Part shown: one piece after another, positions 1-32,000 of the stretch | Numbering within the stretch: the first letter of the stretch is position 1 | How the letters are laid out: each line of letters starts with the position of its first letter | Assembly: GCA_030606485.1 (NCBI GenBank) | Contig: JAUWGH010000003.1 | Location: 420,001 to 452,000 of the forward strand | DNA length: 32,000 nucleotides | Source of the DNA: Promethearchaeota archaeon | GTDB taxonomy: Archaea; Asgardarchaeota; Lokiarchaeia; Sigyniarchaeales; SOKP01 | Reading direction: 5' to 3' | Made by a program: the position numbers and the translations under genes | Notes under the pieces: generated by a model | The model's database searches: none | What the model saw: only the letters and a program-made list of their open reading frames with translations | Told to the model about the DNA's origin: nothing

Positions 1-1019
1 CAAATGTGATTCAGACATTACAGTGGATGATGCATCCTTTAAAATCAGCAGTTATTGGAAAAGCTTCTTTAGTAATATGTGTTCCTATTTTCCATCAATA
101 TGGACATTGGGCTGTACATGCCTCCATTTCTTGGGGTATTCGCATATTTTTAATGGATCCAAGAGATATTGATAAAATGATTGAAATAATAAAAAAAAAT
201 CGTCCTTTTATGATCATTGGCGTTCCGACCCATTTTATGTTATTTCTTACTAAAGATATTCAGAGATTGCCAGTTTTTTTCTTTTCTGCTGCTGCTGCTC
301 TTCCTGAAGAGGTTGCTAAAAAGTTTGAGAAGAAAATTGGAGTTCCAATGGGTGAAGGCTATGGTGCGACAGAAACAACGGGGGGTACTCACTTAAATCT
401 TACAGCACTTTCAAAAGTTACAGGATTTGTTTCAAAAGTTAAAAGATCTATTGGAATACCAGTTCCTGATACGGAAGTTAAAATTGTAAACCTTGAGACT
501 GGTGAGGAAGTCCCAATTGGGGAAACCGGTGAAATATGGATTCGTGGTCCGCAAGTAATGAAAGGTTATTGGCCAACGCCAGGTAAAGGTTTAACCGAAG
601 ATGGGTGGCTTGCTATGGGTGATATTGGAAAAATGGATGAAGATGGCTTTTTCTACATCGTTGACCGTATCAAAGATATGATTAATGTATCAGGGATGAA
701 AGTTTATTCGAGGGTAGTGGACGATGTTTTATATGAATATCCAGGTGTCAGTGAGGTAGGTGTTATTGGAATTCCAGATCCAGACCGCCCAGGAAGTGAA
801 AGGGTAAAAGCTTTCATAACATTAAAACCAGAGTTCGAAGGTAAAGTTACTTCTGAAGAAATAATTGAATACTGTAAAGAGAAGCTTCCACCATACGCTA
901 TACCGAAGTCTGTTGAGTTTAAGAGAGATCTGCCTAAGACCCTTGCTATGAAAATCTTAAAGAGAAAACTAAGAGAAGAAGAAATCGATAAGATGAAAGC
1001 GAGAGGAGAAATTAAATAA
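1..1019 (+). CDS. Long-chain acyl-CoA synthetase (AMP-binding/ANL family), 5'-truncated by the window edge
   Basis: Reading frame is open from the window start. ANL motifs: GEGYGATE, GEIWIRGPQVMKGYW, GDIGKMDEDGFFYIVDRIKDMINVSG, LPKT...K. Confidence 0.93.
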   Translation, partial: NVIQTLQWMMHPLKSAVIGKASLVICVPIFHQYGHWAVHASISWGIRIFLMDPRDIDKMIEIIKKNRPFMIIGVPTHFMLFLTKDIQRLPVFFFSAAAALPEEVAKKFEKKIGVPMGEGYGATETTGGTHLNLTALSKVTGFVSKVKRSIGIPVPDTEVKIVNLETGEEVPIGETGEIWIRGPQVMKGYWPTPGKGLTEDGWLAMGDIGKMDEDGFFYIVDRIKDMINVSGMKVYSRVVDDVLYEYPGVSEVGVIGIPDPDRPGSERVKAFITLKPEFEGKVTSEEIIEYCKEKLPPYAIPKSVEFKRDLPKTLAMKILKRKLREEEIDKMKARGEIK

Positions 1020-1164
1020 TAATCACGAATTAATTTTCCAATCGTAGTTATCAATTTAAAAATTTCCTTTATTTTTTTATATAATTTCTAGTAATGATAA
1101 AAATGATCATAATCTTCAATGTATATGAATCCTGCATCACTTTCAGTTGATGGAAATGAAATAA

Positions 1165-1458
1165 ATGACCGTATATAGGATCAAGGTAATAGTAAAATTC
1201 TTTCTCCAATTTAGAGACTTTTTAAAAAAAAGTAAAATAGAAATTGAACTTAAAGAAGGAGCAGATATTTTCCAGGTTTTGGAGTCCATTTGTAATTTAT
1301 ATAATTTACGAGAGAAAATATTTAACGAGAAAAACGAACTTAGACAATGGATTAGGATATTGAAAAATGGAAGACAAATCAAATTTTTAAATGGCATTAG
1401 AACTAAACTTAGGCATGGAGATGTAATAGCACTGTTCCCACCTACAACTGGTGGATAA
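1165..1458 (+). CDS. MoaD/ThiS/SAMP ubiquitin-like (beta-grasp) protein
   Basis: 97 aa. ILKNGRQI...TKLRHGDVIALFPPTTGG with a free C-terminal di-glycine. Confidence 0.9.
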   Translation: MTVYRIKVIVKFFLQFRDFLKKSKIEIELKEGADIFQVLESICNLYNLREKIFNEKNELRQWIRILKNGRQIKFLNGIRTKLRHGDVIALFPPTTGG

Positions 1459-1628
1459 TATTACTTAGGTAGTTTTATAGATAATATTTTTTTTTATTTT
1501 TTATATAAAAACAAAATTATTTAATAGAATCAAATCTAAAATAAATTTAATAAAATCAAAAAGCTAAGAAATTTAAAGTAAATAAATATTCAAAACTTTT
1601 ACTAAAAAAAATAAAGAGAGTGAATGTT

Positions 1629-2096
1629 ATGGCAAAATTTGCTACAGATGAGTGGGCTGAACAATATGCTAAAGCCCTTAATGAAAACGAGGAATATAGG
1701 GCAGCGGCTGGGCCCAAAGGTTTTCCACCCGACGGGTGGGAAGGAGATTATATTTTTGTAATTGAGCCAAGCGGAAATTTAGATCATAAAATAGAAATGT
1801 GGATAGGACTATACCACGGCGATTGCACGGGAACTAAAATCTTAAAAAAGGAAGATAAATATCAACTTATAAAATCAGGAGAGAAGGCTCCAGAAGGTGT
1901 CATTGGAGTTGAATTTATCTATTCCGCAACCTATGATAACTGGGAAAAGATATTAAAGAAAGAATTGGATGCTGTTAAAGCGTTGTTGAAAGGACAAGCG
2001 AAACTCCAAGGCGATATGGCAAAAGTATTAAAAGCTACAAAAGCTGCAAAAGAGATGGTAAATACTTCAGCTAATATTGACACGCAATATTGGTAA
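1629..2096 (+). CDS. SCP2 sterol-carrier/lipid-binding domain protein
   Basis: F.TDEWAEQYAKALN, WEGDYIFVIE, LDAVKALLKGQAKLQGDMAKVL match the SCP2 pattern. ATG at 1629 follows AGAGAG (the track starts at GTG 1620). Confidence 0.85.
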   Translation: MAKFATDEWAEQYAKALNENEEYRAAAGPKGFPPDGWEGDYIFVIEPSGNLDHKIEMWIGLYHGDCTGTKILKKEDKYQLIKSGEKAPEGVIGVEFIYSATYDNWEKILKKELDAVKALLKGQAKLQGDMAKVLKATKAAKEMVNTSANIDTQYW

Positions 2097-2263
2097 ATTA
2101 TAAAAATTTTTTTTTATTTTATATTTTCTTAATTCTTGTTTTGTATATTATTTTTTAATAATAAATATTATTGCAGAATTAAGATTAGCCAAATTAAACC
2201 AAACTTTCTTTTTCTAAAATAAAAAAAAGTATTAAGAAATGAAAAAGTGAATGAAATTTTTTT

Positions 2264-2680
2264 TTACCTTATTTTATCTAAAACTAGAATTTTCGGAAGT
2301 TTTAATAATATCCCGAGATGACGCTTCCCATCACTTCCCTTTTCAAATCGTAATTTTCTATATCCAAACTCATTTTTTTTAGTCAACATATGTAAGGTTG
2401 AATTTTCGCCGCTAATAAAAGACAATATATCTTCTGGAGCTGCTTTTAATACCAAATCATAATCATCTAATTTATCTCTTGAGAAAGTAAAAATTCCATT
2501 TTCTGCAACCAAATTGGTCCAAAAGTAGTAATCCTTTTCAATTTGAAAGCCAATATTTATTCTCGCCTTAAATTTATTAAGTTTCTTTAAATTTTTAGGA
2601 TTTTTTCGTTTATCTTCTATTACACTATCAAATACATTTTTTAAAGTTGAAAATAAAGTTTCCTTTTGAGATTCTTCCAT
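2264..2680 (-). CDS. Divergent SCP2-like domain protein
   Basis: 138 aa. The pattern INIGFQI...TNLVAENG...DYDLVLKAAPEDILSFISGENSTLHML...LRFE resembles the SCP2 fold. Confidence 0.6.
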   Translation of the reverse strand: MEESQKETLFSTLKNVFDSVIEDKRKNPKNLKKLNKFKARINIGFQIEKDYYFWTNLVAENGIFTFSRDKLDDYDLVLKAAPEDILSFISGENSTLHMLTKKNEFGYRKLRFEKGSDGKRHLGILLKLPKILVLDKIR

Positions 2681-2953
2681 AATTATTTACCCAAATAAGA
2701 CATTTTTAAGTTGTTTTATTTTAATTTTCTTTTGAATAAAAATTTAAATTTACATCTATATAAAAATTGTTTTAATTTATCTCCGATTTTCCGAAATGAA
2801 TAATAAATTCTTTAATTGAATATCCTTGATTTACTTGAACTTGAATTTATTTTTTTACTGTTGCCACTTCGGTTATGAATTCAACATTTTTCTTTACTTT
2901 ACGTTCCCAATATTGCGGCTTATAGGCAGTAAATTTCTGACTGGAATTAAAAT

Positions 2954-3709
2954 TCAAAAAATTTTTGGAAAGATTTTTTTAGTATTTTCCAAAATCTGAG
3001 ATTTTAAGTCATTAACAGGAATTTTCTTAATTTTAGATATTTGATTTAACACACCTTGAATCATTGAGGGAGCTCCAGTTTGATTATGATATCTGACGGG
3101 TCCATCGCTTTCTAATAAAAGATTCGAAGAATCACAAAGTTCTACGGTTTTTTTAACAGGAGGTGAATATTCGATTGCTGGGGTTACTGAAAAAAAGTAA
3201 CCTCTATCCAAACCAGCTTTTACTAGATCTTGTGGTCCAGAATACCAATGAATGTTAATATTAGGTAGATTATAAGTGGGTAATATTTCGAATACTTCCT
3301 TTTCTGCTCCTTTCACATGCAAGTTCACTGGTAAATTAAACTTTTGAGCTAGTCCCAGCATAGTTTTAAATATTTTTTCCTGCAGAGGCCATAATGTATT
3401 ATCTTTAACAAAATAGTGATCTATTCCAATTTCTCCGATTGCACATAATTCATCGCTATTGATAGTGATAAAGTCTATAATCTCATCTAATTCCTCATCA
3501 ATATTTTTATTTTCTTGAACTTCTTGCGGATGAATTCCAAGAGCCGGGTAAACAGCCTTAAATCTCTCACTTAGATCCATAATCCTTTTTTGACTTACAG
3601 CGCTCATAGCGACGGCAATTATTTTCTCAACTCCGATCTGTTGGGCTTCTGAGATAATTTCTTCTGGAACTAAGTATAAGTTTAAATGACAATGGACATC
3701 AATTAACAT
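2954..3709 (-). CDS. tatD: TatD-family metal-dependent nuclease/hydrolase
   Basis: IDVHCHL, LGIHP, AIGEIGID, LPVNLH, IHWYSG, LLLESDGP. The start overlaps the upstream stop (TAATG). Confidence 0.93.
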   Translation of the reverse strand: MLIDVHCHLNLYLVPEEIISEAQQIGVEKIIAVAMSAVSQKRIMDLSERFKAVYPALGIHPQEVQENKNIDEELDEIIDFITINSDELCAIGEIGIDHYFVKDNTLWPLQEKIFKTMLGLAQKFNLPVNLHVKGAEKEVFEILPTYNLPNINIHWYSGPQDLVKAGLDRGYFFSVTPAIEYSPPVKKTVELCDSSNLLLESDGPVRYHNQTGAPSMIQGVLNQISKIKKIPVNDLKSQILENTKKIFPKIF

Positions 3710-4878
3710 TAGTAATCTCTATACCTCCTTACTGCGTCAAACATTGCCACAATATTTTCTGGAGGGACTTCTGCAGTAATATTATGAATATTTGTGGCTA
3801 TATAGCCCCCACCGGGTTTAAAACATTCTATATTATATTTTACTTCTTCAGTTATTTCTTTTGGTGTTCCAAACGGAAGAGTTTTTTGAGTATTACAAAG
3901 ACCGCCCCAAAAAGTAATAATATCTCCGAATCTCTTTTTCAGACTACAAGGTTCCATATCATAGGCTGAGATTTGAACGGGGTTATAGATATCATAACCT
4001 ATATCTGCAAAATGGGGCAAAAATAAGGAAGTCGATCCGCAACAATGATAATTAATCTTCACATCAGCGAGTTCATGAATCTTCTCGGATAACCTTTTTT
4101 CTATTGGTTTGATAATAGTTTCATATATTTTTATATTCATTATTGGTCCTGCTTGTTCTCCTAAGTCACCATTTATACACACGACATCCAGAAATTCTCC
4201 GACTTCATTTAAATATGTTATATTATAATCAATCCAATGTTTTAACAAACCCTCCATCGCAGCAATTATTAATTCTGGCTTTGTTAGTAAATATCTTAAT
4301 GCTTTTATGAAACCAAACAAGAAAGTCGTATATTCATAAATACATCCAGTAACAGGAGTTACTAAAGCAAAGTTGGTTTCTTCATAAAGTTTTTTAGCGT
4401 ATTCCTTCAATCCCTTAAAAGGTGTTTTATCTTTACCATCAGGCCATTTGTAATTTTCTATCTCATGCACTGTTTTAAAATCTTCAAAAGGATGAATCAC
4501 CGGATCATAATATAAAATATCTTCAATATCTTTATCTGCATCATTCCCCCAAAAAACTCCGAATTGATCGTATATCCCAATATATTTTCCTTCTTGCTGG
4601 GGTTCAAAACTAACATCCAGTAGACTTCCTAAAGGGCGAATATATCGAGTATCAACTTCAAATCGTTCTAATAATTCCTCACATGGATATGCAATTTGTT
4701 GTATAAAATCAGAATATTGAATATTTTTGTCTTCAATTTCAAGGAAATCGATCAATCTTTTATATGCTTTAATGTGGATACTAGATTGATTTCCACCTAA
4801 ATCTATTGGAATTTTATCGGGTTCCCTATGATCGAGTGTCGTATTTAATCTTTCCCTAGAATTCATATGATTATTCAT
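3709..4878 (-). CDS. Uroporphyrinogen decarboxylase-fold protein (URO-D/MtaA-CmuA-like, not clearly HemE)
   Basis: SRERL..TLDHREPD.IP.DLGG, NGDLG, YHCCG, NPVQ, LKKRFG..ITFWGG, FGTP.EI.EEV, GGGYI...HNI...VPPENIVAMFDA. Confidence 0.85.
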   Translation of the reverse strand: MNNHMNSRERLNTTLDHREPDKIPIDLGGNQSSIHIKAYKRLIDFLEIEDKNIQYSDFIQQIAYPCEELLERFEVDTRYIRPLGSLLDVSFEPQQEGKYIGIYDQFGVFWGNDADKDIEDILYYDPVIHPFEDFKTVHEIENYKWPDGKDKTPFKGLKEYAKKLYEETNFALVTPVTGCIYEYTTFLFGFIKALRYLLTKPELIIAAMEGLLKHWIDYNITYLNEVGEFLDVVCINGDLGEQAGPIMNIKIYETIIKPIEKRLSEKIHELADVKINYHCCGSTSLFLPHFADIGYDIYNPVQISAYDMEPCSLKKRFGDIITFWGGLCNTQKTLPFGTPKEITEEVKYNIECFKPGGGYIATNIHNITAEVPPENIVAMFDAVRRYRDY

Positions 4879-5033
4879 TATACTATTGTTTCTTATTAAT
4901 TTAATTAGTTCGCAAAAATTTATAATCTATTTTTAAAAAATATAGAATTGCTAAGATCTTCAATGTGATTTCAAATTAATATAAAAAAAATATAGTTTTA
5001 TTAACATTGTCCAACGAAAATTAAGTGATAAAA

Positions 5034-6596
5034 ATGGAAGGAAAATATATTTTAACTTATGATTTGGGAACGGCTAGTCTTAAAACTGCACTTTTTGACC
5101 TAAATTTAAATATAGTTTATCAAACAATTGAGAAATATCCGATGTATTATCCGAAACCAGGATGGGCAGAGCAAGAAGCAGAAGATTGGTGGAAATCTGT
5201 TATAAAAACAACTCAAACTATTATTCAAGGAAATAATATAGATCCAAATGAAGTGGCTGCGTTAAGCTTCGATTGTCAAGGGAATTGTACAGTTCCTATA
5301 GATCGAGAGGGTAATCCTTTAATGCGAGCGATTAATTGGCTCGATACTCGTGCGTCTATAATAACACATAAATTTACGAAAGGAATAATAAAAATATCCG
5401 GTTATGGTTTAAGAACACTTCTTATGTTTCTTAAAATTACGGGGGGTGCTCCAGGAATTAACGGGAAGGATCCAATTTCACATATTCTATGGATTAAGGA
5501 AAAAGAACCAGAGATTTATAGTAAGACTTATAAATTTCTAAGTTGTAAAGATTATGTTATTTATAAATGCACTAATAGAGCCATAATTTCCAGAGATTTA
5601 GCTAATACAGCCTGGCTCATGGATTCTAATCCGGATAAATTTATTTGGTCAGAAAAAATTTTAAGCAAATTTAAAATAGATAAGGAAAAATTACCTGAGA
5701 TAAAAAAATCAACGGAATTAGCCGGTGAATTAACTAAAATTGCTGCTGAAAAGCTTGGTCTGAAGCCAGGAATTCCTATTATTGTAGGATCATTTGATGG
5801 TACTGCTGCGGCAATAGGTTCAGGGGCGATATTAAATAATCAAATCCATATATGTCTGGGTACAGCGGATTGGATCGCTACTCACATTTCTGAAAGAAAA
5901 AAAGATCTTATGCATTACACCGGATCAATTTGTTCTGCAAAAGATAATTACTTATGTTTATCGAAACAAGAAACTGGTGGGACATGTTTAGACTGGATTA
6001 AAAATCAAATGTTTAAAGAAGAAGTAGATAAATTTAAAGAAAATCCTAAAGAGCTTTATAAATATCTGGATTCGATTGTAGAAAAAATTGAGCCTGGAGC
6101 GAAAAACCTTCTTTTTACACCCTGGATGTATGGAGAAAGAAGTCCAATAAATGATCCAAACGTTAGAGGAGGGTTCTATAATCTCAGTCTTGAGCATGAG
6201 AGAGCAGATTTACTTAGAGCTCTATATGAAGGAATTGCGTTTAACATTAAATGGGGTTTAAAATTCGTAGAAAAATTAGTGGGAACTACTGAAAGTATTA
6301 ATTTCATTGGGGGCGGTGCTAAGTCAGATATTTGGTGCCAGATATTAGCTGATATATTAGAAAGAAATATCAATCAAATGGATGAGCCTGATTTTGGAAG
6401 CGTAAGAGGAGCTGCAATAATTGCAATGGTGGGTTTAGGTATTTTCAAAGATTTCTCAGAAGCAATTAAATTAATTAAAGTTAAGAATTCCTATAAACCC
6501 AACATTGATAATAAAAAAATATATGATAAACTATTCAGTGAATACATTAAAATCTATAAAAGAAATAAAAAGATGTTTAAAAATTTAAATGTATAA
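5034..6596 (+). CDS. FGGY-family carbohydrate kinase (xylulokinase-like)
   Basis: YDLGTASLKT, GWAEQ, NWLDTR, GERSP, RALYEG, GGGAKSDIWCQILAD. ATG 5034 chosen over GTG 5025. Confidence 0.92.
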   Translation: MEGKYILTYDLGTASLKTALFDLNLNIVYQTIEKYPMYYPKPGWAEQEAEDWWKSVIKTTQTIIQGNNIDPNEVAALSFDCQGNCTVPIDREGNPLMRAINWLDTRASIITHKFTKGIIKISGYGLRTLLMFLKITGGAPGINGKDPISHILWIKEKEPEIYSKTYKFLSCKDYVIYKCTNRAIISRDLANTAWLMDSNPDKFIWSEKILSKFKIDKEKLPEIKKSTELAGELTKIAAEKLGLKPGIPIIVGSFDGTAAAIGSGAILNNQIHICLGTADWIATHISERKKDLMHYTGSICSAKDNYLCLSKQETGGTCLDWIKNQMFKEEVDKFKENPKELYKYLDSIVEKIEPGAKNLLFTPWMYGERSPINDPNVRGGFYNLSLEHERADLLRALYEGIAFNIKWGLKFVEKLVGTTESINFIGGGAKSDIWCQILADILERNINQMDEPDFGSVRGAAIIAMVGLGIFKDFSEAIKLIKVKNSYKPNIDNKKIYDKLFSEYIKIYKRNKKMFKNLNV

Positions 6597-6664
6597 ATTC
6601 CCCCGCAAAATATAAAAGAATTCCCTTCAAATTACTATTAAATATTAATCGTGATGATGGAAAT

Positions 6665-7768
6665 ATGAGTGAAGAGAATTTAGATATATACCGTGAATTG
6701 CAAAGACACCTCGATAAAATGCCAATTGGGTTTCCTACGACGAGATCGGGAGTTGATATCCGCATATTAAAACATTTATTCACACCTGAAGAGGCAGAGA
6801 TTGCCAAGAAATTGAGTTTCATTCCAAAACCTTTGAAAAAAATTTATAGATACGTAAAGAAGTTTGGGGTGTCCATCGAAGAATTAGAGAAGATTTTAGA
6901 CGTCATGGTTAATAAGGGGTCCATAAATTATGATAAAAAAGAAGATGAGAAATACTATGGAAATGCCCCTTTCGTAATCGGGATGCATGAATACCAGGTA
7001 AGCCTACTCACAAAAGAGTATTATAAAGATGTTCAACAATATATTGAGGAGGCATTCTTAGATGAGTATGTAAAGATGGGACCCCAGATACGCACCATAC
7101 CAATGGAAGAAAGCATTACACCAGAACATCATATAGCAAGTTATAATGATCTAAAACAAATTATTGAAAATGAAGAGGGTCCATTCAGTGTGTTTAGCTG
7201 TATTTGTCGTAAGGGGAAGAGACTCATTGGACAATCATGCAATCAAACATCTCGGGATGAAACTTGCATGACATTTGGGGGTGGAGCTCAATTTTTTATA
7301 GATCAAGGATGGAGTCGAAAAATAAGTAAAGCAGAAGCCCTTGAAATCTTACGTAAAAATGAAGCTGATGGTTTGGTTCTTCAACCAGCAAATATTAGGA
7401 AACCTGGTTTTATTTGTTCTTGTTGTGGGTGTTGTTGTGATATTTTATTAAACGCTAAGAAGCTAGTCCGTCCAATAGAAGCATTTACGACCAATTATTA
7501 TGCAGAGGTTGATATTGAATTATGCACAGGATGTGAAACTTGTGTTGATCGTTGTCAAATGGATGCCTTGACTCTTATTGACGACATTTCTGTAGTAAAT
7601 CTAGATCGATGTATTGGTTGTGGTCTCTGTGTTCCAACATGCCCTTCAGGGGCTATGCAACTTAATAAAAAAAAAGAGGAGATCGTCCCCCCAAAAGATA
7701 AAACCGAATTATTCCTCGGTTTTGTGGATAGAAAAGCGGAACTGGCTCGGATTAAAAAGAACCAGTAA
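6665..7768 (+). CDS. Iron-sulfur protein: N-terminal helical/HTH-like region, Cys-rich core and C-terminal 2x[4Fe-4S] ferredoxin domain
   Basis: CICR..C..ETC and CSCCGCCC in the core. CTGCETCVDRCQ and CIGCGLCVPTCP ferredoxin motifs at the C-terminus. Confidence 0.85.
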   Translation: MSEENLDIYRELQRHLDKMPIGFPTTRSGVDIRILKHLFTPEEAEIAKKLSFIPKPLKKIYRYVKKFGVSIEELEKILDVMVNKGSINYDKKEDEKYYGNAPFVIGMHEYQVSLLTKEYYKDVQQYIEEAFLDEYVKMGPQIRTIPMEESITPEHHIASYNDLKQIIENEEGPFSVFSCICRKGKRLIGQSCNQTSRDETCMTFGGGAQFFIDQGWSRKISKAEALEILRKNEADGLVLQPANIRKPGFICSCCGCCCDILLNAKKLVRPIEAFTTNYYAEVDIELCTGCETCVDRCQMDALTLIDDISVVNLDRCIGCGLCVPTCPSGAMQLNKKKEEIVPPKDKTELFLGFVDRKAELARIKKNQ

Positions 7769-7779
7769 AAAACAAGTTC

Positions 7780-7819
7780 AGATTGAATTATATAATTTAA
7801 TTTTATTCAATCTTTTTTT
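7780..7819 (+). terminator. Putative hairpin plus T-tract terminator of the Fe-S gene
   Basis: AGATTGAAT (7780-7788) and ATTCAATCT (7805-7813) are perfect 9-bp inverted arms with a 16-nt loop. They start 11 nt after the stop and run directly into a T7 tract. Confidence 0.45.
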
Positions 7820-7947
7820 AATATTATTCATTTTGCATTATGAGAGAATATTACTTATTATCATACATTTTATAATTTTTGGCAGTAAATTGAATTTAAG
7901 AATATTTGGGAATACAGAATAAAATAAAAAAATGTGCTAAATAATTG

Positions 7948-9441
7948 ATGAATATTGATATAATTGATGTATTTCTTCATCCTAGATCTGTTGCTGTCAT
8001 AGGTGCTTCAAAAAATCCTATGAAAGGCGGAAATCGCATTGTAAATAATCTTATACAAAATAATTTTAAGGGAAAGGTTTATCTTATAAATCCAAACTCA
8101 GAAGGTAAATTGCTCGGTTTAGAATTTAAGAAATCAGTTTTAGAAATTGAAGATGAAGTTGATCTTGCTATTTTTTATGTTCCAAATCGACTTATACCCG
8201 GTCTATTAAAAGATTGCATAAAAAAAGGTATTAAAGGGGCAATTATTGAGGCATCTGGATTTGAAGAGGTGGGTGAAAAGGGTCTTGAATTAAGTGATCA
8301 AATCCTTAAAATAACGGATAATTTCTCGAAAATAAGAATTGTTGGACCGAATTGTATGGGACTTACAACAATTGATGGTGATAGCGAAGGTGATGAAAAA
8401 GGGGGTTTTTTTTGCGGGTTTGGAGTTTTTACAAATTACAAAAGAGGAAATGTTGCAATAATTAGCCAATCGGGAATGTTGAATGGTGGATATCTCATGT
8501 ATCTAATGTCAAAATATCCGAATCTGGGTTTTCGATATTCATGTTCCATTGGAAATAAAATGGATTTAAGTGAATTGGAATTTTTAGAATATTTATTAGA
8601 AGATTCCACTGTCAATGTTATTGCTTTATATCTTGAATCATTTAAAGATCCTATTAAGTTCATTAAATTATGCAGAAAAGTTAAAAATATTCCAAATAAG
8701 ACGATTATCTTAGTAAAGGGTGGAGTAACTACTCAAGGTCAGAAAGCAACTTTAAGCCATACGGGAGCTCTTGCAGAGAATTCGCAATTGATTGATGCTG
8801 TAATTAAGCAAGCAGGTATAATACGAGCGTATAGCTTCCATGAATTATTTCAGTTTGCTAGAACTTTCTCAATGATGTATAACACAGGAAAAAAATTGCC
8901 TAAATGGGGTAATGTTTCAATGATTGCTGGTTCTGGAGGTGCAGGCACAATTTCAGCCGATCTCACCATAAAATATGGTCTAAATTTTCCTATTTTGGGA
9001 GATAAGGCATATAAAACATTAGAAGATGTGTTTCCAGAGTGGATGCCTCCAAATCGATTCGCACTTGTAGATATATGGCCAGCTATGGAAAAAGCTATAA
9101 TGAATAAGGTGGGACTTGATGCTGTAATGAATTCTGTTTACAAGGCAGTATTAAGTGAACCTGATATTGAAGGCCTTTTTAATATGATGTTTTGTTCGAA
9201 ACAATTTAGATTTTTAAGTAATGTCGATCAAATAATTGAAATTGCTAGTCGATCTCCAAAACCAATATTTTTTTGGTTGATTGGTGAAGATAAGGAGGTT
9301 CGTCGAAATTCAGAATTGTTAGCCAAAAATAATTTACCATCCTTTTCCAGTTTAGAAGATATGGTCAAAAACTTTTGGGTATTAGTTCAAGAATCAAATA
9401 ATAAAAATAAAATTTTAAACAAATTTATGACTCAGAACTAA
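7948..9441 (+). CDS. ADP-forming acyl-CoA synthetase (ACD) alpha subunit / CoA-binding protein
   Basis: PRSVAVIGAS, GPNCMG, ISQSG, SIGNKMD, YLESF, phospho-His motif SHTGALA, SGGAG. No ATP-grasp beta domain. Confidence 0.9.
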   Translation: MNIDIIDVFLHPRSVAVIGASKNPMKGGNRIVNNLIQNNFKGKVYLINPNSEGKLLGLEFKKSVLEIEDEVDLAIFYVPNRLIPGLLKDCIKKGIKGAIIEASGFEEVGEKGLELSDQILKITDNFSKIRIVGPNCMGLTTIDGDSEGDEKGGFFCGFGVFTNYKRGNVAIISQSGMLNGGYLMYLMSKYPNLGFRYSCSIGNKMDLSELEFLEYLLEDSTVNVIALYLESFKDPIKFIKLCRKVKNIPNKTIILVKGGVTTQGQKATLSHTGALAENSQLIDAVIKQAGIIRAYSFHELFQFARTFSMMYNTGKKLPKWGNVSMIAGSGGAGTISADLTIKYGLNFPILGDKAYKTLEDVFPEWMPPNRFALVDIWPAMEKAIMNKVGLDAVMNSVYKAVLSEPDIEGLFNMMFCSKQFRFLSNVDQIIEIASRSPKPIFFWLIGEDKEVRRNSELLAKNNLPSFSSLEDMVKNFWVLVQESNNKNKILNKFMTQN

Positions 9442-9731
9442 TAAATTATTTCCCAAATATCAAAAATAATTGTCATTCATTCTTTTTTGAGATTTCATGT
9501 TTAATTCTTTCAAATTCTTTAATAATATCGAATAAAAACAATTCATTAATTAAAGTAAAGGAGACCTTCAAACCCAATCTTGATAACAAAAGGAATTAAG
9601 ATAAACTTTTCTTTGAATATGTTAAAAATTATAAAAAAGTAAAAATATAAATACAAAAAAGTTTAATAATTCTAATGTTTTAAATTCCAATTTTATTGAA
9701 TAAAAATTATAATGAGAGGTGAAAGTGATTT

Positions 9732-10034
9732 ATGACATTCTTTATGGTGACTGCTACATTTCCACCTGACAAAGCAACTGGAGTTGGAAAAGTATTTACT
9801 TCAGGAAAATTAACTGAACTACCATCTTTCGTAAAGCGTATAAGCATTTTTGTTGTGCCGGAAGGTAATATTAAGACTTATGCAATTTATGAGTGTGAAG
9901 ATGAGAAAGCACATGAAGGATATAAGGCAATAGCGAAGAGATACACTGGCTACTACGAACTTGAAGGATGGAAGCACAAAATAGAGCATCTTCTAACGCC
10001 AAATGAGGCGTTACCAATGATTGGACTAGGTTAA
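9732..10034 (+). CDS. Uncharacterised 100-aa protein, copy 1 (possible DUF3303/GYD-like dimeric alpha/beta barrel)
   Basis: Strong SD GAGGTG. 45/100 identical to 10356-10658 in a gapless hand alignment. The fold guess comes from the beta-alpha-beta pattern only. Confidence 0.8.
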   Translation: MTFFMVTATFPPDKATGVGKVFTSGKLTELPSFVKRISIFVVPEGNIKTYAIYECEDEKAHEGYKAIAKRYTGYYELEGWKHKIEHLLTPNEALPMIGLG

Positions 10035-10038
10035 CCTT
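10023..10038 (+). repeat. 16-bp direct repeat GGACTAGGTTAACCTT (second copy 10647-10662) spanning both paralog stop codons
   Basis: Identical 16-mer read at both positions. It contains the palindrome AGGTTAACCT. Confidence 0.85.
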
Positions 10039-10355
10039 TAATTAAAAATAATAGGTGTAGTATTGTAAGTAATAATTTTAAACCCTTTTTTTTCCTATTT
10101 ACTCTAAATTAAACGGTTTTTTTTAACTTCGATATAAAATCTTTTTTTCCCATATCACACTATAGATTATACTAATTCTAAAAGAAATTGATGGAAGTGA
10201 ATAACTTTTAATCTTTTACAGCTACAATTCTTATTTCTTTTATGTTTTTTTGATAATATTGTAACAATTTTTATATAAACAAAAAGAAAAAGTAATTTGG
10301 ATCTTGAATCCATTTTTATAAAAAAAAAATACATTAAAAGAGGTAAAAGTGAGTT

Positions 10356-10658
10356 ATGGCATATATATTAATTACTTCTACATATCCTCCTCATAAAACG
10401 ATGGAATTAGCGAAATTATATACTTCAGGAAAACAACCAAAATATCCAGATTTTGTAAAACGTCTCCATCGATTCGTAGTGATGGATAATGATGTTAAGG
10501 GCTACGCCCTATATGAGGTTCCAGATGATAAGATCATTGATGGAGGGAAGGCAATAGCAAAACGACAAGCTGTTTATTCCACTATTGAAGGATATAAATA
10601 TAGAGCAGAACTTTTAATGACAGCGGAAGATGCGTTAGAAGTAGCAGGACTAGGTTAA
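10356..10658 (+). CDS. Uncharacterised 100-aa protein, copy 2 (tandem paralog)
   Basis: SD GAGGT. Shares TSGK, P.FVKR, FVV, KAIAKR and GLG* with copy 1. Confidence 0.8.
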   Translation: MAYILITSTYPPHKTMELAKLYTSGKQPKYPDFVKRLHRFVVMDNDVKGYALYEVPDDKIIDGGKAIAKRQAVYSTIEGYKYRAELLMTAEDALEVAGLG

Positions 10659-10717
10659 CCTTCCAATAAAACTAATGGGACTAAAATTTAATATAAAAAT
10701 TTTAAATTCATTTTTTT

Positions 10718-11506
10718 TTATTCTTCTTCTTCTAAATTAAACTCTTTTTTAAATTTAGATATAAAGCTTTCTTTTCCAATTTCAAACCAGTTGCTGCAAT
10801 AATTCTCCATTTTATAGGCTTCATCATAAGGTTTTTCCCAGACATGATTTGCACAAAGTCTTATACCATTAATTACCGCCTGATTTCTTGAAGCAAGAAA
10901 TTTTGCCTTTTCCATAGCGACTGCCATTAATTCATCCATGGTATTCACAAGCTCATCTATTAATCCAAAATTTAAAGCTTGTTCTGGCGTAATCTTTTCA
11001 CCCCACATTAGTATCTTTTTTGTCAATAACGGACCTATCGTGCGAACCATCTGAGTTATACAGCCTGTTCCAGGAAAAACGTTTATAAGAATTTCTGGCA
11101 TTTGGTAATAACCTTCATTAAGTGCAACTCTATAATCGCAAAACAGAGGTATTTCAAGACCTCCACCTAATGCCCTACCATTAATTGCTGCAATAACTGG
11201 TTTCCCATTTAGAAGAATGCGAACAACTTCAGCCAATAATCTTTCAAGATTTTTTGCAACTGAAATATCCTTACCGCTTGCACTGGCGACGTCAATTCCA
11301 GTAGAAAAATTTTTTCCATTGGCTGTCAAAATAATTGCTCGAATACGCTTATTATTTTGGCAATAAAGGAGTACTTTCTTATAATTCTCTAATTGTTCTA
11401 CATCAAAAGCATTTGAACGCTCAATTTTATTTAATGTTATAATTCCAATGCGATTTTTTACTTTAAATTCAATAAAGCGACCAAAATTAATTTCATTATC
11501 TGCCAT
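10718..11506 (-). CDS. Enoyl-CoA hydratase/isomerase (crotonase) family protein
   Basis: IITLN...NAF, FSTGID, KPVIAAING.ALGGGLE, MPE...FPGTG. Both catalytic Glu positions are present. Confidence 0.92.
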   Translation of the reverse strand: MADNEINFGRFIEFKVKNRIGIITLNKIERSNAFDVEQLENYKKVLLYCQNNKRIRAIILTANGKNFSTGIDVASASGKDISVAKNLERLLAEVVRILLNGKPVIAAINGRALGGGLEIPLFCDYRVALNEGYYQMPEILINVFPGTGCITQMVRTIGPLLTKKILMWGEKITPEQALNFGLIDELVNTMDELMAVAMEKAKFLASRNQAVINGIRLCANHVWEKPYDEAYKMENYCSNWFEIGKESFISKFKKEFNLEEEE

Positions 11507-11591
11507 TTTTCTAAAAAATATATTAATTTTAAATTGAAAATTGATATCTTTTAATATTTAATATTTATAGAATTTATCATTTTATTTGTTT

Positions 11592-12035
11592 TCAAAATTT
11601 TCCTTTTATCCAGCCTATTTTATCGGTTTCTCTATTATCAATAGATGGAATGAAAGGTTTTATATCTAAAACAGGGGTTCCATCAATTAAATCAAGATTC
11701 TCAACATAGATTAAATTCTTTTCAATTTTTTCCAATTTAAAAACCGAAAATCCTATTGGATTTGGCCTGTAGGGAGACCTTATTGCAAAGATCCCATGTT
11801 TAGTATTATCCCAATGGGTTCTCGATTGAAGGTGCACTGGGGGTTTTACCAAGTGAAAATAAGATAAACACATTATGTATTCAAAACCTTCCAAATCTTT
11901 CAGACCATCTTTAAATTCTTCAAAAACTTCTATCTTTCCCTTTGCTTTAGAAAATTTAGGTTGAACGGGAACATTTCCATATGATTTGAAGGGAGAATGA
12001 ATTTTTCCAATAGGTTTAAACTCTACTTCTACCAT
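11592..12035 (-). CDS. trmO: TrmO/TsaA/YaeB-like SAM-binding beta-barrel (short, N-domain-only form)
   Basis: KPIGKIHSPF, GLKDLEGF, GIFAIRSPYRPNPIGFS, DLIDGTPVLDIKPF. Confidence 0.88.
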   Translation of the reverse strand: MVEVEFKPIGKIHSPFKSYGNVPVQPKFSKAKGKIEVFEEFKDGLKDLEGFEYIMCLSYFHLVKPPVHLQSRTHWDNTKHGIFAIRSPYRPNPIGFSVFKLEKIEKNLIYVENLDLIDGTPVLDIKPFIPSIDNRETDKIGWIKGKF

Positions 12036-12059
12036 AATAATCGATATTTATAAATCATA

Positions 12060-12449
12060 TTAGCCCTCTATAAGAGGTTTTAGATAATCCATAATATATT
12101 CTGCTAGAGAATTATATGTCATAGTCAATAGTAGATTCCCCTCAATTTGCAGTACTCCACTCATATAAGCAGAGGTTCCATCTAATTCTCCGGTAAAGAA
12201 ATCTTTAGCTACATCAAGATCCCTAATTGTCATCGTGACATCTGGATCTTCAATTTCTTTATCAATCACCCATGAATATTTTTCATCTTTAAAAACTTGG
12301 TACCCTGTAAAATTTCCAATTTTCCATTGTATTTTTGCTTCAAAACCTTTCATTTCCTCTTGAAGTTCCTCATCAACTTTAACAATTTCATCTAAACTTT
12401 TTAACATTAAATAAAATAGCATTTTAACCTGAAACTCTTTTTTATCCAT
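12060..12449 (-). CDS. SCP2 domain protein
   Basis: IQWKIG, PDVTMTI, FFTGELDGTSAYMSGVLQIEGN match the SCP2 C-terminal signature. Confidence 0.85.
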   Translation of the reverse strand: MDKKEFQVKMLFYLMLKSLDEIVKVDEELQEEMKGFEAKIQWKIGNFTGYQVFKDEKYSWVIDKEIEDPDVTMTIRDLDVAKDFFTGELDGTSAYMSGVLQIEGNLLLTMTYNSLAEYIMDYLKPLIEG

Positions 12450-12460
12450 AAAAACACCTC

Positions 12461-12862
12461 TTATTTGGTTAAATCTCCAAGATATTCTTTTACCGTATCT
12501 AAAATAAAATTGAGTCCTTCAGCTTTTTTAATATCCCCAGAAATTTTAACTTTATCCCCCATTTTATTAAAATCTTGCTTTCCAGTTAGTATTTTTATTG
12601 CAACTTCAGCATCACTAATTTCAAAAGTTATAGTGGGATTTATTGGCGCTGTTCCTTCAGAACCATTAATATCTCCATCTTTTATTTCAGTATAAAATGA
12701 GATATCATCTCCAACTTTCCATGCAATTAATTCGTTCAGACCCTTTAATTTATCTTTGTAATCATCGTCAAATTTTGCAATCTCTTTCGCAGCGTAATTT
12801 ATCATATTCATTAATACTTTGACACATACTTTTTGTTCTTTTGACATTTTTATAATCTCCAA
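12461..12862 (-). CDS. SCP2 domain protein (tandem paralog of 12060-12449)
   Basis: IAWKVG, PTITFEISD..VA..ILTG..D, VKISGD. 11-bp gap to its partner. Confidence 0.78.
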   Translation of the reverse strand: MEIIKMSKEQKVCVKVLMNMINYAAKEIAKFDDDYKDKLKGLNELIAWKVGDDISFYTEIKDGDINGSEGTAPINPTITFEISDAEVAIKILTGKQDFNKMGDKVKISGDIKKAEGLNFILDTVKEYLGDLTK

Positions 12863-13014
12863 TCTATTTTTAATTAACTTAAATAATAATTTGAATTGTT
12901 ATTATAAAAAAATTATATCAATTTGAAAATTTAAAAATTAAATAATGCAGAAAAATCTAATGTAATAACTTTTTAGAAGATTATCCTTGGTAGTATTAAA
13001 CTAAATTATTTATT

Positions 13015-13692
13015 TCATAAAACGTTTTTCTCCAATAAATCTCTAATTTGTTCTAAAGCAAATTTTCTATATTCTTTAGCAGATATAATATAAGATTCCA
13101 ATTTTATTGGTTCTGTAATATTTTCACGTAATTTAAGATCAGCCTCTACTTTCGCCGCTCCAAGAAGCACCCCATATATATAAAATAAACGTTCAATAGC
13201 TTCAGTTTTAATTATTTTTTTAGCAATTACAGCTTTTTCCACAATAACTGAGATGTATTTCATTATTTGAAATGGTTTATAATTTTTCTCTAGAGGACCA
13301 ATTTTATTGGAAGGTGGAGCAGAAATTAAAAACATCATTGCAAATCGATTAAAATCAACGCTTGCAAATTCCAAGAAAAATTCTGCTATTTTAAAAAATA
13401 GGTCAGTATAGGAACCTTGATAATCGCCTATTAATCTATTTAGCCCATCTTGAAATTCTCCATAATATTTTTTCCTAATAGCAATCCAAAGTTCTCTTTT
13501 ACTCTGTACGTAATTATATACATTTGTTTGAGACATGTTTAAGAGTTTTGCTAAGGCTCGAAGACTAAATCCATGAGAGCCGTATTTAACAAATAAATCC
13601 TTTCCAGCTTCTAGAATTTTATTAAATTGCTCCGCCTTTTTCTCTGGCGCTCGTGCTCTTGGAATTATTTTTTTCTTTTTACTTTTTTCCAT
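13015..13692 (-). CDS. TetR/AcrR-family transcriptional regulator
   Basis: ILEAGKDLFVKYGSHGFSLRALAKLLNMSQTNVYNYVQSKRELW is a TetR HTH. Confidence 0.92.
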   Translation of the reverse strand: MEKSKKKKIIPRARAPEKKAEQFNKILEAGKDLFVKYGSHGFSLRALAKLLNMSQTNVYNYVQSKRELWIAIRKKYYGEFQDGLNRLIGDYQGSYTDLFFKIAEFFLEFASVDFNRFAMMFLISAPPSNKIGPLEKNYKPFQIMKYISVIVEKAVIAKKIIKTEAIERLFYIYGVLLGAAKVEADLKLRENITEPIKLESYIISAKEYRKFALEQIRDLLEKNVL

Positions 13693-13853
13693 TATGTTTA
13701 TCTAATTTTTTAAATAATTTATAATTCAAAGTTTAAATTTCTGAATATTATGATTATTAGATCGATTAATTTTTATATTTATATATTTTGATGAATGAGC
13801 ATATTTCATTTAAATTTTTATTGAATTATCTTCCTATATTCATAATATCTCTT

Positions 13854-13874
13854 ACTGGGAAAGTTTTTCCCAGT
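13854..13874. promoter_or_regulatory. Perfect inverted repeat ACTGGGAAA-gtt-TTTCCCAGT, candidate operator
   Basis: 9-bp arms with a 3-nt spacer, GC-containing in an otherwise very AT-rich divergent intergenic region between tetR and the MFS gene. Confidence 0.55.
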
Positions 13875-14026
13875 TAAGCTATTTGTTTGAAATTAAACAT
13901 TTAAATATAAGTTAGTATCGTTAATTAAATTAACTAACATAGATCATTTAATTAAATCTTTATAAAAAAAAAATATAGAAATTAATTTTTAAAAAGAAAT
14001 TGAAAACAATATGGAGTGAAAGGATT

Positions 14027-15469
14027 ATGACAGAATCTACAAAAATGAGGTATTCTGAAAAAATTACTAATAAGAAAATTATTTTATTTACATTAAGTGG
14101 ACCAATCAGCGGACTTTTGTTTGGAATGTGGGGGAATATTCAGTTTTTTGCGGCATCGGTGCTTTTAATACCACAAGCTGTAATTACTGTGATTTACCTT
14201 ATTTACTCAATAGTTGATAGCATCAATGATCCATTATTAGGTTATCTTAGTGATCGATCCAAAAGATTTACAGCAAAATTTGGAAAGCGTTTTCCATGGA
14301 TTATGATTGGGGCTATTATAAGTCCGATTTTACTCATTTTATGTTTCATTCAAGTCGCTCAAATTAATGTTGATGAATCCGGTCAAGTGCTAAATCCTGA
14401 AGCAGTTTTAATAGCCTCTATATGGTTATGCGTTATAATGGTTATTTACGAAACATTTCGCACATTACATGAAATAAGCCATACATCTTTGTTCCCGGAT
14501 TTATTCCGAGAAGAGAACCAACGAAGGAAAGTTAGTGGAATTGGAGGGATTGTAGGTGGAATAACCTCGATTTTATCTGCTATTTTGATTCCATTATTTA
14601 TAGCAAGTCTAGGAGGGGCAACTAGCCTAACTGCTTATTTGTTTACTACAATAATAATCATTATTGTTGTTTATTTATTGATTTTCCCCTATAATTTAGG
14701 TGTTCGTGAAACGGATAAGATGAAAGCATTTCGAGTAAAATTAGATGATTCAGGAAAAGGTACTTCTCCAGTGAAAGAAGTAGTGATTCGTATATTTAGA
14801 GATAAAAATTGGATGGCTATAGTAATTACGAATTTCTGCTGGGCTATAGCTGGAGCTTGCATGTTGTACGGTTTAAACTTTTTTATCTTACATAATTTAG
14901 GATTGGGCATAGAATCTACCATTTTACCAGGACTATTTCATATTATCGTAAGCATTATTTCAGCACCCATTTGGATGAAAGTAGCGAAAAAGATAGGTGT
15001 TAAAAAAACTTACTTAGTGAGTTTGATTTTAAATGTTATTGGTTTCCTTGCATTTTATTTTGTAACTGATATTATTGGAGTTATTATAGTGTTAGCTTAT
15101 GTAGGCGTACCTACTAGTGCAAATTATGGTGTGATTATTTTTCTTGCAAAGGCTGAGGGAATTGATAACGCTGCTGTAAATTCAGGAAAACGTGAAGAAG
15201 GGAGTTACAATGGTATATTGCGAGTTTTTTCTGCATTTTCATATGCTTCTCAAACTCTAATTTTTGCATTAGTAGCAGGTATCACAGGATATAATCCAGT
15301 TCTTGAAGCTAACCAAACTCCTTTTGCCAAATGGGGGTTAAATCTCCAAATGTCACTAATCCCAATGGTTATTATCCTTATTGGCACGATTATTTTTGCA
15401 CTAATGTATAAAATAAGAAAGGAAGATGCAGAAGCAAATAAAGAAAAATTGAAAGAATTAGGGCTCTAA
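14027..15469 (+). CDS. MFS transporter, glycoside-pentoside-hexuronide (MelB-like) family
   Basis: DSINDPLLGYLSDR...FGKRFPW, R..G.Y.G motif, about 12 hydrophobic segments. ATG 14027 follows GGAGTG (the track starts at TTG 14000). Confidence 0.9.
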   Translation: MTESTKMRYSEKITNKKIILFTLSGPISGLLFGMWGNIQFFAASVLLIPQAVITVIYLIYSIVDSINDPLLGYLSDRSKRFTAKFGKRFPWIMIGAIISPILLILCFIQVAQINVDESGQVLNPEAVLIASIWLCVIMVIYETFRTLHEISHTSLFPDLFREENQRRKVSGIGGIVGGITSILSAILIPLFIASLGGATSLTAYLFTTIIIIIVVYLLIFPYNLGVRETDKMKAFRVKLDDSGKGTSPVKEVVIRIFRDKNWMAIVITNFCWAIAGACMLYGLNFFILHNLGLGIESTILPGLFHIIVSIISAPIWMKVAKKIGVKKTYLVSLILNVIGFLAFYFVTDIIGVIIVLAYVGVPTSANYGVIIFLAKAEGIDNAAVNSGKREEGSYNGILRVFSAFSYASQTLIFALVAGITGYNPVLEANQTPFAKWGLNLQMSLIPMVIILIGTIIFALMYKIRKEDAEANKEKLKELGL

Positions 15470-15493
15470 ACCATCCTAAACCAAGATTTTAAA

Positions 15494-15509
15494 TTTTTTT
15501 TTTTTTTTT
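15494..15509 (+). terminator. T16 tract between the convergent MFS and rpe genes (archaeal-type terminator candidate)
   Basis: Run of 16 T starting about 25 nt after the MFS stop. Confidence 0.45.
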
Positions 15510-15525
15510 CAATATATATAAAAAT

Positions 15526-16158
15526 TTACCTTTTCTTTAATTCCTTTATTACCTTATTAGGGTTTTTAGTATTAATTATTGCACTAGCAGAAATTAAAAT
15601 ATCAGCTTCTGATAATTTTTTTGAACTTTCTAAATTTATCCCCCCATCTACCCTTATTTCTATTTGGTATTTCTCCTTATATTTTGCAATCTTTTTTAAT
15701 CGATCTACGGTGGATTCTATAAATTTTTGGCCAGAAAACCCAGGACTTACTCCTAAAATCAAAATTGTATCAATTATCGGGAGATATTTTTCTAATTTGT
15801 GAATCTCTGTGTCGGGATTGATCACCAACCCCACCTTTTTATTATGACTCTTTACTTTCATAATTATCTCTTGAATATTTTCTTTAATTTCAATATGGAA
15901 CAAGAAAACATCGATATAATCAATTATTTTATCAATATATTCGAGTGGATTCTCAACCATTAGATGTGCTTCTATAGGCAAATCAAACTCAGATTTGATT
16001 TTTTTTAAAATTTCTAGGTTAAGTTTTAAATTCGGAACAAATTTTCCATCCATTATGTCTATATGGATAAAATCGAGTCCTTTTAAATTTTTCAAAATAT
16101 CTATAGTAAAATCATCACTTGCGTGAATCGAAACGGCTACTTTCAATTTATTTCTCAA
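15526..16158 (-). CDS. rpe: Ribulose-phosphate 3-epimerase
   Basis: IHIDIMDGKFVPN, EAHLMVENP, GLVINPDT, PGFSGQKF, VDGGIN. Confidence 0.93.
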   Translation of the reverse strand: MRNKLKVAVSIHASDDFTIDILKNLKGLDFIHIDIMDGKFVPNLKLNLEILKKIKSEFDLPIEAHLMVENPLEYIDKIIDYIDVFLFHIEIKENIQEIIMKVKSHNKKVGLVINPDTEIHKLEKYLPIIDTILILGVSPGFSGQKFIESTVDRLKKIAKYKEKYQIEIRVDGGINLESSKKLSEADILISASAIINTKNPNKVIKELKKR

Positions 16159-16230
16159 TTTAGTATAATGTGAAATTAAATTTAATTAATAATATATTAA
16201 TTTTTTTAAGATATTAAGGTAAATAATTAA

Positions 16231-18912
16231 ATGAAGAAAAAAATGACAGAAAAATCATATGGTTCAGGTTATTTTGGCGAATGGATCGAAGATGAATTTG
16301 GTTTGCCTGCTTATCGATATACTTGTGATCAAATAAATGATCCTAAGGCAATTACTCCTATGAATGAAGTCTGGCGTTCTAAAACTGAACATCTTCATCA
16401 AGTAGGTAATGATCGATTAGTGGCTGTAGCGTCAAACTATGGTTATATACAAGTAAGACAAGATGAAGGATGTCCAAAATATCTTAATGAATACGATCCT
16501 GAACATGGTCATTATGCAGGAGGGTTCGGCTATCTTACTGATGGGAAGAATCTTTTGAGTACATATTACCCTGGAAATGGAGAATCATTTAATAGAATTT
16601 TTGGATTGGGTTATATTCGAAAAACCGTGACAGGAAATGGATATGCTGCCGATTATATTGTTTTTGCGCCATTTGGTAATGATCCAATATTGATCTCCCA
16701 AGTTACAATAACAAATAATCTTGATGTCCCAACTGATCTACGCTGGATTGAATTTTGGGGTTGTCATATGTATCAATTTTCATTAAAGGCATATACAACA
16801 ACCATTTCGAAAAAAAGTAAAAAGCATCCAAGAGAGATTCGTCGAGAATTCAGTGAGCAGTTTAAACACAGATTTACAATAATAAACGATGGTGCGGGAC
16901 TTCAAGAAGAAAGATTTATTAATAATTTAAACAAAGCTAATAAGGCTCCTTACCTCGAACCAGTAGATGAAGATATTAATCCACCTATGACTTTTCTTGT
17001 TTCTTTAGATAACAAGCCAGATGGTATGAGTACTAATAGCTCGGAATTTTTTGGTAAAGGTGGAGTCGAATCACCAGATGGACTTAAAGAGAATTTAACT
17101 TCAAAAATTAATACTTCTGGTACTGAAAGCGCTATGTTTCTTGAACATAAGATACATTTAGAACCTGGTGCGAGACAAACTTTATATTTTGCTTATGGGT
17201 ACCTCCCAGAAGGATTCAAACTCAATTCTCTTTTAAACAAATATAAAAGTAATTTATCCCAATTATGGGCAAAATCATGTGAAAGCTGGAAAAAAAATAG
17301 AATAGAATTAATTATCCCTGATGAACCATGGGTAGATCGTGAACTCATGTGGCATAATTACTATTTACGAGGTGCTATGACATACGATAGTTTTTTTCAA
17401 GAACATATACTTTCTCAAGGGCACGTTTATCAATATATTATTGGATTTCAAGGTGCTGCTCGTGATCCCCTACAACATGCACTACCTTTCATCTATAGCA
17501 ATTCAGAAATTGTTAAAAATGTTATCAGGTACACCTTAAAAACGGTACGTAGGAGTGGTAAAATACCCTATGGAATCTGTGGTTGTGGAAAAATAATGCC
17601 CGATCTTTTTAAACCTAGTGATCTAGAAATGTGGCTACTATGGTTGGTTAGTGAATATATTCTTGCGACACGGGATATAAATTTTCTTGAGGAAGAAATT
17701 CCTACATATCCTATTTATGGCCCTAAAGCAGATAAAGTTAAAGTACGAGATTTACTGGTACGATGTTACAAACATTTTGTTGATAAAACAGGAACTGGTC
17801 ATTATGGGCTTCAACGTTTATCTAATGGTGATTGGAACGATGCTGTTGTTGTTGGTCACATCCCCCCTGAAAAACATAGAGAGATTCAAAAACATGGCGA
17901 AAGTGTATTAAATGCTGCCATGGCAGTTTTCACTCTTAGAATATATGCTGAAATGCTGAATTTTATAGGTGACAAAGAGATGGCAGAAAAAGCACTTAAG
18001 TATTCTGATGCTCAACGTGAGGCAGTTCGCTCTCAATGGGCTGGAAAATGGTTTAAACGAGCATGGCTCACAGAAGAAATTGGATGGATTGGGGAAGATC
18101 AAATGTGGCTGGAACCTCAACCTTGGGCTATTATTGGAGGAGCCATAAACCAAGAACGGAGAGAGCTTTTAGTTCATTCAATTGATGAATTAGTACGACA
18201 ACCTTCAAAGATTGGTGCTAGACTCCATAGTAAAGGGCTTGAAGGAGTTGGAGATAAAGGACAGGGAGTAAATGGTGGAGTATGGGCGTCGATAAATGGT
18301 ACATTGATATGGGCTTTATCATTAGTGGATGGAGATATGGCATGGGATGAATGGAAAAAAAATACACTTGCCATTCATGCAGAAAGCTACCCTGAAGTGT
18401 GGTATGGAATATGGAGTGGCCCTGATACATATAATTCAAATTTATCTAAGTATCCGGGTCAAACTGTTTTTGAAGAGGCTCTAATCACTAAAGATTCAAA
18501 AAAAGATGAGGAGGAAATTGTTTGGAGTGTAGGATTGGGTTGGACTGATTTCCCAGTATTTAATTTACATCCTCATGCTTGGCCATTATATAGTGTAACT
18601 AAATTGATTGGTATACAATTTACCAAGGAAGGTTTAGAATTAACACCGACCTTACCTAAGGACGAATATAAATTCTCATCACCACTTTTAGGATTCGAGA
18701 AATCAAAAGAAGGATACTCAGGATGGTACTCACCTAATGTTGCTGGAACTTGGAGAATTAGCTTGAAACTTAATAAAGATGAATTAAAGATTTATAATAC
18801 CATAAAGATTAATAGAAAAGAGGAGAAAATTGTTATTGAGGGGAATAGAATTGTATGGAGTGGTAAGAGTACTCCAGATAAACCATTACGATGGATACTT
18901 AAGAAGGGGTAA
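16231..18912 (+). CDS. Divergent GH94-like glycoside phosphorylase / (alpha/alpha)6 glycosidase
   Basis: RDPLQH, GDWND catalytic motif, ESV, W.GKWFKRA, QPWAII and NGG occur in the order expected for GH94-like catalytic domains. 893 aa. Confidence 0.72.
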   Translation: MKKKMTEKSYGSGYFGEWIEDEFGLPAYRYTCDQINDPKAITPMNEVWRSKTEHLHQVGNDRLVAVASNYGYIQVRQDEGCPKYLNEYDPEHGHYAGGFGYLTDGKNLLSTYYPGNGESFNRIFGLGYIRKTVTGNGYAADYIVFAPFGNDPILISQVTITNNLDVPTDLRWIEFWGCHMYQFSLKAYTTTISKKSKKHPREIRREFSEQFKHRFTIINDGAGLQEERFINNLNKANKAPYLEPVDEDINPPMTFLVSLDNKPDGMSTNSSEFFGKGGVESPDGLKENLTSKINTSGTESAMFLEHKIHLEPGARQTLYFAYGYLPEGFKLNSLLNKYKSNLSQLWAKSCESWKKNRIELIIPDEPWVDRELMWHNYYLRGAMTYDSFFQEHILSQGHVYQYIIGFQGAARDPLQHALPFIYSNSEIVKNVIRYTLKTVRRSGKIPYGICGCGKIMPDLFKPSDLEMWLLWLVSEYILATRDINFLEEEIPTYPIYGPKADKVKVRDLLVRCYKHFVDKTGTGHYGLQRLSNGDWNDAVVVGHIPPEKHREIQKHGESVLNAAMAVFTLRIYAEMLNFIGDKEMAEKALKYSDAQREAVRSQWAGKWFKRAWLTEEIGWIGEDQMWLEPQPWAIIGGAINQERRELLVHSIDELVRQPSKIGARLHSKGLEGVGDKGQGVNGGVWASINGTLIWALSLVDGDMAWDEWKKNTLAIHAESYPEVWYGIWSGPDTYNSNLSKYPGQTVFEEALITKDSKKDEEEIVWSVGLGWTDFPVFNLHPHAWPLYSVTKLIGIQFTKEGLELTPTLPKDEYKFSSPLLGFEKSKEGYSGWYSPNVAGTWRISLKLNKDELKIYNTIKINRKEEKIVIEGNRIVWSGKSTPDKPLRWILKKG

Positions 18913-19205
18913 AGAAATTAAAAAATATTAAATCCTTGAAAACTGAATTTTATCAACACAGGATTTGTTACAAGAAGTAAGGGTAAATGAATATGATTTT
19001 TATTAAATTTTTAATAAATAAAGTATAATAATTTTTTCAATCCAGACAATGGAAATATGAAATTAAAAGTGATAATCTTTCAAAGATAGACAATGTTTTA
19101 TTCATTCGAGTATAAATATAAATATATTAAAAATTTTAGATTGAAAGAAGTTCATTTTTAAAAATTAGATATAAAAAAAATTACTTTTTTACGATAAAAA
19201 GTATC

Positions 19206-20807
19206 ATGCAAGTATGTTTAACAGCAGATGAAACAAATATTTTGAGTTCTAAAATTGGATTTTTCATTCCTGGTTTTATTCCCTCCGTCCCAAGGCGCCA
19301 GATTCCTTTGCCACTACGATATCCCGTTGAAAAGTTTCTTTTTAAAAAAATGGATACTAAGCCGCAGTACAATGTAGTCCAAGCTCCTTTAGGATTGAGG
19401 AGAGTTGAAGATGCTTTATTAAATCATGGAATTTCCTGTAAAGTCATCTCTCCTCAAAAAATCGGTAAGCTTTCAGAAGAAGTAGATGTTTTTGGTGTGT
19501 CATCCATGGATCCACTCGGATTAGGTCCTGTGAGTGCTACATTCCGTGGATTATTAAATTTTGATAACAATTTCGAAGAGAATAAACCTTTTACTGAATT
19601 AAAATTTTTAGAATTAATTAAAAAAATTAAACAATATGAGAAACCCATAGTTGTTGGGGGATCTGGAGCGGGACAATTCGAATTGATGCCAGAAAAGCAA
19701 GCGTCATTGGGAATTGATTATGTTATCACGGGTGAAGCTGAACTCATTGCACCTGTGGTTTTTAAAAGGATTATTAATCAGAAGCATGTGCCTAAAATTA
19801 TTCGGGCGAGAATATTACGAAACCCTGAATCTCAAGTTCCTCTCCTCTCCAAACCCACTTATCAAGGCATTATTGAAATTTCTCGAGGTTGCGATAGACA
19901 TTGTAAATTCTGTGATCCAGCTATCCGAAAATTTCATTGGTTTTCAAAAAATCGGATTGTTATAGAGGCGAAAAGAACTGCGCTAGAGAATAATGGTTAC
20001 ATTCGGTTATTAGGCGAGGATATTTTACGTTATGGAAATAAAATTCATGATTGGATTCCTTGCGGGAAATTAATTGAATTAATTAGAGATATTAAAAAAA
20101 TTAAAACTGTTTCTAAAATCGGTCTCTCTCATGCTTGTTTATCAAGTGCATTAGCAAATCCCGAGCAAATTGAAATGTTGCGTGAAGAGTTAGATCTTTC
20201 TCCCGATAATTTTACCTCTCTACAGGTGGGTATTGAAACTGGGTCAGTTCAGAAAATAAAGGAATATATGCCGCTAAAAGCTGCCCCCTTCGAGCCTGAT
20301 GATTGGCATGAGGTGGTCTTAGATGGCTGGAAATTATTATGTAAAAATTATATATATCCAGCAGGAACAATTATAATTGGGTTGGATGATTCTGAAGAAG
20401 ATTTAGAAGATACTATTCATTTGATACAAAAAGTGAGTAGATATCCTGGTATGTTCTTTCCCCTGTTTTTTATGTCGCTGGGACGCTTAAAAAACAAAAA
20501 GATTTCATATCGAACGAACTGGTTTTCCATGCCCAATAAAATGCGAGAACTCTATTTAATTAGTCTAAAGCAACTTTTACGACAAACAGAACATATAGAC
20601 GGACTACTTTTTGGAAGAGAAATACATCACAGGATTCTTAATCAAATTTTAATCGTCTATTTTCAAGGAATATGTGAAATTTTAGAAGATCAAATTAAAA
20701 CTAATGAAATCCGTAATTTGGCTTCCTCGGTAAAGGTTGAATTTAGGAAAACCTTATATTATTTAAGAGATAAAATCCAATCCTCCATCTTATCTTATGG
20801 GTTTTAA
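19206..20807 (+). CDS. Cobalamin-binding-domain radical SAM protein, Grs/Gms-like family
   Basis: EISRGCDRHCKFC (CxxxCxxC) and GIETGS. N-terminal LTADET...APLGLRRVEDALL...MDPLGLGP...IVVGGSGA. Confidence 0.82.
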   Translation: MQVCLTADETNILSSKIGFFIPGFIPSVPRRQIPLPLRYPVEKFLFKKMDTKPQYNVVQAPLGLRRVEDALLNHGISCKVISPQKIGKLSEEVDVFGVSSMDPLGLGPVSATFRGLLNFDNNFEENKPFTELKFLELIKKIKQYEKPIVVGGSGAGQFELMPEKQASLGIDYVITGEAELIAPVVFKRIINQKHVPKIIRARILRNPESQVPLLSKPTYQGIIEISRGCDRHCKFCDPAIRKFHWFSKNRIVIEAKRTALENNGYIRLLGEDILRYGNKIHDWIPCGKLIELIRDIKKIKTVSKIGLSHACLSSALANPEQIEMLREELDLSPDNFTSLQVGIETGSVQKIKEYMPLKAAPFEPDDWHEVVLDGWKLLCKNYIYPAGTIIIGLDDSEEDLEDTIHLIQKVSRYPGMFFPLFFMSLGRLKNKKISYRTNWFSMPNKMRELYLISLKQLLRQTEHIDGLLFGREIHHRILNQILIVYFQGICEILEDQIKTNEIRNLASSVKVEFRKTLYYLRDKIQSSILSYGF

Positions 20808-20950
20808 TGGAATTCTTTTCCCCTCACATATTTTTTAATTATTATTTTATGTTTTCATTTCCAGAAAATTTAATTATATATATTTATTTATTAAATTATC
20901 TGTTCTAGCTAATAGAATTCTTATAAAAATACAACAAGATTGATTAATTT

Positions 20951-22384
20951 ATGAAAATCTTTTTAATTATTTTCGATACTTTAAGAAAAGACCATACGGG
21001 AAAAACTTATGGTAATTCTTGGATAAAAACTCCAAACTTTGATAATTTTGCCAAGGATTCAATTGTCTTTGATAAGGCATATCCAGAATCTTTAGCTACG
21101 ATTCAAGTGCGTAGAGCAATACATACTGGAATACGAACTTTTCCTTTTAATCATAAAAAGCCGGCTCTTCGGACAGATGACATAGTTAAAATCCTAGGAT
21201 GGGACCCCATACCTCCACACCAGACTCATTTAGCAGAATATTTAAAAAAAGATCTATTTATTACTTCATTTATAACGAGTACTTACCATCAATTTAAACC
21301 TAATATGAATTTTCACCTTGGATTTGATCAATGGAATTGGATTAGAGGTCATGAGAATGATAAATTTAGAGCGCGGTTAAGAGAAGGCAATTTTGAACTG
21401 AATCGAAAAGTAAAAGAACATATTTGCAAACATCTTGGAGGCAGGATGCGACAAAGTTCTATATTAAAAAAATATTTTAGTAATGTGCAGGATAGGAAAG
21501 ACAAGAATGATTATTTTCCTGCACAAACTTTTAAACAAGCTATTGAATTTATTAGAGATACAAAAGATTCAAAAAAAGTCCTATGTGTTATCGATGAGTT
21601 TGATCCCCACGAGCCTTGGGACCCTCCTCAGAAATATCTTAACTTATACGTAGATAAGAATTATAATGGAAAAAAAGTAATCCAACCTGCATATAGTGCA
21701 AATTTAAATTATATTACCGATGACGAATTGAAATATATGAGAGCTTGCTATGCGGGTGAGGTTTCTATGTGTGATTATTGGTTTGGATATTTTATTAAAG
21801 AATTAAAAAATATGGAATTGTATGAAGATTCTTTAATTATTTTAATTAGCGATCACGGGCATAGTATAGGTGAGCATAACGCAACAGGTAAAATTCCGAT
21901 GTTTTTATATCCTGAACTTGTAGATATCCCTTTTATGATCAAACCTCCTGGTGGCTTAATTGGTCCAAAAAGAATTAAGAAGTCTTACGTTTATAATCAT
22001 GATATTTTACCAACAATTTTCGGATTTTTAGGGAAAGATAAGCTGGATGCTTTTGAGGGTATTGATCTTTCATTATTTCATAAGGAAAATGATCATGAAA
22101 TTGAAAATCGAGATTATATAACATGCGGATTTAGTGTATATACACTATATAAAGATGATCACTATGCATTAATCACATCTAATGATAAATCTGACCAAAA
22201 ACTATTTGATTTATCAAAAGACCCAGAATGGAATGACAATATAGCAAAAGATAATTCTGATATTTGCAACGAACTTTTTGAAATAATTAATAAAGACGCA
22301 AAAGGTGAACTTTTTTTAGAAATAAAATTAAGATTAGAGGACTTAAAAGATTGGTATGGGCAAAAAAAAATTTCTGACAATTAA
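20951..22384 (+). CDS. Alkaline-phosphatase/sulfatase superfamily hydrolase with Thr at the nucleophile position
   Basis: FDTLRKDH, TIQVRRAIHTG (aligns to CxPxRxxxxTG), FDPHEPWDPP, SDHG, HDILPTI, LFDL..DP. Confidence 0.87.
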   Translation: MKIFLIIFDTLRKDHTGKTYGNSWIKTPNFDNFAKDSIVFDKAYPESLATIQVRRAIHTGIRTFPFNHKKPALRTDDIVKILGWDPIPPHQTHLAEYLKKDLFITSFITSTYHQFKPNMNFHLGFDQWNWIRGHENDKFRARLREGNFELNRKVKEHICKHLGGRMRQSSILKKYFSNVQDRKDKNDYFPAQTFKQAIEFIRDTKDSKKVLCVIDEFDPHEPWDPPQKYLNLYVDKNYNGKKVIQPAYSANLNYITDDELKYMRACYAGEVSMCDYWFGYFIKELKNMELYEDSLIILISDHGHSIGEHNATGKIPMFLYPELVDIPFMIKPPGGLIGPKRIKKSYVYNHDILPTIFGFLGKDKLDAFEGIDLSLFHKENDHEIENRDYITCGFSVYTLYKDDHYALITSNDKSDQKLFDLSKDPEWNDNIAKDNSDICNELFEIINKDAKGELFLEIKLRLEDLKDWYGQKKISDN

Positions 22385-22397
22385 CCTTTACATAATT

Positions 22398-23612
22398 TCA
22401 TTGAAGATATGTTCCAAGTTTAAAAAATTTTTTCAGGCCCCATCTATAGGATCTTATCCCTTGTGTTATATCTATTAATTTGTTTCTCATTAATTTTAAC
22501 ATTAGATGTGTGGGATAATAATTAAAAAAGGTATTTATTGGATTAAAAATAAGCCATCTCAACTTCATTGCATATTTTAACTCCGAATAAATATTCTTAC
22601 TTAATAGACGTAAATAGAGGATGGCAGAATTTTTTAAATTTTTTAAATCTTTTAAATTTTTTAAAATTGCTAAAGACGCATACTCAGCGGTTTTTTGAGT
22701 GTAATAAATTCCTTCTCCCCAAAACGGGTCAGCAATACCAGCTGCATCACCTATTAAGATTATTTTATTTTTATATATAGGGGTAACGTGAAAATTTCCA
22801 TAAGGAATGGGATGTCCTGATACTCTAGAGACGACATCGGGATTTATTTTCAAAGCAGTTATGAATCTATTTAATGTTCTTTTGAAAAGACCTTTATTTT
22901 TTCTATTGAGGCCCCCTACACCCACAATTACCTGATCTTTGTTTGGAAATAACCAATTATATCCATATCTTAAAAATCCAAATGAAATCATAGGATATTT
23001 AAAAAGGCCTTTTTCTAAATTTTTTCTGTCAATAAAACATTCAAGCCCTGTAGCTAAATTATAATTCCATTTGTCTTTACTGATTATTCCATTACGTATA
23101 AATTCTTGCTTTACTATACTATTAGCCCCATCAGCACCGATGATTAATTTTGTTTTAAATTTATCACCTTTCGACAGATTAATTTCACAAGTGTCTAAAT
23201 TTACTTTCTTAACTTCATTACCTTCAATTACATCTACACCTGCTTCCTTTGCTTTATTCAAGAGGAAATTATCATACACTCGCCTATCCACTAAGTAAAA
23301 AGGAAACTTAGAAATATTTATTGACATTATTCTTTTTACTTTATAATTAATTTCAAAACGATTTGTGTGGTAATTTATAATTTTTTTATCCAGAAGAGTT
23401 TCCGTCGTTTCTTTATATAACCTATTTAACAGGTCAAGTGTTTTAAAAGTAATTATGCCTCCACATAGCTTTTGTCGTGGAAAAATATCCTTATCAATTA
23501 TTTGTACATTAAGTCCGAGCTTACTCAATAAATAACCCGCAGTAGATCCACCTGGACCTCCACCAATTATACTAACATCATAATCAAAATTTTGTTGCGA
23601 CATTAAACTCAA
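22398..23612 (-). CDS. Geranylgeranyl reductase-family FAD oxidoreductase
   Basis: IIGGGPGGS, FPRQKLCGG, IIGADG, GYNWLFP (YxWxFP), LIGDAAG..DPFWGEGIYY. Confidence 0.88.
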   Translation of the reverse strand: MSLMSQQNFDYDVSIIGGGPGGSTAGYLLSKLGLNVQIIDKDIFPRQKLCGGIITFKTLDLLNRLYKETTETLLDKKIINYHTNRFEINYKVKRIMSINISKFPFYLVDRRVYDNFLLNKAKEAGVDVIEGNEVKKVNLDTCEINLSKGDKFKTKLIIGADGANSIVKQEFIRNGIISKDKWNYNLATGLECFIDRKNLEKGLFKYPMISFGFLRYGYNWLFPNKDQVIVGVGGLNRKNKGLFKRTLNRFITALKINPDVVSRVSGHPIPYGNFHVTPIYKNKIILIGDAAGIADPFWGEGIYYTQKTAEYASLAILKNLKDLKNLKNSAILYLRLLSKNIYSELKYAMKLRWLIFNPINTFFNYYPTHLMLKLMRNKLIDITQGIRSYRWGLKKFFKLGTYLQ

Positions 23613-23790
23613 CTATTTTTAAGATACGACTTTTATTCCTTAATCTGGAAAGAATTAATATGATCATTAATTAACCAGTTTATCTATATATAATTTTATT
23701 TTTATTAATTCTTACTAATTTGACTTTTATTTGTTTTCATTCAAAATAATTTGGGATTACTTGATTCTTTTAAAAAAAAGTTAAATGAAT

Positions 23791-26449
23791 TTAATTTCTA
23801 ATTAAATCAAATAAAGATCGAATTCTTATGGAATCCCGAATTTCTTGTTTTGAAAGCTTTTTCTCATGATTAATAGGTTTAATGTTACATAACGTAATTA
23901 TTCTTGATTCATTTGATTCCAGAGAGAAAAAATTATCAGAAGCTATGAAATCCACTAAATCAGAATCTATGAATACATAAAAAGCAATGTTTTTGTTTTG
24001 AATTTTTAATTTTGCATTACTTTCACTTAAAGAAACATCTTCAAACTTATATGAAAGCTCAGGATCGAGCAGATTTAACTTTTTTGGAGCATCAAACAAT
24101 CGAAATCCATGAGATATTATCTTTTCTCCATTTTGTATATGTTTTAATTCGAAAAAAACCACATTATTTTGTCTCTTTATCTCGTCTCTATTTATTTCGC
24201 TCACAGTAATAGTTCCTACTTTTAATGAAGTGCATGGTAAAATTTCTGAATTAAATGAACCATGCTTTAGTATCATTACAGTAGAATTCATAATTTTCCA
24301 ATTTAATATAAACTCACAAGAAGTTCTTAAATCATTAGTTATCCAGAACTCGACAGATTCTTTATCTTCTTTAACGCTAGGAAAAACTGGTTGATAAAAC
24401 CTTTTACCAAAATAATGAAGAGCTTTCCATCGAATAAAGTAATCTATCGAGCTCCACGACGCTACAGGCCAGCAATCATTTAATTGCCAATAGAGAGATC
24501 CCATGCAATGAAATTCGTTACGATTGCGACGCCAATGTTCTACTCCATATTCGATTGCCTCTGCTTGGGTGATTTGAGATAAAATGATTTGATTTTCAAA
24601 CTTTTTAGGGATTATAAACCGTTTCTTCATATACTTTAGGATTTTCTTATTTCCGGCTGCATTTTTCTGATGATTTTCCATAATTGGCGAGAATAAATCA
24701 AATTGGTCAGATGGGCAAAAAGAAGATATAGTCTTCATTGATGGAAATGATTCAAATCCAAATTCTGACATAAATCTTGAATTAAATTTACGATAAGCAG
24801 AAAAACGTTTTCCTGCATGCCATACCATCCAATAATGTGAATCACCTCTATCAGGAGAATTTGGTTTTAATAAATCTCTACCCCCCTCTCTAAAAATTCC
24901 TCCATTGGAAGGTGAACTAGGCCAATAATTATGCTGAGGATCATACTCATTAATCAATTCCAGCAGAAGTTTTTCAAATAATTCTATATAATCTTTCTTA
25001 TATTGACGTTGTTTGTTTGAATCTGATTTAAAAATATTCGATAAATATAACTCCATCAACCATTCATTTTCATTATTTCCACACCAAAAAGCCAAACTGG
25101 CATGATTACGTAGACGTTTGATATTTTGTATTGCTTCTTCTTTAAAGTTATCAAGAAATTCGGAAGTATAGGGATAAAGAGCACATGCAAATGGAAAATC
25201 CTGCCAGACCAATAGTCCCAATTCATCACAAAGATCATAAAAAAGATCATCCTCATAGATCCCACCACCCCAAACACGTATCATGTTCATATTTGCCATT
25301 TTTGCACTTTTCAAATTAGCTGAGTAAAGCCCTAATCGTTTTCCCCGGGGAATGAAACTGTCGACTGGAATCCAATTTGCACCCTTTGCAAATATAGGCA
25401 CTCCATTAAGTGAAAAATAAAAGGTCTCCCCCCATCTATCTTCATTTCGAACAAGACGGATTTCACGGATTCCAATTTTGTGCGTTTGTGAATCTATAAT
25501 AACATTATTTTTTTTTATAAATACTTGGATTCCATAAAGATGAGAGTTTCCAAGCTCATAGATCCACCATAACTGGGGATTTTTAATATTTATCTCAAGA
25601 GAAACTGATTTATTCTTAATCTCAACTTCTTGAGATATTTCCTCCCCATCAGGAGATATTAAAATTACATTCGCAAAATATCCATTAACTTCAGTATTTA
25701 CACCTTGGTTAGGATCCTTTAAAAAAATGCTTGTATCCAATTCTATTTGAATCTGTAAATTAACTAATTCAACATTAATATCCTCGATATCTTTTGGATT
25801 TGCAATTTTTAGTGGATCCTTATTGTATGTAAAATTTTGTATAATATAAACGGAATCGATCCTAATTTTATCATATCCAATTAACTCAATAGGTTGCCAT
25901 ATTCCCATATCTGGCAGCTTTGGTCCCCAATCCCAACCAAAAGAATATTGTGCTTTTCTAAGAAATGGAACTCCAGGAATAGCATCAGGAACCTCTTTTA
26001 ATCGATGACCATATTTTTCAATTTCTTCACGAGCTCTCTGTGTTGGACTATGAATAATAACCTTTATTTTGTTTCCAGAGTTTTTTATATAATTTTTCAC
26101 ATCAAATTCATAACTACGGAACATATTATTCGTTGTTCCAATGATATTTATCATTAAGTTCAATTTCCGAAATTGTATCAATCCCATTAAATCGGAGAAT
26201 AATCTTTTCATGCTTTAATATATCATCAAGTACATCGAAAGTAGTTTCATACTGCCAATCTGATTCATATACCCAAGACATTTCATGCTCATGCATCCCA
26301 TAAAATGGATCTACAATAACATTATTTTCAAATAAAGCTTCATACACCGAACCTGGTACTAAAGCAGGGATATTGATCGAACTTGCTTCATTTTTTAGAT
26401 TCCATTCACCATTTAAAGAAATTTTTCCTATTTTTTTCATCGTTGTCAT
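23791..26449 (-). pseudogene. GH2 beta-mannosidase split by a one-base frameshift near 26146-26149 (real pseudogene, recoded gene or assembly error)
   Basis: N-part (26449-26126: LNGEW, VPGSV, DPFYG, LRFNGIDT) continues in another frame (GTTNNMFRSYEFDV, RKAQYSFGWDWGP, KGANWIP, RVWGGG, WCGNNE, SEFGFES, WQLNDCWP). Removing one base gives about 885 aa. Confidence 0.88.
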
Positions 26450-26513
26450 CTTTTTTTGGGAGATATAATTTAAAAAAAAAACATATCTTGTAAATTATTT
26501 ATAAATAATCAAA

Positions 26514-27275
26514 TTACTTAGATAAAAAAAAGTTAGACAAAGTCTTAGATAATATGCGAATTACTTTCAAGCAAAGATTTTTATTTTTAAAACGAATTTC
26601 ATCAGAAAATTCTATTTGAATTGATTTCGAAAAATTATAATTTTCTGCACCATATTTTTGAGTTATATATCCACCAGTTAGAACATATTCTTTTTGCCTT
26701 GGCCATACAGGTGCAGCAAAAATATTATTTTTATGTAATTCTTCAATAATTAAATTTCGTATATTTTTATGATTCTCATTTTTGGGCTGACCTTCAGGAA
26801 ATATTGTTTGTAAATTTTTCGTACCAATTACTATCTCTACATCCATGAAACCAGCAGGTCTCTTAGATTTTTCAAAACCATGAATATCAATTAGATATGA
26901 AATTTTCCAATTTTGATAATTATAAAAAAGTAATTTCTTCAGATTTTCATGAAAATTATTATATATTTTTTTAGATAATTTCGAATCAACAGGGTATGCT
27001 TCGTTAGGCGGTCTATTAAAGTCTATTCGACTTCTATGAACATCTGAAAAGATTAATGAGGGAGTTATTTGGGTTTTAAATTTTTCTTGACTATAGTTTT
27101 TAATTGATTCTTTTAACTTTAATGCAATTTTGATTGTATTTTTATCTATTCCCTTTATTCCCGATTCTCTCTCGTTTAAGATGTCTTCGAATTTATTTGT
27201 ACCCCCATGGGGAATTGATAAGATTAGAGGAACATTTCCTTTTTTACAAATTATAAATATATTTTCATTCATCAT
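26514..27275 (-). CDS. N-formylglutamate amidohydrolase-family protein
   Basis: LILSIPHGG, SRIDFNR, LIDIHG, GGYIT, SIQIEF. Confidence 0.8.
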   Translation of the reverse strand: MMNENIFIICKKGNVPLILSIPHGGTNKFEDILNERESGIKGIDKNTIKIALKLKESIKNYSQEKFKTQITPSLIFSDVHRSRIDFNRPPNEAYPVDSKLSKKIYNNFHENLKKLLFYNYQNWKISYLIDIHGFEKSKRPAGFMDVEIVIGTKNLQTIFPEGQPKNENHKNIRNLIIEELHKNNIFAAPVWPRQKEYVLTGGYITQKYGAENYNFSKSIQIEFSDEIRFKNKNLCLKVIRILSKTLSNFFLSK

Positions 27276-27395
27276 GGAATAATTGATTTTTCAAATAGAA
27301 GTGAGTTATTATCAATTAAAGTTTCTTTAGATAGATATAATTTAGTTCAAAATTTATAAATAAATGAAATTAAAAAATATAAAGTTGATCTGATT

Positions 27396-28511
27396 ATGAT
27401 TATTGGAATTCCAAAAGAAATTAAAGCTGGTGAAGGAAGAGTCAGTTTAACTCCAGCTAATGTTGAAGATTTAGTTCAAATGGGTCATAATGCAAATATA
27501 GAACACGAAGCTGGCAAGATCGCAGGTTTTTCAGATGCAGAATATTTTAAAGCCGGTGGGAAAATTATTGATTCGAAAAAGAAAACATATTCGGAATCAG
27601 AAATAGTTGTGAAAGTAAAGGACCCATTTGCCGAAGAGTTCAATTATTTTAACCCAGGTCCTATTTTATTTTCATTTTTACATTTAGCAGCAAATAGAGA
27701 ATTAACTCAAACATTTGTTAATGGTAAATCTATAACATTAGCATTTGAATCAGTTGAATTAGAAAATGGCCAATTACCAATTTTAATACCAATGTCAGAA
27801 GTTGCAGGAAGAATCGGGGCAATAGTTGGTTCAAATCTATTATCCATAAAAAGTAAAGGTTCTGGAGTATTATTAGGAGGATCATCTGGTGTTCACCCCG
27901 GGTATGTAGTAGTTTTGGGAGGAGGAACTGCTGGTAAGAATGCAGCATTAGTAGCGGCTGGATTAGGAGCTCAAGTGATAATTTTAGAGAAAAATAATAA
28001 AACAATTAGAGATTTAAACGATATTTTACCAAAGGAAATCACTGTAATAAAATCAAATTTGAAAAATTTAAGAGAGTATGTAAAATTAGCCGATCTCTTA
28101 ATAGGAACTGTCCTAATACCCAATGCCAAAGCTCCAAGAATAATTTCTAGAGAAATGGTAAAAAGTATGAGATCTGGTTCAGTAATTGTAGATATTTCTA
28201 TAGATCAAGGTGGGTGCATAGAAACAAGCCGACCAACAAGTCATGATAATCCCACTTTTATTGAAGAAGGAATTACTCATTATTGCGTGACTAATATGCC
28301 GGGAGCATATCCTAGAACTGCAACTGAAGCATTGTCTGAAAATTTATTCCCATATCTAGTTGATTTAATTTCAGATGAAGATATTATCAAAGTATTAAAA
28401 AATAACGCTCCATTGAGAAAAAGTGTTAATACTTTCAAGGGACATGTTGTTTTAAAACCAGTAGCAGATGAATTTGGATATCCATATAAACCAATAGAAG
28501 AACTTTTATGA
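27396..28511 (+). CDS. ald: Alanine dehydrogenase (bacterial-type AlaDH/PNT family)
   Basis: [65 protein letters not shown]. Confidence 0.95.
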
Positions 28512-29435
28512 TAAAATATAACCATTATCTTCTTTTTTTATTATTCCTTTTTGTATAAGACGATCAAAATGATTTTGAATTATAAAATCCTCCGAGATGA
28601 CAAGATAGTTTGCGAATTCTCCTTCATAATTTTTATATACTATACGTTTTTTAATTAAATCCTTAGTAGTTTTAGGAATTTTCTCACTTAAAAGGTTAAG
28701 CACTTTATTATCCCTTTCATAAATAACATTTAAATAGCGTTTTAAAGCATCTGCTATTATTTTTTTTCCGGTAAATAGACCATTATGTCCAGAGATGGCA
28801 TAATCAATATCTAAACTCAAAATTTTTTTAATGGATTCTTCGAACTCGTTTACATTTGCATCTTGACAGAGATACATTGGTCCTAACTTTGATAAATCAA
28901 TATCTGCCAAAAAAATTATTTTACTTTTAGGTTCAAAAAAGCTACAATGCCCAGCAGTATGTCCTGGTGTATGAATTACTCGAACGCTTAAATCATCTCT
29001 TATAGGAATTAAATCATTATCTCGTATTATTTTAATATCATTTAAAGGCTCAATTTTTAAAAACTGCATAATTGGAAAAAATTCTTTTTCGGCTGGTGTT
29101 CCTCTGACCCCATACAAATCTATGAATAAATCTAAATCTCTAAGAGGAGGAATATCCAGATTATGGCAATAATATTCATGTTTTTTAAATAGAGCGCAAC
29201 CTGACACATGGTCTTCATGCCAGTGGCTAAGATAGGTCTTTTGGATCTTAAATTCTCTCTTCAATTTCCTGATTAGTCTATGACCGATTCCATTATCAAA
29301 AAGGATTGCTGAATGACTATTTTTATCTATTTGGACTAATAAAGAGTTGGAATAAGGATATCTCGCTCGATTATTACCATAAACGATAAAGAATTCTGGA
29401 AATTCTTCCAATATTTGAGAACAAAATTGTAGCAT
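28506..29435 (-). CDS. Metallo-beta-lactamase-fold hydrolase with C-terminal helical extension
   Basis: [10 protein letters not shown] (HxHxDH), [13 protein letters not shown]. Convergent 6-bp overlap with ald (TTATGA). Confidence 0.9.
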
Positions 29436-29558
29436 ATCTGTTAATCATTAAAAACGATGAGATTTAAAATTTATTAATATTTAATATTATATAATTTCCC
29501 TTTAAAACAAATCTAACATAAAGAAAAAACATTAAAAAATAAATAGAAGATTTAAAAA

Positions 29559-30542
29559 ATGGATAAAAAAAAGCAAAAACTTAAGCGTATAGCGAGTCCG
29601 TATAATTTAAAAGAAACATTAGGGTATTTTATAAGAAATTTTATAGGCCCTAGCGTAAAGAATAAAGGTATTGTAGAATATATCCCAAGTTCTTATATTT
29701 TAAACGAGGGTGTTATACCTAAATATAATGTTGCCTTTATCGGTGATATTATGGATATGAGAGGAAAATCCGAAATTATAAGTGAAAATCTTAAAGAATT
29801 TGTGAGAGATTGTGATTATCTAATTGGTAATTTTGAAGCAACGATAACGAAAGCAAAAGGGGCATATATGTGTCAAAAGCACATTCCACAAATTATGAAT
29901 GCTCTTGCAGACCTTTTCCCTCCGGAAAAAACTTATCTTTCAATGGCGAACAACCATGCAGGAGACTTTGGGAAGGAGATATTCTTAGAATCAGTAGACA
30001 AATTGCATTCGCGAGGATTTAATATATTTGGATGGGATGAGCAACCCTATTGGGATATTAATAAAGATTTAAGAGTAACTGCAGCAACTGCATGGTCGAA
30101 TCAAAAAATGGATTATGTGTTTATGTTGAAAAATGCAGGGCAATATGTAAAAAAAAATGTATTTAATCTTCTCTACCCTCACTTTGGATATGAACTTGAA
30201 CTTTACCCTAGACCCAAAACAGTAGAAGAGGGAAAAAAATGGATAAAAAAGTTTGATGCTATTATAGGAACTCATTCTCATGTTCCTCAAGCGGTGACTG
30301 CCGTAAAAAGTGAAAATAACAACGGAATCAATAAACTTATAGCATATTCTCTGGGAGATTTCTGTATTGAAGAAAAATTAAAACACTATCATTATGGAAT
30401 TGTTTTAAAAATAGAAATTGGACAAAATAATGCGGGAATTTGGCAAATTGGTTTGATTGAATGGCATTTTACTTGTTGTAAATCTCTTTCGGAAACTGAA
30501 TGTATTACTACAATTGTTCCAAAATTTCCTTATTTAAAATAG
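29559..30542 (+). CDS. CapA/PgsA-family metallophosphoesterase
   Basis: FIGDIM, GNFEATI, ANNHAGDFG, PHFGYE, IGTHSHVPQ, AYSLGDF. Confidence 0.85.
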   Translation: MDKKKQKLKRIASPYNLKETLGYFIRNFIGPSVKNKGIVEYIPSSYILNEGVIPKYNVAFIGDIMDMRGKSEIISENLKEFVRDCDYLIGNFEATITKAKGAYMCQKHIPQIMNALADLFPPEKTYLSMANNHAGDFGKEIFLESVDKLHSRGFNIFGWDEQPYWDINKDLRVTAATAWSNQKMDYVFMLKNAGQYVKKNVFNLLYPHFGYELELYPRPKTVEEGKKWIKKFDAIIGTHSHVPQAVTAVKSENNNGINKLIAYSLGDFCIEEKLKHYHYGIVLKIEIGQNNAGIWQIGLIEWHFTCCKSLSETECITTIVPKFPYLK

Positions 30543-30572
30543 TAAAAAAATAATTTACTTTTTTAAATTTCT

Positions 30573-31343
30573 TCAGTGTTTTTCTGTTGCAAATTGTGTA
30601 ATTCTGCGTTTAACTCCCTCAGATTGCGCAGTTTCAAGCATTGCAATTGATTCACTATCTAATGTAGCTTCAAGGTTCTTATCTTGGTTTTCATTAAGTA
30701 ATTTTTTTGTTATTCGAAGAGCAAGATGATCTTTTTGCACAATTGAGTTAGCAGTTTTTCTAAGAATCCTTCTAAGGCTTTCAGGTTTACAAATTTGATT
30801 AACCAAACCTATATTAAGTGCTTCTTCTGCATTGATCTCCTCACCAAGATACATAAGTTGCTTAGCTCGACCTTCACCAATTAACCGTGGTAATAATTTT
30901 GTAGAAGCATTCGAAAAGAATAACCCCATTCCTAATTCTGGAAGCATAATTTTAGTATCTGTAGCAGCTATTCTTAAATCACAACAGAGCAGTTGTTCAA
31001 AACCTCCTCCAATGACCCATCCATGAAGACCAGCGATAATTACACCAGGATGAGCCAACATAGCTCTTGTTAATACTTGCCAGCTTTGTAGAAACTCCAT
31101 TGCTTCAGCCAATCTATCAGGATTGGTAAGTAACTCATAGCCATATTTGAGATCAGCACCAACCGTGAAATGTTTTCCTTCAGCAGCATAAATTACACAA
31201 ACATCTCCATTCTTAGCGCTTTTATTGAAGGCTTCAATTATTTTATTAATAGTATTTAAGTCTAAAGAATTACGCTGTTCCGGTTTATTTATTGTTATCT
31301 TACCAATATCTCCTTCTTTTTCATATAATATAATATCTTCCAT
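30573..31343 (-). CDS. Enoyl-CoA hydratase/isomerase (crotonase) family protein
   Basis: KITINKPEQRNSL, FTVGADL, GWVIGGGFE, CDLRIAA, MLPE, AEEALNIGLVN. Confidence 0.92.
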   Translation of the reverse strand: MEDIILYEKEGDIGKITINKPEQRNSLDLNTINKIIEAFNKSAKNGDVCVIYAAEGKHFTVGADLKYGYELLTNPDRLAEAMEFLQSWQVLTRAMLAHPGVIIAGLHGWVIGGGFEQLLCCDLRIAATDTKIMLPELGMGLFFSNASTKLLPRLIGEGRAKQLMYLGEEINAEEALNIGLVNQICKPESLRRILRKTANSIVQKDHLALRITKKLLNENQDKNLEATLDSESIAMLETAQSEGVKRRITQFATEKH

Positions 31344-31487
31344 AATGCTTTCCTCTTTTTCTTTTTAAAATTAAAATTTTTATTATATAATTCGAAATAC
31401 TACAAGTTTTATTATAAGCTAACATTATTTAGAATTAATTGTCTCAATATAGGACAATTTAAGTAAATTGTTTTTAGGTTTTTAAGA

Positions 31488-31730
31488 ATGGTAAATGGTA
31501 CTGTAAAATGGTTTAATAGCCGAAAAGGCTATGGTTTTATTACTTATGAGGAAGGTTCGGAAGAAAAGGATGTCTTTGTTCATTTTAGCTCTATTAAATC
31601 TGAAGATGCTAGTTTTAAAACCTTATATGAAGGAGATAAAGTAGAATTTAATGTAACAGAGGGACAAAAGGGTCCACAAGCTAGTGACGTAGTAGTAACT
31701 GAAAGAGCACCACAACCTAGTAGATATTAA
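31488..31730 (+). CDS. cspA: Cold-shock domain protein (CspA family)
   Basis: [15 protein letters not shown] (RNP1), DVFVHFSSI (RNP2), GQKGPQA..V. Confidence 0.95.
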
Positions 31731-31865
31731 AACAAACGTAGTTTTCGTAATTGATTAAAAAAAGTATTAAAAAAAAATTGATTAACGAGAATATAAGAAA
31801 ATTAGATTAATAAAAAAGAAGAAATAGAACAAAGAATAATCTGCATTACTAATCTTCTTTAATTT

Positions 31866-32000
31866 TTATTTTTTATTTCTCAGCAATAAATAAATCAAGA
31901 CCATAATTCGGCTTATTCTTATCTTTTCCATCAATACTTTTTTTTCATAAATTCCTCTTTTGAACTTCCCACCTGAGTATTCATTATTCTTTGCCACTTT
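31866..32000 (-). CDS. Probable 3' end of a gene entering from the right edge; frame uncertain
   Basis: Higher-complexity sequence at the window end. One minus frame is open from 32000 to a stop at 31866. An alternative reading joins two other frames across an A8 run. Confidence 0.3.
   Translation of the reverse strand, partial: KVAKNNEYSGGKFKRGIYEKKVLMEKIRISRIMVLIYLLLRNKK

Follow-up and report, generated by a model that had tools for sequence, protein, structure and literature searches.

A divergent member of the GDGT ring synthase (Grs) family encoded in a promethearchaeal genome

A radical SAM gene and its product

The window, meaning the whole 32,000-nucleotide stretch of promethearchaeal DNA that was analyzed, contains at 19206..20807 on the plus strand one open reading frame that starts with ATG and encodes a protein of 533 amino acids, called P0001 here. 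The start codon is backed by the orthologues, which begin at the same position. The genome of origin (G000) is 3.75 Mb in 13 contigs, with a G+C content of ~29-31% and an estimated completeness of 100%, and close homologues of P0001 carry the names Helarchaeota, Lokiarchaeota or Promethearchaeota, which makes the host an Asgard archaeon of the Loki class; the window is C8:420001-452000 of this genome. A first-pass annotation had read the gene as a relative of the enzymes that tailor archaeal tetraether lipids and had quoted a set of motifs, every one of which is found in the translation of this frame: LTADET (aa 5-10), APLGLRRVEDALL (aa 60-72), SMDPLGLGPVS (aa 100-110), FTELKFLELI (aa 130-139), IVVGGSGAGQ (aa 148-157), and CDRHCKFC (aa 229-236, nucleotides 19890-19913). 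The features of the locus are as follows.

18906..20925, no strand: 2,020-bp segment (the gene with 300 bp upstream and 118 bp downstream) absent from three genomes of the same genus, from comparison of the flanks
19206..20807, plus strand: Grs-family radical SAM gene (P0001, 533 aa), an open reading frame with 30% identity to GrsA and GrsB
19206..19820, plus strand: N-terminal Rossmann-like ("B12-like") domain, aa 1 to ~205, in which strands and helices alternate in the AlphaFold model (pLDDT mostly 77-96)
19665..19676, plus strand: GAGQ (aa 154-157), with Gly156 for the Trp of the family motif GAWQ, from the alignment
19872..20495, plus strand: radical SAM partial TIM-barrel core, aa 223 to ~430, from Pfam PF04055 and the beta/alpha repeats of the model
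19890..19913, plus strand: CX3CX2C (C229, C233, C236), the motif of the SAM-cleaving [4Fe-4S] cluster, invariant in 86 of 86 family sequences
20379..20402, plus strand: GLDDSEED (aa 392-399), where the family motif GLPEE has become GL-DD with a one-residue deletion, from the alignment
20535..20795, plus strand: long C-terminal helices, aa 444-530 (model helices 444-459, 473-499, and 505-530)

An AlphaFold model of P0001, made from 20 orthologues (pLDDT 86, pTM 0.86), falls into three parts: a Rossmann-like N-terminal domain, the radical SAM barrel, and the long helices at the C terminus. To take these in turn, the N-terminal domain bears the family motifs LTxD, APxGLRxxE, MDPxGxGP, and VGGxGAxQ. 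The Pfam B12-binding profile (PF02310) gives a weak, partial match to P0001 of 20 bits, below its cut-off of 32.1; cobalamin binding by the protein is predicted. The barrel is matched by Radical_SAM (PF04055) at aa 223-407 with 38 bits (cut-off 29.5), and the family-invariant residues of this core include E224, R227, G228, D272, Y276, and H309, together with G342, E344, K358, P361, and W367. The three cluster cysteines are the only ones conserved across the family, so an auxiliary cluster is not expected; C311, the sole other conserved cysteine of P0001, is conserved within the orthologue clade only, and no SPASM match was found in Pfam or NCBIfam. In models of GrsA, the C-terminal helices have been described as likely to touch the membrane or the substrate (PMC11186832, PMC13459092), and the order of a Rossmann-like N-terminal domain, a TIM barrel, and C-terminal helices in Grs models is also the architecture of P0001 (PMC13459092, PMC11186832).

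What does the fold resemble? Predicted clusters from archaea (Thermoproteota and Nitrososphaerota) match the P0001 model with TM scores of 0.83-0.86. The best solved neighbors, at a TM score of ~0.5, are the cobalamin radical SAM enzymes MgmA, TsrM, OxsB, CysS, and TokK, along with MiaB/RimO. Against MgmA and TsrM the whole model is aligned, over 476-495 columns; the solved structures of MgmA (9ccb), TsrM (6wtf), and MiaB (7mjz) share 13-16% sequence identity with P0001. A phmmer search of P0001 against the PDB sequences gave no match, and a profile search returned weak matches to MiaB, RimO, and MgmA only. In NCBIfam, which holds no Grs model, all matches to P0001 were far under the cut-offs. 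The best of them, TIGR04013 (the MJ_1487 family), was rejected as an identity, with 60 bits against a cut-off of 251; the true member of that family in this genome is another protein, L021, with 364 bits.

Membership of the Grs family

GrsA and GrsB of Sulfolobus acidocaldarius are genetically validated GDGT ring synthases, GrsA making C-7 rings and GrsB making C-3 rings. Enzymes of this kind are peripheral radical SAM proteins; they carry a single [4Fe-4S] cluster, their Rossmann domain is a cryptic one of the cobalamin type, and helices lie at the C terminus. By BLASTP, P0001 is 30% identical to GrsA over 447 residues (E value, 1e-51) and 30% identical to GrsB over 425 residues (E value, 2e-54). 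The relationship also holds in the other direction: GrsA searched against the promethearchaeal genome has P0001 as its sole match (5.8e-49; the next lies at 9e-4), making the two reciprocal best matches.

The identities of the two reference proteins were traced as follows. P0001 has two matches in the complete 2.2-Mb S. acidocaldarius genome (G467) and no more, the first at 0.20 Mb and the second at 1.354 Mb, and exact look-up gives these as AAY79657.1/Q4JC22 and AAY80898.1/Q4J8I0. From position and gene order, we infer that the former is Saci_0240 (GrsB; P0317 in our set) and the latter Saci_1585 (GrsA; P0323/P0324). The S. acidocaldarius match of L013, a Cgm-type protein of the promethearchaeal genome, lies 197 kb past the GrsA match, a spacing that places the Cgm-type locus where Saci_1785 is expected, 200 genes on. 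Saci_1785, now called Cgm, was reportedly the third candidate of Zeng et al.

The likeness extends to motifs and architecture. The order LTxD, APxGLRxxE, DPxGxxP, GGxGAxQ, RGCxRxCxFC is common to P0001, GrsA, and GrsB in the alignment; the first-pass annotation had described such an order for the family, and it is borne out in the authentic S. acidocaldarius proteins. With GrsA in particular, P0001 shares LTxD, APxGLRxxE, GGxxxxQ, RGCxRxCxFC, GIETGS, and MPxKxAP in the same order, along with the Rossmann-like N-terminal domain, TIM barrel, C-terminal helices, and single Fe-S motif; GrsB agrees with P0001 in architecture and motifs as well. In Pfam, both GrsA and GrsB match PF04055 only and have no B12 match, just as P0001 does. 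About 40 family-invariant residues are retained in the clade of P0001 and its orthologues.

The family itself is compact, with 401 representatives at an E value of ≤1e-3 and 99 at ≤1e-30 among 1.84 billion representative proteins, and it occurs in 373 of 401 near-complete Thermoproteota genomes. The nine or so other B12-type radical SAM proteins of the promethearchaeal genome are much further from P0001. In trees, the Grs family including P0001 is monophyletic with respect to six proteins of that genome (L010, L014, L017, L021, L012, and L013), with support of 98-99. P0001 is thus a divergent member of the GDGT ring synthase family, as its reciprocal 30% identity to GrsA and GrsB and its place within the family in the tree attest, and the relationship first proposed for it stands, also against the genome's other B12-type radical SAM proteins. 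The gene had moreover been ranked as the best candidate for new biology in the window, a ranking that an enzyme from an already described family does not merit: this is a known kind of enzyme with a divergent new member, not a new kind of system.

Other enzymes that tailor tetraethers were weighed too. Gmm, Cgm, and Pgm methylases and the Ted desaturase reportedly tailor lipids as B12 radical SAM enzymes (Garcia et al. 2024, 2025); like P0001 they combine radical SAM with a cobalamin-type domain, and they act on GDGT chains. They form a separate, MoeK5-like family (bioRxiv 10.1101/2025.10.20.683597). Gms, the GMGT synthase, is likewise a radical SAM enzyme and acts on GDGT-0. Could P0001 build bridges like Gms, or methylate like Gmm and Cgm? 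What speaks for this is general, namely that P0001 is a radical SAM protein of a tetraether-making archaeon and that those enzymes tailor GDGTs too, and the identification is highly improbable. The Cgm locus of S. acidocaldarius is not matched by P0001 at an E value of ≤1e-5, whereas L013 matches it with 31% identity, and the strong PF02310 domain of Cgm (79.7 bits, against 20 in P0001) is missing from P0001, GrsA, and GrsB alike. The Gmm/Cgm-type genes of the promethearchaeal genome are other ones, L012 and the tandem pair L016-L013. As for Gms, it had been taken for a cobalamin-domain relative of Grs, which does not hold: it is a SPASM/Twitch enzyme that has a COG4001 domain and two auxiliary clusters but lacks a cobalamin-type domain (PMC11214058, PMC11186832), whereas P0001 has a single conserved cluster motif, and the two are homologous in the radical SAM core only. 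Without such kinship to Gms, the bridge-forming role once suggested for P0001 has no basis.

Position within the family and two altered motifs

Where within the family does P0001 fall? An IQ-TREE tree of 90 sequences, built without T. kodakarensis TK0167 and Caldivirga Cmaq_1853 and therefore not placing the A' and B' clades, puts GrsA and its Acidianus orthologue in a 6-member clade (support, 99) and GrsB in a 7-member clade (support, 100). P0001 branches outside both, so an identity as GrsA or GrsB proper was rejected. It belongs instead to an 11-member Loki/Hel clade with support of 100 and a stem of 0.75 substitutions per site. Together with sequences from Njordarchaeota and metagenomes, this clade makes up a larger one of 19 members (support, 99), and the tree does not resolve how the major clades are joined to one another. 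P0001 and its orthologues constitute a rare third deep clade of Grs proteins.

The clade differs from GrsA not only in its place in the tree and in its rare, patchy distribution but in two motifs, which are near-invariant in this alignment, though not published as Grs-defining features. Of 67 other members of the family, 99% have the Trp of GAWQ, for which P0001 has Gly; none of the 11 members of the orthologue clade has it. The Pro and Glu of GLPEE, which GrsA and GrsB both keep and which are conserved at 96-97% elsewhere in the family, are replaced in P0001 and its 10 clade mates by Asp-Asp, with the other conserved positions kept. The orthologue clade also bears inserts of its own, one of them at aa 121-126 of P0001. 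The Njordarchaeota and metagenomic Grs-like proteins (P0047, P0048, and P0150-P0154), which are sisters of the clade at 34-40% identity, have the GAWQ Trp in 8 of 8 cases, the GLPEE Glu in 8 of 8, and the Pro in 6 of 8, and they lack the clade-specific inserts. The orthologue clade is itself well conserved, and its mean column identity of 59% indicates that it is under constraint, possibly a changed one.

Distribution, Tes, and accompanying paralogues

Any enzyme acting on tetraethers needs a source of them, and the first-pass annotation had proposed looking for the tetraether synthase Tes. The genome has two Tes genes by NCBIfam NF045702, at C1:434961-436730 and C10:234420-236108, with 478.5 and 451 bits, both above the cut-off of 450. 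With these and with P0001 inside the Grs family, neither a lack of Tes nor a placement outside Grs speaks against a role in lipid tailoring.

True orthologues of P0001 (45-63% identity) occur in 9 of 400 Asgard species genomes. Among 185,579 species genomes they were found in only 8 MAGs, including Helarchaeota Hel_GB_A and Meg19_1012_Bin_504, and in no cultured host. Tes is present in all nine genomes with orthologues. Besides the orthologue, seven of the nine encode "ordinary" Grs-like paralogues, one or two each, a pattern that suggests a nonredundant and possibly different role for P0001-type proteins. In the other two, G000 and G165, the P0001-type gene is the sole member of the Grs family; GrsB, by comparison, needs the products of GrsA (PMC13459092). 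Within the host's own Asgard family, Tes is found in 128 of 134 genomes and any Grs-family gene in 7 of 134. Most genomes of this family thus have Tes without a Grs-family gene, and the P0001 gene is therefore dispensable.

The contexts of the orthologues vary. In one of ~13, on a Promethearchaeota contig (L025), Tes lies 43 nucleotides upstream of the orthologue on the same strand. In G149 (L032), a geranylgeranyl-reductase-like gene adjoins the orthologue in divergent orientation, and in G151 its neighbors are another Grs-like gene and the gene of a polytopic membrane protein. Helarchaeota-type loci have two downstream genes in common, both of unknown function. The gene contexts of distant homologues, from Bathyarchaeota and Nitrososphaeria, were uninformative.

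Does P0001 act on tetraethers at all? That it modifies some other isoprenoid, such as archaeol, a polyprenol, or a quinone side chain, is unlikely. The linkage to Tes at one orthologue locus only and the geranylgeranyl-reductase-like gene beside another would fit such a substrate, but Tes is present in every one of the host genomes, the single tight, operon-like link is the one to Tes, and the characterized members of the Grs family act on GDGTs.

Presence and absence of the gene among close relatives

Three genomes of the same genus (G147, G145, and G146) have flanks collinear with those of the P0001 gene at 91-97% nucleotide identity and carry ~30 bp in place of the 2,020-bp segment. Was the gene gained in one lineage or lost in others? 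Pairwise comparison of 2.3 kb of flanking sequence groups G000 with G146 (94.7%) and G145 with G147 (92.1%), and because G000 groups with G146, a single gain in G000 accounts for the pattern better than the same loss twice over. A recent single-gene gain in this lineage is thus probably what the polymorphism reflects and is the most parsimonious reading, with one flanking region, rather than a genome tree, as its basis. The 2,020-bp segment itself showed no compositional anomaly (GC 0.314, against 0.308 for the window), no repeats, and no signs of a mobile element.

This history bears on the neighbors of the gene, which make up a sugar-use cluster plus one reductase: a major facilitator superfamily (MFS) transporter, a ribulose-phosphate epimerase, a GH94-like protein, a sulfatase, a reductase of the geranylgeranyl reductase (GGR) family, and a GH2 mannosidase-like protein. 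A lipid "trio" of radical SAM enzyme, sulfatase, and GGR was considered and rejected: in G147 the sulfatase, GGR, and GH2 genes are contiguous without the radical SAM gene. As a gain in this lineage is most parsimonious, the sulfatase and the geranylgeranyl reductase are not partners of P0001, and its position beside the sulfatase-GGR-GH2 block is a coincidence.

The gene is not an artefact of assembly, since independent contigs bridge both junctions; they come from other studies' runs, X2 and X4 (study P2) and X9 (study P4), and span the gene with 1-38 differences. Cold-seep and subsurface populations thus genuinely carry this arrangement. A gene that close relatives lack might in principle be a recent passenger, unexpressed or nonfunctional in its host, but this is very unlikely here: the frame is intact, the catalytic motifs are all kept, and the same arrangement recurs with few differences in the metagenomes of several studies, from which it follows that the gene is maintained in natural populations. 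No RNA run was listed among those that contain the gene, which speaks neither for nor against its expression.

Proposed function

The most likely function of P0001 is cyclization, or another radical change, of tetraether chains. More specifically, we lean toward a Grs enzyme that acts on the biphytanyl chains of Tes-made tetraethers, with ring closure as the most probable reaction; in this proposal the substrate (GDGT), the reaction (ring closure), and the use of cobalamin are carried over to P0001. By analogy with GrsA and GrsB, its cluster would cleave SAM to give a 5'-deoxyadenosyl radical, which would abstract hydrogen from the saturated biphytanyl chains of tetraethers supplied by the two Tes enzymes of the genome. 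A new carbon-carbon bond would then form within the chain, most probably closing a cyclopentane ring. Each ring would take two hydrogen abstractions, and cobalamin would perhaps hold the first radical; this part of the scheme is itself a proposal for Grs, not shown for any Grs enzyme (PMC13459092).

Why might the product not simply be that of GrsA or GrsB? Because its clade is rare, deep, separate from those of both enzymes, and altered in two motifs, P0001 may differ from GrsA (C-7) and GrsB (C-3) in ring position or even in chemistry. One tentative alternative is therefore that it is a Grs-family enzyme of new function, making from tetraether or diether chains something other than C-7 or C-3 cyclopentane rings, with a ring elsewhere, a six-membered ring, and a double bond as candidates. 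The long stem of a clade apart from GrsA and GrsB would be consistent with this, as would the loss of the GAWQ Trp and of the GLPEE Pro-Glu in a clade that is nonetheless conserved, and the ordinary Grs-like paralogues that accompany the orthologues in most of their genomes and, in G151, adjoin one. Ted, in the neighboring methylase family, sets a precedent, being a homologue at 31% identity that acts as a desaturase (bioRxiv 10.1101/2025.10.20.683597). On the other side, every other family-invariant residue is kept, the chemistry cannot be predicted from the motif changes alone, and P0001-type proteins are the sole family members in G000 and G165, as would be expected of a stand-alone ring synthase. 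Closure of a ring in Tes-made tetraethers remains the reading that we prefer.

One further speculation, which is possible if rather doubtful, is that the Loki/Hel clade constitutes a new functional type within the Grs family, whose altered GAWQ and GLPEE motifs would underlie a lipid modification without an assigned gene: perhaps a ring closed at a new position, one with six members, or some other radical rearrangement of the biphytanyl chain. Transfer of a single gene might then switch the trait on or off in sediment Asgard archaea.

Implications for Asgard membranes and the Grs family

Overall, the gene touches on two wider subjects. The ring content of archaeal tetraethers is the basis of palaeotemperature proxies and of membrane adaptation, and the lipids of Asgard archaea bear on ideas of how the eukaryotic membrane arose. 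Since P0001 is the only Grs candidate in a complete Loki-type genome whose closest relatives lack it, these organisms form a natural gain/loss pair for the effect of the enzyme on an Asgard membrane, and the gene is useful as a candidate for work on Asgard lipids. If P0001 makes cyclopentane rings only, it would be an ordinary addition to a described family; if the product of this divergent clade differs, the known chemistry of Grs enzymes would be widened.

Surroundings of the radical SAM gene

The gene for P0001, the 533-amino-acid Grs-family radical SAM protein, shares the window with a carbohydrate-use cluster and a paralogue from the geranylgeranyl reductase family.

14000-26211, carbohydrate-use cluster
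22398-23612, (-), paralogue within the geranylgeranyl reductase family, exceeding the TIGR02032 cut-off at 181 bits

The cluster includes an MFS_2 sugar transporter, a ribulose-phosphate 3-epimerase, a GH94-like protein of 893 amino acids that had no NCBIfam matches, a sulfatase, and a GH2 beta-mannosidase-like protein. The reductase paralogue is flanked by the sulfatase and the GH2 mannosidase-like gene, and the insertion of the radical SAM gene is later than this paralogue.

Neighborhoods of orthologues

What accompanies P0001-type genes elsewhere? Helarchaeota-type genomes have two conserved genes after the orthologue, on its own strand, encoding proteins of ~250 and ~240 amino acids, neither of which has a Pfam family. 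These two may be partners of the P0001-type enzyme clade.

L024:3577-4825, orthologue's strand, downstream pair
L033:11534-13022, orthologue's strand, downstream pair
L035:2134-3591, orthologue's strand, downstream pair
L036:11721-13188, orthologue's strand, downstream pair
L030 (G151:C238) 111-4580, one strand, row of P0001 orthologue, membrane protein, and Grs-like gene

The membrane protein of the L030 row is polytopic, 344 amino acids long, with weak ceramidase and CDP-alcohol-type matches; the second Grs-like gene is of the ordinary type.

An orthologue of this Asgard-type gene, with 46% identity, also lies on a contig (L068, DATKTP010000170.1) that bears a bacterial label, Candidatus Deferrimicrobium sp., and is probably archaeal and mis-binned. 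Separately, many Bathyarchaeia-type Grs-like matches in Thermoproteota genomes (e.g., G449, G656, G546, and G623) are listed with exactly one in-frame stop, probably an alignment extending past the gene end.

Other candidate lipid genes of the host

Three genes of the Asgard host genome, G000, encode canonical B12 radical SAM proteins that may act as GDGT methylases or desaturases of the Gmm/Cgm/Ted type. G000 also has two Tes paralogues just over the NCBIfam cut-off; at least two Tes matches per genome are usual in its Asgard family.

G000:C10:754467-757461, tandem B12 radical SAM pair (L016, L013)
G000:C9:30653-32200, third B12 radical SAM gene (L012)
G000:C1:434961-436730, Tes paralogue (L019), 478.5 bits
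G000:C10:234420-236108, Tes paralogue (L020), 451 bits

Variation within the genus

Compared with G147:C29, G145:C141, and G146:C356, window positions 18906-20925 form a clean, single-gene indel of 2,020 bp, at which no repeats or mobile-element genes were found. Within the genus, G000 carries a Grs-family gene of the P0001 type, G146 and G148 carry a different Grs-like gene that is not of this type, and G145 and G147 have none. Grs-family content varies among members, and lipid-tailoring genes therefore look like accessory traits in this genus.
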